NCBI GenBank assembly: GCA_964472785.1
Contig: CAYYMH010000004.1
Location: 66,995-130,994 of the forward strand
Length of the DNA stretch: 64,000 nucleotides
Origin: an uncultured Cytophagia bacterium
GTDB taxonomy: Bacteria; Zhuqueibacterota; Zhuqueibacteria; Thermofontimicrobiales; Thermofontimicrobiaceae
Reading direction: 5' to 3'
Of the stretch, positions 1-64,000 are shown one piece after another (position 1 is the first letter of the stretch; each line of letters begins with the position of its first letter). The translations under genes and the position numbers were made by a program. Below the pieces are notes generated by a model. It was not told the origin of the DNA and searched no databases. It saw nothing but the letters and a program-made list of their open reading frames with translations.

Positions 1-401
1 TCTGCGATTGCCATGCCCACACTGGTTCCAATCCCCTGTCCGAGCGGTCCGGTAGTCATCTCTACACCGAATGCGAATCCGTATTCGGGATGCCCGGCGG
101 TCTTACTGTGTAACTGCCGAAAATTTTTGATGTCCTCGAGACTGAGATCGTATCCCATCACATGAAGAGTGGCATACAATAACATGGAGGCATGACCAGC
201 AGAAAGTACAAGCCGATCTCGATTAGGCCAATCCGGATTTTCCGGATTGAATTTTAAGAATTCATTGTAGATTGTAAAACTCAACGGCGCTAATGCCATC
301 GCAGTTCCCGGATGACCTGAATTCGCTTGCTGAACCGCATCCATTGATAGCGTACGGATTGTGTTGACAATTAATTGTTTGTCAGAATTTTTTAACTCCA
401 T
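1..401 (-). CDS. tkt: Transketolase, N-terminal part (runs off the window start)
   Basis: Manual translation from ATG at 401 gives [39 protein letters not shown], the canonical transketolase N-terminus. Not in the ORF track. Confidence 0.95.
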
Positions 402-592
402 AACCACCCTCAATTCATTTTTTTATGAGAATCGACCACAAGAACCACGTTGAAAAAGTCGAAACTCATTATTCAATTCTTATCAGATCAAACATCCGAT
501 AAGAGGCTCTAACTTTTTGAAAAAACTATTTATTAACTAACGTTCAAATAATGCATCGCGTTCCGTTATTTCAGTGTTGATCAGAAATTATT

Positions 593-1264
593 TCATTGTT
601 TACTAATGATAAAATCATCATAAAATGCTTCGGCTTTGCCACCGGTATTATCGCCGTCACTCATCACAGCAATTGCCCCGACTTTAAGTGGATCATCGCC
701 GAAAATCCGCTGATAATCCTGATACACATTTCGTTTTTCAGTAATCCAATAACCGAGACTATCTCTGCCGCTCTGAACGGCAATCATCACCACATTTTTC
801 GGCAACCAGGGATTTGGATGACTCTCCCCTTTCGGCAATTTACGTGCCCAAATGTAGCTGATTGTTTTTGTATTCCATTTCAAAAATTTGGGAAAAACAA
901 CATACACGCGTGCGCCGTAATCATCGGTCTCTTTCTGATGCACGTCGCCTCTTTCCGATATATGAGTGACCTTCCATCGCCAGCTCAAGAACGGATATTC
1001 TTTTACATCATATTTTATTTCCTTGTACAGACCAGAAGCAGCGCTATCAGCCTCTGCTTTTAAAACAAAATTGGTATCTTCATTGACAATCGAATAAGAT
1101 GTATTCCCGACAAAACTTTTTTCCTCCCAGCCGGTAATTTGATTTTCTATTTGAGAATCCGCCGAAAATTGGTCAATTACTCGATTAAAAACTTGACTGT
1201 AAATTTTTGTAGTTTGAAAAGACAAAAATACGATAAGAAAAATTATTAATATTCGATTCATCAT
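593..1264 (-). CDS. DUF3047 domain-containing exported protein
   Basis: Motifs WRWKV, DDYGARVYVVF, W..EKRNVY.DY and AVMSDGDNTG. Hydrophobic signal peptide after MMNR; likely start 1264 (track ORF extends to 1324). Confidence 0.8.
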   Translation of the reverse strand: MMNRILIIFLIVFLSFQTTKIYSQVFNRVIDQFSADSQIENQITGWEEKSFVGNTSYSIVNEDTNFVLKAEADSAASGLYKEIKYDVKEYPFLSWRWKVTHISERGDVHQKETDDYGARVYVVFPKFLKWNTKTISYIWARKLPKGESHPNPWLPKNVVMIAVQSGRDSLGYWITEKRNVYQDYQRIFGDDPLKVGAIAVMSDGDNTGGKAEAFYDDFIISKQ

Positions 1265-1298
1265 CTTTAAATCCTTTGTCTGATTTTCAATATGTTCA

Positions 1299-2057
1299 TT
1301 AAGAGGGATTATTTTTTTGGTCATTCCGAGTTATCAATGGTACGATATAGCTATCTTCAAATGGTGAAGCATAATTCAATCCCAATTTTCGATAGACTGA
1401 AACCGGGATTCCAATATCTGCCAGAAATAAATGACCTGTTTTTCCTTTCAAAAGACCGAGCTTTGGCAATGCGAGAGTCATTGTCCAGCCTGAATGAATA
1501 AATTCCCCTAAAGCACTGCCGTCATTCGCATCGATTCCGGATGGTAAATCCAGCGACAGAATCGGCGCTCCTGCCTGATTCGCCCACTGAATTAATTCCA
1601 AAGTAATTCCCGTTGGCGGTCCTTTCAAACTGTAACCGATTAACGCATCGATAACAAAATCATACGAGTCGTCATTTAGCTGATAAGTACCAATTTCATG
1701 TCCGAACGTTGAATGAAATACTTTCCGTTGAAACGCAGTGACTTCCGCGAGCCCTGAAGCGTTTGTCAGACACAGATTCACCTGTGCGTTTCGGTTGGAA
1801 AGATGTCTGGCTGCACAAATGCCTCCACCACTATTCCCGCCTGTACCGGCTATTACTAAAATACGTGCTTTGTTCCAATGATCTCCCAGCAATTTAATTG
1901 TCAGCTCTGCCAAATTCCGACCAGCGTTCTCCATCATTTGAAATAAGTTCGGACCAGTCTGCTCCATAGCAATGCGATCAATTTCCTGCATTTGTCCAGC
2001 GCTAACTGCCGGGACGTGTATTCCTGTTTCTGTATAAAATTTTTGCATTTTGCTCAA
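1299..2057 (-). CDS. nnrE: NAD(P)H-hydrate epimerase (YjeF N-terminal domain)
   Basis: MMENAG, GTGGNSGGG, DALIGYSL, SLDLPSG and TLALPK motifs. Confidence 0.85.
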   Translation of the reverse strand: MSKMQKFYTETGIHVPAVSAGQMQEIDRIAMEQTGPNLFQMMENAGRNLAELTIKLLGDHWNKARILVIAGTGGNSGGGICAARHLSNRNAQVNLCLTNASGLAEVTAFQRKVFHSTFGHEIGTYQLNDDSYDFVIDALIGYSLKGPPTGITLELIQWANQAGAPILSLDLPSGIDANDGSALGEFIHSGWTMTLALPKLGLLKGKTGHLFLADIGIPVSVYRKLGLNYASPFEDSYIVPLITRNDQKNNPS

Positions 2058-2141
2058 GACTAATTAATTTTTCTCGTTTCTGAAAGGATTTAGTTCAGTA
2101 AATTAAATCTAATCTTTGCCAGCTCGCCTCAAATCACTGTT

Positions 2142-3986
2142 TCAATCTTTTTTACCCAATGCCCGATCCAGGTTGAACGCTGCGCTGATTAACGCTAAAT
2201 GAGTAAACGCCTGCGGAAAATTACCCAATGCTTCACCACTGGCGCCAATTTCTTCGCCGTACAAACCGAGATGATTCGCATATCCCAACATTTTTTCAAA
2301 AATCAGCCGAGCCTCCTCCAGCCGATCGGAATCAAACCGACCCGCGCGTGACAATGCTTCCACCAGCCAGAACGAACAAATGGTAAACGTTCCTTCATCG
2401 CCTTTTAAGCCATCGGGCGCCTCTGTTACATCGTAACGGTAAACCAGACTGTTGGAAACCAGTCCGCCTTTTTCCGGAGATTGATTTATAGCGTTCAGAG
2501 TTTTAATCATCCTCGGATCGGTTGGCGACAGAAAGAATACCAGCGGCATCATTAAATTTGACGCATCCAAAGTATTGCTGCCATAGCTCTGTACAAACGC
2601 TTCACGATCCGGACTCCAACCTTTTTTCATAATTTCTTCATAGATTTCATCACGGCATTTTAGCCAGCGGTCATGATCGGCCGGAAAAGAACGTTTATTT
2701 GCAAGACGTATGGCTCGATCCACAGCCACCCAGCACATTAATTTTGAATAAACAAAATGTCTTTTCCCACCACGTACTTCCCAGATCCCCTCATCCTCCT
2801 TGTTCCAATTCTCACACACATAATTGACCAAACGTCGCAAAGATGTCCACATATCGTAGGAAATCGGACTACCATATTTATTGAACAGATAGACTGAGTC
2901 CATCAACTCACCGTAAATATCCAATTGTAATTGATTATAAGCGCCGTTACCGACACGAACCGGTTTTGATCCTTTGTAACCTTTGAGATGATCCAAAATT
3001 TCTTCTTTCAACTCGTGACGTCCGTCAATGCCATACATCAATTGCAGGGAACCGTCTGGGTTCATTTCTTTGGTTCTTTTTTCAATCCAATTCATAAAAT
3101 GTGCTGCTTCATCGGTGAAACCAATGCGAAGTAATCCATAAAGCGTAAATGCAGCATCCCGGATCCAAGTGTACCGATAGTCCCAATTCCGTTCTCCGCC
3201 GACGCTTTCCGGCAAACTACAGGTCGGCGCTGCGACAATCGCGCCTGTCGGTTCGTAGGTTAATAATTTCAATGTCAGAGCAGAGCGATGAACCATTTCC
3301 CGCCAGCGGCCTGTATAGGTACATTTTGATATCCATCGACGCCAGTAATCTACAGTTTCTGTGAATAGCTCGTGAACAGCATCATGTGACGGACACACGG
3401 GACATGATGCATTCGATTTTGCTTCTTCCAATACGAAAACAGCTTTTTCCCCTTCAGCTAAATCAAAATCCGCAGTAGCGCCACTTCCATCAGCCTTTAG
3501 AGAGACATCTGTTTTTAACCACAAGCTCAATTTTTCAGAATTAAAGTAAGCGCCGTTTTCACTGACCGTTAATTCATGTTGATCTCGGGCATAATTAAAC
3601 GCCGGATAACATGCAACGTTGAATGTCATTTTACCTCTAACCACGTTGACCAAACGTATCAATCTGTGGTGCTTTTGTTTCTCGCCTGTGTTTTCAACAG
3701 GCATAAAATCAGTAATTTCAGCCACACCATCGGAACAAAGAAATCGGCTAATGAGCACATTTGTTTCGGGCCAATAAAATTGTTTGTATGTTACCTTTTC
3801 CCGTTTCAGCGAAATTTGAAAAAACCCGCCCTTTTCGTCATCCAGAATCGAAGCGAAAATACTGGGCGAGTCAAAATGCGGAAAGCATAACCAGTCAATT
3901 GAACCATTTATTCCGACCAAAGCCAGGGTGTGCATATCCCCGATGATACCATAATTTTCGATGGGTTGGTAAGCCATTTTTAACAT
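2142..3986 (-). CDS. Glycoside hydrolase family 15 (glucoamylase/trehalase-like)
   Basis: [27 protein letters not shown] and [13 protein letters not shown] motifs; N-terminal [21 protein letters not shown]. Confidence 0.93.
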
Positions 3987-4052
3987 CCTTTTGGTTTTAT
4001 GTGCTAAATGGTGTCTATCCGAAAAATACCAAAATAGACCTCACCTTGAGGA

Positions 4053-4175
4053 GCTGTATCAAAAGTTAACTTGTAGTGACGAATTTATTCGTCAAATCCC
4101 ACATTCTGTATGGAGCGAATAAATTCGCTACTACAAATTGGGCTAAACATCTTGCATCGGGACTTTTGATACAGC
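4053..4175. mobile_element. MITE-like cassette: 14-bp perfect terminal inverted repeats around a REP doublet
   Basis: GCTGTATCAAAAGT (4053-4066) and ACTTTTGATACAGC (4162-4175). Inside are two inverted hairpins, TTGTAGTGACGAATTTATTCG (4071-4091) and CGAATAAATTCGCTACTACAA (4116-4136). Confidence 0.7.
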
Positions 4176-4190
4176 CCCTGAACAGACGTT

Positions 4191-4231
4191 CCCCTTCTCC
4201 ATTTGGGAGAAGGGGTTAGGGGATGAGGTCT
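4191..4231. repeat. REP-like hairpin element CCCCTTCTCC-ATTTG-GGAGAAGGGG
   Basis: 10-bp perfect stem followed by TTAGGGGATGAGGTCT. Confidence 0.6.
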
Positions 4232-4357
4232 AACATAATAAAATTTGAAAATATCATCCCAATTGCCGATTTCGGTTTTTTCGTACGCACAGTAAATAGA
4301 AATTTAGTGAACTGTAAAATACTTATCATTGATAAACTGAGTAGTGTGATATTTCAA

Positions 4358-5206
4358 TCAACCGCCGGTTGCGAACCCCGGATAAAGCGTCATCCCACCA
4401 TCTACAATCAAACTGGTTCCGTGGACATAATCCGCCTGATCTGAGGCTAACCAGACGACCGCCCTGCCGATATCGTCCGCTTCACCGATGCGATTGTAAG
4501 GAATCAAAGACATTAAATCCTGATATGCCTTTTCCGTATCCCAGGCAGCTTTATTAATTGGTGTTTTAATAGCGCCGGGCGCTACGCTATTTACGCGAAT
4601 ACGATAAGCGCCAACTTCCTGGGCAATCGATTTCATCAGCAGCATTACTCCACCTTTGGATGCTGCATAATTGGCATGTCCTGCCCATGGTATGATTTCA
4701 TGCACTGAACTGATAAAAATAATTTTTCCCGCTGCACAGGATATTTCCTCAACAACGCCACGACTTTTAAATTCTCTAACCGCTTCCCGTGCGCATAAAA
4801 ACGACCCATTGAGATTGACACCGATCACCGCATTCCATTGATCCATTGTCATCTCATCAAACGGCGCATCGCGTTGAATACCTGCGTTGTTCACTAAAAT
4901 ATCAATTGTACCAAACTTTTCCTTCATCTCAGCGAACATCTTCTTAACCTGTTTTTCATCGGATACGTCCGCCTTGTGAGCGTAAGCCTGACGACCTGCC
5001 GATTTGATGCTCTCGACAACTTCCTGAGCGGCTTCTTCACCGACAATGTAATTGACCACTATATCTGCTCCGGCTTGCCCCAACGCCATGGCAATTCCTT
5101 TACCAATACCAGAATTGGCACCGGTAACTAATGCCTTTTGGCCTTTCAGATTTTTTTCCATTGAAGGCTTTGGCATCACCACATCCGGAATTTTATTATT
5201 GCTCAT
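4358..5206 (-). CDS. gdh: Glucose 1-dehydrogenase-like SDR oxidoreductase
   Basis: TGANSGIG, NNAG and YAASKGG motifs; C-terminal VDGGMTLYPGF typical of glucose 1-dehydrogenase family SDRs; adjacent to the GH15 gene. Confidence 0.8.
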   Translation of the reverse strand: MSNNKIPDVVMPKPSMEKNLKGQKALVTGANSGIGKGIAMALGQAGADIVVNYIVGEEAAQEVVESIKSAGRQAYAHKADVSDEKQVKKMFAEMKEKFGTIDILVNNAGIQRDAPFDEMTMDQWNAVIGVNLNGSFLCAREAVREFKSRGVVEEISCAAGKIIFISSVHEIIPWAGHANYAASKGGVMLLMKSIAQEVGAYRIRVNSVAPGAIKTPINKAAWDTEKAYQDLMSLIPYNRIGEADDIGRAVVWLASDQADYVHGTSLIVDGGMTLYPGFATGG

Positions 5207-5239
5207 ATTCGAGCTCCATTAATTTTTAAAAATATTTTA

Positions 5240-5986
5240 TTAAATAAATGCCTTGAGTTCACTCCCTGCGGCTTCATCCACATACCAATCCAAAATGCCA
5301 GATTTTGGATTGACACACGCTGCCGGTAACGCGTTAATCTCTTTTTTCGAAATCAAAATTTTATTTACTAATTCTCTTTTCCTTTTCCCTGTAACGAGAA
5401 ATGACACCCGCTTTGCTTGATTGATGGTTTTTAAAGTCAGCGAAATCCTCTTTTGTCCTGTTAACGGGTGTTGAGTTACGGTGGTTATATTCTGGTTATT
5501 AAATTCGTTTTTTGAATTCGGAAAAATTGAAGCGGTATGTCCATCCTCTCCCATGCCTAAAAAAATCCAGTCAAATTGCGGTACCTCGTCACGATTCTTT
5601 GGGGCGATACGATCAACTAACCGATGATAACGAGTGGCCTCTGTCTCAGGATCATTTTCCCCTTTGATCCGGTAGATATTTCTTTCAGGAATATTAGTTT
5701 GATTGAGCAGAGTTTTCTCGGTCATCCCATAATTGCTCTCTGCATCTTCGGGTGGTACGCAGCGTTCATCACCCCAAAAAAATTGGACATATTTCCAGCA
5801 GATATGATCGTTCATGTCACGTTCGACCAACGCCTTAAAAAACTGTTGGGGCGTCGATCCCCCAGAAATTGCAATAAACATTGCTTGCTCATTAGCCGCG
5901 AAATCATTCACTTTTTTTTGAAATTCAATTGCTAACGACTCGGCTAATTCATTAGCCGATTTGAATATTTTTATCTGTGGTTTCAT
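5240..5986 (-). CDS. pgl: 6-phosphogluconolactonase
   Basis: ISGGSTP, FWGDERCV and LGMGEDGHTASIFP motifs; likely start ATG 5986, right after the zwf stop. Confidence 0.93.
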   Translation of the reverse strand: MKPQIKIFKSANELAESLAIEFQKKVNDFAANEQAMFIAISGGSTPQQFFKALVERDMNDHICWKYVQFFWGDERCVPPEDAESNYGMTEKTLLNQTNIPERNIYRIKGENDPETEATRYHRLVDRIAPKNRDEVPQFDWIFLGMGEDGHTASIFPNSKNEFNNQNITTVTQHPLTGQKRISLTLKTINQAKRVSFLVTGKRKRELVNKILISKKEINALPAACVNPKSGILDWYVDEAAGSELKAFI

Positions 5987-5987
5987 G

Positions 5988-7523
5988 CTATAGTTTGCAA
6001 TATCCTTTGTCTTCTGTTTTGCTCTCACAGGGAAAATGCCAATCTTCATCTGCTTCATCAATCAGATTTCCGGCTTCTTTTGGTCCCCACGATCCTGCCG
6101 GATAGCCATACAATTCAATGTCAGGATTTTTCTCCCAGGCATCCAAAATCGGTGTGATAAATTCCCAACATGCTTCAACAGCATCAGCCCGGGCATATAA
6201 AGTTGGATCACCCAACAAACAATCCAGCAACAAACGCTCATACGCTTCCGGCAACGATTTTCCTCCCAGATCAGCATAGTGAAAATCCATATCAACCGCC
6301 TGAATATTAAATCCGGCTCCCGGTACCTTCATACCAAATTTAAGCGAAATTCCCTCATCCGGCTGAATGCGAATAATCAATTGATTGTCTGTAATTTGAC
6401 ATTCAGACTCTTTTTTGAATAAAGAATGCGGTGTTTTTTTGAAATGAATGACGACTTCAGTGACACGATCCGGCAGCCGTTTTCCAGTGCGAATATGAAA
6501 GGGGACATCGCCCCAACGCCAGTTATCAATAAAGAATTTCATCGCGACAAATGTCTCTGTTCGTGAATCAGAAGGCACATTTTCTTCTTCCCGATAACCT
6601 GCAATCTGATCCCCATTAATCTTTGATGAAACATATTGTCCGCGAACGACTTGCCTGGGTACATTTTCCATTTTTATAGGGCACAAAGCCTGAAAATTTT
6701 TTACCTTCTCATTTCTCACCGAATTTGCCTCGAATTTAACCGGCGGTTCCATGGCAATCGTAGCAACGACCTGTAAGAGATGATTTTGAACCATATCCCG
6801 CAGCGCTCCTGCTCCGTTATAATATTTGCCTCGCTTTTCCACACCTATAGACTCTGCTGCGGTAATCTCGATGTGATGTATATAATTTCGATTCCACAGC
6901 GGTTCAAAAATACCATTTGCAAAACGCAGCGCCAAGATATTTTGAACAGTCTCTTTACCCAAATAATGGTCAATTCTGTAAATCTGACGTTCATCAAAAT
7001 TTTTTAATAACTTCCTGTTCAGTTCTTTAGCCGTATTTAAATTATATCCAAATGGTTTTTCCAGTACGATGCGCTTCCTCCCGTGATCCTCATCCTGTTT
7101 GTTCAAACCAACTTTTGCCAGATTATCACCGATCGTTCCAAATAATGACGGCGTTGTTGACAGGTAATAAATGAAGTTACCTTCACTTTGATAATCGCTA
7201 TCCAGTTGTGTGAGTTTTGATTTTAACTTTTTAAAATCATCGAGATTTTTAGAGTCAGCTACTGTATAATAAATATTTTTCAAAAATTTACCCCGAAAAT
7301 CGTCGCTGACTCCAGTATTTTTGTAGAATTGTTTTAGTGAGCCTTCCATCGATTCACGGAATGATTCATCACTAAAATTTGTCCGACCGGTTCCGACAAC
7401 CGCGAATTGTTCCGGTAATAAATCCCTTAAATATAAATCAAACAACGCGGGCATCAGTTTTCTCTTTGTTAAGTCCCCGGATGCACCAAAAATAACAATG
7501 ATCGAATTTTCTGGTTTTTGCAT
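5988..7523 (-). CDS. zwf: Glucose-6-phosphate 1-dehydrogenase
   Basis: GASGDL and RIDHYLGKE motifs; GAGG Shine-Dalgarno before ATG 7523. Confidence 0.97.
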   Translation of the reverse strand: MQKPENSIIVIFGASGDLTKRKLMPALFDLYLRDLLPEQFAVVGTGRTNFSDESFRESMEGSLKQFYKNTGVSDDFRGKFLKNIYYTVADSKNLDDFKKLKSKLTQLDSDYQSEGNFIYYLSTTPSLFGTIGDNLAKVGLNKQDEDHGRKRIVLEKPFGYNLNTAKELNRKLLKNFDERQIYRIDHYLGKETVQNILALRFANGIFEPLWNRNYIHHIEITAAESIGVEKRGKYYNGAGALRDMVQNHLLQVVATIAMEPPVKFEANSVRNEKVKNFQALCPIKMENVPRQVVRGQYVSSKINGDQIAGYREEENVPSDSRTETFVAMKFFIDNWRWGDVPFHIRTGKRLPDRVTEVVIHFKKTPHSLFKKESECQITDNQLIIRIQPDEGISLKFGMKVPGAGFNIQAVDMDFHYADLGGKSLPEAYERLLLDCLLGDPTLYARADAVEACWEFITPILDAWEKNPDIELYGYPAGSWGPKEAGNLIDEADEDWHFPCESKTEDKGYCKL

Positions 7524-7696
7524 GTTATTCCTCAATTTACGGATCGACTATTTGTAACAATCAGAACATTTTCTTTGCCACAAAGACCCCAAGACTCAAA
7601 GTTACACAAAGAAATACATATTTAAAAATGTTCTATTCTAACAGTCTAATTTGCTTTTTTTGTATCTTCGAAACTTCAGGGCTGAACAGGAACCGA

Positions 7697-8386
7697 CTAT
7701 TTTTTTAAACAAGTTACTCCTTTTTTGCCGGCAATAATCACCTCATCTGCCATCCCTAAAAACAAGCCGTGTTCCACAATCCCGGCTCGATACTTTAAAA
7801 TCGAACTTAATTCATAATAGTCTAAATTTCCTGAGGCATGAAAATCAAGAATAAAATTTCCCTGATCAGTTTTAAAAACAGCTCCATTTTTATTCGTTCG
7901 AATTGTCACCTGATGACCAATGGTTTCAAGGTATTTTTTACTCGCTAAGTATCCAAATGGAACAACCTCAACCGGTATCGGTGATTTTTTCCCTAACTCG
8001 TTTACCAATTTTGTCTCATCAACAGCGACAAGAAAGCGTTCGCTGCTTTGAGCTAATATTTTTTCTCGTAACAGCGCCCCTCCACCCCCTTTTATTAAAT
8101 TCAAATCACGATCCACTTCATCAGCCCCATCAATCGTTAAATCAATTTGCGGATATTTGTCCATGTTGCTCAAATGAATTCCAAATTCTTGAGCGAATCT
8201 TTCGGTCTGTTTTGAACTGGGGATTCCGACAATCGATTTTAATTCTCCCTCACGAATTCTTTTCCCTAATTCGCGCAGCATAAAAAAGACCGTACTTCCA
8301 GATCCCAAACCGAGAATCATCCCGGATTTTACATAATCCAGCGACTTAATCGCTGCCTGTTTTTTATAAGTATCGACATTATTCAT
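7697..8386 (-). CDS. rpiA: Ribose-5-phosphate isomerase A
   Basis: GLGSGST, DGADE and KGGGGALLREKI motifs. Confidence 0.96.
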   Translation of the reverse strand: MNNVDTYKKQAAIKSLDYVKSGMILGLGSGSTVFFMLRELGKRIREGELKSIVGIPSSKQTERFAQEFGIHLSNMDKYPQIDLTIDGADEVDRDLNLIKGGGGALLREKILAQSSERFLVAVDETKLVNELGKKSPIPVEVVPFGYLASKKYLETIGHQVTIRTNKNGAVFKTDQGNFILDFHASGNLDYYELSSILKYRAGIVEHGLFLGMADEVIIAGKKGVTCLKK

Positions 8387-8414
8387 TTTAATATCGCATG
8401 AAATGTAACGAACG

Positions 8415-9143
8415 TTATTTTAAAAATTCTCCCGCTACCTTCATCAGGTGTTTAGGATTTTCCACGATCCACTTTTTATCAATAATATTGCTTTCAACTA
8501 TTGCCTGTTTTGTAAATTCATTGGTTACCACAATCGTCTTCATCCCTGCGTTTTTTGCCGCCTTAACACCATTGAGCGAATCTTCAATAACCAGGCAATG
8601 TGTTGGTTTGACATCTAACTCGTCTGCCACTAATTGATAAATTTCAGGATCGGGCTTACCTGCCGATACATCATCACGCGTCGCGATAAATTCAAAAAAA
8701 TCAGCCAAAGCCAGAATTTGCAAAACTTTCTTTGTCTGCTCGCAGTGGGACATGGTTGCCAGTCCGGTTTTCAATCCTTTTGATCGTACTATTTTGAGCA
8801 GATTCATATTATAGGGACAAAGATATTTTTTCATCAATTTCGTATCATTGAGAAACGTTTGGTAAATTTTTAATCTGACCTGAACGAATGCCTGCCAAGC
8901 CGTTTTGACGCCAAATTCTTCCATTCTTTTTTCGGCTGCACTTTTCAAATTAAACTTATTCATCAAATGGAGGGCAACCTCCTTCCGCGAAAGCCCAACG
9001 ACATTTTTAAATTCGGCAATGATTTCTGATTCATTGAGTTTACTTTCTGATAAGTGCATTGCTGCTTCGGCGTATGATTTTGCTTTTAATATTTCCGTCT
9101 GAACCAGCGTTCCGTCCAGATCAAATATTACCGCTTCAATCAT
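8415..9143 (-). CDS. HAD-superfamily phosphatase (beta-phosphoglucomutase-like, subfamily IA)
   Basis: DLDGT, KPDP and EDS motifs; start overlaps the upstream stop by 4 nt. Confidence 0.88.
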   Translation of the reverse strand: MIEAVIFDLDGTLVQTEILKAKSYAEAAMHLSESKLNESEIIAEFKNVVGLSRKEVALHLMNKFNLKSAAEKRMEEFGVKTAWQAFVQVRLKIYQTFLNDTKLMKKYLCPYNMNLLKIVRSKGLKTGLATMSHCEQTKKVLQILALADFFEFIATRDDVSAGKPDPEIYQLVADELDVKPTHCLVIEDSLNGVKAAKNAGMKTIVVTNEFTKQAIVESNIIDKKWIVENPKHLMKVAGEFLK

Positions 9144-9997
9144 AATACAATTTCTCCAATCGTCAATATTGCCACAAAAAAGAACAGGAAGCCAAGCCCC
9201 TTTTCCAAATAATGTTGTGGAATTTTCCTCGATAGCACTGAACCGAGCTGCGCACCAATAATGACTCCCGGCACACTAAATATCACAATATTAAACACTG
9301 TTTGCAATGTGGCTTCGCCATACGTCACAAATTTATAAAAATGTCCGATCGACGCCAGGAGTACGGTAACCGAGATTACAAAAACACTGGTTGCGACTGA
9401 AACGGCACTGGGAACCCGGCAGCGTTGGAGTAAAAAATAACCGTTTAGTTCACCAAGTCCAGTCGAAATCATTCCCACAAATAAGCCGCCGATGCCAGCA
9501 ATAAACCTGCCCTGATTTTTATTGCAAACCGTATAGCATATTTTTTCATTATCCTTTGTAATCAAACACGTTTCCGCTTTTTCTCCGCCATAGTCTTTTT
9601 CTATTTGCTCATCCAACAACTTCACCAGGTGAGGCTTCGGCGAACGCAGAAAACTGGCTGATACAGCAAACAAACCCATGCCAAATATTGCTTTCAAGAC
9701 ATCTGCTTCGATCGCGCCCGATGCCCAGGTACCAATCAACGCCAACGGAACCGTACCCATCAACAGCGCCAGTCCCAACTTATAATCAATTAATTTTTTG
9801 TGCGCGTAAGCGTAAAATCCACTGGCAAAACCAAAGACTTCTGTAATCAGACCAGTGCCGATCGCAATTTCAGGTGATAGCCGCAAGCCCAGCATAAAGA
9901 ATGGAGCAAAAAACGTAGCTCCGCCGACACCGGACGCCATGGCAATAGTGGCAAATAGTAAAGAAGCTGGAAACACAAACCAATATTCGAACGTCAT
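9140..9997 (-). CDS. Sulfite exporter TauE/SafE family membrane protein
   Basis: GVGGATFFAP and STGLGE repeats; about 8 hydrophobic segments; GAQLGS motif. Confidence 0.85.
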   Translation of the reverse strand: MTFEYWFVFPASLLFATIAMASGVGGATFFAPFFMLGLRLSPEIAIGTGLITEVFGFASGFYAYAHKKLIDYKLGLALLMGTVPLALIGTWASGAIEADVLKAIFGMGLFAVSASFLRSPKPHLVKLLDEQIEKDYGGEKAETCLITKDNEKICYTVCNKNQGRFIAGIGGLFVGMISTGLGELNGYFLLQRCRVPSAVSVATSVFVISVTVLLASIGHFYKFVTYGEATLQTVFNIVIFSVPGVIIGAQLGSVLSRKIPQHYLEKGLGFLFFFVAILTIGEIVL

Positions 9998-10055
9998 TTA
10001 CTGTTCCTATTTTTTATTTCATTCGATCCGCCTTTACCGCACCTGTTTATTGGAA

Positions 10056-11495
10056 CTATTTTCCAATTATTTTTCTCACAAACTTCACCACCGCATTATC
10101 AGTTAATCGCGCCGCAAAAGCCTGAGTTGCGGGTCGCTTTACCATGTCACCATAGGTCGGATAAATATGGATCATCTTCTGAATTTTGTGAAATGGGATG
10201 CCCAGAGATTTCGCAAGCTGGGCTTCATGCAAAAGATCAGCCGCGCGCTCACCGATAATATGAATACCGAGCAGATTTCCACCTTTGCCAACAACAAACT
10301 TGCTCATTCCCGTAGTCTCCAAATCAGTTTTTGCCCGATCAACTTTCTCATAATTGAATGTGTAAACTTTGACTTTTTTACCGTATTTTTCCCGGGACTC
10401 CTGTTCGGTTAAGCCAGCATGAGCAAACTCAGGATCAGTAAAAGTTGACCACACAATATTTTCGTAATTTACTTTTCGTTTGATCGGTAACGGTAAAACT
10501 GCATTCGGTACAGCAATGCCAGCGTGGTATTCAGCAATATGGCTGAACTGATAAGACCCGATGACATCGCCCAAAGCATAAATATTTTTCGCAGTCGTGC
10601 GCAATGTTTGATCCGTTTTAATTCCTTTTTGGGAATATTCCACACCGGCATTCTCCAAATCCAATCCATCCACATTGGGTCGCCTGCCCACTGCAATCAG
10701 CACGTTGTCAGCCTCAATCTCTTTATCATTACCATTTTGATTGTTTTTTACGGAAACAACAACCTTGTCTCCCTTTTTTGCAAGCGCCATTGCTCTGGAT
10801 TGGGTCAAAAATTCGACCCCATCGTCAACCATTCGATCCATGAGAATTTTAACTAATTCACGGTCTTCCCGAGAAAGGATGTGGTCAGTCATTTCAACTT
10901 GAGTGACTTTTACACCCAACCGGCTTAGTGCAGATGCCATCTCGGTTCCGATGGGTCCGCCGCCAATAATGATGATGGATTCAGGAAGTTTGTCCAGTTC
11001 AAAAATATTTTCATTGGTTAAATATGGGACGTCTTCTATCCCCTCAATAGGCGGAACAAAAGGACTGGACCCGGTTGAAATGATAAATTTATTTGAAGAA
11101 ATCGTCTGGTCACCAATTTTCAAATGGTGATTATCGATAAATTTTGGAGATCCAATAAATACGTTAATCCCCATGTCTTCAAACACTTCAGGCTTCTCTT
11201 CCTCGTACACCTGCTCGCGAATTTTCCGAACATGCGCCATCACATTGTCCGTATTTAATTCCATCTTTCCAGCAACTGTTAACCCGTATTTTTCGAGTTT
11301 CTTTACATGATCGGCAATCTCACTGGATTTGATTAACGCCTTGCTGGGCACACATCCGTACCAGGTACAATCCCCACCTATTTTTTTCTTTTCAATAAAA
11401 GCAACTTTTTTCCCCAATCTATTTCCAAGTATCGCTGAACTGATTCCTCCAGAACCCGCTCCGATAACCGTTAAATCATAGTCATAGTTAGCCAT
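10056..11495 (-). CDS. Class I pyridine nucleotide-disulfide oxidoreductase (MerA/Lpd-like, no metal-binding C-terminal CC)
   Basis: GAGSGG, redox-active GGDCTWYGCVPSK, GGGPIG and HIYPT motifs; no HMA domain and no terminal Cys-Cys. Confidence 0.88.
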   Translation of the reverse strand: MANYDYDLTVIGAGSGGISSAILGNRLGKKVAFIEKKKIGGDCTWYGCVPSKALIKSSEIADHVKKLEKYGLTVAGKMELNTDNVMAHVRKIREQVYEEEKPEVFEDMGINVFIGSPKFIDNHHLKIGDQTISSNKFIISTGSSPFVPPIEGIEDVPYLTNENIFELDKLPESIIIIGGGPIGTEMASALSRLGVKVTQVEMTDHILSREDRELVKILMDRMVDDGVEFLTQSRAMALAKKGDKVVVSVKNNQNGNDKEIEADNVLIAVGRRPNVDGLDLENAGVEYSQKGIKTDQTLRTTAKNIYALGDVIGSYQFSHIAEYHAGIAVPNAVLPLPIKRKVNYENIVWSTFTDPEFAHAGLTEQESREKYGKKVKVYTFNYEKVDRAKTDLETTGMSKFVVGKGGNLLGIHIIGERAADLLHEAQLAKSLGIPFHKIQKMIHIYPTYGDMVKRPATQAFAARLTDNAVVKFVRKIIGK

Positions 11496-11509
11496 TTCAA
11501 AACTCCTAT

Positions 11510-11815
11510 TTACGTTTCATTTTCATCATTTATTTTTTTAAATTCCCAAATCATCGGTACAATCATCATAATCATCAAAGCGACAACCGTGCTAATTAAA
11601 AAGCTCAAACCTAAAGAAATATCAGTAACAAGTAGAAAATGTAAAAACCTTTCTGCAGCCACGAACAATCCTATTAGCACGACAACTGCAAAAAGCCAGT
11701 TGCGAAATCGAATTTGATTTCCGCAGGAAGGACAAGTAAATTTACCCCAATTATCCCAACCTTTGATAATAGAAACCGGTCCGATTTTCATTCCACATTC
11801 AGGACATTTACCCAT
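11510..11815 (-). CDS. Small membrane protein with an N-terminal zinc-ribbon (CPEC...CPSC)
   Basis: Two CxxC pairs then two hydrophobic helices; GGAG Shine-Dalgarno before ATG 11815. Confidence 0.7.
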   Translation of the reverse strand: MGKCPECGMKIGPVSIIKGWDNWGKFTCPSCGNQIRFRNWLFAVVVLIGLFVAAERFLHFLLVTDISLGLSFLISTVVALMIMMIVPMIWEFKKINDENET

Positions 11816-11842
11816 TTTTATCTCCAATATTTAATTATTCAA

Positions 11843-12019
11843 TGTTTGAACGAAAACTCTAATTTTTGTCATTTTGAGGAGTACCTCGTCAAGCTCGGCA
11901 TAAACTCCACCACGAAAAATCTCATCCCACTAAGTGCTTGTCTATGTTAGGCTTATTGGTGTGAAATTCTTCATCCGCCGAAGGCGGATTCAGAATGACA
12001 TTTTGTTTTCGTTTAATCA
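11843..12019. repeat. REP doublet (TGTCATTYTGA...TCAGAATGACA) inside imperfect outer inverted repeats
   Basis: TGTCATTTTGA 11867-11877 and TCAGAATGACA 11990-12000; hairpin ATCCGCCGAAGGCGGAT; outer TGTTTGAACGAAAAC 11843-11857 vs GTTTTCGTTTAATCA 12005-12019 (13/15 match). Confidence 0.65.
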
Positions 12020-12070
12020 TTACTTATCAATTTCATAAAGTTAATTCATAACTTCCCATCTAATATAAAA

Positions 12071-12781
12071 CTACATTCGTTCGGGAACAGGCGTTTTTAT
12101 ATTCTTCCGTTTTTTAATTTTTTTAAAAATTGTCGGTATGAACATAAGTAAAATGAATATTCCCAACGCAACAAAAAACTGCACGGAAATGATGTTATCT
12201 AAAGAACTACCAAGCATCGCATTAATGAAGCCGCCAGGAGCCATTCCAATAAATGAAGCAATGAAAAAGTCTCGAAATTTAATTTTCGAAAGTCCGGCTC
12301 CAAAGTTTACTGCATCGTATTGAAAAAGAGGAATCAATCGCATGAAGATCATCATTCGAAATCCGTTTTTTTCGATGCTATCATCGAATGATTTGATACG
12401 CCCTTTGTGAAGCCATTCAAAATGTTCGATAAATTTTCTGCCGAAAACCCGGGCGATCATAAACGAAAGTGATGCACCCAAGGTCGCCCCTATTAAAATA
12501 TAAATCGTTCCGAACCACTTTCCAAAAGCCAAACCACCTGCGAGTGACATGACTCCGACAGGAATCACAAGCACTGCACCGCGAAGCGCATAAATGACCA
12601 TAAAAACGATCGGCGCCCAGATACCAAAACTTAAAATGAAATCACGAATTTTTTCAGGTTTGAAGTCCGATATTTTCAAAGGTGTTAATCTGAATACAAT
12701 CGCTATGATTGCTATAATTGCCATCAGTATCAGAATCCTGATCCATTTATTCATTTTATTACCGCTATCTTGTTGTTCCAT
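12071..12781 (-). CDS. TVP38/TMEM64 (DedA/VTT, SNARE-associated) membrane protein
   Basis: LAGGLAFG, GATLGASLSF and MRLIPLFQYDAVNFGAG motifs. Confidence 0.9.
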   Translation of the reverse strand: MEQQDSGNKMNKWIRILILMAIIAIIAIVFRLTPLKISDFKPEKIRDFILSFGIWAPIVFMVIYALRGAVLVIPVGVMSLAGGLAFGKWFGTIYILIGATLGASLSFMIARVFGRKFIEHFEWLHKGRIKSFDDSIEKNGFRMMIFMRLIPLFQYDAVNFGAGLSKIKFRDFFIASFIGMAPGGFINAMLGSSLDNIISVQFFVALGIFILLMFIPTIFKKIKKRKNIKTPVPERM

Positions 12782-12831
12782 CGTATTACTCCGTATGAGT
12801 TATTTTTGAATAGTCATATTAAATACTATTT

Positions 12832-13524
12832 TCATTTTCCCAAATCTACATACTTGGTATTTGGATTATCCAACTTCCATTGTCTCCACGTGGTCAACGT
12901 TGACGGAATTTCATCGACGACCTGATCCGCGTACAAACCGCTGATACAAACAAGCGGCGTGCTTCCTTCTTTGAAATTCACATACGGATACCATATACTT
13001 TCGGTCTGATGATCGTACAGTAAAAACGTTCTCTCATAAGTCCACCCACTGGGAGCAAAGGTTAATGTTTCGCCTTCAATGTCACGGCTGTACACGACAG
13101 CCAAATTTTCCAGCGGTCAGTAATTAACCGAAACATTAAGCCCGCCAATTCTATCGTTCACAACTTCATGGCTCGCCAATATCTGCACAGGATAAGCCCT
13201 CACATCATCATTAATATTTACTCCAATGACAGAAATTCCAGAATTGTCACTGGGGTATCCATTCATCCCTTCAGATATGACTTGCGGGAAATTAATTGGC
13301 TGAATTGCATTCGGACCAAGTCCATAATTAAATTTTCCCGGCTCTAATCCGTACTCTTTCACCGCATGGGTAATATCCCATTCTTTACCAGTTCTGTCAG
13401 TAATTGTGACCTGATTATTGGTATCATCCTCTGTTATGTCAGAATTTGTGCTACTTTTATTTTTACAGGACTGTGCGATCAAAACAACTAAAGTAATGAT
13501 CAAAAACATTTTGAATAATTTCAT
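12832..13524 (-). CDS. DUF3179 (seleno)lipoprotein, 230 aa, with Sec at codon 136 (joins two track ORFs across an in-frame TGA)
   Basis: Track ORFs 13117-13524 and 12832-13104 are in the same frame, separated only by TGA CCG CTG GAA AAT. Read-through gives VSVNY-U-PLENLAVVYSR, matching the DUF3179 VTYCPL motif. Downstream SGWTY...YDHQTESIW matches the family. Lipobox-like IAQSC. Confidence 0.85.
13086..13119 (-). promoter_or_regulatory. Bacterial SECIS-like element
   Basis: mRNA reads UGA, 14 nt, then GGCUGU-CGUGU-ACAGCC: a perfect 6-bp stem with G then U in the apical loop, the loop starting 20 nt after UGA. Confidence 0.7.
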
Positions 13525-13543
13525 CTGATTTTCTCCTTAATAA

Positions 13544-14260
13544 TTAAGCTTTAAATGAAAATTCCCGTTCAAATAATTTTTTTAAAATCGTATACGTTTT
13601 TTTCTTATAAAAAAATTGATGTTCTAAATTGCGTCTTTTCAGATGCTCCCACAAAGCGACTAAATCATCATAGGTATCGATATCATATTTCATTTCCAAT
13701 TGGGCAATTTCCAAATCTTTTTTTTGTGCACAATTTATTGTTTGCTGAAACACAATACTCGTGCTCCAATCGATATATTTGAACAATACCGGATAAAATT
13801 TAGTCGAACCGATCAAATAATAACCTCCGTCGTTAGCAAGCCCTAAAACGATATCGTTCTCATCCAATGCCGTAAAGCCGCGAATAATTGTGGTTTTATC
13901 CAAAGTCGGAATATCACTCCCGATCAACAATACCTTTTCGTAACCTTCATCAAAAATTTCACGCATGGCATTGGACATTTTTTCTCCCAGATCACGACCG
14001 TGCTGCTGATAATAATCCAAATCATCTCCCAGCCAATTTTTGATCATCTCATCAGCATGAGACGGTGTGTAAAACCATTTGACATCACAAAACTTGACAT
14101 CTTTGAACAGTTCAGCCAAATCCTCAACCATTGCCTGATATAATTCCAGCGACTCCTCCGGCGCTAATTGGGGTTGAAGCCGGGTTTTTACATTGCCGTA
14201 CTCTGGTGCTTTTATAAATATAATTAATGCATTATTTTTTTTTGATGTTGTGCCATTCAT
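13544..14260 (-). CDS. TIGR04282-type transferase (DUF2064, GT-A-like; 'rSAM/selenodomain-associated transferase 1')
   Basis: FIKAPEYGNVKTRL, QHGRDLGEKM, LIGSDIP, LGLANDGGYYLIG and DIDT..DL motifs. Confidence 0.88.
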   Translation of the reverse strand: MNGTTSKKNNALIIFIKAPEYGNVKTRLQPQLAPEESLELYQAMVEDLAELFKDVKFCDVKWFYTPSHADEMIKNWLGDDLDYYQQHGRDLGEKMSNAMREIFDEGYEKVLLIGSDIPTLDKTTIIRGFTALDENDIVLGLANDGGYYLIGSTKFYPVLFKYIDWSTSIVFQQTINCAQKKDLEIAQLEMKYDIDTYDDLVALWEHLKRRNLEHQFFYKKKTYTILKKLFEREFSFKA

Positions 14261-14368
14261 AATTTAAACACCTTATCTTCAGTCTGTATTGTAATAAAAT
14301 ACAATTATTATGGTTGTCAATCAGAATTTACAATTAGACTTTTATTTGAACCAATAGTATTTATATTT

Positions 14369-14902
14369 TTAATTGACAAAAAAAGCAGATTCCAATCTGC
14401 GCCCTGCCTTGATTACTCTTTTAGATGCATCATCAACCAGAAAGTTGCTTGAGTTTACCTCCGTATTGTTTAAAACAAGCTTATTTACATCAATAGGCTC
14501 TGAAAAAGAATGAATCAGTCTTTCAACTTTTTGGATGGCTTTCTCAATTGCAGTCTTTATGTCAGGCTCACTGAGCGGGCTTTGCAGATAAACTTCCGCC
14601 ATTTGCTGGCATTCATTGAAAATTTCTGTGGCAGGTTTTGGCGTGACGCCTGAATTCTCAAGTAATTTTAATGTATCATATTCATAGCGAATCTGATTTT
14701 TTAGGTGCATTTGGCTGCCGGTATTCAGCCGCAGGACTGACCTTAATGACGGTGCTCGAAGCAGAAAATTAATATTGTATTTACCCTGAGCCAAAAATTC
14801 GACAGTCATGTCTTCGGATTTTTTAACGCCAAATATTTCTTTTATCTCGCTTAATTTCGTGTATTCCCAAGCAATTAATAAAAAGTGATTTTCATTTCCC
14901 AT
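14369..14902 (-). pseudogene. Truncated aminoglycoside-phosphotransferase-like kinase remnant
   Basis: Has N-lobe FLAQGKYNINF...RLNTGSQMHLKNQIRYEY and a Brenner-like NTEVNSSNFLV, but only 177 aa: the middle region seems deleted and there is no downstream DWE-type motif. Confidence 0.55.
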
Positions 14903-14964
14903 AATTATCCACGTTTTTTTTAAATGAAAAGTATCATCTATTTTATTTTTCGCAGAGATGAAAA

Positions 14965-14987
14965 TGCCATTGAAGCGGTCAATGGCA
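14965..14987. repeat. Intergenic perfect hairpin TGCCATTGA-AGCGG-TCAATGGCA
   Basis: 9-bp perfect inverted repeat; REP-like or terminator-like. Confidence 0.45.
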
Positions 14988-15108
14988 AATTGAATTCTTT
15001 ATTTAAATCCGATTGAAATTTTGAAACATAGAAAATTTTGTATTTCGAATTGAATGCCTCAAACGTTAAAAAATATTTTTCACCAAATCCTTGCTGATAG
15101 CTAATCGC

Positions 15109-15798
15109 TTACTTAAATTCATACCACTGGGCCAACGTATCCGGTGAAAAACCTAATTTGTAACCAATCTGCAATAGCCAATTTCTGAATAAATTCTTCG
15201 CTTTGCCCTCTTCAATCCAGCGGCGTGCAGAGGTGTTAATCCTGTAAGGTAAAATAATGACATCCCCTTCTTTCTTCAGTCGACTGCAAAAATCCATGTC
15301 CTCCATGAGTGGAATCTCTTTGTAACCGCCAATTTTCTGAAATACATTCCGGCGAACAAAAATTCCCATATCCCCGTAGAACGTATTTAGTAAATGATTT
15401 TTTAAATTGGACATCACTTCCACAGTTCGAAAAAACCATCCCACCTCGTCCAGATTATACTCAAAAGCACCGCCAACAATGCGCTCGTTCAAAAATAACT
15501 TTTTAACAGCATTTATCGAATGTGGATGTGGGGTTACATCGGCGTGCAAAAACCATAAAATATCACCGGCAGCTAATTTTGCACCGGCATTCATTTGTGC
15601 ACCTCTGCCGCGTGGCGCCTGAATAACGTTGGCATATTTCTTGGCTATTTTTACCGTATCATCTGCGCTGTTTGCATCTGCGACTATAATTTCGAGGGTG
15701 CTATCCAACTGGTGCAAATAATGCAAAAGTGAACCGATGTTTTCCTCTTCATTCAACGTCGGAATAATCACTGATATTTTAATTTTGGATGTCGTCAT
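15109..15798 (-). CDS. TIGR04283-type GT2 glycosyltransferase ('rSAM/selenodomain-associated transferase 2')
   Basis: SVIIPTLNEEENI, RGAQMNAGA, WFLHAD, YGDMGIFVRR, PLMEDMDF and TSARRW motifs. Confidence 0.9.
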   Translation of the reverse strand: MTTSKIKISVIIPTLNEEENIGSLLHYLHQLDSTLEIIVADANSADDTVKIAKKYANVIQAPRGRGAQMNAGAKLAAGDILWFLHADVTPHPHSINAVKKLFLNERIVGGAFEYNLDEVGWFFRTVEVMSNLKNHLLNTFYGDMGIFVRRNVFQKIGGYKEIPLMEDMDFCSRLKKEGDVIILPYRINTSARRWIEEGKAKNLFRNWLLQIGYKLGFSPDTLAQWYEFK

Positions 15799-15857
15799 CT
15801 ATAAAAGCGGCTTGAGTTTTTTCCGTTTCCGTTTTCATTCCTATAAAAGTCGCTAAA

Positions 15858-15956
15858 TCAAAAACTAACTGTATGACCGAGCCAAAATACAAATAAAAGA
15901 ACAACCACATGCAAAATCCACCAACCGATCCTGCCTCTGATAAAATATTTAAGCAT
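15858..15956 (-). CDS. Unannotated 32-aa membrane peptide MLKYFIRGRIGWWILHVVVLLFVFWLGHTVSF
   Basis: ATG 15956 preceded by GGAGGT (overlapping the upstream gene's last codons); single hydrophobic helix; TGA at 15858-15860. Confidence 0.7.
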   Translation of the reverse strand: MLKYFIRGRIGWWILHVVVLLFVFWLGHTVSF

Positions 15957-15959
15957 GAC

Positions 15960-16430
15960 TTACCTCCATAAAAAATGTCCGGCTGCAAAAATGACTGCAA
16001 CGTAAATAAAATGTTTGATCCACCAAAGTGTCGTGAACATCCGCCCTAAACCTGACGGGTAATAATGGGCTAAAACGCGTTGCGCAATAAACAGTTTGGC
16101 TAATAAGATGAAAATATCAGCCAATGTGGTTTTTAAAAGTAGATTCCCAATCGTCAAAGGACTGGGTAATGCCGACAAGCTAAACGTTGCCATGATGACC
16201 GTACCGAAAATAACCCCAAATCCGTTAATCAAATAGCCGATGATGACCGTCTTTTTTGAATTGAGCAAAAATGGCACAATGATCACATTCAGCAATCCGA
16301 AAATGAAAGGAATAAAATTTGCCGGATTGGCCTCTACAATCGGATGAATCCGCAAATGCAGCAGCCAGCCACCCAATGAAATGAGTATCAAAGCCCAGAT
16401 GTACTGATGAATCTCCTTTTTGAATAACAT
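15960..16430 (-). CDS. Hypothetical integral membrane protein (about 5 TM)
   Basis: Hydrophobic ORF with GAGG Shine-Dalgarno; LGGWLLHLRIHP segment. Confidence 0.75.
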   Translation of the reverse strand: MLFKKEIHQYIWALILISLGGWLLHLRIHPIVEANPANFIPFIFGLLNVIIVPFLLNSKKTVIIGYLINGFGVIFGTVIMATFSLSALPSPLTIGNLLLKTTLADIFILLAKLFIAQRVLAHYYPSGLGRMFTTLWWIKHFIYVAVIFAAGHFLWR

Positions 16431-16656
16431 GCTTTTTACCTCACATTTTAATTTACTTTTTTAAACTGTTTACTTTACAAAATTTGCCACGAAAACCCCA
16501 AGACACGAAGAAATAATAAGTTATAAGGAATTTATTTTTAAAGCCAGTTATATCTTATTCACATACTATTAATGTTTTAATTATTTTTTTCTTCGAGTAT
16601 TCCTGACTTGGAGACAAAAAAAATTTCAAATTCAAAAAGCTGGAGTCAAAATATTT

Positions 16657-17430
16657 TTAAAACCAAAACATTCGGAAAATATTAAAACCTAACCGATAAT
16701 CATTATCAGCAATATCCAGATCGCCGCCGGAAACATACATATCGGTCGTTAATCCAATGGCATTGGTAATCACGACTTGAAAAACGTGCCCGCCTATTTT
16801 ATAATCCAGACCTGCGCCCCAACTGTTCGTCTTTTGTTTGTATCCGTCAACCACTGGAACCCATTCACCGATCAAAGCTAAATTATCGAAAAGCAAAAAT
16901 CGCCCACCGACGCCCAACGAAAACGTATCTTCCGACAGCGGATTCCCATAATTGGTATTTGTTGAAAAACCCGGAACTAAAATGATCGTAATCGAATTGC
17001 TTAGCTGACGCGAAATGAGCGCCTGAATATTAAATTTCATATTTTCAGAACGCCACACGTGCTCGCAGGGCTCAGGTTCAGTGAACAGACTGCCTCCTCC
17101 GTTCAGTCCAAACGAAAAAGGCCAGTCGCCTTGCTCGATTGGTAGCCATTTGAGTGATAATTCGAACTCGTGCTTGGTATTCGCATGTCCCAAGCTCAGG
17201 CTCAAATTATCACGGATTCCAAACCCCAAACTGATAAAAATGGAAGCAGGTCCATTCAAACCAAAATAAGTATCGTACCCACTACGAATCGTCGGATAGA
17301 ATCGGTGCGACACCCGAAACAACACATCCTTTTTGTCAAGCATTTTCGTTGTTGGCAGATTTATCAGTCGGGTCGCACTAAAATCCGGATCGAAAAATCG
17401 GTTTACTTCTTCTTTAGTTCCGGACTGGTC
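16657..17430 (-). CDS. DUF5777 family outer-membrane beta-barrel (C-terminal frame of a frameshifted fusion)
   Basis: Frame is open upstream of the track start, reading DQSGTKEEVNRFFDPDFSATRLINLPTTKM. Has FRVSHRF, GGHVFQVVITN and C-terminal GFNIFRMFWF. No signal peptide or RBS of its own. Confidence 0.8.
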   Translation of the reverse strand, partial: DQSGTKEEVNRFFDPDFSATRLINLPTTKMLDKKDVLFRVSHRFYPTIRSGYDTYFGLNGPASIFISLGFGIRDNLSLSLGHANTKHEFELSLKWLPIEQGDWPFSFGLNGGGSLFTEPEPCEHVWRSENMKFNIQALISRQLSNSITIILVPGFSTNTNYGNPLSEDTFSLGVGGRFLLFDNLALIGEWVPVVDGYKQKTNSWGAGLDYKIGGHVFQVVITNAIGLTTDMYVSGGDLDIADNDYRLGFNIFRMFWF

Positions 17431-17912
17431 TTTTTTTTTTCAGGTTTTTCTAATTTGATTGTTTCTTTTACCGCTTCCGGTTCTTTCAAACTGAAAATCC
17501 ATTTTTCGATGATTTCAATTTCCTCATCCACCAATGGTGGCGCTTCCACCGGCATTCTGTTGTCAACGATACCTTCCCCGCCTTTTACTTTCATCAAAAG
17601 ATAGCTCCGCTCCGGTCGTTTTGTGTCCACTAATTTCAATGTATCTATTTGCAAACTGGGAACATTGACAATCGCTTCGACAAATTTATCATCCTCAAGA
17701 TTCAACTTTTTCTTGGGATATTTGCCCCGATGACATCCGGCAACACTACAATGTTTTTTAAAAACAACTCTGACATCATTTAGCAGTTGCTCTTGTTTGA
17801 CTTGCTCCTTCGTATGCTTTTCTGATTTTGCTTTATCCTGATTATCGTTGGCAAAAATAATCCCTATTACGATCAAGGAAAAGACAAGAAAAATTGAAAT
17901 AATTTTTTTCAT
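17403..17912 (-). CDS. Exported c-type cytochrome-like domain (CSVAGCH; planctomycete cytochrome c-like), N-terminal frame of the fusion
   Basis: Signal peptide MKKIISIFLVFSLIVIGIIFA; CX4CH motif; SYLLMKV...RMP (axial Met candidate); GGAG Shine-Dalgarno. Confidence 0.75.
   Translation of the reverse strand: MKKIISIFLVFSLIVIGIIFANDNQDKAKSEKHTKEQVKQEQLLNDVRVVFKKHCSVAGCHRGKYPKKKLNLEDDKFVEAIVNVPSLQIDTLKLVDTKRPERSYLLMKVKGGEGIVDNRMPVEAPPLVDEEIEIIEKWIFSLKEPEAVKETIKLEKPEKKKTSPELKKK
17430..17440 (-). other. Slippery site: A10 run containing A_AAA_AAG
   Basis: mRNA GAA AAA AAA AAG ACC; a -1 shift or one extra A continues as GAC CAG TCC into the DUF5777 frame. Confidence 0.6.
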
Positions 17913-17934
17913 GGTAACGCTCCATTTTTGGTTG

Positions 17935-18366
17935 TTAATTTTGTTCAGCCCCTTTATCAATCCAGTTTCGAATCAACTGGATTTCATCATCGCTCAAGGC
18001 TGACTTGTTTATCGGCATCTTTTGGGTGCCACTGGTTTGACGTCCTTCAATTTTGATCACCAAATAGCTGTTCTCCGCATCTGACGGCTTAACCAGCAAT
18101 AAATCTTGCTCCTGCGATGAAGGTTGATTGACAAGGTGATCGTATGTATTTCCCTCTGACAAGTCCAAACCAGAAGCAGCGGCTGCTGAACTGTGACAGC
18201 CTGCAATAGCACAGTTCGCAGTAAAAATTGGCTGAATATCATTTGCAAAAGATGGATTTTCCTTGACACCATTATCCGGCGACGTCGGACAATCCTCTTT
18301 GCCGCAGCCAATCCACAAAAAGTGCGAAATACAAGCTATAAAAATAATTAATGTGAACTTTTTCAT
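17935..18366 (-). CDS. Lipoprotein with a cytochrome c-like domain (CAIAGCH)
   Basis: Lipobox LWIGC; CX4CH motif; SYLVIKIEG...KMP; paralogous to the next gene's N-terminal domain. Confidence 0.75.
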   Translation of the reverse strand: MKKFTLIIFIACISHFLWIGCGKEDCPTSPDNGVKENPSFANDIQPIFTANCAIAGCHSSAAAASGLDLSEGNTYDHLVNQPSSQEQDLLLVKPSDAENSYLVIKIEGRQTSGTQKMPINKSALSDDEIQLIRNWIDKGAEQN

Positions 18367-18405
18367 GTCTCAAACTCGCTTTGTTAAAAAAAGATTGTGT
18401 AAACA

Positions 18406-18966
18406 TTATTTAGTGAATTCATTATCGAAAAAATTATCACTCAGTGGATTCCTTTGCCTGGGCGCTCTGGATCTTTTTTGCAGGTCTTCGCTCAAGTCAT
18501 CCATATTGCCCTCGTAACCTACGGCGATCATCACAATTACTTCATACTCATCAGGCAGATTAAATTCTTCTTTAATCACATCGGGTTTAAAACCCGCCAT
18601 CGGTCGAGCCACTAAATTAAGCTCGGTCGCCTGAAGTAAAATATTCTGAACAGCCATACCCACGTCAAATTGATAATATTGTCTTCCGTCTTTGAGTTGA
18701 CAATCTAAATCTGGTTTCGAAAATGCCGCGATGAGCAAAGGCGCTTTTTCTGCCCAGCTATTCCCCTTTGATAACGCTGTTCTTCCCTTTTCCAACGCTG
18801 ATTCTGATGTCAAAAAAAGGAAACGCCACGGCTGATTGTTGAAACAGGATGCGGAAAGCTGAGCCGCATTTTTTATTTTGTCAATTATCTCATCAGACAA
18901 AGGTTCATTTGAAAAAGCCCGCGAAGCCTTTCGTTTGTTCAATATTTCCAAAATGTGTGTTGACAT
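18406..18966 (-). CDS. Nitroreductase family protein
   Basis: RKASRAFS, ASCFNNQPWRF, DVGMAVQNILLQATELNL and PMAGF motifs. Confidence 0.9.
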   Translation of the reverse strand: MSTHILEILNKRKASRAFSNEPLSDEIIDKIKNAAQLSASCFNNQPWRFLFLTSESALEKGRTALSKGNSWAEKAPLLIAAFSKPDLDCQLKDGRQYYQFDVGMAVQNILLQATELNLVARPMAGFKPDVIKEEFNLPDEYEVIVMIAVGYEGNMDDLSEDLQKRSRAPRQRNPLSDNFFDNEFTK

Positions 18967-18988
18967 AACCTCCCCTATTATTTTAATT

Positions 18989-19183
18989 TTATTTGGGTTG
19001 TTTTACTTTGCACGTTGAAATACCCAGCGGAACATAGAGACCACATTTTCCGACCAATGCAGTGATAATTGGTATTAATCCGATAAGTCCCCACCAGCTA
19101 TTTGCAACGATGCCGACCATGATAATTGCAAAACCGAGAATTACACGCACGATTCTGTCGAGTGTACCGACATTCTTTTTCAT
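18989..19183 (-). CDS. DUF2892 (YgaP-like) small membrane protein
   Basis: NVGTLDRIVR...CGLYVPLGISTC signature. Confidence 0.88.
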   Translation of the reverse strand: MKKNVGTLDRIVRVILGFAIIMVGIVANSWWGLIGLIPIITALVGKCGLYVPLGISTCKVKQPK

Positions 19184-19224
19184 CTGACTTTGCTCCTGTT
19201 TGATAATCTGAATTTTTATATATA

Positions 19225-19304
19225 CGGATTTAAGGCATCAGCCTTTTACATTAATTTGGAATTAAGGCGTCATTTTATTGAATACCTAAATCGGATTTAA
19301 GGCA
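19225..19304. repeat. Three spaced direct repeats GGAWTTAAGGCR
   Basis: CGGATTTAAGGCA 19225-19237, GGAATTAAGGCG 19258-19269, CGGATTTAAGGCA 19292-19304. Confidence 0.6.
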
Positions 19305-19349
19305 GCTGTGTTTAAAATCCTGACGGATTAATTCCGGAACGCTTGAGCT

Positions 19350-20153
19350 CTACTTGATCAAAATACATTTCTTTGTTTGATAACTGTCTTGAAATTTCAC
19401 CTGATAAACATAAATGCCTGATGGAACGTCTTGTCCGTTAAAGTCGCTGCCATCCCATTCAAACCTGAATTGTCCGGCTTGACTGTGATTTTGTTGAGCT
19501 TCAAAAACCATTTCACCGCTCAAATTATAAATTCGAATAAGCACATTATCCGCATCATCAATCTGGTAGCGAATCATCGTACTTGAATTGAACGGATTCG
19601 GATAATTTTGATAAACTGTGAATTGTTCCGGGATATTGGATTTGTTCATTGCTACATTCGTCCCGCTTTTTTGGGCTGTTTTTTCTGCTGTCGGTGTCGG
19701 ATCGTCTCCTGACGTGCCAAAATTCCCGTTAACCGCATTGCCGGTAAAATTGAATGTCACCGATTCGACATCCGCGCCGGGAGCAACCCAACCCACATTC
19801 CAGTTCCTCGCATTTGAGTTGGAATGTGTTGCTTCGCCACTTTGAATTTTTGCGTTATTTCCGGGATTGGACAATGTCCCAGCAGAAACTTTCAAATTAA
19901 AGCCTCCTTTGCTGCCAACTGGACCGCCAGTTACTGTAATTGCCAGTGTGTAGGTTTCTCCTGAAACGTATCCATCGGTGAAGATATCGGGAGTTGCATT
20001 CAACGTTATAGCAGAATTTCCTTCTGATAACGAACCGTGACATGTACAACCGGACGTCGTGACACCTGTCTTACCAGATGAGCTTGAAATCAAATAACTC
20101 GTAAATCCAACCAATAAAATGCCCACGAACAATAATGATATTTTGTTATCCAT
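19350..20153 (-). CDS. Secreted Reeler-like (choice-of-anchor V-like) protein with a T9SS-type/FlgD C-terminal domain
   Basis: Signal peptide; GCTCHG motif; GGFNLKVSAGTL...ATH; C-terminal YQNYPNPFNSST...WDG.D..G..VPSGIYVY. Confidence 0.7.
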   Translation of the reverse strand: MDNKISLLFVGILLVGFTSYLISSSSGKTGVTTSGCTCHGSLSEGNSAITLNATPDIFTDGYVSGETYTLAITVTGGPVGSKGGFNLKVSAGTLSNPGNNAKIQSGEATHSNSNARNWNVGWVAPGADVESVTFNFTGNAVNGNFGTSGDDPTPTAEKTAQKSGTNVAMNKSNIPEQFTVYQNYPNPFNSSTMIRYQIDDADNVLIRIYNLSGEMVFEAQQNHSQAGQFRFEWDGSDFNGQDVPSGIYVYQVKFQDSYQTKKCILIK

Positions 20154-20191
20154 TTTTCATCTCCAATGAAAGGTAAAAAATAAGTGAGAAT

Positions 20192-20920
20192 TTAACTTGA
20201 TACGATCTCAGTGAATTTCTTTTCCACATCTTTCCAGTTGATGATTTCAAAAATGTTACTGACGAATTCAGATCTCCTGTTTTGATATTTCAAGTAATAA
20301 GCATGTTCCCAGACATCGATCACCAGTAACGGAACAGCGCCCCACTGCGTCAGATTCTGATGCTTTTCCGCCTGGAGAATAACTAATTTTTGCATAGCCA
20401 CGCTGAAAGCAAAAACACCCCATCCTGATCCTTCCACTGCATTGGTGGCGCTGATCAGGTGCGACTTGAATGTTTCAAAACTTCCAAACTCCGCATTGAT
20501 GGCTTTTGCCAAATCTCCGCTCGGTGTACCACCACCATCTGGCGATAAATTTTGCCAAAAAATGGTGTGCAAAATATGACCGGAGCCGTGGAAAGCAAGA
20601 TCCCGTTCCAAATGCTTAATGGCTGAAAAATCACCGTTCTTCTGCGCTTCTGCAATTTTCAACTCTGTTTTATTCAGTCCTTTTACGTAACCCGCATGAT
20701 GTTTATCGTGATGGAGACGCATGGTTTGTTCATCAATTACCGAATCAAGCGCATCATAGGCATAAGGCAAAGGCGGTAGTTCATGTGTTCCGGGAGCCTT
20801 CGCTTCTGCAGCAAAAAGCTGGGATGCACTTCCAAAATTGTTCAACGCTTGCCCGCCTAACAGGATGGCGCCTCCACCAATACTCGCTTTTTTTAAAAAT
20901 TCTCTTCTATTTTCTGACAT
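20192..20920 (-). CDS. sod: Fe/Mn superoxide dismutase with a twin-arginine (Tat) signal
   Basis: NRREFLKK Tat motif; LPPLPYAYDAL, HHDKHH, GSGW and DVWEHAYY motifs; AAGGAG Shine-Dalgarno before ATG 20920. Confidence 0.93.
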   Translation of the reverse strand: MSENRREFLKKASIGGGAILLGGQALNNFGSASQLFAAEAKAPGTHELPPLPYAYDALDSVIDEQTMRLHHDKHHAGYVKGLNKTELKIAEAQKNGDFSAIKHLERDLAFHGSGHILHTIFWQNLSPDGGGTPSGDLAKAINAEFGSFETFKSHLISATNAVEGSGWGVFAFSVAMQKLVILQAEKHQNLTQWGAVPLLVIDVWEHAYYLKYQNRRSEFVSNIFEIINWKDVEKKFTEIVSS

Positions 20921-21084
20921 GATGTGCTCCTTTCGAAAATAATTACATTCAAAATTTAGTGAATCTTCTGCCACAATGTCTCGAAGACACCAAGAAAAAC
21001 GTTACTCCTTTTTTAACTTCGAGTCTTGGAGCCTTTGTGGCAAATAAAACTCTTGATAATTATAAACTTATTACAAATAAAAAT

Positions 21085-21137
21085 GGGACTGATTGCCACG
21101 CCTTTGAAAAAATACAAATGAATAGCCAATCAATCCC
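21085..21137 (-). terminator. Possible terminator or structured RNA between the porin and sod genes
   Basis: Minus strand GGGATTGATTG...CAATCAGTCCC stem followed by ATTTTTATTT; the loop is unusually long. Confidence 0.3.
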
Positions 21138-21146
21138 CTTAAAAAT

Positions 21147-22364
21147 TTAGAATCCTGAAACCATACCAAAAGTCATCCGATTCAAATCATTCTCCAAATC
21201 TCTGGTATATTCAGCAATCAGCCGCAAATTTGTCGATAACAGATAGGTTCCGCTCAACGTTGCGGTTTCATATTTTTTTGCGAGCTGACCATTGATGTGA
21301 AAGTCAACATCAGATTCCATTTTGTTGTACAAAAAGGTGAAATAATAACGTGACTTGTCTAATTGCGGTGAAAAAACAACTTCTGCCACCGTTCCTTTTG
21401 ACTCAATCTCTTTAGCATCCTCAATAAATAGCGGATTGCTATCTTTCCGAATCAGATACTGAGCGGTAATATCAATGGGCCCAATACTGATTGTAAAATC
21501 AGGTCCCATATACGATAATTCATTTTCTGCGTTAGCAACGACATTATCATCTTCTCCCGACACTTTTTCTTTACCCGTGTAATAGAATCCACCGATGCTC
21601 ATAAAATCACCGATGCTCTGATTGATCCGCACGCCAAAATTTTTGAACGAATCATTATCAAATTTTGTTGTTACATCAGCTTCCTGTTTTCCATTGCCAT
21701 TGACTACCATTCCGATTACACCGGTTCCGGTTTGTTCCACACCGTAAGCCAGCATCACTCCCCGATCATAAGCCAGATTTGTCCCGGATAATCCGAAATG
21801 TTGTTTGTAGATAAAGTAGTCTTCGAACGTTAAACGCAGCTCGCGTTTCATCAATGGATCTGAAGTTTGAAATTGTCCGACCATAATGTCCAAATTTGTT
21901 TTGAACACATTGTTAAAATGGATATACGCATCTTCGATTCCGGCAACCTCGCCCCGTTCAGACATGTAAAAATAGAAATAGTAGCCGATGTTTTTGTAAA
22001 GCGCTCCGCCGGACATGAATTTCAATCCCCAGGGCATCTGTAAATCTTTATCCACTTTCTGATCTTCGTCGTATTGCGCGTATGCATCAAAACGAACCGA
22101 GATCGGGAAGTCTTTGTTTAACCACAGTAAATCATCTCCGGCAGTCACGTAATCCCGCTCCTTTTCGTCTTCCTGGATAATAAAACCTTCGCCTGCAAAT
22201 TCATCTCCGTACGGTTTTAAGCGGGGAAATGGTGCATGGCAGGTTGTGCAGGAAATTTTATAACGGCGCGCAAACGCCGGTATTGCTTGAGAGCTTTGTG
22301 TAATGAAAAGTGAGCACACAAAAGTCACCAAAATAATGAACAATACTGATTTTTTAAATTCCAT
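21147..22364 (-). CDS. Outer-membrane porin-like beta-barrel with an N-terminal CxxCH (AIPAFARRY..CTTCH family)
   Basis: Signal peptide; IPAFARRYKISCTTCHAPFPRL; alternating beta-strand pattern; terminal Phe; GGAGG Shine-Dalgarno before ATG 22364. Confidence 0.75.
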   Translation of the reverse strand: MEFKKSVLFIILVTFVCSLFITQSSQAIPAFARRYKISCTTCHAPFPRLKPYGDEFAGEGFIIQEDEKERDYVTAGDDLLWLNKDFPISVRFDAYAQYDEDQKVDKDLQMPWGLKFMSGGALYKNIGYYFYFYMSERGEVAGIEDAYIHFNNVFKTNLDIMVGQFQTSDPLMKRELRLTFEDYFIYKQHFGLSGTNLAYDRGVMLAYGVEQTGTGVIGMVVNGNGKQEADVTTKFDNDSFKNFGVRINQSIGDFMSIGGFYYTGKEKVSGEDDNVVANAENELSYMGPDFTISIGPIDITAQYLIRKDSNPLFIEDAKEIESKGTVAEVVFSPQLDKSRYYFTFLYNKMESDVDFHINGQLAKKYETATLSGTYLLSTNLRLIAEYTRDLENDLNRMTFGMVSGF

Positions 22365-22576
22365 TATGACCTCCGTTAAATTTTTGATTACCAAACACTT
22401 TTTAAGAATCCGATAAATTGCCACAGATATTTTCATATAAACACGGATTTTAAAAAGTATCTATTACATTAAGTTTTTCAAATCATGATAAATCTGAAAA
22501 AATCCGTGTTAGTCCGTGGCAGGAAAAAAAGTGTTCGGCTGTGAGTTGAATTATCAGATTTTTTCGAAAAACACAA

Positions 22577-23956
22577 TTACTCGTAAACTTCGATCCACGT
22601 CGATGCCGTGTTGACCAGAATTCTTTCACTTTCCTCTTCGGGAACTCCCAAATATTTTGCCACAGGTTCAACTAATTTTTGGTAATACATTACAGCTTTA
22701 AACGTTACTTTACCGACAGGTATATCTTCGGGTAATTCCCAGGTGAATGTCTCAATTTTGGTTTCGCGCGGACCGATTCGATAATCCACACCAAGCGATG
22801 CTGTGTTCCACTGCATGATCGTCATCCGACCTTGCGGATCAAAATATGGCATGCGAAAAATCCGGTTCCCAATTGGCACGCCATCTCGCTGAACACCTTT
22901 AAAATCCGGGTCTTGTTTGGGAATGCCCATATCCTGATAAGCCAGCACATCCGCAGCTATGATATATTCTTCTCCTTCAAATCCTTTTTTATCCACCGGC
23001 AAATGGTACTCTTTTCCATTGGCATCTGTCGCTGTTACATGCAGCCACACAATGCGATCTTCGACTGAACCGGTCGGAAATTTATGGCCTGTTTTGGCAT
23101 TAAATAGCTGGACTTTAACAACGGCAACATCATCATACTCAATTTCCCGTTCCTCCGGATGCATCCTCAATTCTATCGTACCGGCGATTTTTCCAGGATC
23201 GTGGGCGCCATGAAACAGGTGTTGTGAAACCATACTCTCTTCAGCCATTTTTGCGTTTTTTCCCCATGCTTTGGGCATGTGACATTGATGGCACGGTACT
23301 CCCTCTTCAGCATAAGGTCCTTCTTTCCATTCAATGTGAGTTGATTTTACCCAAATACCAAAGGGCGACTTTTCGTTATGGCAATTCGCGCAAAACTCTG
23401 CCTGTTGCATAAAATCACTTTCTTCCGTGTCATGATGCGGCGATTCCAAACCGGGCTTGTTGCCCCATTTTTTCAGCCCCGGCTGCGACACATAACTGAA
23501 GTTGAAGGGTACATCTTCACCTTTGTAACTGTTAAAGGGTACATCTTCACCTTTGTAACTGTTAATGGTGTGACATACATCGCAGCTCACACTCTCGTTG
23601 GCTCGAGAATTTTCTTCAGGCCGTGGCGGTGGCACATCCCCGGCTAAAAATGCAAGCGGGGCATGGCAGCCGTTACAGCCATGGGATACAGACAAAAATT
23701 TCTCGTCCACTTTGCCGTGAGCAACTGCCAGATCGAAATATTCAATCTCGTCCCAGTGATGCGTATAAGCCTGCGACATCATCGACTGCTGCCATTGGTA
23801 ATAAATATCCACGTGGCAACTTTTGCACGCTTCCGGCTTTTCGTACTGATCGTACGATTTTGTGCCCAGCGCTTCTTCACCTGCAGGCAAATCCTGGCCG
23901 AATATTATCGCCGGACAAAATAACATCAGTAGCATCGAAATTTTTAATCGATTCAT
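22577..23956 (-). CDS. Periplasmic pentaheme c-type cytochrome
   Basis: Five CxxCH motifs (CKSCH, CNGCH, CDVCH, CANCH, CHQCH); signal peptide; C-terminal domain with GHKFPTG; AGGAG Shine-Dalgarno before ATG 23956. Confidence 0.88.
   Translation of the reverse strand: MNRLKISMLLMLFCPAIIFGQDLPAGEEALGTKSYDQYEKPEACKSCHVDIYYQWQQSMMSQAYTHHWDEIEYFDLAVAHGKVDEKFLSVSHGCNGCHAPLAFLAGDVPPPRPEENSRANESVSCDVCHTINSYKGEDVPFNSYKGEDVPFNFSYVSQPGLKKWGNKPGLESPHHDTEESDFMQQAEFCANCHNEKSPFGIWVKSTHIEWKEGPYAEEGVPCHQCHMPKAWGKNAKMAEESMVSQHLFHGAHDPGKIAGTIELRMHPEEREIEYDDVAVVKVQLFNAKTGHKFPTGSVEDRIVWLHVTATDANGKEYHLPVDKKGFEGEEYIIAADVLAYQDMGIPKQDPDFKGVQRDGVPIGNRIFRMPYFDPQGRMTIMQWNTASLGVDYRIGPRETKIETFTWELPEDIPVGKVTFKAVMYYQKLVEPVAKYLGVPEEESERILVNTASTWIEVYE
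23505..23565. repeat. Perfect 30-bp tandem duplication inside the cytochrome gene (NSYKGEDVPF x2)
   Basis: AAGGGTACATCTTCACCTTTGTAACTGTTA repeated at 23505 and 23535. Confidence 0.95.
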
Positions 23957-24120
23957 TTCAAGGCTCCTATTTAATTTTAGCACATAGTAATCCGTCGAAA
24001 AACGAATTTAAGAATAACGCTCAAAATTATTTTAAAAATTACACACATGTTCGACTGATGACTAACTTGTTGAACATTGACGTCTTACCTTTTAAGCAGA
24101 ACGCTGATCGCTAATTTAAT

Positions 24121-24882
24121 TTACAATAAAAGCCACAAGCTGACTCCCATGACGATCATTCCTACCATAACACCGAGAATCGGTACATGTTCAGAATCGA
24201 ATGATTTGGCTACTGGCACCAGTTCATCCAGGGAAATCGAAACCATAATTCCTGCGACTACCGCCAAAACCCACCCCAGTAAAGCGGATGATAAAAATGG
24301 TAATAAAATCAAGGCAGCGATGCCAGCGCCGATGGGTTCACTGACGCCAGACAAAAATGAATAAAAAAAGGCTTTTTTCCGACTACCGGTCGCAGCGTAA
24401 ATGGGCGCAGAGACAGCTAATCCTTCGGGAATATTGTGAATTGCAATGGCGATAGCAATTGCGAAACCCAAATTGATATCTTCCAAAGCCCCGGCGAAAG
24501 TAGCCAACCCTTCCGGGAAATTATGAATTCCGATTCCCACTGCAACCAGGATACCAGTGCGCATTAATTCGTCGCTGGTGCCATCTTGTTTGTGATCAAT
24601 GTGGCCAATGTATTCGTGTGGCAATAAGACATCAATCAAGAAAAAACTACCCATTCCGATAAAAAAGGCAATGTGGGCATTGAGGAAGCCAATATCTTGA
24701 ATACTGCCCTGAAGCAGCTCAACAAATGATACTAAAATCATCACGCCGGCAGAAAATCCGAGCGTGAAAGCCATAAATTTGGGTCCCGGTTTACGAACTG
24801 CCAGACCCAAAACACTGCCAATTGTTGTTGCCAGACCGGCGCCGGTTGTCAAGAGTAATGCAATAAATATCTCGTGCCCCAC
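24121..24882 (-). CDS. zupT: ZIP-family zinc transporter
   Basis: GFSAGVM, IGIHNFPEG and AIAIHNIPEG motifs; AAGGAG Shine-Dalgarno before GTG 24882. Confidence 0.92.
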   Translation of the reverse strand: MGHEIFIALLLTTGAGLATTIGSVLGLAVRKPGPKFMAFTLGFSAGVMILVSFVELLQGSIQDIGFLNAHIAFFIGMGSFFLIDVLLPHEYIGHIDHKQDGTSDELMRTGILVAVGIGIHNFPEGLATFAGALEDINLGFAIAIAIAIHNIPEGLAVSAPIYAATGSRKKAFFYSFLSGVSEPIGAGIAALILLPFLSSALLGWVLAVVAGIMVSISLDELVPVAKSFDSEHVPILGVMVGMIVMGVSLWLLL

Positions 24883-25018
24883 AAAAGCTCCTTTGCTTTT
24901 ATCCTTATTGTTAATGGAAAATTGATGTGCTGGGAAGTTAATCCGTAACATTTTAAAATCTAATATTTAAAGAAATAAATTACGCATTAACTCCCCCATA
25001 GTGATCGAAACAACGCGC

Positions 25019-25393
25019 TTACGCTTTCCACAAACCATGCAGATTACAATATTCGCGAGCTGATACATTATCAGCTTTAATCTTGAATGTTGCTTCGGGT
25101 TGATCGCCGGGTTTCAGAAATTTGCGGTACACTTTTCCGTCAGCAATTAATTCGATAAATTCGATATAATGCTTCTCCTCCATCGGATGGGCAACACTGC
25201 CAACTTTCACCGTGACTGAGTCCGCACTTTTTTCAATCACCGGCACGTGTTTTTCTTTTGCCGCGTCTACTGTATTTTCTTTGAGTAATTTCATCGGCTC
25301 TCCGCAGCAAACCAACTCACCTGCGCCGGTATGAAGCACTTCCACAATATTACCGCAAACTTCACACTTGTAAATCTGATTTAATGCTGTCAT
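25019..25393 (-). CDS. dfx: Desulfoferrodoxin (2Fe superoxide reductase)
   Basis: YKCEVCGN...[21 protein letters not shown] and YCNLHGLW motifs. Confidence 0.96.
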
Positions 25394-25442
25394 ATTTCTC
25401 CTCCTGATTTTATGGTTGATTGTTTCATTTAAAAAAGTGAAC

Positions 25443-25904
25443 TTAACTATTTTCTAGTTCTAATATTTTCACCAATTCTGCTGGTTCCAGACGGAACTTG
25501 CTACCTTTACCCTCAAAGAATCCATGCTCCCGAATCATGTGAACGTGGAGTTGTGAATATTGAATAGTTTTATCCAATTTTTTATTTTTTACATGGGCAA
25601 ATATTTTATGATGCAACCGTTTCTCACCAAACGGTGATGGCATCATGCCTCTGTCCCATCTAATTTTAACTGTGAAATCTCCCAAGTCAACTTCAGACTC
25701 CAGTCCTTTTTTGCCTTCTTCAATGAAATATTGTAATCGATCGGCAATCTGTTCACGTGTCACACCAAGTTTGTCCAATGTTCTCTGGTCAGCCTCGATA
25801 ATATCGTGAACGTGCCGACTATCATCTCCCAAAAACCCGTCTTTGGTGATGGCGCCGGGTTCAAATTCCTTTCGCTGAATTTTTTCATCCGGAGTTTGTT
25901 TCAT
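25443..25904 (-). CDS. Hypothetical protein, 153 aa
   Basis: Open ORF with an AAGGA Shine-Dalgarno; GFLGDD...DIIEAD and [11 protein letters not shown] motifs; no recognised family. Confidence 0.75.
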
Positions 25905-26111
25905 GGCAAATTTTCCTTTTTACTTACTTAATGGAATACACTTTTCTTTTGCCACGGATTCACACGGATTTTCACAGATATCAAACTGAAAAATAATATT
26001 TAGTATTCTCCCAAAAAATCTGTGCTTATCTGTGAAAATCAGTGGCAAAAAATTCAATGTTCTTTTGACTTTGTAAATCCTGTTCATCCTGTTATCCTGT
26101 CAAATATTAAA

Positions 26112-27221
26112 CTAAGCAAACGGATCGAAAAACGTTCGGTCGCCGGTGATTTTGTATTTTTCAAGGACTTTGATACACGCATTGATCATACCCGGACTAC
26201 CGCACAAATATCCCTGCACATTGGACGTGTCGATTTCTTTCAAATAGTTTTCAAGCGGTTCAGTAATCAGACCTGTTTCACCATTCCAGTCATCTTCTGG
26301 ATCAGGGCTGGAAAGCGCTGGTACAAAATTAAAGTTGGGAATATTTTTCTCGAATGCCTTCATTTCATCGACGTAAAACAGATCCCTTTTCTGATTCGCA
26401 CCAAAAAAGTATGTCACCTTCCGATCGATTTTTTCATTGTCAATCTTATGTAAAAGGGAAACCATCGGCGCCATGCCCGAACCACCAGCGATCATAATAA
26501 TTTCCCCATCACCTTCACGCAGGTAAAAATCCCCCATTGGACCGACGATCTTCACATCATCGCCCTCTTTCAAATGTTCATGTACCCAGGTTGTACAAAT
26601 ACCGCCTTCAACCAAGCGGATCATCAGCTCAACATATTTTTTTTCAAAACTGGGAGAGCTCGCAGAATAGGCACGGGACACGCTTTCTTTAACGCCGTCA
26701 TACGGCTGTGTTTGCAGTTGAACGTACTGACCTGCTTTGAAATTAATTTCTGGCGGATCAATCAAATCCAACCGCAGCAGTTTGATATCATAAGTCAAAT
26801 CCTTTAGCGCAGCAACTTTCGTTTTAAACTCTTTAATATTGAAAAGCTCATCCGGGATTTCGATTTTAATATCCTGCTTAACCTTCACCTGGCAGGCCAA
26901 GCGAACTTCATCCTGAATTTCTTCTTTCGTAAGCATCGGCTCTTCCGTGGGAAGCAGCGGTCCGCCACCTTCAACAATTTTGCATTTACAGTAAGCACAG
27001 GTACCCCGTCCGCCACATGCGGATGGTAAAAATATTTTCTGAGAACTGAGCGATGACAGCAACGTCGCTCCACCAGTCACTTCCAATTCTTTCTCATCAT
27101 TGATGGTAATTTTACACTCGCCGTAGTTTGCCAAATATCGTTCAGCAATAACCAGTAAAATCGCTAAAACCCCACTTATGCCAACCATTGCGGCTGTTGT
27201 CAAAATGATTTTCGCAACCAT
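26112..27221 (-). CDS. nqrF: NqrF-like 2Fe-2S/FAD/NAD(P)H oxidoreductase with an N-terminal membrane anchor
   Basis: N-terminal TM; SACGGRGTCAYC...C; SRAYS; AGGSGMAP; CGSPGM. Confidence 0.82.
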   Translation of the reverse strand: MVAKIILTTAAMVGISGVLAILLVIAERYLANYGECKITINDEKELEVTGGATLLSSLSSQKIFLPSACGGRGTCAYCKCKIVEGGGPLLPTEEPMLTKEEIQDEVRLACQVKVKQDIKIEIPDELFNIKEFKTKVAALKDLTYDIKLLRLDLIDPPEINFKAGQYVQLQTQPYDGVKESVSRAYSASSPSFEKKYVELMIRLVEGGICTTWVHEHLKEGDDVKIVGPMGDFYLREGDGEIIMIAGGSGMAPMVSLLHKIDNEKIDRKVTYFFGANQKRDLFYVDEMKAFEKNIPNFNFVPALSSPDPEDDWNGETGLITEPLENYLKEIDTSNVQGYLCGSPGMINACIKVLEKYKITGDRTFFDPFA

Positions 27222-27242
27222 GTTTTTATCCCAATTTTCGCA

Positions 27243-27833
27243 TTATTGAATTTGTACAATCCCTGAAAAACCGATAAACGCCATTGCCATGATGCCTGTT
27301 ATAATCAGCGCTATTCCGGCGCCCTGCAAAGCCGAGGGGATCTGCTTTTCGTTGATCCGTTGCCTGATGCCTGCCATTGCTAAAATTGCCAGCATCCAGC
27401 CGATCCCACTTCCGGCGCCAAAAAACACGCTCTGGATGAACGTATATTTTCGGATAACCATAAAAAGTGACACGCCCAGAATCGCACAGTTCACAGTAAT
27501 CAGCGGCAGAAATATCCCGAGATTCAAATAAAGCACTTCGGAGAACCGCTCAATAATCATTTCCAGCAACTGCACAGCAGAAGCAATGATAATAATAAAC
27601 GTAATGTAGCGCAGGTACTCAATCTGTAGCGGCTCCAGCACATAATAATAAACGATGTAATTTAAAGCCGAGGTAATGGTTAAAACGAAAACAACGGCTA
27701 ATCCCAAACCGAGCGAGGTTTTCACCTGTTTTGAAACGGAGAGAAATGAACACATCCCCAAAAAATAAACCAAAAGAATATTCCCTGTAAAAATGGACGC
27801 GAAAAAAATAATCCAGGGTGATAATCCTTCCAT
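27243..27833 (-). CDS. nqrE: Na+-NQR subunit E-like
   Basis: FLGMCSFLSVSKQVKTSLGLG and LPLITVNCAILG motifs. Confidence 0.88.
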   Translation of the reverse strand: MEGLSPWIIFFASIFTGNILLVYFLGMCSFLSVSKQVKTSLGLGLAVVFVLTITSALNYIVYYYVLEPLQIEYLRYITFIIIIASAVQLLEMIIERFSEVLYLNLGIFLPLITVNCAILGVSLFMVIRKYTFIQSVFFGAGSGIGWMLAILAMAGIRQRINEKQIPSALQGAGIALIITGIMAMAFIGFSGIVQIQ

Positions 27834-27844
27834 CGAATTAACTC

Positions 27845-28489
27845 CTATTTTTCAGAATGAGAAATTTTCATGACAGATAAATTATTGCTCACCCAAATAA
27901 ACAGCGCGAGCATAAAGAAACCGCCGGGTGCCATAATCATAAACGCCCACTGAACCCAGCCTTCCGAATATCCGATCGCATGCATCAATGGATCCATAAC
28001 TTGAAATCCCAGTATAGTACCGAAGCCTAACAATTCTCTGAAGAATGCAATCACTAACAGCACATACGAGTAGCCGACACCGGACATAACGCCATCCAAA
28101 AAAGCCATTGAAGGCTTGTTTGACGAGGCGAACGCCTCCAGTCTGCCCATGATGATGCAGTTGGTAATGATAAGGCCGACATACGGCCCCAACGCTTTAC
28201 TGATATTGGGAACGTAAGCCTTCAGCACCACATCCACGATCACGACAAAGCTGGAGATGATCAGGGTCTGCACCATCATGCGTATTCGGGACGGAATAAT
28301 ATTTCTAAGCAGAGACACAGTGAGCGAAGAAAAAGCAGTCACAAAAATCAGTCCCAGTCCCATGATTAGTGTGTTCAGAAAAATATTGGTCACCGCCAGA
28401 GTCGAGCAAATTCCCAAAATTTGCACCGTGACGGGGTTATTACTCCACAAATCTTCTTTAATTATTTCCAGTGAGTTTTTCGCTGGCAT
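27845..28489 (-). CDS. nqrD: Na+-NQR subunit D-like
   Basis: NNPVTVQILGICSTLAVT and VGLIITNCIIMGRLEAFA motifs. Confidence 0.88.
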   Translation of the reverse strand: MPAKNSLEIIKEDLWSNNPVTVQILGICSTLAVTNIFLNTLIMGLGLIFVTAFSSLTVSLLRNIIPSRIRMMVQTLIISSFVVIVDVVLKAYVPNISKALGPYVGLIITNCIIMGRLEAFASSNKPSMAFLDGVMSGVGYSYVLLVIAFFRELLGFGTILGFQVMDPLMHAIGYSEGWVQWAFMIMAPGGFFMLALFIWVSNNLSVMKISHSEK

Positions 28490-28643
28490 AGTTTTCCTCG
28501 AACATTTATTGATGAATTATAGAAATCTTTTTTCACAGTTAAATTTCAATTTATTGCCAAAAAGCTATGAGATACAAAGTTTTCATTTCACATCACTGAC
28601 TTCCTTTGTTTGAGCCTCCGTGCCTTAATGGCATAAACACAAA

Positions 28644-29411
28644 TTATGACAATTTTGCTCGGATTAAATCTTTGTTTTTTTCGATCAACTTCAAATAAAA
28701 TTTCAAATCTGTTTCCAGCATCTTGAGTACACCATTGCAGGTCTGCGTTGCACCGGTGATCGCTTGAAAGCTATTGGTTGATTTTTCAAAATTCGTCTGC
28801 TTTTTTTCACCTACCATGACAAAAGCCGGCTCCGCACTCTGTTCATCCTTTAATTTAGTCAGATCAAGATTTCGGAAATAATATTTAAATTCCTTCTCAA
28901 GAATTCGCGCGCCTAATCCCGGTGTTTCAACCTGTTCGGTAAAATCAATACCCACCATTTTCCTCAAATCTGCTGAAATCGCACCTACCCCAGTAATGGT
29001 ACCCCAGAGACCTTTTCCCTTCATTCGAAACCCGTAAGCAGTGATGTCATCATTCTCATCCAAACGAACGTAAATCAGCACGGAATCACCCCATGAAAGA
29101 AAGCTATTTTTGAGCAGACTTCTCAAGTCTTCAGGAAATGATAATTTTACAGTCTCCAACTTTTCATTATATTTTTTCAGCACCTGATCTTCTTGCCACG
29201 GTATGTCACTGGTCGTGGCGGTCTTCGACAAGTCTTGCTCTTGAACGCCATCCGGAAAAATATTGAATGAATAGAGAATCGATTTATACTGCAAAATTTT
29301 TTGATTTTGAACAATTTGATCTCTGGTTTTTTCATTCACATAAGCCAAAGCAGATATGAACACTGCAGTGATAATCACCATAAAAATAACAGTAAAGATC
29401 GCTTTTCTCAT
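28644..29411 (-). CDS. nqrC: NqrC/RnfG-like FMN-binding subunit
   Basis: N-terminal TM; GKGLWGTI, ETPGLGARI and ITGAT (covalent FMN motif). Confidence 0.85.
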   Translation of the reverse strand: MRKAIFTVIFMVIITAVFISALAYVNEKTRDQIVQNQKILQYKSILYSFNIFPDGVQEQDLSKTATTSDIPWQEDQVLKKYNEKLETVKLSFPEDLRSLLKNSFLSWGDSVLIYVRLDENDDITAYGFRMKGKGLWGTITGVGAISADLRKMVGIDFTEQVETPGLGARILEKEFKYYFRNLDLTKLKDEQSAEPAFVMVGEKKQTNFEKSTNSFQAITGATQTCNGVLKMLETDLKFYLKLIEKNKDLIRAKLS

Positions 29412-29412
29412 A

Positions 29413-30429
29413 TTATCCCTTTTTCGTTGACTTATTCTTTTTATAACTATTTACACTATAATCAATAATAGGTCCGAACATATTTCCCAACAGCACAGCA
29501 AACGTCAAACCTCCGGCAAAAAGTGAAAATGATTTAATAATAACGGTTAACAATCCAATCAGGGCAGCATAAATCCACTTTCCAATATCGGTTCGTGCCG
29601 ATGAAACCGGGTCAGTGACCATATAAAAGCCGCCGAGAACTGCGCCACCGGAAAGGAGTCCAAATAACGGACTCGACACTTGATCCGGAAAAATGAGGTG
29701 AAAAATAAAATGAGATAAAACAAACGAAACAAAGAAACTAACCACGAGTTTCCAGTTAGCATTTTTTTTGAAAACGATGTAGAGTCCGCCGATCAGCAAT
29801 AGCAATGCTGATGTTTCGCCTAAAGAACCGCCCCCGATTTGAGTGATTTCACCAAACTTCTCAAACTGTCCATTGATATTTCCCAGGAAAAGTTGCCAAT
29901 AATTGGGCAAAGTTGTTGCGCCGGATTTGAATGCGCTGGCTGGTGTTGCCGATGTTATCGAAGAAAGATAGTCTCCGGCTGCCGAAAATCTCCAGCTTGC
30001 GAACCCAGCCGGAAAGTCTGAAAAATTAGCAGCAGGAACCCAGATATTTGTCATGTGCACCGGAAACGTAATATAGACAAAGGCGCGACCGACTAATGCC
30101 GGATTGAACGGATTATTACCAAATCCACCGAACGCCATTTTTCCGAACATAATGCCGAACAATGCGCCAAGAACAACCATATAAAAAGGAAGTGTCGGCG
30201 GCACGATTAACCCGTACAACATCCCGGTGACCAGAGCCGCTTCTGTTATTTTGCCATTTTTTCCGCGCACAAAAAACCATTCGGTTACCACGCACGTGAT
30301 TATTGACAGTGCAACAATCGCCAGGCTCCGCCAACCGAAAAAATAGATTCCACCGACCAATGCCGGAAAAAGTGCCATAACCACATTGCGCATGACTTTC
30401 TGTTTTTGAAAATCCAATTTTAATATCAT
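29413..30429 (-). CDS. nqrB: NqrB/RnfD-like membrane subunit (short, RnfD-length)
   Basis: FGGFGNNPFNPALVGRAF, ITSATP (FMN site), GGSLGETS and TDPVSS motifs; 338 aa. Confidence 0.85.
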   Translation of the reverse strand: MILKLDFQKQKVMRNVVMALFPALVGGIYFFGWRSLAIVALSIITCVVTEWFFVRGKNGKITEAALVTGMLYGLIVPPTLPFYMVVLGALFGIMFGKMAFGGFGNNPFNPALVGRAFVYITFPVHMTNIWVPAANFSDFPAGFASWRFSAAGDYLSSITSATPASAFKSGATTLPNYWQLFLGNINGQFEKFGEITQIGGGSLGETSALLLLIGGLYIVFKKNANWKLVVSFFVSFVLSHFIFHLIFPDQVSSPLFGLLSGGAVLGGFYMVTDPVSSARTDIGKWIYAALIGLLTVIIKSFSLFAGGLTFAVLLGNMFGPIIDYSVNSYKKNKSTKKG

Positions 30430-30479
30430 TTTATTCCTTCATTATAAAAGAATTTACATATTACCAGATCGTTATCGCA

Positions 30480-30827
30480 TTAAAATGTAATGACTTCATA
30501 TCCCTTTTCAATGTATCGCCGAATACTCGGATGACCGGACATCTCATCACACAGCGTCAAATCCTGCTCAAGCGCAGCATCAAGAGCGCCTGTTTTGGCA
30601 GCGCATGCTTTGCACACGCAGTCGATCAATTCGATCTTTTTGATTTTTTGGTATAAATTTGCAAAGGGTTTTGCAGGATCAGCTAATTCTTTTATTTGCT
30701 TTGTTGCAGTGCCTTCGATGATTATTTTGACGTCGTAATTATTTTCATGCAAATCAATCGCATTCAAAAGGACATGCGCAAAGCACATGGGTTCACCGTT
30801 GAATGCAAAAAGCGCATATCGTTTCAT
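30480..30827 (-). CDS. DsrE family protein
   Basis: FAFNGEPMCFAHVLLNA, CVCKACA and MSGHPS motifs; likely start ATG 30827 after GAGG. Confidence 0.8.
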   Translation of the reverse strand: MKRYALFAFNGEPMCFAHVLLNAIDLHENNYDVKIIIEGTATKQIKELADPAKPFANLYQKIKKIELIDCVCKACAAKTGALDAALEQDLTLCDEMSGHPSIRRYIEKGYEVITF

Positions 30828-30903
30828 TATTACACCTCTCCTAAATATGATACCTAAAATTCTAAAATGAAAAATTTCACTTCGCTTCAATTTGTTATTT
30901 ACT

Positions 30904-30962
30904 ATGGAGTGAATCGCCTTTATGCGATTCATTTTGCAATGCATAAAGGCATTGCACTCCAT
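30904..30962. repeat. REP doublet with ATGGAGTG ends
   Basis: ATGGAGTG-AATCGC CTTTAT GCGATT-C...TGCAATGC ATAAAG GCATTG-CACTCCAT; two inverted hairpins. Confidence 0.7.
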
Positions 30963-31102
30963 TCATTTAAAAAATCAACAATTTAACATTTGAAGTAATA
31001 AACTCAATTTAGAAATTTAGGTGATACGCTAAGTACGCTAACAGCTAAAAGTTGAGTGCAATCCGATATTCGGAATGCACTCTTTATCAAATCAAACATG
31101 AA

Positions 31103-31678
31103 TTACCAGTTCTCACCTAATAATTCAAAATAAGCCTGCGGATGCGCGCACGCCGGGCAGGTTTGCGGGGCTTCTGTGCCTTCGTGCAGGTAACCACAGT
31201 TCAAACAACGCCACACAACTTTTTCTTCTCTTTTGAAGACTTTCTTGGCTTCAATGTTATTCAGTAAATCACGATATCTTTTTTCATGCTGCTTTTCCGC
31301 AACCGACACCGCTTCAAATATTTTTGCTACTTCTTCGAATCCTTCTTCACGCGCAACATTAGCAAACTCTGGATACATTGTCGTCCACTCATAATTCTCG
31401 CCGCCGGCTGCTGCCATCAAATTTTCAGCAGTTGTGCCAATCACACCAGCCGGGAAAGATGCCTGAATTTCAGTTTCGCCACCTTCCAGATGCTTAAAAA
31501 AGCGTTTGGCATGTTCGCGTTCCTGATTTGCTGTTTCTTCAAAAATTTGCGCAATCTGAACATAGCCCTCTTTTTTCGCTTTGCTGGCGAAATAAGTGTA
31601 ACGGTTTCGCGCCTGGGATTCACCCGCAAATGCGGCTAATAAATTTTTCTCTGTTTGAGTGCCTCTTACACTTTTCAT
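31103..31678 (-). CDS. rbr: Rubrerythrin
   Basis: [22 protein letters not shown] and C-terminal CLNCG...CPAC rubredoxin-like domain. Confidence 0.96.
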
Positions 31679-31760
31679 TCACGAACCTCCTGATTAATCG
31701 TTCATAGTTTAACATGTTATTTTTATTTTGTTTTTTTATAATTTAACGATTTTTATTGAA

Positions 31761-32759
31761 TTAATCAAGCTGTACTTTATCTTTGAAAACATTATGGACA
31801 TAATACGTATAAAGCAAAACCAACGGCATACCGATGATGGCAATGATCAGCATAATTTTCAACGTTAATTCCGAAGACGATGCGTTGTAAATGGTGAGGC
31901 TTAATACCTCATTGGTGGCTCTCACCAAATTCGGAAAATGGATCGAACCAACAATACCAAACAATCCGATAAACGAAAGCGAAGTCATCTGAAATGCACG
32001 TTTATCAGCTTCTTTCTTTAATGCGGATTTTAGCAACCACCAGCCAGCAAGTACGACAATTGTCGAAATCCATGCGAATAGACTTTTTCCTGCACCCGGC
32101 ACATAGATAAATGCTAAAACCGATGAAAGCAGGAAAAGAACGATAAAAGAATTCCATAATTTTCTGCTGACCTTCCTGGCTTCGGTTTGAATCTCTCCGG
32201 AATTTTTTAACGCCGCATACGTGCTGCCCTGCAATAGTATCGCATTCAAACCAAGCAGACCCACAGCCAGCGGAAACGGTCTTAGCAGGGTGAAGAAATT
32301 TCCGGTAAATTCCATACGACCATCCAAAGGAACCCCGACAATCACATTGCCGAGCGCGACGCCGTAGAGCAGAGATGGCAAAAAACTACCGACAAGAAAC
32401 GTCCACTCCCACACGTTCTGTCGTTCCGAATCATAGGCATAAAACTCAATTGAAGCCGCCCGTAAAATCAGCGCAAAAAGAACCAGCATCAGCGCCAAAT
32501 AAAAACCGCTGAAAACTGTAGCATAGGCATGCGGAAATGATGCGAACAGCGCACCACCGCCAGCCAATAACCAGACTTCGTTTCCGTCCCAAAACGGTCC
32601 GATGGTGTTGAGCAACGCGCGTTTCTGCTTTTCATTTTTCGCTAAAACACGAAATAGCGACCCGATTCCCAAATCAAATCCGTCGAGCAAGGCGTATCCC
32701 ATTAAGAGGACGCCGATGAGAATGTACCAAATCGTTCTGAAAAGATCATGCAATTCCAT
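31761..32759 (-). CDS. cydB: Cytochrome bd ubiquinol/menaquinol oxidase subunit II
   Basis: DGFDLGIG and PFWDGNEVWL motifs. Confidence 0.95.
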   Translation of the reverse strand: MELHDLFRTIWYILIGVLLMGYALLDGFDLGIGSLFRVLAKNEKQKRALLNTIGPFWDGNEVWLLAGGGALFASFPHAYATVFSGFYLALMLVLFALILRAASIEFYAYDSERQNVWEWTFLVGSFLPSLLYGVALGNVIVGVPLDGRMEFTGNFFTLLRPFPLAVGLLGLNAILLQGSTYAALKNSGEIQTEARKVSRKLWNSFIVLFLLSSVLAFIYVPGAGKSLFAWISTIVVLAGWWLLKSALKKEADKRAFQMTSLSFIGLFGIVGSIHFPNLVRATNEVLSLTIYNASSSELTLKIMLIIAIIGMPLVLLYTYYVHNVFKDKVQLD

Positions 32760-32774
32760 TTCCGTCCTCCTCTT

Positions 32775-34100
32775 TTAATATTGATAAGTTGAAATTTTAG
32801 CCGGGCCTTTTTTGACTATTTTTAACATGAGTTTGATAAAAGCATAAAAAAGTATTGAATAAATCAAAATGAACATAATGAGCGTAAATAAGATCTGACC
32901 GGCAGGCACAACTTTTGAAGCCGCATCCGACGTCTTCAATATGCCATAAACTGCCCAGGGCTGTCTTCCGATTTCCGCAGCTAACCATCCAGTTTCGTTT
33001 GCAATATGAGGCAAAGGAATCGAAAATAAAAGCACGAACAAATACCATTTGGTGTTAATCAGTTTTTTTCGGACTAAAAGATAGATACCGATAAATGAAA
33101 TGAGGATAAAATAGACACCTAAGCCGATCATTATGTGGTAAACACCAAAAGTGACCAGAACCGGCGGGCGCTCATCAACAGGGAATTCCTTTAAGCCGAG
33201 AATCTCTGCATTCGTGTCTCCGAACACGAACAGGCTCAATAATTTTGGAAAACCAACCTCCAGATGCGTGACTTCATTTTCCTCATCCGGAATTCCAAAC
33301 ACGCTCAAATTGGCGCCGCGTTGCGTTTCCCACAATCCTTCATACGCTGCTAATTTAGCGGGTTGGGTTTCTGCCACCTGAACAGCATGCGCATGCCCGG
33401 TAAAAAGCTGAAAAATGCTGGTGACAATGAAAATTACCAGCGAGATTGTGATCAATCTTTTCGCCTGTTCGGTAAATTGTTTTTTGATCAAATACCAGGC
33501 ACTAATGCCGGCAGCCATCAATGAACCGGTTATCCAACTGGCAACGATCACATGAATGAATCGCTCAATAGTGGAATGATTAATCGCAGCCTCCCAAAAA
33601 TTTGTGAGTACTGCACGACCACCGACCATTTCAAAACCGGCTGGTGTTTGCATGAATGAATTGGCGATTATAATCCATAATCCGGACAGATGAGCGCCAA
33701 AAAAAACCATAAATGCGGAGAAGAAATACATTTTTGGGGACACTTTATTCCTGCCGAAAACCATCACCCCCAGAAAGATCGACTCCATAAAAAAAGCTAA
33801 AATACCTTCGGCTGCCAACGGCGCTCCGAAAACATCGCCGACCACCCGCGAATATTCTGACCAGTTCGTACCAAAGGCAAATTCCAGTGTAATACCGGTA
33901 GCCGTTCCCAGTACAAAAATCAGCGCCACCATTTTAACTAAAAAATCGGATATTGTTTTGTAGATTTCATCATTGCGTTTGAGATACAATCCTTCAACAA
34001 TGAGCAGAATGAGCGTAAGTCCAAGAGTCAGCGGTGGAAAAATAAAATGAAAACCGGCAGCAACCCCAAACTGAATTCGGGACAGCATAACAACATCCAT
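32775..34100 (-). CDS. cydA: Cytochrome bd oxidase subunit I
   Basis: HFIFPPLT, EFAFGTNW, QPAKLAAYEG and GWLAAEIGRQPW motifs. Confidence 0.96.
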   Translation of the reverse strand: MDVVMLSRIQFGVAAGFHFIFPPLTLGLTLILLIVEGLYLKRNDEIYKTISDFLVKMVALIFVLGTATGITLEFAFGTNWSEYSRVVGDVFGAPLAAEGILAFFMESIFLGVMVFGRNKVSPKMYFFSAFMVFFGAHLSGLWIIIANSFMQTPAGFEMVGGRAVLTNFWEAAINHSTIERFIHVIVASWITGSLMAAGISAWYLIKKQFTEQAKRLITISLVIFIVTSIFQLFTGHAHAVQVAETQPAKLAAYEGLWETQRGANLSVFGIPDEENEVTHLEVGFPKLLSLFVFGDTNAEILGLKEFPVDERPPVLVTFGVYHIMIGLGVYFILISFIGIYLLVRKKLINTKWYLFVLLFSIPLPHIANETGWLAAEIGRQPWAVYGILKTSDAASKVVPAGQILFTLIMFILIYSILFYAFIKLMLKIVKKGPAKISTYQY

Positions 34101-34130
34101 GGATCACTCCAATTTAGTTAATCAATTCAT

Positions 34131-34550
34131 TTATTTAGTTTGCATTTCTTTGTCAAGGCAATCTTTGCAAATACCTTTAAAATATCCGTGTACTTCCTCA
34201 ATCTTGTGTTCGCCTGAAATAATCGTATTCAGATGAGGACACTCAATATCGATGTCAATAATTTTCGAACATCGTTTGCATAAAAAATGGTGATGATTTT
34301 GAGTTACAATATCATAACGATGTTCCGAGCCTGTGATTGTCAATGTATTAACCAAGCCTTTTTTATCAAACACGTCTAATGTATTGTAGATCGTTGTTTT
34401 TGATAAAGTGGGCACCTTATCATACAGCGCCGCATAAATCATGTCCGCTGTTGGATGCTCGTGTTTTTGTAGCAGATATTCCAAAATTTTTATCCGCTGG
34501 AACGTTGGCTTTATTCCCCGATGAAGTAACATATTCTTCAAATTTTGCAT
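34131..34550 (-). CDS. fur: Fur/PerR family transcriptional repressor
   Basis: HPTADMIY, TIYNTL, HHHFLCKRC and CKDC motifs; PerR-like given its neighbours (inference). Confidence 0.88.
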   Translation of the reverse strand: MQNLKNMLLHRGIKPTFQRIKILEYLLQKHEHPTADMIYAALYDKVPTLSKTTIYNTLDVFDKKGLVNTLTITGSEHRYDIVTQNHHHFLCKRCSKIIDIDIECPHLNTIISGEHKIEEVHGYFKGICKDCLDKEMQTK

Positions 34551-34611
34551 GTTAACCCACTTTCACGGTGTTTTATCTATAATTTATGAAAATTGATCGG
34601 GCTTTTCCGAT

Positions 34612-36738
34612 TCATTTTGTTTTCAAGTTGAATTTGTCATTGTAATAAGTCAGAAAATCAGCGACTTGAGTTATAGGCGCCTGACAACTCTGGTTTTCAC
34701 AAATATACATTTTGCTCTGCTCATCTTTTGGATATTTACCCTCAAATAATTTGAACCTATCCAACCGAGCCTTATCCTTGTCAGTAAAATGAACATCGAG
34801 CAAGCCGACCACCTTATTCGGAAAATAGAGTTTTGATATCAGAGAAATCATCTCATCCGTCTTTTTCGTTCCCCGCTTTCCCGAAATGACGATTTCATTG
34901 GTATCAGACCAGAAGCTCTCCAAAACTGTCAACAGATAAGTAAACGACAATGGATACTTTTCGAGTTGTGCGGTCACTGTTTTTATTGTTCGCTCTGTCT
35001 TCTTTTTTAAAGAAAAATCACCTGTGAATTGGCTTAACCGAATGAGATTTGCTGCTGCGACCGAATGTCCCGACGGGATGACATTGTCATGAATTTTCCG
35101 GGTTCGTACCAATATTTCGTCCTGATCCGATGCTGTGAAGAAAAACCCGCCATCGGATTCGTCCCAAAATTTTTCCATCATGAGCTGATTGATTTTTACC
35201 GCTTCGATCAGATAATATGGATCAAACGATGATTCATAAAAATCAATCAATGCAGCGACGAAAAATGCATAGTCCGTGAGATAACCCGGAATCGTTTTCT
35301 GCTTTTTATCGCCAAGTCGAAAAACCGTATTATTACCGAAGGCATTTTTCAGTAAATTATCGATCGCACTTTGAGCAATCTTTAAATATTTATCTTCCCG
35401 AACAACCTGATAAGCCTTACAAAATGCGGAAATCATCAAGCTGTTCCACGCCGTGATGATTTTTGTGTCTGTCATTGGTGGTGTACGTTTTGTTCGCTCT
35501 GCTAATAATTTACCGCGATGTTGCTTCAATTTGGAATTCAATTCGTCCGATGAAAGCTCAAATTGTGTTGCTAACTCTTCAATATCACGTACGATGTGCA
35601 AAATATTTTTACCGTCCCAATTTCCCGGAGTCGTAACATCGTAAACCGCACAGACGATTTTAGCCTCTTCCTCACCCAAAATCTGCTCAATTTCTTTTCG
35701 ATCCCAGACATAATATTTCCCTTCTTCGCCTTCACTATCAGCATCCTGTGCCGAATAAAACCCACCGTTTTCAGCAGTCATTTCTCGCATGACATAATCG
35801 AGTGTATGCCGCGCAATCTGCTCGTAAAATGGATTCTGCGTTATCTGAAAAGCCTCGAGATATGCATTGGCTAATAATGCGTTGTCGTACAACATTTTTT
35901 CAAAATGCGGTACCAGCCATTTCTCGTCTGTCGAATAACGGTGAAAGCCGCCGCCCAACTGATCGTAAATGCCACCATTCGCCATGTGCTGTAGCGTGGT
36001 TTCGACCATTTTGAGCGTTGTCTCGTTTTTGGTGTTAAAATAATAACGCAGCAAAAACGACAAAGTCGTTGCCTGCGGAAATTTGGGTGCAGCACCAAAC
36101 CCGCCAAATTTTTCGTCAAAATTTCGTGTCAATTCTTGAAAAGCATTGTGCCATATTTTAGGTGTTGCCAGCGTAGCTGATGGACTCATCCGATTATATA
36201 TTTTGATATGCCGCGCAATTTCATCGGCGCTTTTAAAAATCTGCCCCCGCTGGTTTTGCCAGACTTGAATAATCTGGAGCAAAATATTCTTAAATCCAAC
36301 ACGGCCCCATCGATCCTCCGGAGGAAAATATGTTCCGCCAACAAACGGCTGCAGATCAGGCGTCAACCAAAGTGAAAGCGGCCAGCCGCCACTGCCGGTC
36401 ATCATTTGAACTGCGTTCATGTAAATTTCATCAATATCAGGCCGCTCTTCCCTGTCCACTTTGATATTAATAAAATTCTCATTCAGGATATCGGCTATTT
36501 TAGGTTCGGAAAAAGACTCCTGTTCCATGACATGACACCAGTGACAGGCAGAATATCCGATAGAAAGAAAAATCGGTTTATTTTGTTTTCGGGCAGATTG
36601 AAGCGCTTCTTTTCCCCAGGGATGCCAATCTACCGGATTATGGGCGTGTTGCAGCAAATAGGGACTTGTCTCATGGATTAAGTGGTTGGTATTCTGTCCG
36701 GTGTTTAATTTATTTTTATTTCTATCTTGATCAACCAT
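34612..36738 (-). CDS. YyaL/SSP411 family thioredoxin-domain (DUF255) protein
   Basis: [22 protein letters not shown] and [11 protein letters not shown] motifs. Confidence 0.92.
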
Positions 36739-36746
36739 AATCTATT

Positions 36747-36980
36747 TTACTTCTTTTTCTTTTTCACATACGCCCGGTATTCGTCGCCATTTTGTTCAAT
36801 GCCTAAAAATTCATGTCCTGTAATTTTACACCAGTTGGGCATATCTTCCACAATTCCTTTATCGTCCGATACAATTTCCAGGACTTCATCTTCTTGTAAA
36901 TCACTGATTTTTTCCGCTGTCTTAATAATCGGCATCGGACAAAACAATCCCAAACAATCTATGCTATGATCAAATTTCAT
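36747..36980 (-). CDS. tusA: TusA/SirA family sulfur carrier
   Basis: DCLGLFCPMPII and DMPNWC motifs. Confidence 0.9.
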   Translation of the reverse strand: MKFDHSIDCLGLFCPMPIIKTAEKISDLQEDEVLEIVSDDKGIVEDMPNWCKITGHEFLGIEQNGDEYRAYVKKKKK

Positions 36981-36997
36981 ATTGTCATTTCCTCTGA

Positions 36998-37480
36998 CTA
37001 AATGAAAAGTGTAAAATCACTTTCTTTTGCATCGGCTAAAAAGGATGTCACACCGGCAACCCGAGACACCTCAGGAATCAGCGATTCTTCAGTTATTCCC
37101 AGCACATTCATGCTGGTTGAACAGGCCGTTAAATTGACGCCCATCTGATGTGCCATGGAAATCATTTCTTTCAACTCAGGCATTTTCGATTTTTTCATCA
37201 GTTGCTTCATCATTTTGGCGCCGGCTCCCATCATGTTCAGTTTTGAAATCGGACGTTTTGAAGGTCCAGGTTTAACCATGATGCCAAATAGGCGTCGCAT
37301 CCATCCTAATCCTCTGACACGTACCCCTTCCTGTTGCAATAGTTTTAAACCCCAAAAGGTAAAAAACATATTGACCTTCATTCCGGAGGCGGCAGCACCG
37401 TTAGCGATGATAAAGCTGGCGGTGATTTTATCCAAATCGCCGCTGAAGACAATAATTGATACTGCATTTTTTTCATTCAT
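36998..37480 (-). CDS. DsrE/DsrF/DrsH-like (DrsE_2) protein
   Basis: IIVFSGDLDK, MFFTFWGL and ACSTSM motifs. Confidence 0.88.
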   Translation of the reverse strand: MNEKNAVSIIVFSGDLDKITASFIIANGAAASGMKVNMFFTFWGLKLLQQEGVRVRGLGWMRRLFGIMVKPGPSKRPISKLNMMGAGAKMMKQLMKKSKMPELKEMISMAHQMGVNLTACSTSMNVLGITEESLIPEVSRVAGVTSFLADAKESDFTLFI

Positions 37481-37494
37481 AGTTATTTATTTTT

Positions 37495-37923
37495 TTAGTG
37501 ATTTTCATCTGAATCATGATCTGATGCTAATTTTAATTCGAATGGCGGTTTAATCCCCTGCCTCTCATAATAATCCGCCAAAGACCGGTGTAGTGCCTCT
37601 TCTGCCAGCACCGAACAATGACGTTTTACTTTGGGCAATCCACCGAGAGCAACAGTCACTGTTTTGTTGGTCACCTTCAACGCCTCTTCAATTTTCTTTC
37701 CTTTAATCATTTCCGTTGCCATACTGCTACTGGCAATCGCCGCACCGCAGCCAAACGTTTTAAATTTTGCATCCACGATCACGTCATTCTCTATTTTCAA
37801 ATACATTTTCATGATGTCGCCACACGCCGGATTTCCTACCGATCCGATTCCGTTTGCATCCTCCAGTTCACCGACGTTTCTCGGATTCATGAAATGATCC
37901 ATCACTTCTTTGCTGTAATCCAT
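37495..37923 (-). CDS. iscU: Fe-S cluster scaffold IscU/NifU-N
   Basis: GNPACGD, FGCGAAIASSS and LPKVKRHCS motifs. Confidence 0.95.
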   Translation of the reverse strand: MDYSKEVMDHFMNPRNVGELEDANGIGSVGNPACGDIMKMYLKIENDVIVDAKFKTFGCGAAIASSSMATEMIKGKKIEEALKVTNKTVTVALGGLPKVKRHCSVLAEEALHRSLADYYERQGIKPPFELKLASDHDSDENH

Positions 37924-37989
37924 TTTTTCCCTTTCTTTCTCGCTTTAAAATAAAATTAACGAATTAACTGTTATTATGTGAACTAAATT

Positions 37990-39153
37990 CTATTTATTAT
38001 ACAAGGGTGACATCTGTCGTAACCGCTCCACGATCGAGGGCAGTTTTTCTATCAGCAATTGCACATCCTGCTCGCTGTTGTCAATTCCCAAAGTGAATAA
38101 AATCGTGCCGTTGGCAATCTCGTGAGATTCACCAATCGCTAATAAAACGTGTGAAGCCTTTAAAGCTTTTGACGTGCACGCCGAACCACTGGAGGCAACG
38201 ATGTTGTCTGTGCCTAAAAATAATAAAATCGACTCCCCTTCGATATATCGAAAGCCAAAATTCACATTATTGGGCAGTCGCTGCTCGCGATGGCCGTGTA
38301 AAAAAACTTCTTCAATTTTCTCTTCGATGCCATCAATCAATAAATCACGCAATGATTTGACCTGGTCGATTCTTTTGTCCATATCTCGTTGCGCCAACTC
38401 CGCTGCCTTGCCCATTCCAACGATTCCCATCACATTTTCAGTTCCAGCTCTCCGCCCGTTTTCCTGAATGCCGCCATGAATTAGCGGATGAATTCTCGTT
38501 CCTTTTCGGACGTACAATCCGGCGACACCTTTGGGTCCGTAAAAATTGTGACTGCCGAAACTAATCAGGTCGGCATTGAGCTTGTCCACATCAACCGGGA
38601 CAGTCCCGACTGTTTGAATGCCGTCGGAATGAAAAAGCACATCTTTTTCTTTCACCATCCGACTGATCTCTTCAAGCGGCTCAATGGTACCGATTTCATG
38701 ATTAGCGTGCATGATTGACACGAGAATGGTTGTATCGGTGATTGCTTTTTTAACATCATCCGGATCGATCAGTCCGTTTTTATCGACCGGCACTTCGGTG
38801 ACTTCAAAGCCTAATTTTTGTAAATATTGGGCTGTTTGAAGAACGGAAAAATGTTCAATCGCCGAGACAACGATGTGATTTCCTTTTTTCTGATTGGCAA
38901 ACGCAGCGCCCTTAATAGCAAAATTGTTGGACTCGCTGCCCGATGCGGTGAAAATGATTTCTGTGGGTGAAGCATTGATCAGCGTTGCCACATGTTCTCT
39001 GGCTTGTTCAACCGCCTGCTTTGCCTGCTTACCCTGCTCATTCATGCTGGATGGATTCCCGAAAATGTCTGATAAAAATGGTTTCATGCTTTCCACAACT
39101 TCAGGCAATGGCTGGGTCGCAGCCACATGATCAAAATTTATTAACTTACTCAT
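37990..39153 (-). CDS. iscS: IscS/NifS-like cysteine desulfurase homolog (PLP Lys replaced by Asn)
   Basis: SSGSAC loop and RAGTEN motif present, but SHNFYGPKG instead of xHKxxGPKG. Confidence 0.88.
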   Translation of the reverse strand: MSKLINFDHVAATQPLPEVVESMKPFLSDIFGNPSSMNEQGKQAKQAVEQAREHVATLINASPTEIIFTASGSESNNFAIKGAAFANQKKGNHIVVSAIEHFSVLQTAQYLQKLGFEVTEVPVDKNGLIDPDDVKKAITDTTILVSIMHANHEIGTIEPLEEISRMVKEKDVLFHSDGIQTVGTVPVDVDKLNADLISFGSHNFYGPKGVAGLYVRKGTRIHPLIHGGIQENGRRAGTENVMGIVGMGKAAELAQRDMDKRIDQVKSLRDLLIDGIEEKIEEVFLHGHREQRLPNNVNFGFRYIEGESILLFLGTDNIVASSGSACTSKALKASHVLLAIGESHEIANGTILFTLGIDNSEQDVQLLIEKLPSIVERLRQMSPLYNK

Positions 39154-39154
39154 C

Positions 39155-39874
39155 TTAACCTCGATTTGCGTTTATTTCTTTTTGGATAAATGTGATGTCA
39201 CGAAGCGGGCGGCAATCTTTCGGACACACTTTCACACAGACAGCATGTTTGTCGCAGGCAAATACCCCGTTTTCTTTGTTGCTAAAATCGATGCGTTCAT
39301 CCGTATTCTTATCCCGCGGATCAAATAAATGCCGATAAATCTGAACGGATGTCGCCGGTCCGATGAATTCCGGCATTTCAGCCATCTTGGGACAGTCGGA
39401 AACGCAGCAGGCGCATTTGATGCAGTCCGCGGAACGGCTGAGCTGATCGTACAAATTTTTATCTAAATTTTCCTGATAATTCATGCGCTCATCCGGCACC
39501 TCTTTTTCCCGAACCAGCCAGGGCATCGTTGATTTGATCTCGCTCCAAAATGGTCGCTTGTCCACTACCAGATCCTTTATCACGCCCATTGTTGAAAGTG
39601 GCTCTAAAGTAATCGTATCGGATTCTTTCAATAATTCGCCCACCTGGGTTTTACATGCCAGTCGCGCGGTTCCGTTAATCCGAATCGCGCAGGTTCCGCA
39701 GATTGCGCCACGACAGGAATAGCGATACGCCAGCGTCCCATCCTGTTCTTCGTGAACCTGATGCAGCACTTCCAGCACAGACATACCGGGTTCATTCCTC
39801 ACCGAATACTCAACCAGACGACCCGATTCTTCTTTTTCCGGATTAAAGCGAAAAATTTTGACCAGAATGTCCAT
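39155..39874 (-). CDS. sdhB: Succinate dehydrogenase/fumarate reductase iron-sulfur subunit
   Basis: SCRGAICGTC...C, CIKCACCVSDCP and CDKHAVCVKVCP motifs. Confidence 0.92.
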   Translation of the reverse strand: MDILVKIFRFNPEKEESGRLVEYSVRNEPGMSVLEVLHQVHEEQDGTLAYRYSCRGAICGTCAIRINGTARLACKTQVGELLKESDTITLEPLSTMGVIKDLVVDKRPFWSEIKSTMPWLVREKEVPDERMNYQENLDKNLYDQLSRSADCIKCACCVSDCPKMAEMPEFIGPATSVQIYRHLFDPRDKNTDERIDFSNKENGVFACDKHAVCVKVCPKDCRPLRDITFIQKEINANRG

Positions 39875-39975
39875 TCAATCTTATTCCTATTTTTTTATTA
39901 TTCAGTTCGCTCTCTATTGCTAAATTTAATTCTCTGTTTTCTCTGTGCCTCGGTTGCATAATACAATTACCAACC

Positions 39976-41673
39976 TCAATAACGTATCTCGTCTAACGGT
40001 TCAATATCCTCGATCACCACATCTTTGTAACTTAATTCAGGTTCCCCTTTTTGATTTTTCTTCATGAGCGTATGTTTCAAAAATTGCTGATTATCCATTT
40101 CCGGATAATCCTCCCGAAAATGTGCGCCCCTGCTTTCTTTTCTGGCAATTGCTCCCTCCGCCACAATCCTCGCCAAATCCAGCATGTCGCCTAACTCAAG
40201 CGCACGAAGTAGATTAAGATTATAAATACTGCCTTTATCACGAACGCTTACATTTTGATACCTCTCTTGCAACTGTGTGATTTTCGCCAAACCTTCTCGC
40301 ATCAAAGTTTGATTACGGAAAATACCAAAGCCTTTGATCATCGCCTGTTCCATTTCAGCGCGGAGCGAAGCAACTTGTTCACCGCGCTCCCGATCCAACA
40401 ATGCCTTTATCCGCTGATCTTCATTTTTCAGACTCGTTTTTGAGTAATTCTGCAAATCATTTTCCACAGCAAAGTTGAGCGCTTCCCTGCCGGCGTGCAA
40501 ACCGAAAACCACGGTTTCCAGCAAAGAATTTCCACCCAGACGATTTGCACCGTGAACACTGACACAACTGCATTCACCGGCTGCAAATATCCCCGGAACG
40601 ATAGTTTGAGTTTTCACATTCACATCAATCCCTCCCATCGTATAATGTACTGTCGGTCGGATCGGAATCGGTTCTTTCACCGGATCAACGCCGGCAAAAT
40701 GGATGGCAATTTCCCGAATCTGGGGTAGCCGGTTTTTGATTTTTTCCTCACCAAGATGACGCAGGTCGAGATGCACATATTTATCGTTAATGCCTCTGCC
40801 CTGCTGAATCTCCAAATGGATGGAACGTGCGACAAAATCTCTCGGAGCCAATTCCATAAATTTAGGAGCATACTTTTCCATAAAACGCTCGCCATTCGCA
40901 TTAATCAAATAACCGCCTTCACCGCGGGCGCCTTCAGTAATCAAAATGCCGTTCAGCAAACCAGTGGGATGAATTTGAAAAAATTCGAAATCCTTGATCG
41001 AAATTCCGGCATGATAAGCCAATGCCATCCCGTCTCCCGTATTAATCAGTGCATTTGAACTTTGACCATAAATCCGACCGGCACCACCGGTGGCCAATAC
41101 TAACGCTTTTCCCCGGATAAAATGAAATTCACCGTTCACAAAATCGTAAACAACCACTCCCTTAAATTTTCCATCTTCCACGATCAGTGTGGTGACAAAG
41201 TGCTCCCAGAGCATGGGGATATTTTGTTTCATTGCCTGTTCGTAAAGCGTGTGCAACAAATTGTGTCCGGTCTTGTCTGCTACAAAACAGGTTCTGTTGC
41301 GGCTCTGTCCCCCGAAAGCCCGTTGCGCAATCGTGCCATCTTCATTTCGATTAAAAAGTGCGCCGTATTTATCGAGTCGGGCAATTGCATCTTTCGCTTC
41401 GCTGCACAGGACTCTCGCTGCATCCTGATCCGCTAAAAACCAGGAACCTTTGACAGTGTCGTACTGATGCCCTTTCCAGCTATCATCAAACCGAATTGCC
41501 GCATTAATACCACCCTGAGCAGCACCGGAATGTGAACGTACCGGATGTACTTTAGAGATAAGGGCAATTTTGACAGATTTATCGCGTTCACGTGCTTCAA
41601 GCGCTGCGCTCAAACCCGCAAGTCCGGCACCAACAATAAGAATATCGTAAGCATGGTCTTCTGATATGTGCAT
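39976..41673 (-). CDS. sdhA: Succinate dehydrogenase/fumarate reductase flavoprotein
   Basis: [35 protein letters not shown] and [11 protein letters not shown] motifs. Confidence 0.94.
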
Positions 41674-41733
41674 TTATTTTAGCTCCGAAAATTTCGCTTT
41701 TTTTTAACTTCCGACGGAGATTTTGAATTGACC

Positions 41734-41955
41734 TTAAACTGCCTGAACATCTGTGACTTCGGGAACCATCTCCTGGAGATTTTTTTTGATCCCGTGTTGC
41801 AAAGTCATTTGGGACATGGGACATCCGAAACATGCTCCCTCAAGTCTGACCTTGACGACACCATTGTCATCAACTGAGATTAGTTTTACATCTCCGCCGT
41901 CCGCCTGTAATGATGGCCTGATTTTTTCCAATGCTTTTTCGATTTTTTCTCTCAT
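41734..41955 (-). CDS. NifU C-terminal domain (Nfu) protein
   Basis: IRPSLQADGGDV...GACFGCPMSQMTL. Confidence 0.92.
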   Translation of the reverse strand: MREKIEKALEKIRPSLQADGGDVKLISVDDNGVVKVRLEGACFGCPMSQMTLQHGIKKNLQEMVPEVTDVQAV

Positions 41956-42012
41956 GATACTTCCTCTAATTTGTAGTTACATTCGAATTTGTAATTGTTA
42001 CAATCTGTAACT

Positions 42013-42041
42013 AATATAACATTATATTGAAACAAAGTCAA
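42013..42041 (-). promoter_or_regulatory. Sigma70-type promoter for the nfu-sdhAB-isc run
   Basis: Minus strand TTGACT-17 nt-TATATT with an extended -10 TG; overlaps the palindrome AATATAA-CA-TTATATT. Confidence 0.6.
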
Positions 42042-42192
42042 GGAGTTTTTAAAATTTTCATTCGCCTTAATTAAAAAATTTTATTGACATTAATAGTAAA
42101 ACTTGTAAATTATGCATATACAAATTAACTTGAATTAAAAAAGCTAAGCGCATTTTATCTCATCCTTTTAAAATAATTGCGGAGAACTTCCA

Positions 42193-43809
42193 GTGAAAAT
42201 TAAATTGATCACATTTTTTGTTTTATTGGTAATCCTTTTCCACTGCGCCGTAACTCCTCCTCCCGTTGAGGAACGTCCGCCAATAATCCCTGAAAAGATG
42301 CCAGAAGTTCGCATTGGGATGTCTGAAAAGCTGGACTTTCTGAATTTTGAATCAAATGGTAAAATTGAAATTTTCCAGGATGCCAAACCAATCGCACAAA
42401 CAGTCCTTTGGAATAAAAAGTGGCGCGTGGAAATTCGTAACGCCCAACCAGCTAACATTACTTATCGGCTGCAATACAAAGAATTTGATACTGAGTTTGA
42501 AGCTCGCCAAATTCGGGATAAATATTTTGCTCTCGGATTGCCGGTTATAGTGGAACAATTTAAGAAAAGAAAATTTCAAGACGGAGAAATCAAATTCGTG
42601 AATACTTTTCCTGTTTTGTTAAAACCTGAATTTGAAACGGCGGATCAGGCTTATCAATATCAATGGACAATTCGGGACAAAATAACAGCGGTGGCGCTGC
42701 CTTTTATTAAAACGCCGCAGCAGGGCGAGGTTGTATTGAAAAATGTGGAATCCGGGAAATCGATCAGCCAAAATTTAAGAATGGTCATCCGCGGGGATCA
42801 ATTTACGATCAAATTACCTGCTGCAGAAGGTTTCCATTTTGAAAGCGAGCTGGTCCGAACCTATCGTAATCAAATCGAATTTATTATTGATCGCTTTGGC
42901 AAACTCACTATCGTTAATGTACTGCCAATTGAAACTTATCTGATGGGCGTCGTCGGATCGGAAATGCAAGAAAAATTTCCGCTCGAATCACTCAAAGCAC
43001 AGGCTGTCACCGCTCGAGGATACACGCTCGCCCGCATCGGAAAGCAGCACCGGCTTTCACCATTTGATCTTTGCGACGAGGTTCATTGTCACGTTTATGG
43101 CGGAATTGATCGTGAATCACCCAAAGTCACCAAAGCCGTCATGGAAACAAGTGGCAGAGTACTTCTTTACAAAGATAAAATATGCGATACATTTTATGCT
43201 GGCGTCTGTGGCGGACACACGGAAAATAACGAGAATGTTTGGGAAGGAGAACCCCAGGCTTATCTCACGGGCAAACTGGATGCAAAGTTAAATAACCTTC
43301 CCGATGGTTTCCTTCAAAATGAAGAGAATGTCCGGCTTTGGATTGAGAATAAGCCCGAGGTATTTTGTAACACACAAGACAAAGATGTTCCGGATTATTT
43401 GGAATACACTAAAAAATATTTTCGTTGGCAAGTTCGCTACACTCAATCCGAATTAAGCCAAATTATTCGCCAGAAAACCGGTCAAAATATTGGTACATTG
43501 ATCGAGATCATCCCGGTTTTGCGAGGCGTGTCCGGCAGGTTAGTTGAAGTCAAACTACACGGTACAAATAAAACAATCTCGATTGAGAAAGAATTAGAAA
43601 TCCGAAAAGCCCTCTCGGAAAATTATTTGTACAGCGCCTGTTTTGTTGTTGACAGAGACAGAAGTGACTTCATCTTAAAAGGAGCCGGCTGGGGACACGG
43701 CGTTGGTATGTGTCAAACCGGAGCCGCAATGATGGCACTGAAGGATTATAATTATCAGCAAATTTTAAAACACTATTATTCCGCAGCAGACATTGTCAAA
43801 TTGTATTAG
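42193..43809 (+). CDS. SpoIID/LytB domain lipoprotein (lytic transglycosylase)
   Basis: Lipobox ILFHC; ETYLMGVVGSEM, LKAQAVTAR, CDEVHCHVYGG, GWGHGVGMCQ and ILKHYY motifs. Confidence 0.9.
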   Translation: MKIKLITFFVLLVILFHCAVTPPPVEERPPIIPEKMPEVRIGMSEKLDFLNFESNGKIEIFQDAKPIAQTVLWNKKWRVEIRNAQPANITYRLQYKEFDTEFEARQIRDKYFALGLPVIVEQFKKRKFQDGEIKFVNTFPVLLKPEFETADQAYQYQWTIRDKITAVALPFIKTPQQGEVVLKNVESGKSISQNLRMVIRGDQFTIKLPAAEGFHFESELVRTYRNQIEFIIDRFGKLTIVNVLPIETYLMGVVGSEMQEKFPLESLKAQAVTARGYTLARIGKQHRLSPFDLCDEVHCHVYGGIDRESPKVTKAVMETSGRVLLYKDKICDTFYAGVCGGHTENNENVWEGEPQAYLTGKLDAKLNNLPDGFLQNEENVRLWIENKPEVFCNTQDKDVPDYLEYTKKYFRWQVRYTQSELSQIIRQKTGQNIGTLIEIIPVLRGVSGRLVEVKLHGTNKTISIEKELEIRKALSENYLYSACFVVDRDRSDFILKGAGWGHGVGMCQTGAAMMALKDYNYQQILKHYYSAADIVKLY

Positions 43810-43816
43810 TAAATCC

Positions 43817-44716
43817 GTGAACGTAATATTTCTTTTTATTGATGGCGTTGGAATTGGTCAACGGAACAGAAAGACAAACCCATTCGCCGATCAACAGATC
43901 AGCATTTTCAACCATTTTTTGTCAGATCAATTTCCGAAAAAAGTTAGATTTGATGGACTGGTAAAATCCATCACAGCCGATCTGGGTTTGGAGGGACTTC
44001 CGCAAAGTGCAACAGGTCAAACCGCGTTGTTCACCGGCAAAAATGCAGCAGAAATTTTGGGCTACCATAAGAGTGGTTTTCCGAATGAAACTTTGAGATC
44101 ACTGTTAGAAAAATTTTCGATTTTTGCACGGTTAAACTCAGCTGGGAAGAAATCCTGTTTCATAAATGCCTACCGTCCAATATTTTTCGAAAAGGGGCCG
44201 GAAAAATTAATCCGCTACCTTTCCGTTACGAGCATCATGAACTGGAAAGCCGGATTCACATTTTTCGATTTTGAAGATTTAAATAATAAACGTTCAATTT
44301 ATCATGATTTCACAAACAGAGAATTACAAAAAAAGGGATTTGAGATACAGGAATTTTCGTCTGAGATTGCTGGTAAAATTTTAGCGGTAACCAGCTCAAA
44401 ATTCGACCTTAGTCTCTACGAATATTTTTTAACAGACCGAGCGGGTCACGCGCAAAAACTCGAACAAGCGGTGAATCTAATAATTGAATTGGAACGCTTT
44501 ATTTTTACTGTTTTAAAAAACATTAATTTGTCCAAAACTTTGTTAATTCTCACCAGCGATCACGGGAATATCGAGGATTTATCCAGAAGGACGCATACAA
44601 GGAATCCTGTACCGATAATCTGTTGGGGGTGTCACAAAGAACAATTTCTAAAATCGACATCCTCAATTCTGGACGTCACGCCCACGCTGGTCAAACTTTT
44701 TACTGAAGAAATGTAA
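43817..44716 (+). CDS. Metalloenzyme (alkaline phosphatase superfamily; phosphoglycerate mutase/phosphopentomutase-like)
   Basis: FIDGVG, PQSATGQT, TDRAGH, TSDHGNIED and HTRNPVP motifs; likely GTG start at 43817. Confidence 0.82.
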   Translation: MNVIFLFIDGVGIGQRNRKTNPFADQQISIFNHFLSDQFPKKVRFDGLVKSITADLGLEGLPQSATGQTALFTGKNAAEILGYHKSGFPNETLRSLLEKFSIFARLNSAGKKSCFINAYRPIFFEKGPEKLIRYLSVTSIMNWKAGFTFFDFEDLNNKRSIYHDFTNRELQKKGFEIQEFSSEIAGKILAVTSSKFDLSLYEYFLTDRAGHAQKLEQAVNLIIELERFIFTVLKNINLSKTLLILTSDHGNIEDLSRRTHTRNPVPIICWGCHKEQFLKSTSSILDVTPTLVKLFTEEM

Positions 44717-44847
44717 CAAACTTCGGAGTTTTTAATTTTCAATGGTAAATTTTCAATCGGAACAAACAATGGGAACTACTAAATTAAGCGGTCGTAAAAT
44801 CATTTCAATTTTACTCAAATAAAATAATCAATAACCGATTCAAATAA

Positions 44848-47676
44848 ATGAGCGAACAGAAAAATATCTTTATTAAAGGCGCCCGGGAACATAATCTGAA
44901 AAATATCGATGTGGAAATACCGCGGGATAAATTCGTTGTCATCACCGGGCTTTCCGGGTCGGGAAAATCGTCTCTGGCATTTGACACGATTTATGCGGAA
45001 GGGCAAAGGCGCTACGTGGAATCGCTATCTGCTTATGCCCGCCAATTTCTCGGATTGATGGAAAAACCGGATGTCGATTACATCGAAGGACTCTCTCCTG
45101 CCATCTCAATTGAACAGCGATCTGCAAGCAAAAATCCGAGATCAACGGTCGGCACCGTTACCGAGATTTACGACTACTTGAGATTGCTATTTGCCCGCAT
45201 CGGGAAACCGTATTGCTATAATTGCGGAAAACCGATCCAGCGACAGACTGTGCAGCAGATTGTGGATCAGGTGATGGATTTACCAAAATCCACTAAGATT
45301 CAGGTACTGGCTCCGGTGGTTCGCGGCAGAAAAGGTGAGTACCGGGAAATTTTTGAGGAAGCCAGCAGAGACGGGTTCGTTCGCGTTCGTGTTGACGGCG
45401 AAATGCACGATCTTGAAGAAGAGATAAAGCTGGATAAATACAAAAAACACAACATCGAAATTATCGTCGACCGATTGGTGATCGAACCGGATATCAGCGG
45501 AAGACTCACAGAATCGGTCGAAACTGCGCTACATCTGGCTTCAGGCATTGTACTGATTCATCAGCTCGATGGCGAGGAATTATTTTTCAGTGAACATTTT
45601 GCCTGCATCGATTGCGGTATTTCATATGAGGAATTAGCGCCCCGGATGTTTTCGTTTAACAGCCCATACGGCGCATGTCCGACATGCAATGGATTGGGCA
45701 CAATCACTGAAATCGATCCTAACCTGATCATTCCGGACAAAACAAAATCCGTCAATGAGGGCGCGATCAAACCGTGGGGAGAAGCCCGGGAAGGTTGGTA
45801 CTTCAGTCAGTTGGCGTCGCTGGCGAAAAAGTACGGATTTGAAATGGACACTCCGTTTGACTCGCTTTCGTCGGAGCATCAGCACACTATTTTGTATGGC
45901 AGTAAAGGTGAAGAAGTGCACATGGTTTACAGTCGAAATAACGGGAAAGCTCATGCTGAATTTACCACCGAATATGAAGGTGTCATCCCAAATCTGCAGC
46001 GGCGCTATCACCAAACCAGTTCAAATTATATTCGAAACTGGATTGAAAGTTTTATGAACGTCAAAAAATGTGCTGATTGCGGCGGTTCCCGTTTGAAAAG
46101 AGAGTCAATGGCTGTGAGAATCGGTGACTTCAACATTCACCAAATCACCCAACTGTCCGTAAAAAAGACAGCGGATTTCTTTTCAAAAATAAAGTTAAAT
46201 AAGAGACAAGAGCAAATCGCTCATCAAATCTTGAAAGAGATCAATGCCCGGTTACATTTTTTGATTAATGTCGGATTGGATTACCTGACCCTGGAACGAA
46301 GTGCTGGCACGCTTTCCGGCGGCGAAGCGCAGCGCATTCGATTAGCAACCCAAATCGGGTCTCAATTAATGGGTGTACTTTATATTTTGGATGAGCCCTC
46401 GATTGGACTGCATCAGCGGGATAACAAAAAGCTTATCCAGACGCTTCACGAGCTGCGCGATTTGGGAAATACAGTCATCGTCGTCGAGCACGATCAAGAG
46501 ACCATTGAAAGCGCGGACTACGTGGTTGACTTGGGTCCTCATGCTGGCGAAAATGGTGGCAAAATTGTCGCTGTAGGCACACCTCAAATTATCAAGGAAC
46601 ATAATAAATCGATAACCGGCCAATATCTCTCCGGGACAAAAAGTATCCCCATTCCGGAAACTCGTCGAAAACAAAACAACCGAAATCTGGAAATCTTCGG
46701 TGCGGCGGGAAATAACCTGAAATCGCTTAATGTAAAAATTCCATTAGGGATATTTATCTGTGTGACCGGCGTATCCGGTTCTGGAAAAAGCACGCTCATT
46801 AATGAAACGTTGTACCCCATTCTGTTAAGAAAATTCTATCAGGGGAAAAAGAATCCGCTTCAGTACGACAAACTTATGGGATTTGAATTTATCGACAAAG
46901 TGATCGATATTGACCAGTCCCCGATTGGCCGGACGCCACGTTCCAATCCGGCGACTTACACTGGTGTATTCACCTATATTCGCGATCTGTTCGCTCAATT
47001 ACCCGAAGCAAAAATTCGCGGCTACAAACCCGGACGTTTCAGCTTTAACGTCAAAGGGGGTCGTTGCGAAGCCTGTCAGGGCGACGGGATCATCAAAATC
47101 GAAATGCACTTTTTGCCAGACATTTACGTGACCTGTGAAGTCTGCAAAGGAAAACGGTACAACCGGGAAACACTCGAAATCAAATACCGCGGAAAATCCA
47201 TCGCTGACATTCTCGATATGTCCGTAGCACAGGCCATGGAATTCTTCAAAAAAATCCCCAAAATTCATCGCAAATTAAAAACATTGTCGGACGTCGGACT
47301 GGGCTACATTCGATTAGGTCAGCAGGCGACAACGCTTTCCGGCGGAGAGGCACAGCGTGTTAAACTTGCTACCGAGCTATCAAAAATCAGCACCGGAAAG
47401 ACGGTTTATATTCTGGACGAACCCACAACCGGACTGCACTTTGAAGACATTAAACTGCTACTCAACGTTCTCAACCGTCTTGTCGAAAAGGGAAACACAG
47501 TGATCGTTATCGAACACAATCTGGATGTGATCAAAACCGCAGATTACATTATTGATCTGGGTCCGGAAGGCGGAGACGACGGTGGCAGGATTGTTGCAAC
47601 CGGTACACCGGAACAGATTGCCAAAGAACGTTCCTCATACACGGGTCAATTTTTAAGTAGCATTTTATCGCTGTGA
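44848..47676 (+). CDS. uvrA: Excinuclease ABC subunit A
   Basis: Two ABC cassettes ([26 protein letters not shown] x2) and zinc fingers. Confidence 0.98.
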
Positions 47677-47761
47677 CATTCTGTTTTTCACAGCGATAAT
47701 AAATTCGGGGCGTTCTTTCAAGAAAATCAAGCAAATACAAATTATTTTTTATAATAATTGC

Positions 47762-47790
47762 TTGACTTTTTAAATAAATTTTGTTATTAT
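47762..47790 (+). promoter_or_regulatory. Sigma70-type promoter
   Basis: TTGACT-17 nt-TATTAT with an extended -10 TG, upstream of the rsbW-like gene. Confidence 0.55.
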
Positions 47791-47938
47791 TATTTTGTAT
47801 TGCGGGTGTTTTTAATCTTTACATGAAATACACAACTCCTTGGGTCTAATTCTCGGAATTGCTTCTGTATTTGGTTAATTTTGAGGGTTGATAGATTTTA
47901 TCTAATTATATAAATTAGCATAAGATAGGAAGCAATAC

Positions 47939-48436
47939 GTGATGTTAGATCTCTTCACCCCTAAAATCGTTGTGCCCGCAAAATCCGATTATCTGCCTGT
48001 ACTCAGAAACTTCGTTTCACAGATCGGTAAAAAATATCGATTCACCAAGCATGAGATCAATGCCTTTAAAATTTCCATCGATGAAGCCTGCACTAATATC
48101 ATTAAACATGGATATAAAGAAAAAAACAACGGATCGATTACCCTAAAAGTGCGCATTAAAAATGACCGGTTGATTTTAGAGCTGATCGATCACGGAAAAA
48201 GTTTTGATCCTAACACGATCCACGATCCTAATATTTCAAGCTATGTTCAAAATGGGAAAAAAGGCGGCTTGGGAATTTTTATTATGCGGAAATTTTTGGA
48301 TGCCATCGAGTACGAGGTTTCAAGCTTGGGCAATATTCTCCGTCTCACAAAACTAAGACAAGTCAGATCAGCAGAGCCAGTATTTCCAATTTTATCAGCA
48401 CTGCGAAGAATGAAAGAGCGGATATTCCAAACGTGA
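47939..48436 (+). CDS. Anti-sigma factor/Ser kinase (RsbW/SpoIIAB-like HATPase_c)
   Basis: DEACTNIIKHGY, DHGKSFDP and GGLGIFIMRKFLD motifs. Confidence 0.88.
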   Translation: MMLDLFTPKIVVPAKSDYLPVLRNFVSQIGKKYRFTKHEINAFKISIDEACTNIIKHGYKEKNNGSITLKVRIKNDRLILELIDHGKSFDPNTIHDPNISSYVQNGKKGGLGIFIMRKFLDAIEYEVSSLGNILRLTKLRQVRSAEPVFPILSALRRMKERIFQT

Positions 48437-48479
48437 ATTCATAAAACAGGTTAATGGCCGCTCAAGTTTTTGATTAATT

Positions 48480-48533
48480 ATGGAGTGCATCGTCTGTGAT
48501 GATGCATGCATTGACGCAGTCGATGCATTTCAA
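48480..48533. repeat. Degenerate REP doublet with an ATGGAGTG end, between convergent genes
   Basis: ATGGAGTGCATCGTCTGTGATGATGCA followed by the inverted TGCATTGACGCAGTCGATGCATTTCAA. Confidence 0.6.
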
Positions 48534-48557
48534 ATAACTATTTTAAAAATCAGAAAG

Positions 48558-49403
48558 TTATTTCAATAATATCAATGGCTGGCACTTTTTGCAAAAAAAA
48601 CTGCTCCGCTGTTTTTGCCGGATTCGCTGCACTTCCGATCCGCAACTATAACAGGGCTCCCCTTCCCTGCCGTAAACCATGATCATTTTTTGAAACTCAC
48701 CTTCGATATTGTACAGGCTGCGGAAGTTCTGTTTGCCGTTGCCCAAAGAAGTGCCCATTTTTTCGACAGCAGCCCGGAGAACATCAGGTACAAACTCAAA
48801 TATCGTCTTTATTTCAGCATCAGATAGTGTGTCCACCCGACGCTGAGGATGAATCTTGCAGCGAAATAAAATCTCGTTGGCATAAATATTTCCGATGCCC
48901 GCAATCTTGGATTGATCCATCAAAAATGATTTCACATCCAACTTTGACTTTCGAATCATGGATTCGAGCCGCTCCAATTGCCAATCTTCACTCAGCGGTT
49001 CAAGACCAAAATTTTTTTGCCAGTTATCCTTTTCATCACAATTCAAAAACACCAACGTTCCCAACGCTCTGGTGTCATTAAATTGCAGACTACTCCCCGA
49101 TTTAAAATAAATAATCGTCCGGGAATAGGCATCCAAATCGGGCTTTTGATTAGACCATATCAGTTTGCCGGTCATCCGCAAATGAATAACTAACTGACAA
49201 TCATCCGCAAAATCAATCACAATAAATTTTCCTTTACGGTTAATTTCTTTTATGGTTTTGCGCTTGATTTGTTTGGGAATCAAATCCGGATCATTCTGTT
49301 TCCACTGATCGGTACGCATAATTTCTACTTTATCAATTTTTTGTCCAATAATATTTTTTCTCAATTGACTGACAATGGTTTCGACTTCCGGGAGTTCTGG
49401 CAC
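48558..49403 (-). CDS. mutM: Formamidopyrimidine-DNA glycosylase
   Basis: PELPEVET, HLRMTG, GIGNIYANE and a C-terminal zinc finger. Confidence 0.96.
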   Translation of the reverse strand: MPELPEVETIVSQLRKNIIGQKIDKVEIMRTDQWKQNDPDLIPKQIKRKTIKEINRKGKFIVIDFADDCQLVIHLRMTGKLIWSNQKPDLDAYSRTIIYFKSGSSLQFNDTRALGTLVFLNCDEKDNWQKNFGLEPLSEDWQLERLESMIRKSKLDVKSFLMDQSKIAGIGNIYANEILFRCKIHPQRRVDTLSDAEIKTIFEFVPDVLRAAVEKMGTSLGNGKQNFRSLYNIEGEFQKMIMVYGREGEPCYSCGSEVQRIRQKQRSSFFCKKCQPLILLK

Positions 49404-49468
49404 GTTATCTGTCCTCCGTTTTTCTTAAAATCATTGACCACTGCGGTAAAAATTCGCCAACAAAAACC

Positions 49469-49497
49469 TTGACTTGAAGTTCTAAATTCATTAAATT
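49469..49497 (+). promoter_or_regulatory. Sigma70-type promoter
   Basis: TTGACT-17 nt-TAAATT. Confidence 0.5.
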
Positions 49498-49546
49498 AGC
49501 GGTTCTTAAAATATAATTTAGCGTGGACTTTTTGAATAGTTATTAA

Positions 49547-49990
49547 ATGTTAGATAAATCGATTTTGTTTCAGGCAAAATCTTTTTTATGCTGGGACAAA
49601 TTTCATGAGTTGACGATTAAACTCGTCCCGATTCAGGAGACTGTCGGATTTTTTTATCCGCCGCAGAACGACTTGTCATCGATTGTGATTTTTTATCAAT
49701 CGGCGCAAAATGATGTGACAAAATCGCTGTGCTTTTTGTTTCACGAAATCGGACATTATGTTCAGTGGGAATTATCAAAAGATGCCAAAGAAGAACGTTC
49801 GTTTTTCGAGCTGATGCAAATCGACAAGGGAACCAAAAAAGTAGAATTTGAACGTGAGGCATGGATTCGCGGCAGAGCCTTAATTGAAGAATTTTTAAAT
49901 ACAAACGGAACTGAAACGAATTCTGTTCTGGATAAATATGATGAAATGAGCGTGATTAGTTTAAAAAGTTATCAAACCGAAAAGAATTGA
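49547..49990 (+). CDS. Hypothetical protein with an HExxH motif (ImmA/IrrE-like metallopeptidase fold possible)
   Basis: LFHEIGHY followed by EREAW. Confidence 0.6.
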   Translation: MLDKSILFQAKSFLCWDKFHELTIKLVPIQETVGFFYPPQNDLSSIVIFYQSAQNDVTKSLCFLFHEIGHYVQWELSKDAKEERSFFELMQIDKGTKKVEFEREAWIRGRALIEEFLNTNGTETNSVLDKYDEMSVISLKSYQTEKN

Positions 49991-49999
49991 GAGGAAACT

Positions 50000-51481
50000 A
50001 TGCAGTTAAAAACATTGCTGGATGAACTGGACGAAAAGAAGATTCACGGACAAATTGATGACATCGACATTGAAGGTGTCGTTTATGACCCATTGCGTGT
50101 GGAAGCCGGATTTTTGTACGTTGCGATCAATATTTATACCCAATTGGACAAAATCGAAATTCCGGAAGGTCATGATAAAGTGGATGACGCAGTGAAGGCA
50201 GGCGCTGCCGCAGTTATTGTGCAGGAAGACAAGGGAAAAGACATTCAAGTTCCGGACAACGTTGTCAAAGTTGTGGTGCCCGATTCCCGATATGCCTTAG
50301 CCAAAGTCGCCAATAAATTTTATGATTTCCCGTCAGAAAAAATGAAAATGATCGGCATTACCGGAACCAACGGCAAAACGACAACAACCCATATCGTCGA
50401 AAGCATTTTACTCGAAAAATATCGCACTGGTCTTATCGGAACCCTCTATTATAAAATCAATGATAAAATCCACAAATCCAAAGATACCACACCGGAACCG
50501 CCTGATTTGCAGGAAATTTTTACCAATATGGTGAATGAAAATGTGGATTATTGCGCGATGGAAGTTTCTTCACACGGCATTGATTTTTTCCGTGTGGAAG
50601 GTGTGAATTATAACGTCGCCCTGTTCACGAATCTTTCACAGGATCATCTGGACTATCACAAAACTATGGACCATTATTTGAAGACCAAGAAAAAATTATT
50701 TCAGTGGCTGGATGATAACGATCATGCCATCGCCAATATCGATGATCCGCATGGCCTGGAATTTCTGGATGTCTCCGCAGCAAAGCCGATTTCGTTTGGC
50801 ATCAAAAAACAGGCGGATGTGATGGCAAAAGACATTGAATTCAACATCAAAGGCACCAAATATCGTCTGGCAACGCCGATCGGGGAAATTGACATTGATC
50901 AAAAATTGGTCGGTTTATTCAATGTGTACAACAGTTTAGGCGCTGTTGCCGTAGCCATTTCCCAGGGATTCACTCTTGAAGAAATTAAACGCGGATTGGA
51001 ACAAAACATCGTTGTCTCTGGTAGATTTGAATTAGTGGATAAGGGGCAGCCTTTTTCCGTTGTCGTCGATTATGCGCACACACCGGACGGTATGGAAAAC
51101 GTGCTCAGTTTAGCTGAAACCTTAAACGCCAATCGCGTGATCACTGTTTTCGGTTGTGGCGGCGATCGCGATAAGGAGAAGCGCCCAATCATGGGAGAAA
51201 TTGCAGATAAGTACAGCGACGTCGTCGTCCTTACCGCAGATAATCCACGCAACGAAGAGCCAGAGCAAATTATCAGCGAAATTTCCACCGGCATTAAAGG
51301 CGCGAAAACTTTCAAAGTGGTGGATCGGCGTGAAGCAATAAAATTCGCTATCGATCATGCCGAGGAAAATGATATCATATTAATTTTAGGAAAAGGACAC
51401 GAAACCACGCAAACGTTGAAAGATAAAACGCTTCATTTCAACGACGTCGAAGAAGCGGAAAATATTTTAAAATCGCTGTAA
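50000..51481 (+). CDS. murE: UDP-N-acetylmuramoyl-L-alanyl-D-glutamate--diaminopimelate ligase (stand-alone)
   Basis: GTNGKTTT, MEVSSHG, TNLSQDHLDYH, DYAHTPDG, CGGDRD, DNPR and GKGHE motifs. Confidence 0.88.
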   Translation: MQLKTLLDELDEKKIHGQIDDIDIEGVVYDPLRVEAGFLYVAINIYTQLDKIEIPEGHDKVDDAVKAGAAAVIVQEDKGKDIQVPDNVVKVVVPDSRYALAKVANKFYDFPSEKMKMIGITGTNGKTTTTHIVESILLEKYRTGLIGTLYYKINDKIHKSKDTTPEPPDLQEIFTNMVNENVDYCAMEVSSHGIDFFRVEGVNYNVALFTNLSQDHLDYHKTMDHYLKTKKKLFQWLDDNDHAIANIDDPHGLEFLDVSAAKPISFGIKKQADVMAKDIEFNIKGTKYRLATPIGEIDIDQKLVGLFNVYNSLGAVAVAISQGFTLEEIKRGLEQNIVVSGRFELVDKGQPFSVVVDYAHTPDGMENVLSLAETLNANRVITVFGCGGDRDKEKRPIMGEIADKYSDVVVLTADNPRNEEPEQIISEISTGIKGAKTFKVVDRREAIKFAIDHAEENDIILILGKGHETTQTLKDKTLHFNDVEEAENILKSL

Positions 51482-51574
51482 GAGTCTCTTAATTTTTACA
51501 TGGCTAAAGCGCAATATCGTTATTTTCGGACACATAAAAATCGTGCATTCACCAATTTTGGGATTATGATGAAC

Positions 51575-53443
51575 ATGAAAAGATTTAGAAATTTTGGCAC
51601 ATTTTACATTTTAACATTAATATTATCAATAACATTCTTTTGTGAAAAGAAATCACCAGAGCCAATCGTCGGTCGGGTGGGAAAAACAACCTTGCCAGTC
51701 TCCGAATTTAGGGATCGATTCGAATTGACACCTCATATTCTTCAAACCCAAAACGAGCAGCAAAACAAAATAAATGTTTTGGCTTCGTTACTGGGAGAGA
51801 AACTATTAGTCGAGGAAGCGCGCCGCCGAAAACTTCACAAAGATGAAAAATATCAAACTTTTATCACAGAAATGGAAAAGGAAGCTGTTGTTGAAAAATT
51901 GTTTGAAGAAGAAATCGCTTCCAAAATTGAAATCACTGAGCAGGAACTGAAAAAAGGTTACGTTCGCTCGCAGATCGATTTATCATTGAAAGTACTCACT
52001 TTTGACAGTTTAGGTCAGGCAATCGCCGCAAAGTACCAGATTGATCAGGGAAAATCAATGACCGAAGTCAAGCGGGAATTTCAAACCGACACATTCATAT
52101 CAGCGGATTCGATACTCACGCTGGATATGGAATGGGGTGAAGCCCATCCTAAATTGGAAGACACTGCTTATAATTTGAAGCCAAACCAAGTGTCTGATCC
52201 TGTTTTTGTGGAAGGTCGCTATTTTATTTTAAAATTAACAGACCGACGCGGAAACATATTCGCGACTGAAGCTGATTATCTACGCCAGGTACCTTCGATT
52301 CGAAAAAAAATTAAACAGCGTAAACGGGCCCAGATGTTCAGTCAGTATTTTCATGATTTAATGAAAGGAAAAGAAGCCCGGGTCGCCCACGAAATGTTCG
52401 ATTTTGTTGCCGCTGAGTTAGGAAAGGCTTACGGCATTAGCGACACCCTTTCAAAAAAATCACCGGAATTACCGGACGCTTTAACTGATTCATTATCTGA
52501 GGAAAGCTTTGTCGATCGTCTTAACGAGACATTCATTCGATTTAATGACGGTACCGAATGGTCTGTGGAGGACTTTATCAAAAGGATAATCATCGGACCG
52601 TATAAACTCAACATTAAAACGAGAAATGCGTTCAGAAACAGTTTGAACCGGGCAATAAAACGGATGATTGAGTTTGAAACGTTAGCCAAAGAGGGACGAG
52701 AAAAGGGTTATGATAAAACATATTATGTCGATTATCAAACGAAGATGTGGGGAGACTCCTTTCTGGGTCAGATCATGCGGCAAAATATCATTGATACAGT
52801 AACTTTCACGCCAGAGGAGATTGAATACCATTATCAAAACAATAAAAGTGAATATTCCGGTCCGGACATGGTCAAACTTCACGAAATCCTGGTCGATGAT
52901 AAATCACTGGCTGAAGATATTCTCAAACGCATTAAAAACGGTGCTGACATGAAAAAATTAGCCCGTAAATACAACAAACGAGAACTGAGCATAAAAACAG
53001 ATGGTGTGATGGGCTATTTCACGACATCTGCGCTGGGGAAAGTCGGAGAAGCTGCAAAGCAACTGGACATCGGCGAAATCGGCGGTCCGATAAGAACCGA
53101 GAAAAATCAGTATTCTGTGTTCAAGATTTTGGATAAAAGAGAAGCCGGTCCCCTGCCCCTGGAGCAAGTTTGGGATGACGTTAAAAAAGATGCGTTGGCA
53201 GAAAAACAGCAGCGGTTGATCGACGGATTCCTGAGTCAAAAAACCGAAGATTATGAAATTGAAATTAACCGGTCTGTGCTGGATACCCTGGAAACGACAC
53301 AGATAAATGCGCTGATTTTAAAACGTCACTATGCGAATCGGACGGCTGCACCTACTGTGCAACCGTTGAATTTATCCCACCGTTGGCAAAATTATATCGA
53401 TGAAATTTATCCAAAAAAACCAGCTTCGGAAAATCAGAAATAG
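51575..53443 (+). CDS. PpiC/SurA-type peptidyl-prolyl isomerase lipoprotein
   Basis: Lipobox-like ITFFC; HEILVDD..LAEDI...GADMKKLARKY...DGVMGY parvulin motif. Start uncertain (track start 51500). Confidence 0.75.
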   Translation: MKRFRNFGTFYILTLILSITFFCEKKSPEPIVGRVGKTTLPVSEFRDRFELTPHILQTQNEQQNKINVLASLLGEKLLVEEARRRKLHKDEKYQTFITEMEKEAVVEKLFEEEIASKIEITEQELKKGYVRSQIDLSLKVLTFDSLGQAIAAKYQIDQGKSMTEVKREFQTDTFISADSILTLDMEWGEAHPKLEDTAYNLKPNQVSDPVFVEGRYFILKLTDRRGNIFATEADYLRQVPSIRKKIKQRKRAQMFSQYFHDLMKGKEARVAHEMFDFVAAELGKAYGISDTLSKKSPELPDALTDSLSEESFVDRLNETFIRFNDGTEWSVEDFIKRIIIGPYKLNIKTRNAFRNSLNRAIKRMIEFETLAKEGREKGYDKTYYVDYQTKMWGDSFLGQIMRQNIIDTVTFTPEEIEYHYQNNKSEYSGPDMVKLHEILVDDKSLAEDILKRIKNGADMKKLARKYNKRELSIKTDGVMGYFTTSALGKVGEAAKQLDIGEIGGPIRTEKNQYSVFKILDKREAGPLPLEQVWDDVKKDALAEKQQRLIDGFLSQKTEDYEIEINRSVLDTLETTQINALILKRHYANRTAAPTVQPLNLSHRWQNYIDEIYPKKPASENQK

Positions 53444-53563
53444 TTTTTTTAAATTTAGCAAAACTAATTATTGCGACGAATTTTGGTCTCCCATTGGCAT
53501 AAAATTTGAGACATTTTTGACAAATAATCCTGATATCGCGGCGCAGAGGAACTACCTGACATT

Positions 53564-54310
53564 ATGGAACTAAAAGTTGATTTTCACTGTCACACATCGG
53601 ATGATTTGGTTGAAACAGCAGTCAGTGGGCGTACCAATTTACCCTCACCATTTCAACTCATCGACCTCGCGGTTAAACAAAATTTTGATGCAATTTCCAT
53701 CACTCACCACGGTATTATTTATCGCAACGAAAAAGTAAACGAATACGCTCGTCAAAAAGGGCTGTTGCTAATTCCCGGCACCGAGGCATTCATCGAACGA
53801 AAACATGTGCTGCTTATTAATTATCCCATGGTCAAACCATTTAAAAAATATACTGACTTATGCACATACAAACGCGAGGATGGTCTCATTATTGCTCCCC
53901 ATCCTTTTTATATTTTGGGGAAATGCGTCGGTCAAAATTTAATCAAATATATCGACTGTTTCGACGCGATCGAATACAGCCGCTTTCATTTTAAATTCAT
54001 CAACCCGGCGGAAAAAGCACTGCGTGTGGCGCGAAAATATAACAAACCATTAGTTGGCTGCTCAGACGCTCATAAGCCCTATCAATTCGGTACAACATTT
54101 TCCATTGTCGATGCTGAAGAAAAATCTGTAACAGCTACCATCCGAGCCGTTAAACAAGGAAAGGTGAATTATGTCAGCATCAACGAGTCACTGCTTAATT
54201 TCACCAAAGATTTCTTATGGACAGTGAAGACTTTTCCGCTGGATGTTCATAATTTCGGCAGCCGGGTAATAAATACATTTTTCAACAATTCTCATTTTTA
54301 TAAAAAATAA
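53564..54310 (+). CDS. PHP domain phosphoesterase
   Basis: DFHCHT, THH, GTE, PHP and GCSDAH metal-binding motifs. Confidence 0.85.
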   Translation: MELKVDFHCHTSDDLVETAVSGRTNLPSPFQLIDLAVKQNFDAISITHHGIIYRNEKVNEYARQKGLLLIPGTEAFIERKHVLLINYPMVKPFKKYTDLCTYKREDGLIIAPHPFYILGKCVGQNLIKYIDCFDAIEYSRFHFKFINPAEKALRVARKYNKPLVGCSDAHKPYQFGTTFSIVDAEEKSVTATIRAVKQGKVNYVSINESLLNFTKDFLWTVKTFPLDVHNFGSRVINTFFNNSHFYKK

Positions 54311-54377
54311 CCATATTCTTCGGTTAACCCAGCATTCTGTTCAATAATAAGCAATCGGCCGGAAACACACAATTCCC

Positions 54378-54405
54378 TTGACATTTACCAAAAAATTGTT
54401 AATAT
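54378..54405 (+). promoter_or_regulatory. Possible sigma70 promoter
   Basis: TTGACA-16 nt-TAATAT. Confidence 0.4.
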
Positions 54406-54450
54406 TTTGATAATTTTAATTTCACCTCACAATAAAAGGAGCGTGTTCCA

Positions 54451-54864
54451 ATGAAAAAACATATCGAATTTTTAGGCATTGCTTACATTGTTTACAATGT
54501 ATTGACGATATTGACCATTTTAATTGTGATGATCATCTTATTCGGATTAGGCGTTTTTGTGGATCAGGCACAATTTCGCTATCATCATCCCTGGCATGGC
54601 CCCGGTGGAATCGAAATTATTCTTGTGATTGTGTTTAGTATCTTAGCGCTGTTCCTCTTCCTCTCGATTCCGGGAATTATTGCCGGGATTGGTTTATTGA
54701 AAAAAAGTAGTTGGTCCCGAGTTTTAACATTGATATTGGGATGCTTCAATTTGCTTAACATTCCCTTTGGCACAGCCCTAGGCGTTTACACGATCTGGGT
54801 GCTGCTTCAGGAAGAAACCATATCAATATTGAGCGGCAAAGAAGTAATTCAGAAAAAGACGTGA
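54451..54864 (+). CDS. Hypothetical membrane protein (about 3-4 TM)
   Basis: AGGAG Shine-Dalgarno; IPFGTALGVYTIWVL motif. Confidence 0.8.
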   Translation: MKKHIEFLGIAYIVYNVLTILTILIVMIILFGLGVFVDQAQFRYHHPWHGPGGIEIILVIVFSILALFLFLSIPGIIAGIGLLKKSSWSRVLTLILGCFNLLNIPFGTALGVYTIWVLLQEETISILSGKEVIQKKT

Positions 54865-54904
54865 ATCATTTTTTCACTTTAAACGTACGTTTACTTTAAA
54901 AATA

Positions 54905-55693
54905 ATGAAAGAGACGATGAATATCAACCGATTAAATATTGCAAAAAACTGGCTGCCACGTTACACGGGTATGCCTCTCGACGAATTTGGTGATTATATC
55001 TTGCTGACGAACTTCCGCAGTTACCTGAAAAACTTTGCTGATAAGTTTAATTGCAATGTCTATGGCGAAGACCGTCCCATGCAAGCAGCAACAAACAATG
55101 AGGGCTTAACCATTATCAATTTCGGCATCGGATCAGCTAATTCAGCCACAATAATGGATTTGTTATTTGCTCGTCATCCGAAAGGTGTTTTATTCTTGGG
55201 AAAATGTGGCGGTTTGAAAAAATCCAGTGAAATCGGTCATTTTATTTTGCCCATTGCCGCGATTCGCGGGGAGGGTACGAGCAATGAATATTTTCCTCCG
55301 GAAGTGCCCGCGCTCCCCTCTTTCAAGTTACATAAATTTATCTCTGAAAAAATTGTTAATCACGGTTACGACTATCGCACCGGCGTTGTTTATACAACAA
55401 ACCGCCGTCTTTGGGAACATGACAAGGTTTTCCTGAAACGTTTGCAGGACATGACCTGTATCGCCATTGACATGGAAACTGCGACCGTTTTTATTGTCGG
55501 ACATTATAACGAAATTGCTCGCGGCGCACTACTTTTGGTATCAGACGTTCCGATTACACCGGATGGCGTGAAAACCGAACGCATGGATCAATACGTCAGC
55601 AAAGAATGGTCAAAAATACACTTGCAAATCGGCATTGAAGCGATGACAGAAATCGGCAAGGAAGGCGAAAAGATAAAACATTTCAGATATTAA
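54905..55693 (+). CDS. amn: AMP nucleosidase (short Bacteroidota-like form)
   Basis: NWLPRYTG, INFGIGSANSA, LGKCGGL, IRGEGTS and DMETAT motifs. Confidence 0.9.
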   Translation: MKETMNINRLNIAKNWLPRYTGMPLDEFGDYILLTNFRSYLKNFADKFNCNVYGEDRPMQAATNNEGLTIINFGIGSANSATIMDLLFARHPKGVLFLGKCGGLKKSSEIGHFILPIAAIRGEGTSNEYFPPEVPALPSFKLHKFISEKIVNHGYDYRTGVVYTTNRRLWEHDKVFLKRLQDMTCIAIDMETATVFIVGHYNEIARGALLLVSDVPITPDGVKTERMDQYVSKEWSKIHLQIGIEAMTEIGKEGEKIKHFRY

Positions 55694-55714
55694 TTTACAC
55701 ATGGATAAATAAAT

Positions 55715-55918
55715 ATGAATTGGATTCTCTGGCCTTTCCGGGCACTTTGGAGATTCGTCACCGCGATTCTTGAATTAGCCGGTCGCCTGATAGCGGCGAT
55801 TGTCGGCATTGTATTTATCATCGTTGGCGCATTTTTAATTTTTTCTGTCATTGTCGCACCAATCGGCATCGCATTACTTATCTTAGGTATTTTACTTTTG
55901 GTACGGAGCTTGTATTAA
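55715..55918 (+). CDS. Small hypothetical membrane protein
   Basis: 67-aa hydrophobic ORF directly after amn. Confidence 0.7.
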   Translation: MNWILWPFRALWRFVTAILELAGRLIAAIVGIVFIIVGAFLIFSVIVAPIGIALLILGILLLVRSLY

Positions 55919-55993
55919 TCTTCCCGGATTACGATAAACCATATTTTTTTTATATTTATTGTTGAAAAAAAGTCACTTTCCATTGGAGGCAAC

Positions 55994-58078
55994 ATGAAAT
56001 TTCGCTTTCATTTTTCATTTGTAATCTTGATCCTCATTTTGAGCAATTCAATCTCTGCTCAAAATGCACCCTGGCACCATCAAACGCTGGTCGCCGATAG
56101 CATCGTCAATGCATTCATCGATGAGGTATCCGGTGAAATCGCCATGAACCATTGCGTCGAGATGTCAGCTTACAACCGCAATCGCCCGGTATCAGAGTAC
56201 CGGCAAAATTATTTAGAAGCAGACTATGTTTTTGACAAAGCAAAAGCATTCAAATTCGACCGGGTGGAGTTTGAATATTTTAAAGCCGATTCGATCTGGG
56301 ACGGCGAAGTGGGTGAACTCTGGGAAGTTTCTCCGCGCAAAAATCGGAAAATTGCCGATTACGACAACATGACTGCTGTGCTGGCGCGAGGCAGTCAAAC
56401 AACAGATGTCACCGCCGAACTTATTTATGTCGGTAACGGCGCGTTTGATGCAGATTATGACAGTATCGACGTTGCCGGTAAAATTGTGCTGGGCTACGCT
56501 TCAGTCGGTCGATTGCATTATCAGGCTGTCCAAAGAAGAAATGCCGCAGGCGTGATTTCCTTTTCATCAAGCAGGCCGCTGGAAAGTCCGGAACAAATCC
56601 CCTGGCACAGCATTTACAGCCGCGAAGGCAACCCAACCTTTGGCTTCAATCTGGATCAATTTCGCGGCATGGAATTGCGCAATCGACTCGAACGCGGTGA
56701 GAAAATAAAAATGCGCGCCATTGTCAAATCTTTGGTGCAGCCGAACCGTCACAATGTGGTGTGGGCGGATATTACCGGAAGCGATTTACCGGACGAATCC
56801 GTTATTTTGTGCGCCCATCTTTTTGAGGGCATCGTCAAACAAGGCGCTAACGACAACATCAGTGGCAGTGCTGTGCTGCTCGAAGTTGGCAGAACGATTC
56901 AGCAGCTCATCCAAAACAGAGTGATCGAACGTCCCCGCCGCACTATTCGCTTTCTCTGGATTCCTGAATTCTCCGGCTCGATTCCATGGGTGAATGAGCA
57001 CTTGGATTTGATCGAATCCACACTGGTCAACATTAATCTGGACATGGTCGGTTTACATCTTTCGAAAAGCTACAGCCGCTTCAACCTGGAACGCACCCCA
57101 TTCTCACGCCCAAGTTATCTGAATGACGTGATTGAAAGTGTCATGGATTACGTGAATCAGACAAACTGGGAAACACTGCACAACCGCAGTTTCACAAATC
57201 CTATTTTAGCGCCAACCGGTTCACGGGAACCATTTTATCAAAATATCGATTTCCATTACGGCGCATCCGATCACGTGGTTTTCAACGACTGGGGTGTCGG
57301 CGTGCCGGCAGTGATGCTGATCACCTGGCCCGATCTTTGGTATCACTCCTCTGAAGACCGTCCGGACAAATTGGATGCCACTCAATTGAAACGAGCCGGT
57401 TTTATCAGTGCTCTTTCAGCCTACATTATTGCTGCTGCGGATGAGACGATTGTGCTCCGAATGGCATCGGAAATTTACAGCAACGGACTGAAACGATTGG
57501 GCAATGAATATCAGCGGGCTGCCGAAATACTGACCTTCCGAAAAACAGAATCATTAACACCGGTTTTCAAACGTTCACAAAATATTATTCAGATCGCCGC
57601 TGATCTTGAAAATCGTACCTTGCTGTCATTGTTGGAACTGGCGCCGAAAAGTCAACCGATTTCACAACAGATCAATTTTTCCACAAATTCAATTACCACG
57701 GTGATCGAGCCACAGTTGCAAAATCAGTTGATCCAGCATTACCATCATCTTTGTAAATTGAACGGAATACTGGCTGAGTTTCCGACACTGTCCGCCACCG
57801 AACAGAAGGCAAAAACGATAATTCCCCAACCAACATCTAAAGTGAAAGGCTATTTTCAAAGAGAGTGGATCAATGATGTTGTCGAAAAGTCAGTCCGCGA
57901 CAGTTTGACGACAATCAGTTGGCGCAAAACCCGGGAATTGCGGAATCTGATTGACGGAGAGCGCGACGCTTTGGAAATCAAAAATGTGCTCGATGCCGAG
58001 TATGAGCAGCCCACGGAAATGGAAGAGGTGTTTAATTATTTGGAATTACTGAAACGGGCTGGATTGATTACAATGTAA
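55994..58078 (+). CDS. M28-family metallopeptidase with a PA domain
   Basis: Signal peptide; PA-like GKIVL region; AH, GANDNISG, NLDMVG, SDH.VF and YHSSEDRPD motifs. Confidence 0.82.
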   Translation: MKFRFHFSFVILILILSNSISAQNAPWHHQTLVADSIVNAFIDEVSGEIAMNHCVEMSAYNRNRPVSEYRQNYLEADYVFDKAKAFKFDRVEFEYFKADSIWDGEVGELWEVSPRKNRKIADYDNMTAVLARGSQTTDVTAELIYVGNGAFDADYDSIDVAGKIVLGYASVGRLHYQAVQRRNAAGVISFSSSRPLESPEQIPWHSIYSREGNPTFGFNLDQFRGMELRNRLERGEKIKMRAIVKSLVQPNRHNVVWADITGSDLPDESVILCAHLFEGIVKQGANDNISGSAVLLEVGRTIQQLIQNRVIERPRRTIRFLWIPEFSGSIPWVNEHLDLIESTLVNINLDMVGLHLSKSYSRFNLERTPFSRPSYLNDVIESVMDYVNQTNWETLHNRSFTNPILAPTGSREPFYQNIDFHYGASDHVVFNDWGVGVPAVMLITWPDLWYHSSEDRPDKLDATQLKRAGFISALSAYIIAAADETIVLRMASEIYSNGLKRLGNEYQRAAEILTFRKTESLTPVFKRSQNIIQIAADLENRTLLSLLELAPKSQPISQQINFSTNSITTVIEPQLQNQLIQHYHHLCKLNGILAEFPTLSATEQKAKTIIPQPTSKVKGYFQREWINDVVEKSVRDSLTTISWRKTRELRNLIDGERDALEIKNVLDAEYEQPTEMEEVFNYLELLKRAGLITM

Positions 58079-58116
58079 ATTGCCCCCTTTTTAAATAAAA
58101 TCTTTTGCTATACCAT

Positions 58117-58180
58117 GCAAAGCCGCAAAATGCACAAAATTTTTAAAAAATATTTTTCTTGGCGATATTTGCGGCTTTGC
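58117..58180. repeat. 13-bp perfect intergenic inverted repeat GCAAAGCCGCAAA / TTTGCGGCTTTGC
   Basis: 58117-58129 and 58168-58180. Confidence 0.7.
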
Positions 58181-58214
58181 GTGATAATAACTGTTTAAAA
58201 TCAGGAGTAAATAA

Positions 58215-60632
58215 ATGACTTACCGAAGAATATTGATTGTTCTTTTATTTTCAATTTGTTATGTCAGCAGCGGAATTAGCCAATCAGAGGAACCATCCGA
58301 AAAACTGGATCAGCTTACTGTCGAAAAGATTATGCGCGATCCCCGGTGGATTGACAGCTCACCGAATGGTATTTATTGGTCTGATGATAGTAAATACATT
58401 TACTTCGACTGGAATCCGGAAAATGCCCCGGATGATTCTCTTTATCGAGTTCCAGTGAATGGCGGCGAGCCTGAAAAAGTCTCAATCGAGGATCAAAAAA
58501 ATCTTCCCTCGCGATGGGGCGATGAGAATCGATCATTCACCAAAAAAGTCTATCAGAAAAATGGTGACATTTTTTTATTGGACATCAAAAAAGGAATCAC
58601 AGAACAGCTCACCAATACGCTGGAACGTGAGTCTGATACCCGATTTTCTTTTGATGAAAAGAAAATCATTTTTGAAAAAGACGACAATCTATTTTTCTGG
58701 CATTTGGAGAAAAAACACGTCACTCAACTCACCGATTTCCGTTCCAGTTCAAAAAAAGATGACGACAAAAAACCGGATTCTAAACAGGAACAGTGGTTAA
58801 AACAGGAGCAATTGAAGCTATTTGAAGTATTAAAAGCCCGGAAAGAAAAAAGTGACATGCAGAAGGAAGCCCGAAAAAAATTTGAGCCTGAACGTCCCAA
58901 AGAAATTTACATCGGCAAACAGCGCGTCAGCAATACCCAGTTGAGCCCGGATGAACGATTTGTCACATTTAACTTGAGCCGGCGCGCCAGCGGTGTTAAA
59001 AATACGGTTGTGCCCAATTACGTGACCGAATCCGGTTTTACTGAAGATCTGCCTACCCGATCAAAAACCGGCACGCCTCAGGGCATACAAAAATTTATGA
59101 TTTACAACATCGAAAAGGATTCTGTATTTGAGGTCAAAACCGACCATCTCCCTAATATTTTCGATCAACCGGAATTTTTAGAGGTTGAAACGGACACCAT
59201 AGCACAGGAGACTGCAAAAATCCATTCTGATAAAGAAAAGCAAAAACCAAGACCGGTTTATTTTTACGGACCGCTCTGGTCAGATGACGGGAAAAAGGCG
59301 GTCATGGCGCTGCGGTCTCAGGATAATAAAGATTATTGGATCGTGCAACTATTTCCCGAAACTGCCAAACTCAAACCGCTCTATCATCATCACGATGAAG
59401 CGTGGATCGGCGGACCGGGCGTCAATTTCTGGCGGCTCGAACAAATGATGGGTTGGATGCCGGACAACCGCCGGATTTGGTTCCAGTCAGAGGAGAGCGG
59501 ATTCAATCATCTGTACACGCTCGATATTTCAGATGGTACTAAAAAGCAACTTACGCAAGGCAATTACGAAATCTACTCGCCGCACATGTCGCGGGATAAA
59601 AAGTACTGGTATTTCAGCGCCAATAGAACACATCCCGGAGAACGGCATTTTTATCGCATGAATTTGGACGGAATACAGTTAACCCAAATCACGACGCCGA
59701 CAGGTCACAATCGGATCTATTTATCGCCGGATGAAAAAACACTGGCAGTGCGCTATTCCTACACCAACAAACCTTGGGAATTATTTATCCAAAAAAACAA
59801 ACCGGGCGCGACCATGACACAGCTCACCCACTCGGTCAGTAACGAATTTCAATCCTATCCCTGGCGTGACCCGAAAATTGTCACCTTCCAAGCCAGCGAC
59901 AGCGCTGAAGTTTACGCGCGGCTTTATCAACCGAAAGATGATCAAGCCAACCAGAAAGCCGTCATTTTTGTGCACGGCGCCGGGTATTTGCAAAACGCTC
60001 ACAAATGGTGGAGCAGTTATTTTCGGGAGTACATGTTCCATAATTTATTAGCAGATCGCGGCTACACGGTTCTGGACATCGACTATCGCGGCAGCGCCGG
60101 TTACGGACGCGACTGGCGCACGGCGATTTACCGACACATGGGCGGAAAAGACCTGTCCGATCAGGTGGACGGCGCCCGGTTTCTGGTTGACAACTACGGT
60201 ATTAATCCGAACCGAATCGGAATTTACGGCGGCTCTTACGGCGGATTTATTACGCTGATGGCCATGTTCACCGAACCGGATGTTTTTGCTGCCGGCGCTG
60301 CACTGCGTCCGGTTACGGACTGGTCGCATTACAGCCACTGGTACACTTCCAACATTTTGAACGTGCCCACTGCCGACAGTTTGGCGTACGCGCGCAGCTC
60401 TCCCATTTATTTTGCCGAAGGACTGAAAGGAGCGCTGCTCATCTGCCACGGCATGATCGACCGCAACGTCCATTTTCAGGATGCGGTCAGATTGGCGCAG
60501 CGGCTGATCGAATTGGGCAAGGAAAACTGGGAACTGGCAGTCTATCCGCTGGAAGGACACAGCTTCAGAGAATCCAGCAGTTGGACCGATGAGTACAAGC
60601 GGATTTTGAAGCTGTTTGAGGAGAATTTGTAA
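58215..60632 (+). CDS. S9 family (prolyl oligopeptidase/DPP IV-like) serine peptidase
   Basis: Signal peptide; beta-propeller region; GGSYGG nucleophile; HGMIDRNV (Asp); EGHSF (His). Confidence 0.92.
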   Translation: MTYRRILIVLLFSICYVSSGISQSEEPSEKLDQLTVEKIMRDPRWIDSSPNGIYWSDDSKYIYFDWNPENAPDDSLYRVPVNGGEPEKVSIEDQKNLPSRWGDENRSFTKKVYQKNGDIFLLDIKKGITEQLTNTLERESDTRFSFDEKKIIFEKDDNLFFWHLEKKHVTQLTDFRSSSKKDDDKKPDSKQEQWLKQEQLKLFEVLKARKEKSDMQKEARKKFEPERPKEIYIGKQRVSNTQLSPDERFVTFNLSRRASGVKNTVVPNYVTESGFTEDLPTRSKTGTPQGIQKFMIYNIEKDSVFEVKTDHLPNIFDQPEFLEVETDTIAQETAKIHSDKEKQKPRPVYFYGPLWSDDGKKAVMALRSQDNKDYWIVQLFPETAKLKPLYHHHDEAWIGGPGVNFWRLEQMMGWMPDNRRIWFQSEESGFNHLYTLDISDGTKKQLTQGNYEIYSPHMSRDKKYWYFSANRTHPGERHFYRMNLDGIQLTQITTPTGHNRIYLSPDEKTLAVRYSYTNKPWELFIQKNKPGATMTQLTHSVSNEFQSYPWRDPKIVTFQASDSAEVYARLYQPKDDQANQKAVIFVHGAGYLQNAHKWWSSYFREYMFHNLLADRGYTVLDIDYRGSAGYGRDWRTAIYRHMGGKDLSDQVDGARFLVDNYGINPNRIGIYGGSYGGFITLMAMFTEPDVFAAGAALRPVTDWSHYSHWYTSNILNVPTADSLAYARSSPIYFAEGLKGALLICHGMIDRNVHFQDAVRLAQRLIELGKENWELAVYPLEGHSFRESSSWTDEYKRILKLFEENL

Positions 60633-60677
60633 GATTATCGATTGGCTTAACTCAAAGTGCTATCATTTTAGTTTGGA

Positions 60678-60831
60678 ACTATATCAAAAGTTCAATTTAC
60701 TGTCACTCCTGCGTATGTGACCGAAGGAAGTACCTGTGGTACAGGAATCCCATAATCCGATAAATTTTGTGGAGATTCCGGGACAATCCCGGAATGACAT
60801 GTTAACTCGGGATTTTTACGTTTGATACAGT
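60678..60831. mobile_element. Second MITE-like cassette with CTGTATCAAAAGT-type ends around a different REP doublet
   Basis: ACTATATCAAAAGT 60678-60691 vs ACGTTTGATACAGT 60818-60831 (12/14 inverted match); inner TGTCACTCC...GGAATCC and GGAGATTCCGGGACAATCCCGGAATGACA. Confidence 0.6.
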
Positions 60832-60885
60832 CCTAATAACCACTGCCGTCGGTTTCAAAGTTTACTAATTGAAAATAGCGACATT

Positions 60886-60955
60886 TATATTTCGTCCCTA
60901 CGGGACTCCGCTTTTTTTTGTAATTGGCTATAAATATTTACTCGCTAACGCGACT
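60886..60955. repeat. Two REP-like units (ATATTTCGTCCCTACGGGAC type)
   Basis: TATATTTCGTCCCTACGGGACT and the degenerate CTATAAATATTTACTCGCTAACGCGACT. Confidence 0.5.
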
Positions 60956-61095
60956 TTTTTTATGAGCTATTTTGATATTGTGATAAGATCTATTAGCAAC
61001 TCGAAAACTTAAGGACCAATAGGCACGATATATTTAATCCGTGAAAATCCGTGCCAATCTGTGGCTAAAAAAAAACAAAACACCCCAACTTTCCC

Positions 61096-61124
61096 TTGCA
61101 TCTTTCTTTCAGATATTGTATTAT
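61096..61124 (+). promoter_or_regulatory. Possible sigma70 promoter of the CHAT-NB-ARC-TPR gene
   Basis: TTGCAT-17 nt-TATTAT, with TG immediately before the -10. Confidence 0.45.
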
Positions 61125-61186
61125 TTGATATAAATTTTTCGAAATTCTTTTACTGTTCTGCTGAAAATAAAAAAGAGGGGCTTACC

Positions 61187-64000
61187 GTGATTACTATTCT
61201 CGACTTTCAGATAACAGCCAAATCCGAAAATAACTTTGCACTGGAAATCTTCCAACGCGACAGCAGCCAGCCGCTGGCAAAAACCAAGTTCGAGTTCCAA
61301 CTGGATTACATGACCGACTTTCAACTGAACCAGCTCGAATTTGACGGCAGAGATCCGGCAGGGCGGTTTGACCGGCTAAAGGAGTTCGGCAAAACACTGT
61401 ATCAAAAATTGTTCACCCCGGAGGTTGAAAAAATTTGGGAGGAATACAAAACCGACAGTGATTTTTTGGTGCTCTGCCTGCGCATCGATCCCGAAACATC
61501 GGGGCTGGAAAAGCTGCCCTGGGAGACGCTGAACAATGGCGAGGAATTTATTGCCGCGGGCGCGAAAACCGGCATGTCGCGGCTGCCGCTGGACATCGCG
61601 CCGCAAAAAACGCTGGACCCAATTCCCCGACCGCTCAACATGTTGGCGCTGGTCTCCAGTCCGATGGATTTAGGTGATGGTGAACGGCTGAACATGGAGC
61701 AGGAACAGGAACATCTGCTGCGGGCAGTCAACGATCCGGCTGGCGCGGGACGCATCGATTTGACCATCGAGGACGAAGCCAAACTTTCGCTGCTGGAAGC
61801 GGAACTGGAAAACGGTTACGCGATTCTGCACTACAGCGGACATGGCTTTTTTGACGAATCCGGCGGCGGACTGCTGCTGGAAAACGACCGCGGCAACAAG
61901 CGCACCACCGGTACCGCGGAAATTTTGGACTCGCTGCAAAAAGGAGAAAAATCGCTGCGTTTAGCCGTGCTCTCCGGCTGTCAGACCGCGCGCACGCTGG
62001 ACAGCGCAGGATTCGCAGATTTAGCCCGCGGACTGATCCGGCGGCGCCATTTGCCCGGTGTGATCGCCATGCAGTTTTCCCTGTCCGATACTGCCGGAAT
62101 GCTGTTTGCCCGCACCCTGTACGAAAAAATCGCTGCGGATCAATCGCTGGAAATCGCGGTGAGCAGCACCCGGCGGGAACTGCTGCGCAGCGATGAAAAT
62201 GTCGTTCGTGCCGATGCGTTTGCACCGGTGCTGCTGACCAGTTGCGGCGAATGCCTGCACACAACAGAACCGGAAACAGCCGACGCCGGCGACGATTTGG
62301 ACATCGATTTCAGTTTTTATCTGCAACTGCCGCAGCTCAAAACCCGGTTTTACGGCAGGCGCAAGGAATACCGCGCCATCCGCGACGGGCTGATCGGGAA
62401 AGATCACCGGCTGGTGATGATTCACGGCATCGGCGGTATCGGTAAAACCGCACTTGCCAGTCACGCGGCTGCCCGGCTCAAAGATCATTTCAAAGGCGTG
62501 TACGCGTTCGACTGTTCCACGGGCGCGCTGTCGCCGGAGAGTGTGCTGCTGGAGCTGCACCGCTATCTAAAACTGCGCGGCGTGAAAGCGCTGGAACAAC
62601 TGCTGCATGCTTCGCTCAAGCCGGCGCAATTGGGCACGTTTCTGGGACAGGTGCTCTGCCAACTGCCATTGCTGCTGATTTTTGATAACTTCGAGAGCCA
62701 GCTCACGGACACGACAAACGGGCACGCCATCCGCGACGATAATCTGCGCGTTTTTCTCAACACGCTGGTGAAAACCACTGAGTCCGGCACCCGCTTTATT
62801 TTCACCAGCCGCTACCTGTTCGATTTGGACGAAAAACGGATCGGTGATGTGATCACGCTGCCGCTGCACGATTTGAGTTTAGCCGAGGCACTGGGGTTGA
62901 TGCAGAAACTGCCCCACCTGTCCCATTCGTCGCACGAAAACAAACTCGCTGCCTTTGAAAAATTCGGCGGTCACCCCTACGCCCTGATCGCGCTGGACCG
63001 CCACTGCGGGGAAGCGCCGCTGGACAAAATTCTCCAAGACGCCCGGTCTGTAAAAAAAGAGCTGCGCGGCTTTCTCGCCATCGAGCTCAATTATAAAAAA
63101 TTGAGCGACCGCAGCCGGGAACTGCTCAATAAATTGGCTGCATTCAAAAAACCAGTGGAACTGGCGGCAGCGGAATGGGTGATGGGTGAGAAGGTAAAAC
63201 TGGGTAAGGATTTTTTGGACAAATTAAACAGAGACGAAATGCCCGATGAATTGAAAAAAATGTCTGATGAAGAATTATTAAAAACATTTGAAGAATACCT
63301 TCCGGAGCAGCGCCGCGCCGAAGACATGAGCCAGCCCATCCGCGAACTGATCAACTGGGGCGTGCTCACGCCGATCTTTGATGACGGAAAAATGCAGGCG
63401 TTGGCAGTGCACAGCCTGGTGCGCGATTTCTGCCGGGATTCGCTCACTCATAAAGTTTGGAAACAGCACCTGATCGATGCGGCAGCTTATTTCACCAATC
63501 AGACCAAACTGGTGAGTCATGACGAAAAATCACCGGCAGCCGTGTTCACTGAAATGGAGGCTTTTGATCTGCTGGTTGAAGCGGAGGAATTTGAGGAGGC
63601 AGCAAATTTGTTAGTAGATGCTCACGAATTAATCAGCCGCTGGGGATTTGACCGCTATCTGGAAAGCCGGTATTTGCTGTTGTTTAAAAAAGTGGATCGA
63701 AAAACTGAACCAGCTTTAATCCATAATCATGCTATGTTATTGGGCCATCGCGGCGATTTCGGGGCGGCGCTGGAAGGGTACCAAAAATCACTGAAAATTG
63801 AAGAGGAACTTGGCAACAAAGCCGGCGTGGCACAATCGCTCCATCAAATCGGCTATATCCATTACCAGCGCGGCGATTACCCGGCGGCGCTGGAAGGGTA
63901 CCAAAAATCACTGAAAATTTTTCAGGATATTGGAGATAAAGCCAGCATTTCAGCCGCGCTCCATCAAATCGGCATGATCCATCAACACCGCGGCGATTAC
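61187..64000 (+). CDS. CHAT (caspase-like) protease - NB-ARC/STAND NTPase - TPR protein, partial (runs off the window end)
   Basis: Manual translation from GTG 61187 (GAGGGG Shine-Dalgarno) is open to the window end. It shows LPWETL, HYSGHG (His, 61841) and LSGCQTA (Cys, 61979), then GIGGIGKT, LLIFDNFE, FIFTSR, GGHPYAL and VHSLVRD, then 40-aa TPRs (AALEGYQKSLKI...LHQIG). Confidence 0.9.
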   Translation, partial: MITILDFQITAKSENNFALEIFQRDSSQPLAKTKFEFQLDYMTDFQLNQLEFDGRDPAGRFDRLKEFGKTLYQKLFTPEVEKIWEEYKTDSDFLVLCLRIDPETSGLEKLPWETLNNGEEFIAAGAKTGMSRLPLDIAPQKTLDPIPRPLNMLALVSSPMDLGDGERLNMEQEQEHLLRAVNDPAGAGRIDLTIEDEAKLSLLEAELENGYAILHYSGHGFFDESGGGLLLENDRGNKRTTGTAEILDSLQKGEKSLRLAVLSGCQTARTLDSAGFADLARGLIRRRHLPGVIAMQFSLSDTAGMLFARTLYEKIAADQSLEIAVSSTRRELLRSDENVVRADAFAPVLLTSCGECLHTTEPETADAGDDLDIDFSFYLQLPQLKTRFYGRRKEYRAIRDGLIGKDHRLVMIHGIGGIGKTALASHAAARLKDHFKGVYAFDCSTGALSPESVLLELHRYLKLRGVKALEQLLHASLKPAQLGTFLGQVLCQLPLLLIFDNFESQLTDTTNGHAIRDDNLRVFLNTLVKTTESGTRFIFTSRYLFDLDEKRIGDVITLPLHDLSLAEALGLMQKLPHLSHSSHENKLAAFEKFGGHPYALIALDRHCGEAPLDKILQDARSVKKELRGFLAIELNYKKLSDRSRELLNKLAAFKKPVELAAAEWVMGEKVKLGKDFLDKLNRDEMPDELKKMSDEELLKTFEEYLPEQRRAEDMSQPIRELINWGVLTPIFDDGKMQALAVHSLVRDFCRDSLTHKVWKQHLIDAAAYFTNQTKLVSHDEKSPAAVFTEMEAFDLLVEAEEFEEAANLLVDAHELISRWGFDRYLESRYLLLFKKVDRKTEPALIHNHAMLLGHRGDFGAALEGYQKSLKIEEELGNKAGVAQSLHQIGYIHYQRGDYPAALEGYQKSLKIFQDIGDKASISAALHQIGMIHQHRGDY
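63763..63919 (+). repeat. 120-bp-period TPR-encoding nucleotide repeats
   Basis: 37 identical nt (GGCGGCGCTGGAAGGGTACCAAAAATCACTGAAAATT) at 63763 and 63883; CTCCATCAAATCGGC and CGCGGCGATT also recur at 120-nt spacing. Confidence 0.9.

Follow-up and report, generated by a model that had tools for sequence, protein, structure and literature searches.

Bacteria have counterparts of the apoptosome and the inflammasome in the caspase-like proteases that sit on NLR-like ATPases. To our knowledge, few downstream targets of these proteases have been identified, namely gasdermin, EACC1, Pepco, an MBL nuclease, a hydrolase, Csx30 and PCaspase. CATRA systems (caspase and TPR repeat-associated), in which a small protein named CATASP takes part, are ternary conflict systems that Burroughs and Aravind (2020, J Bacteriol) reportedly predicted by computation; this work is cited in PMC8195603 and PMC12642450. 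Avs12 of Ktedonobacter racemifer has a caspase-like protease whose cleavage of the small protein EACC1 yields a pore former (Evans et al. 2025 preprint, PMC12642450), and EACC1 is described as part of a two-gene system (Kaur et al. 2020, PMC7159879). The available text of PMC13581612 counts the caspase-like N-termini of bacterial Apaf-1-like STAND proteins among the defence effectors. NB-ARC-TPR NLRs of fungi, actinobacteria and cyanobacteria have highly conserved internal repeats, and among the N-terminal domains of bacterial NLRs CHAT is common (Dyrka et al. 2014, 2020; bioRxiv 10.1101/2020.01.06.895854).

The DNA analysed here is a window of 64,000 nt from the genome of an uncultured Cytophagia bacterium (GenBank assembly GCA_964472785.1, contig CAYYMH010000004.1, hereafter C4). 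The reading that we favour, at a probability of roughly 0.55, is that gene A, at the end of the window, is the first of three genes (A, B and C) of a cassette gained by horizontal transfer, in which an NLR-like sensor-protease would license a membrane effector by cleavage and thereby bring about cell death or arrest. No published description of the A-B-C module was found. The features located in the window are collected in Table 1.

Table 1. Gene A, its domains and motifs, and the adjoining upstream DNA, in positions of the 64,000-nt window
Feature	Position	Strand	Basis or remark
Non-coding stretch, 554 nt, between S9 peptidase gene and gene A	60633..61186	.	no long ORF on either strand
Copy of dispersed repeat	~60861-61081		blastn
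CHAT-STAND-TPR gene (gene A of cassette)	61187..64000	+	5′-complete; continues beyond the window to the contig end, window-equivalent 64150
N-terminal beta-rich domain, aa 1-40, before the protease, no family name	61187..61306	+	AF2 strands 2-13, 16-23 and 31-36, pLDDT ~90; conserved in alignment
CHAT (caspase-like, clan CD) protease domain, aa 66-338	61382..62200	+	Pfam PF12770, AF2 model, Foldseek
HYSGHG	61829-61846	+	CHAT motif
Catalytic His219	61841-61843	+	
SGCQT	61973-61987	+	CHAT motif
Catalytic Cys265	61979-61981	+	
STAND NTPase module (NOD with helical and winged-helix parts), aa ~390-780	62354..63526	+	Pfam AAA_16, motifs, Foldseek
Walker A, GIGGIGKT	62426-62449	+	
Walker B, LLIFDNFE	62672-62695	+	
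Sensor-1, FTSR	62801-62812	+	
GxP, GGHPYAL	62966-62986	+	
MHD-like, VHSLVRD	63407-63427	+	
TPR sensor array, 40-aa units, LGN/kinesin-light-chain type	63533..64000	+	Pfam TPR_12, E 4.1e-12, above cut-off
120-bp tandem repeat	from 63745		TRF

Using an ORF scan that allowed open ends, a single open frame of 980 codons was found from 61061 through the window end, open at its 3′ side. The probable start of gene A is the GTG at 61187, with AGAGGGG 7 nt upstream. A sequence-only reading of this DNA had claimed one frame of more than 930 codons at 61187-64000 (+), absent from the ORF track. The frame held, and an ORF track would miss the gene if it leaves out frames with open ends, since this one runs off the window. 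The stop or frameshift just past the window that would have spoken against that reading was not found in the remaining 150 nt of C4. The contig ends there, inside the 120-bp tandem TPR repeat of gene A, and this repeat accounts for the assembly break. No continuation of gene A was detected in the same assembly by k-mer overlap or by tblastn with TPR units. C4 could be linked to contig C27 solely through a downstream gene that is conserved, after which an independent (Logan) assembly of the source run supplied the missing end. Its contig SRR7048221_66684 (L088), identical to the start of C27, carries a family-typical C-terminal cap with a stop codon (positions 3-248) and, just 3′ of it, genes B and C. 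Gene A is whole except for the TPR units that fall into the assembly gap. Its homologues number more than 120 at 50-61% identity over the first 820 aa, and the intact ones are mostly ~1100-1250 aa long.

It could be argued that the source copy is a decaying pseudogene, or foreign DNA misplaced in this genome by assembly or binning, since gene A is interrupted by a contig end and has a foreign GC content, its genome is a metagenome-assembled bin, and degenerate copies occur elsewhere (L112 and L086). We regard this as very improbable, because 988 codons of gene A are open with every conserved residue intact, and because the 131-kb contig joins it to typical host genes across a junction also covered by an independent Logan contig of 20.8 kb. 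Moreover, beyond the gap the intact C-terminal cap is followed by host genes on C27/L088, read depth is alike on both sides (15.7 and 16.9), and host-specific dispersed repeats are located upstream of gene A and in the cassette spacers.

The protease domain of gene A was recognised by Pfam CHAT with an E value of 2.7e-26 (93.1 bits against a cut-off of 24; 271 of 289 profile positions covered), and by Foldseek it matched the SAVED-CHAT structure 8tl0 (E 5.8e-6). In the AF2 model, H219 and C265 follow strands 213-217 and 259-263 and are placed at the strand ends. Two marks of the CHAT/clan CD proteases were found in it, a family profile above threshold and the His of HxxGHG and the Cys of SGC after consecutive beta strands. 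For the NTPase, AAA_16 scored above the Pfam cut-off (E 8.5e-9). The fold search with the AF2 model returned the archaeal STAND-TPR protein 6mfv (E 3.6e-14), the wheat resistosome 9h2l (E 2.4e-7) and the CED-4 structures 8jo0, 4m9s, 8jol and 2a5y (E 5e-8 to 8e-7), showing similarity of the NOD to solved AP-ATPases; the TM-scores were low because the query was the whole multidomain model. Pfam NB-ARC (PF00931) stayed below its gathering score, at 18.0 bits versus 23.5 and over aa 436-481 of the protein (P0001) only, and some homologues have a precomputed match to it. The name NB-ARC used in the sequence-only reading is thus not supported by Pfam, although the fold search does put the NTPase beside CED-4 and a plant resistosome. 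In the TPR array, the tandem repeat DNA has a period of 120, 3.4 copies and 82% matching bases (self-matches 80-84%), and the profile matches in PDB were consensus TPR, LGN and KLC. The homologues have 3-9 TPR units each.

Among 30 homologues (49-61% identity), H215/H219, C265, the Walker A residues, D500, R542, G595/P597 and H742 are invariant. The motifs picked out from the letters alone (HYSGHG, LSGCQTA, P-loop, Walker B, FIFTSR, GxP and VHSLVRD) were all found, at the positions in Table 1 and with these key residues invariant, and so was the architecture that they had implied, a caspase-like CHAT domain with intact dyad, a STAND NTPase with a full motif set and a TPR array. Judged by profiles and predicted fold, gene A is a bacterial NLR-like protein with a CHAT protease, an AP-ATPase/NB-ARC-like STAND NTPase and near-identical 40-aa TPR units.

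We compared this architecture with the described systems. Like Avs12-EACC1, the locus combines a caspase-superfamily protease, a STAND NTPase and an alpha-repeat sensor with a small non-enzymatic membrane-active protein. However, EACC1 is a protein of ~115 aa that contains beta elements and a single conserved TM helix, is recognised by a family model of its own and is encoded 5′ of its protease gene, whereas the present cassette has two partners, a zinc ribbon and a helical protein with three TM helices, both encoded on the 3′ side and both without Pfam match. No EACC1 gene lies 5′ of gene A, where the 554-nt non-coding stretch and the peptidase gene are found. The Apaf-1-like bacterial STANDs share with gene A a caspase-like effector placed directly on an NB-ARC-type NTPase, CED-4 and resistosome fold neighbours, and GxP and MHD-like motifs. 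The orthologues described in the available text of PMC13581612 carry WD40 propellers, whereas gene A has regular TPR_12-type repeats and falls under the Pfam NB-ARC threshold; the accessible part of this literature holds no mention of a conserved zinc-ribbon and TM pair. Characterised Avs proteins have irregular enveloping sensors, in contrast to the regular, highly repetitive array of gene A (from the same available text and general knowledge).

Compared by the descriptions in accessible text, CATRA follows the same three-gene logic, a caspase-like protease, TPR and a small associated protein, likewise predicted by computation, and is set apart by the STAND NTPase that gene A has between CHAT and TPR. 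No CATRA or CATASP name occurred among the Pfam matches of B or C at E <= 1, in a library where the presence of such models is unconfirmed. The NLRs of Dyrka et al. resemble gene A in their NB-ARC-like NOD, in TPR_10/12-type repeats with at least 80% internal DNA identity and in an adjacent membrane-targeting partner gene. On the other hand, their Bell/HeLo-like partner is recruited via a shared amyloid motif, whereas A and C share no motif and their link would presumably be proteolytic; the present hosts are uncultured KSB1, Planctomycetota and Acidobacteriota lineages, not the classic filamentous taxa. Gasdermin with its caspase-like or CHAT protease, and Craspase (Csx29 TPR-CHAT) with Csx30, offer a further analogy, in that a protease licenses a co-encoded effector by site-specific cleavage, as may be the case here. 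In Csx29, unlike gene A, the TPR is N-terminal to CHAT and there is no NTPase. No gasdermin fold or family match, CRISPR genes, or sigma or anti-sigma factor was found at the locus, so the gasdermin-like and sigma/anti-sigma neighbours proposed earlier were not borne out.

The accompanying guess of a partner or substrate encoded downstream fared better, as two small genes that are candidates for cleavage follow gene A. Gene B encodes a zinc-ribbon-like Cys3His protein (Cys9, His15, Cys51, Cys54) of 76 aa in the source genome and ~65-75 aa in relatives. Gene C encodes a helical inner-membrane protein of 149 aa (~150 aa in relatives) with three hydrophobic helices. Its N-terminal tail is acidic, predicted to be disordered and strongly conserved (IYDSPPSxPDDDxWL; invariant S11, W21, L22 and G25), and disorder together with invariant residues is a pattern typical of a recognition or cleavage motif. 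Neither B nor C had a match in Pfam (for C, none at E <= 1), NCBIfam or PADLOC, and no NCBIfam family scored above cut-off for A, B or C. Searching the predicted fold of gene C against PDB gave nothing significant (best NINJ1, E 0.81), and no known pore former was matched. A PycTM-like effector (PF18967) was also considered for gene C and rejected, with no match in the source genome at E <= 10. The faint or weak precomputed matches of this model on a few homologues are uninformative because it is promiscuous, firing in 10 of 14 control genomes.

The cassette was found to be conserved far beyond the source genome. Among the genomic loci, 23 extend at least 1.2 kb downstream, and 21 of these had the order A→B→C. 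Starting from gene C in metagenomes, 37 of the 44 loci with enough upstream DNA had B between C and A, and one more had A without detectable B. An ORF of at least 1647 aa upstream of the zinc-ribbon and TM pair in one locus (L134) was examined as an alternative sensor and dismissed, as a single case without Pfam domain or similarity to gene A.

These loci bear on the possibility that gene A works alone in the manner of an Avs sensor, its protease being directed at proteins of the host or of a phage, and that B and C are a separate hitch-hiking module, such as a toxin-antitoxin-like or membrane stress pair. B and C do occur without A, in the complete genome L085 and ~6 of the 44 metagenome loci, including the one after that unrelated ORF, and A occurs without B and C in L018 and in L099, where it lies between dnaN and recF. 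However, we consider such independence improbable. The A→B→C order is kept in ~85-90% of loci across at least 10 phyla, translational coupling is seen in some of them (in one Phycisphaerae locus gene B overlaps the stop of gene A by 8 nt), and the divergence of the three genes is tightly correlated (pairwise-identity matrices, A-C r = 0.95 and A-B r = 0.85, Mantel p <= 0.0005). Moreover, a distant subgroup of C, related at profile level (E 1e-15 to 1e-18), is independently linked to a different CHAT-NB-ARC-TPR gene in another order, [small Cys-rich protein][TM][173 aa][CHAT + NB-ARC + TPR], which is hard to reconcile with hitch-hiking. In locus L170, the CHAT-NB-ARC-TPR protein beside the distant C relative passes the Pfam NB-ARC cut-off (28.7 bits). 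Homology of gene B to the 101-aa Cys-rich protein of the L170 cassette was not established (hhalign E 0.029, probability 1.7%).

The GC content of the first 2.4 kb of gene A is 0.545 against a genome mean of 0.403 ± 0.034 (z = 4.2), and none of 7367 windows was as high, making it the most GC-rich 2.4 kb of the genome. The gene is present in only 2 of 30 relatives, homologues at 50-60% identity are spread over at least 10 phyla, and the neighbours of the cassette differ in every genome. The acquisition that had been suspected from GC alone is thus supported by composition and distribution, from which we take gene A to be horizontally acquired. The non-coding stretch upstream is probably the left edge of the inserted island. 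It contains a copy of a dispersed repeat with at least 15 partial copies (70-89% identity) on other contigs, and no Rfam match or local direct or inverted repeat was detected in it. Promoter and terminator scans of the cassette gave no informative signal, and none of the RNA runs searched had the locus. A phage origin was considered and rejected, as in IMG/VR just TPR and P-loop fragments were matched and no family member.

Defence context was sought next to the source copy and its homologues. With PADLOC v2 (2023), A, B and C matched only the generic TPR model PDLC01169 and no Avs/AVAST model; the best Avs match, of a full-length homologue, was Avs4 at E 0.096 over the P-loop only. This version lacks the newer Avs7-24 families and may predate Avs12, and within that library the label Avs-type did not hold. 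Nor did a consistent defence context appear. The flanks in the source genome are peptidases and sialic-acid/PAP2 genes without defence genes, and among 127 neighbour proteins at 22 loci, counted without a background rate, PDC-S02, a type II REase, SoFic, PD-Lambda-2_B and MADS were sporadic. Since the neighbourhoods are mostly housekeeping, they give no defence-island signal. What counts against the favoured reading is the lack of a PADLOC model and of a defence island, a cassette that is not obligatory, a gene C without pore-former match and a TPR array unlike the sensors of characterised Avs proteins.

The housekeeping surroundings would also suit a non-immune switch, in which A responds to a cue from the environment or from within the cell, such as stress, contact between cells or development (as with HetF, a CHAT protease of cyanobacteria), and processes B or C for a physiological response rather than death. 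Many STAND clades are regulators interspersed with defence clades according to the available text of PMC13581612, the CHAT region weakly resembles NCBIfam HetF (E 1e-13, far below cut-off), and the bacteria that carry it live in mats, soil and sediment and have large genomes. This alternative deserves serious weight, yet we judge it unlikely, as gene A is mobile, patchy and compositionally foreign, which is atypical of a core regulator. No DNA-binding, sigma or kinase output domain was found by Pfam in A, B or C, and the variation in TPR unit number is as in allorecognition and immune NLRs.

We infer an immune function of gene A from its architecture, and the cassette is probably a protease-triggered cell-suicide or defence module. 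The mechanism that we propose is drawn by analogy with Apaf-1/CED-4, Avs proteins, the Avs12-EACC1 pair and gasdermin systems. The trigger, most probably a protein from a phage or another foreign source, would be bound by the TPR array, upon which the NTPase would oligomerise in an ATP-dependent manner, bringing the CHAT domains together and activating them. The protease would then cut the co-encoded B/C pair, for which the unstructured tail of C or a variable linker in B are the best candidates. The freed or remodelled membrane protein may collapse membrane integrity, so that the infected cell stops growing or dies (abortive infection). More tentatively, at somewhat less than even odds, B and C could form a so far unrecognised class of membrane death effectors that are licensed by proteolysis, alongside gasdermin, EACC1 and Pepco, and be a constant output module of NB-ARC-type caspase-like NLRs spread horizontally across at least 10 mostly uncultured phyla, with the acidic tail of C as cleavage site and the zinc ribbon as inhibitor or adaptor.

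The locus points to a further target pair, of 70 and 150 aa, that is named in no library and conserved over a wide phylogenetic distance. If the proposed mechanism is right, one more protease-gated cell-death effector would join the catalogue, a three-gene signature missed by PADLOC v2 could be added to defence-system annotation, and a simple system would be at hand that unites a sensor of the NB-ARC type with a caspase-like protease and a membrane executioner. If the cassette is a non-immune switch instead, a role would still be assigned to several hundred unannotated membrane-protein clusters. The wider family that includes gene C has no name and comprises 550 clusters, and in some of its distant relatives the membrane protein is fused to an N-terminal CxxC...CxxC zinc ribbon.

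The reading frame of gene A, the CHAT-STAND-TPR gene, was analyzed by ORF scan and Pfam search. An open frame of 980 codons ran from window position 61061 to the window end, and its likely start is a GTG at 61187, preceded by AGAGGGG. The sequence-only reading, which had claimed a CHAT protease-NB-ARC-TPR gene here, placed the start at the same nucleotide. From this GTG to the end of its contig (C4), 150 nt past the window end, the product (P0002) comprises 988 aa. All motifs quoted in that reading were found, each where expected; the gene claim was correct, far beyond chance. The product was then aligned with 29 homologues (49-61% identity). The protease dyad H219 and C265, together with H215, was invariant, as were the Walker A residues, Walker B Asp500, Arg542 of FTSR, G595 and P597 of GGHPYAL and His742 of VHSLVRD, so the key residues of both the proposed STAND motif set and the His/Cys dyad were upheld by the alignment. 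The Pfam NB-ARC model scored below threshold on gene A (18 bits versus a cut-off of 23.5).

An AlphaFold2 model of gene A was built on the homologue alignment, with a mean pLDDT of 83. Its N-terminus consists of a small beta domain followed by a caspase-like alpha/beta fold, in which His and Cys both lie where strands end. The protease is separated from the NTPase by a disordered linker (~aa 355-390). Next comes the predicted nucleotide-binding oligomerisation module, which includes helical and winged-helix parts, and after it a regular TPR solenoid. The PDB neighbours in Foldseek included the archaeal STAND-TPR protein PH0952 (6mfv, E 3.6e-14). CED-4 (several entries, ~1e-7), the wheat resistosome 9h2l, the TPRs of LGN and kinesin light chain, and the SAVED-CHAT filament 8tl0 were also among the neighbours, while the top 50 matches included no Avs3 or Avs4 structure. 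Because of the motifs and these structural neighbours, the NTPase is assigned, by motifs and predicted fold, to the AP-ATPase/NB-ARC type despite the sub-threshold Pfam score. The earlier NB-ARC label thus holds for motifs and fold, and not at the Pfam threshold.

Contig C4 breaks off within a tandem array of 120-bp units (40 aa; 82% of bases matching), and no DNA-level continuation of its end was found on any other contig of the genome. The conserved downstream gene of the homologues has its sole copy in this genome at the extreme start of another contig, C27. The source run of the assembly, a microbial-mat metagenome, contains the locus, and an 11.4-kb contig of its Logan assembly (SRR7048221_66684, here L088) is identical to the C27 start and reaches 397 nt further upstream. 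This upstream extension codes for ...DIGDKAGVAITHGQFGKLFF...SVRKKWGAKNFAAAWKKATGEDVPKF, then a stop, and the encoded end is the C-terminal cap that terminates all full-length family members. Read depth was alike on either side of the gap (15.7 versus 16.9). A stop or frameshift just beyond the window was looked for, and the frame stayed open to the end of C4. Since L088 carries the family-typical cap and stop, and the depths are alike, gene A is intact at both ends, and the gap hides only the number of TPR units. The unit number in homologues ranges from 3 to 9, and most intact homologues are about 1100-1250 aa long. That gene A is a real, intact CHAT-STAND-TPR gene is virtually certain.

Neighbouring ORFs were clustered around 36 homologous loci from species-representative genomes. 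A single neighbour family recurred, a ~150-aa protein (gene C) encoded on the same strand and usually 100-500 nt downstream, and tblastn revealed a second conserved gene of ~65-75 aa (gene B) between it and gene A. At 23 loci the sequence downstream was 1.2 kb or longer, and 21 of these carry genes A, B and C in that order; in a Phycisphaerae locus gene B and the stop of gene A overlap by 8 nt. Independent seeding from the 150-aa protein in a metagenome collection gave 44 loci with sufficient upstream DNA. Genes B and A both lay upstream in 37 of them, the STAND gene was present with the small gene undetectable in one, and the pair occurred without STAND in six. Pairwise identities across 16 loci were correlated between STAND and the membrane protein (r = 0.95) and between STAND and the small protein (r = 0.85; Mantel p <= 0.0005). 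As judged from these sequence comparisons, A, B and C move together as one unit in both inheritance and transfer, and they very probably form one functional unit. The cassette of this genome is shown in the Table together with the other features.

Positions of gene A, its partner genes and related features
Feature	Position	Strand	Note
STAND gene (A)	window 61187 to gap, then L088:3-248	+	this genome's cassette
CHAT	gene A	+	Pfam E 2.7e-26, 93 bits vs cut-off 24
AAA_16	gene A	+	Pfam E 8.5e-9, above cut-off
TPR_12	gene A	+	Pfam, above cut-off
Zinc-ribbon gene (B)	L088:386-616		76 aa
Membrane-protein gene (C)	L088:807-1256		149 aa
PAP2 and NeuB genes	past membrane-protein gene	convergent	host-like low GC
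Cassette spacers	L088:249-385; L088:617-806		unusually long
Dispersed repeat	window 60861-61081		in 60633-61186 spacer
B-C pair without STAND (L085)	CP070762.1:3420440-3440901		complete 5.2-Mb genome
Unrelated ORF before B-C pair	L134:3-4946		at least 1647 aa
B and C after unrelated ORF	L134:5047-5274; L134:5279-5806		zinc ribbon; membrane protein
STAND without B-C pair	L099:10001-13588		full-length, 1195 aa
Distant C subgroup	L170:6699-10695; L171:3367-4976

Among 72 sequences of the small protein, C9, C51 and C54 were invariant and H15, N10, G11, N17, R46 and R62 near-invariant. The pattern of C9, H15, C51 and C54 indicates a zinc-ribbon-like signature, C-x5-H ... C-x2-C. The membrane protein has a disordered N-terminal tail (aa 1-18, AlphaFold), with strong conservation within and directly after it (IYDSPPSxPDDDxWL; S11, W21, L22 and G25 invariant). 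Of the three long helices that follow, each has one hydrophobic segment (42-64, 76-94 and 130-148). Neither protein was matched by any Pfam, NCBIfam or PADLOC family, and a fold search with the model of C gave nothing significant. A PycTM identity of C was considered from a faint annotation on two homologues and was rejected, as that model does not match the copy in this genome and gives indiscriminate matches in control genomes.

A profile search against 1.84 billion representatives showed C to be part of a broader family that has no name, with 550 clusters at E <= 1e-3 and 134 at E <= 1e-10. Several distant relatives (P0308, P0350 and P0387) carry a fused N-terminal CxxC...CxxC zinc ribbon, a Rosetta-stone argument that ribbon and membrane protein work together. 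A conserved, seemingly beta-rich C-terminal extension of ~70 aa (...VQFIV...TIPV.LL...Y.VKL...F.K..V.GI.Y) was seen in P0310, P0346, P0362 and P0387, some of which also have an N-terminal zinc ribbon. In one distant subgroup, related to C at profile level only (E 1e-15 to 1e-18), the order is a 101-aa Cys-rich protein, a 148-aa TM protein whose gene start overlaps the preceding gene, a conserved 173-aa protein with no assigned family, and an 876-aa CHAT, NB-ARC and TPR protein. The latter is above the Pfam NB-ARC cut-off and only 26% identical to gene A. As this reordered cluster shows, the tie of the TM family to caspase-like NB-ARC-TPR proteins outlasts deep divergence and rearrangement, and at the level of sequence it is the strongest evidence in the analysis for a functional link.

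The members of the cassette were also found apart. The B-C pair occurs with no STAND remnant in L085, after a P-type ATPase gene in L105 and next to an IS3 transposase in L155. A TumE-family gene lies ~2 kb upstream of the L085 pair; ~9 kb downstream is a gene for an MBL-fold protein that gives a match of the anti-Pycsar Apyc1 type. On the metagenome contig L134 the pair follows a long ORF that lacks Pfam domains and does not resemble the STAND family; this ORF may encode a different sensor feeding the same output pair. Conversely, STAND genes without the pair were found in L018 and L099, the latter between dnaN and recF, interrupting an otherwise conserved dnaA-dnaN-recF-gyrB cluster on a 1.08-Mb contig.

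The CHAT domain takes its name from its association with TPRs, and records of caspase-like N-termini on bacterial AP-ATPases go back to 2002-2004. The architecture of gene A has long been known. Such N-termini appear again in PMC13581612 and the preprint of Dyrka et al. A survey of ten protease-associated effector families (MBL, alpha/beta-hydrolase, Pepco, EACC1, PCaspase, bGSDM, CATASP, MPE, CalpT and Csx30; PMC12642450) does not include the zinc-ribbon and three-TM pair, which is unlike EACC1 in its topology, its size and the order of the genes. The pair may be related to CATRA/CATASP. Because the architecture of gene A is known and no description of the pair was found, we regard the system as an ordinary sensor-protease class with a widely conserved, apparently undescribed output module, CATRA/CATASP being known to us from citing papers only.

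A substrate gene had been guessed to lie downstream of gene A. Two conserved partner genes do lie there, and their role as substrate is that of candidates. Based on established STAND knowledge (Apaf-1/CED-4, plant resistosomes and Avs3/4/7) and on the caspase-like Avs12, which turns EACC1 into a pore former by cleaving it (PMC12642450), we propose that a ligand would bind the TPR array of the gene A protein, and that ATP-dependent oligomerisation would follow. Induced proximity would then activate the CHAT protease, which would cleave a co-encoded substrate. Candidate sites are the acidic tail of C, which is conserved and unstructured, and the central linker of B, which varies. The resulting membrane lesion would lead to abortive infection. 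We give this reading as a whole a probability of about 0.55.

Defence context was taken as a check on the proposed immune role: cassette neighbourhoods were different in every genome and mostly housekeeping, and no consistent defence island was seen around the homologous loci. Scattered defence-type neighbours were PDC-S02, a type II restriction enzyme, SoFic, PD-Lambda-2_B, MADS components, HigB and a YhcG nuclease. Family members were absent among IMG/VR viral contigs.

The GC content of gene A was compared across the whole 4.66-Mb genome. Its first 2.4 kb are the most GC-rich 2.4-kb stretch (0.545 versus 0.403 +/- 0.034, z = 4.2). True orthologues were present in only two of 30 related genomes, with the membrane partner adjacent in one. 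Both results bear out the earlier suggestion that this GC-rich gene was acquired. Proteins of 50-60% identity occur in MAGs of KSB1, Calditrichota, Planctomycetota, Acidobacteriota, Abditibacteriota, Omnitrophota, Poribacteria, Aminicenantes, Zixibacteria, Bacteroidota, Bacillota and Pseudomonadota, and the closest STAND relatives are from KSB1. The acquired island is ~5 kb, bounded by the genes for the S9 peptidase and PAP2. Judging by their translations, the 694-aa and 805-aa proteins encoded by the two ordinary genes upstream of it (window 55994-60632) are presumably a secreted M28-type aminopeptidase and an S9 prolyl-oligopeptidase/DPP-type enzyme, respectively. Immediately upstream of the STAND gene lies a dispersed repeat of ~100-220 nt with at least 15 partial copies (70-89% identity) on other contigs (C47, C64, C39, C90, C27, C44 and others); the repeat is possibly MITE-like or REP-like. 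The cassette spacers are filled by GC-rich palindromes, e.g., CCCCCTTTCAAGGGGGATTTAGGGGGATGTC, which recur on contigs C5, C81 and C28. The acquired island has been invaded by host-type repeats, and given the presence of host-specific dispersed repeats in the upstream and intergenic spacers, it has been resident in the lineage for some time.
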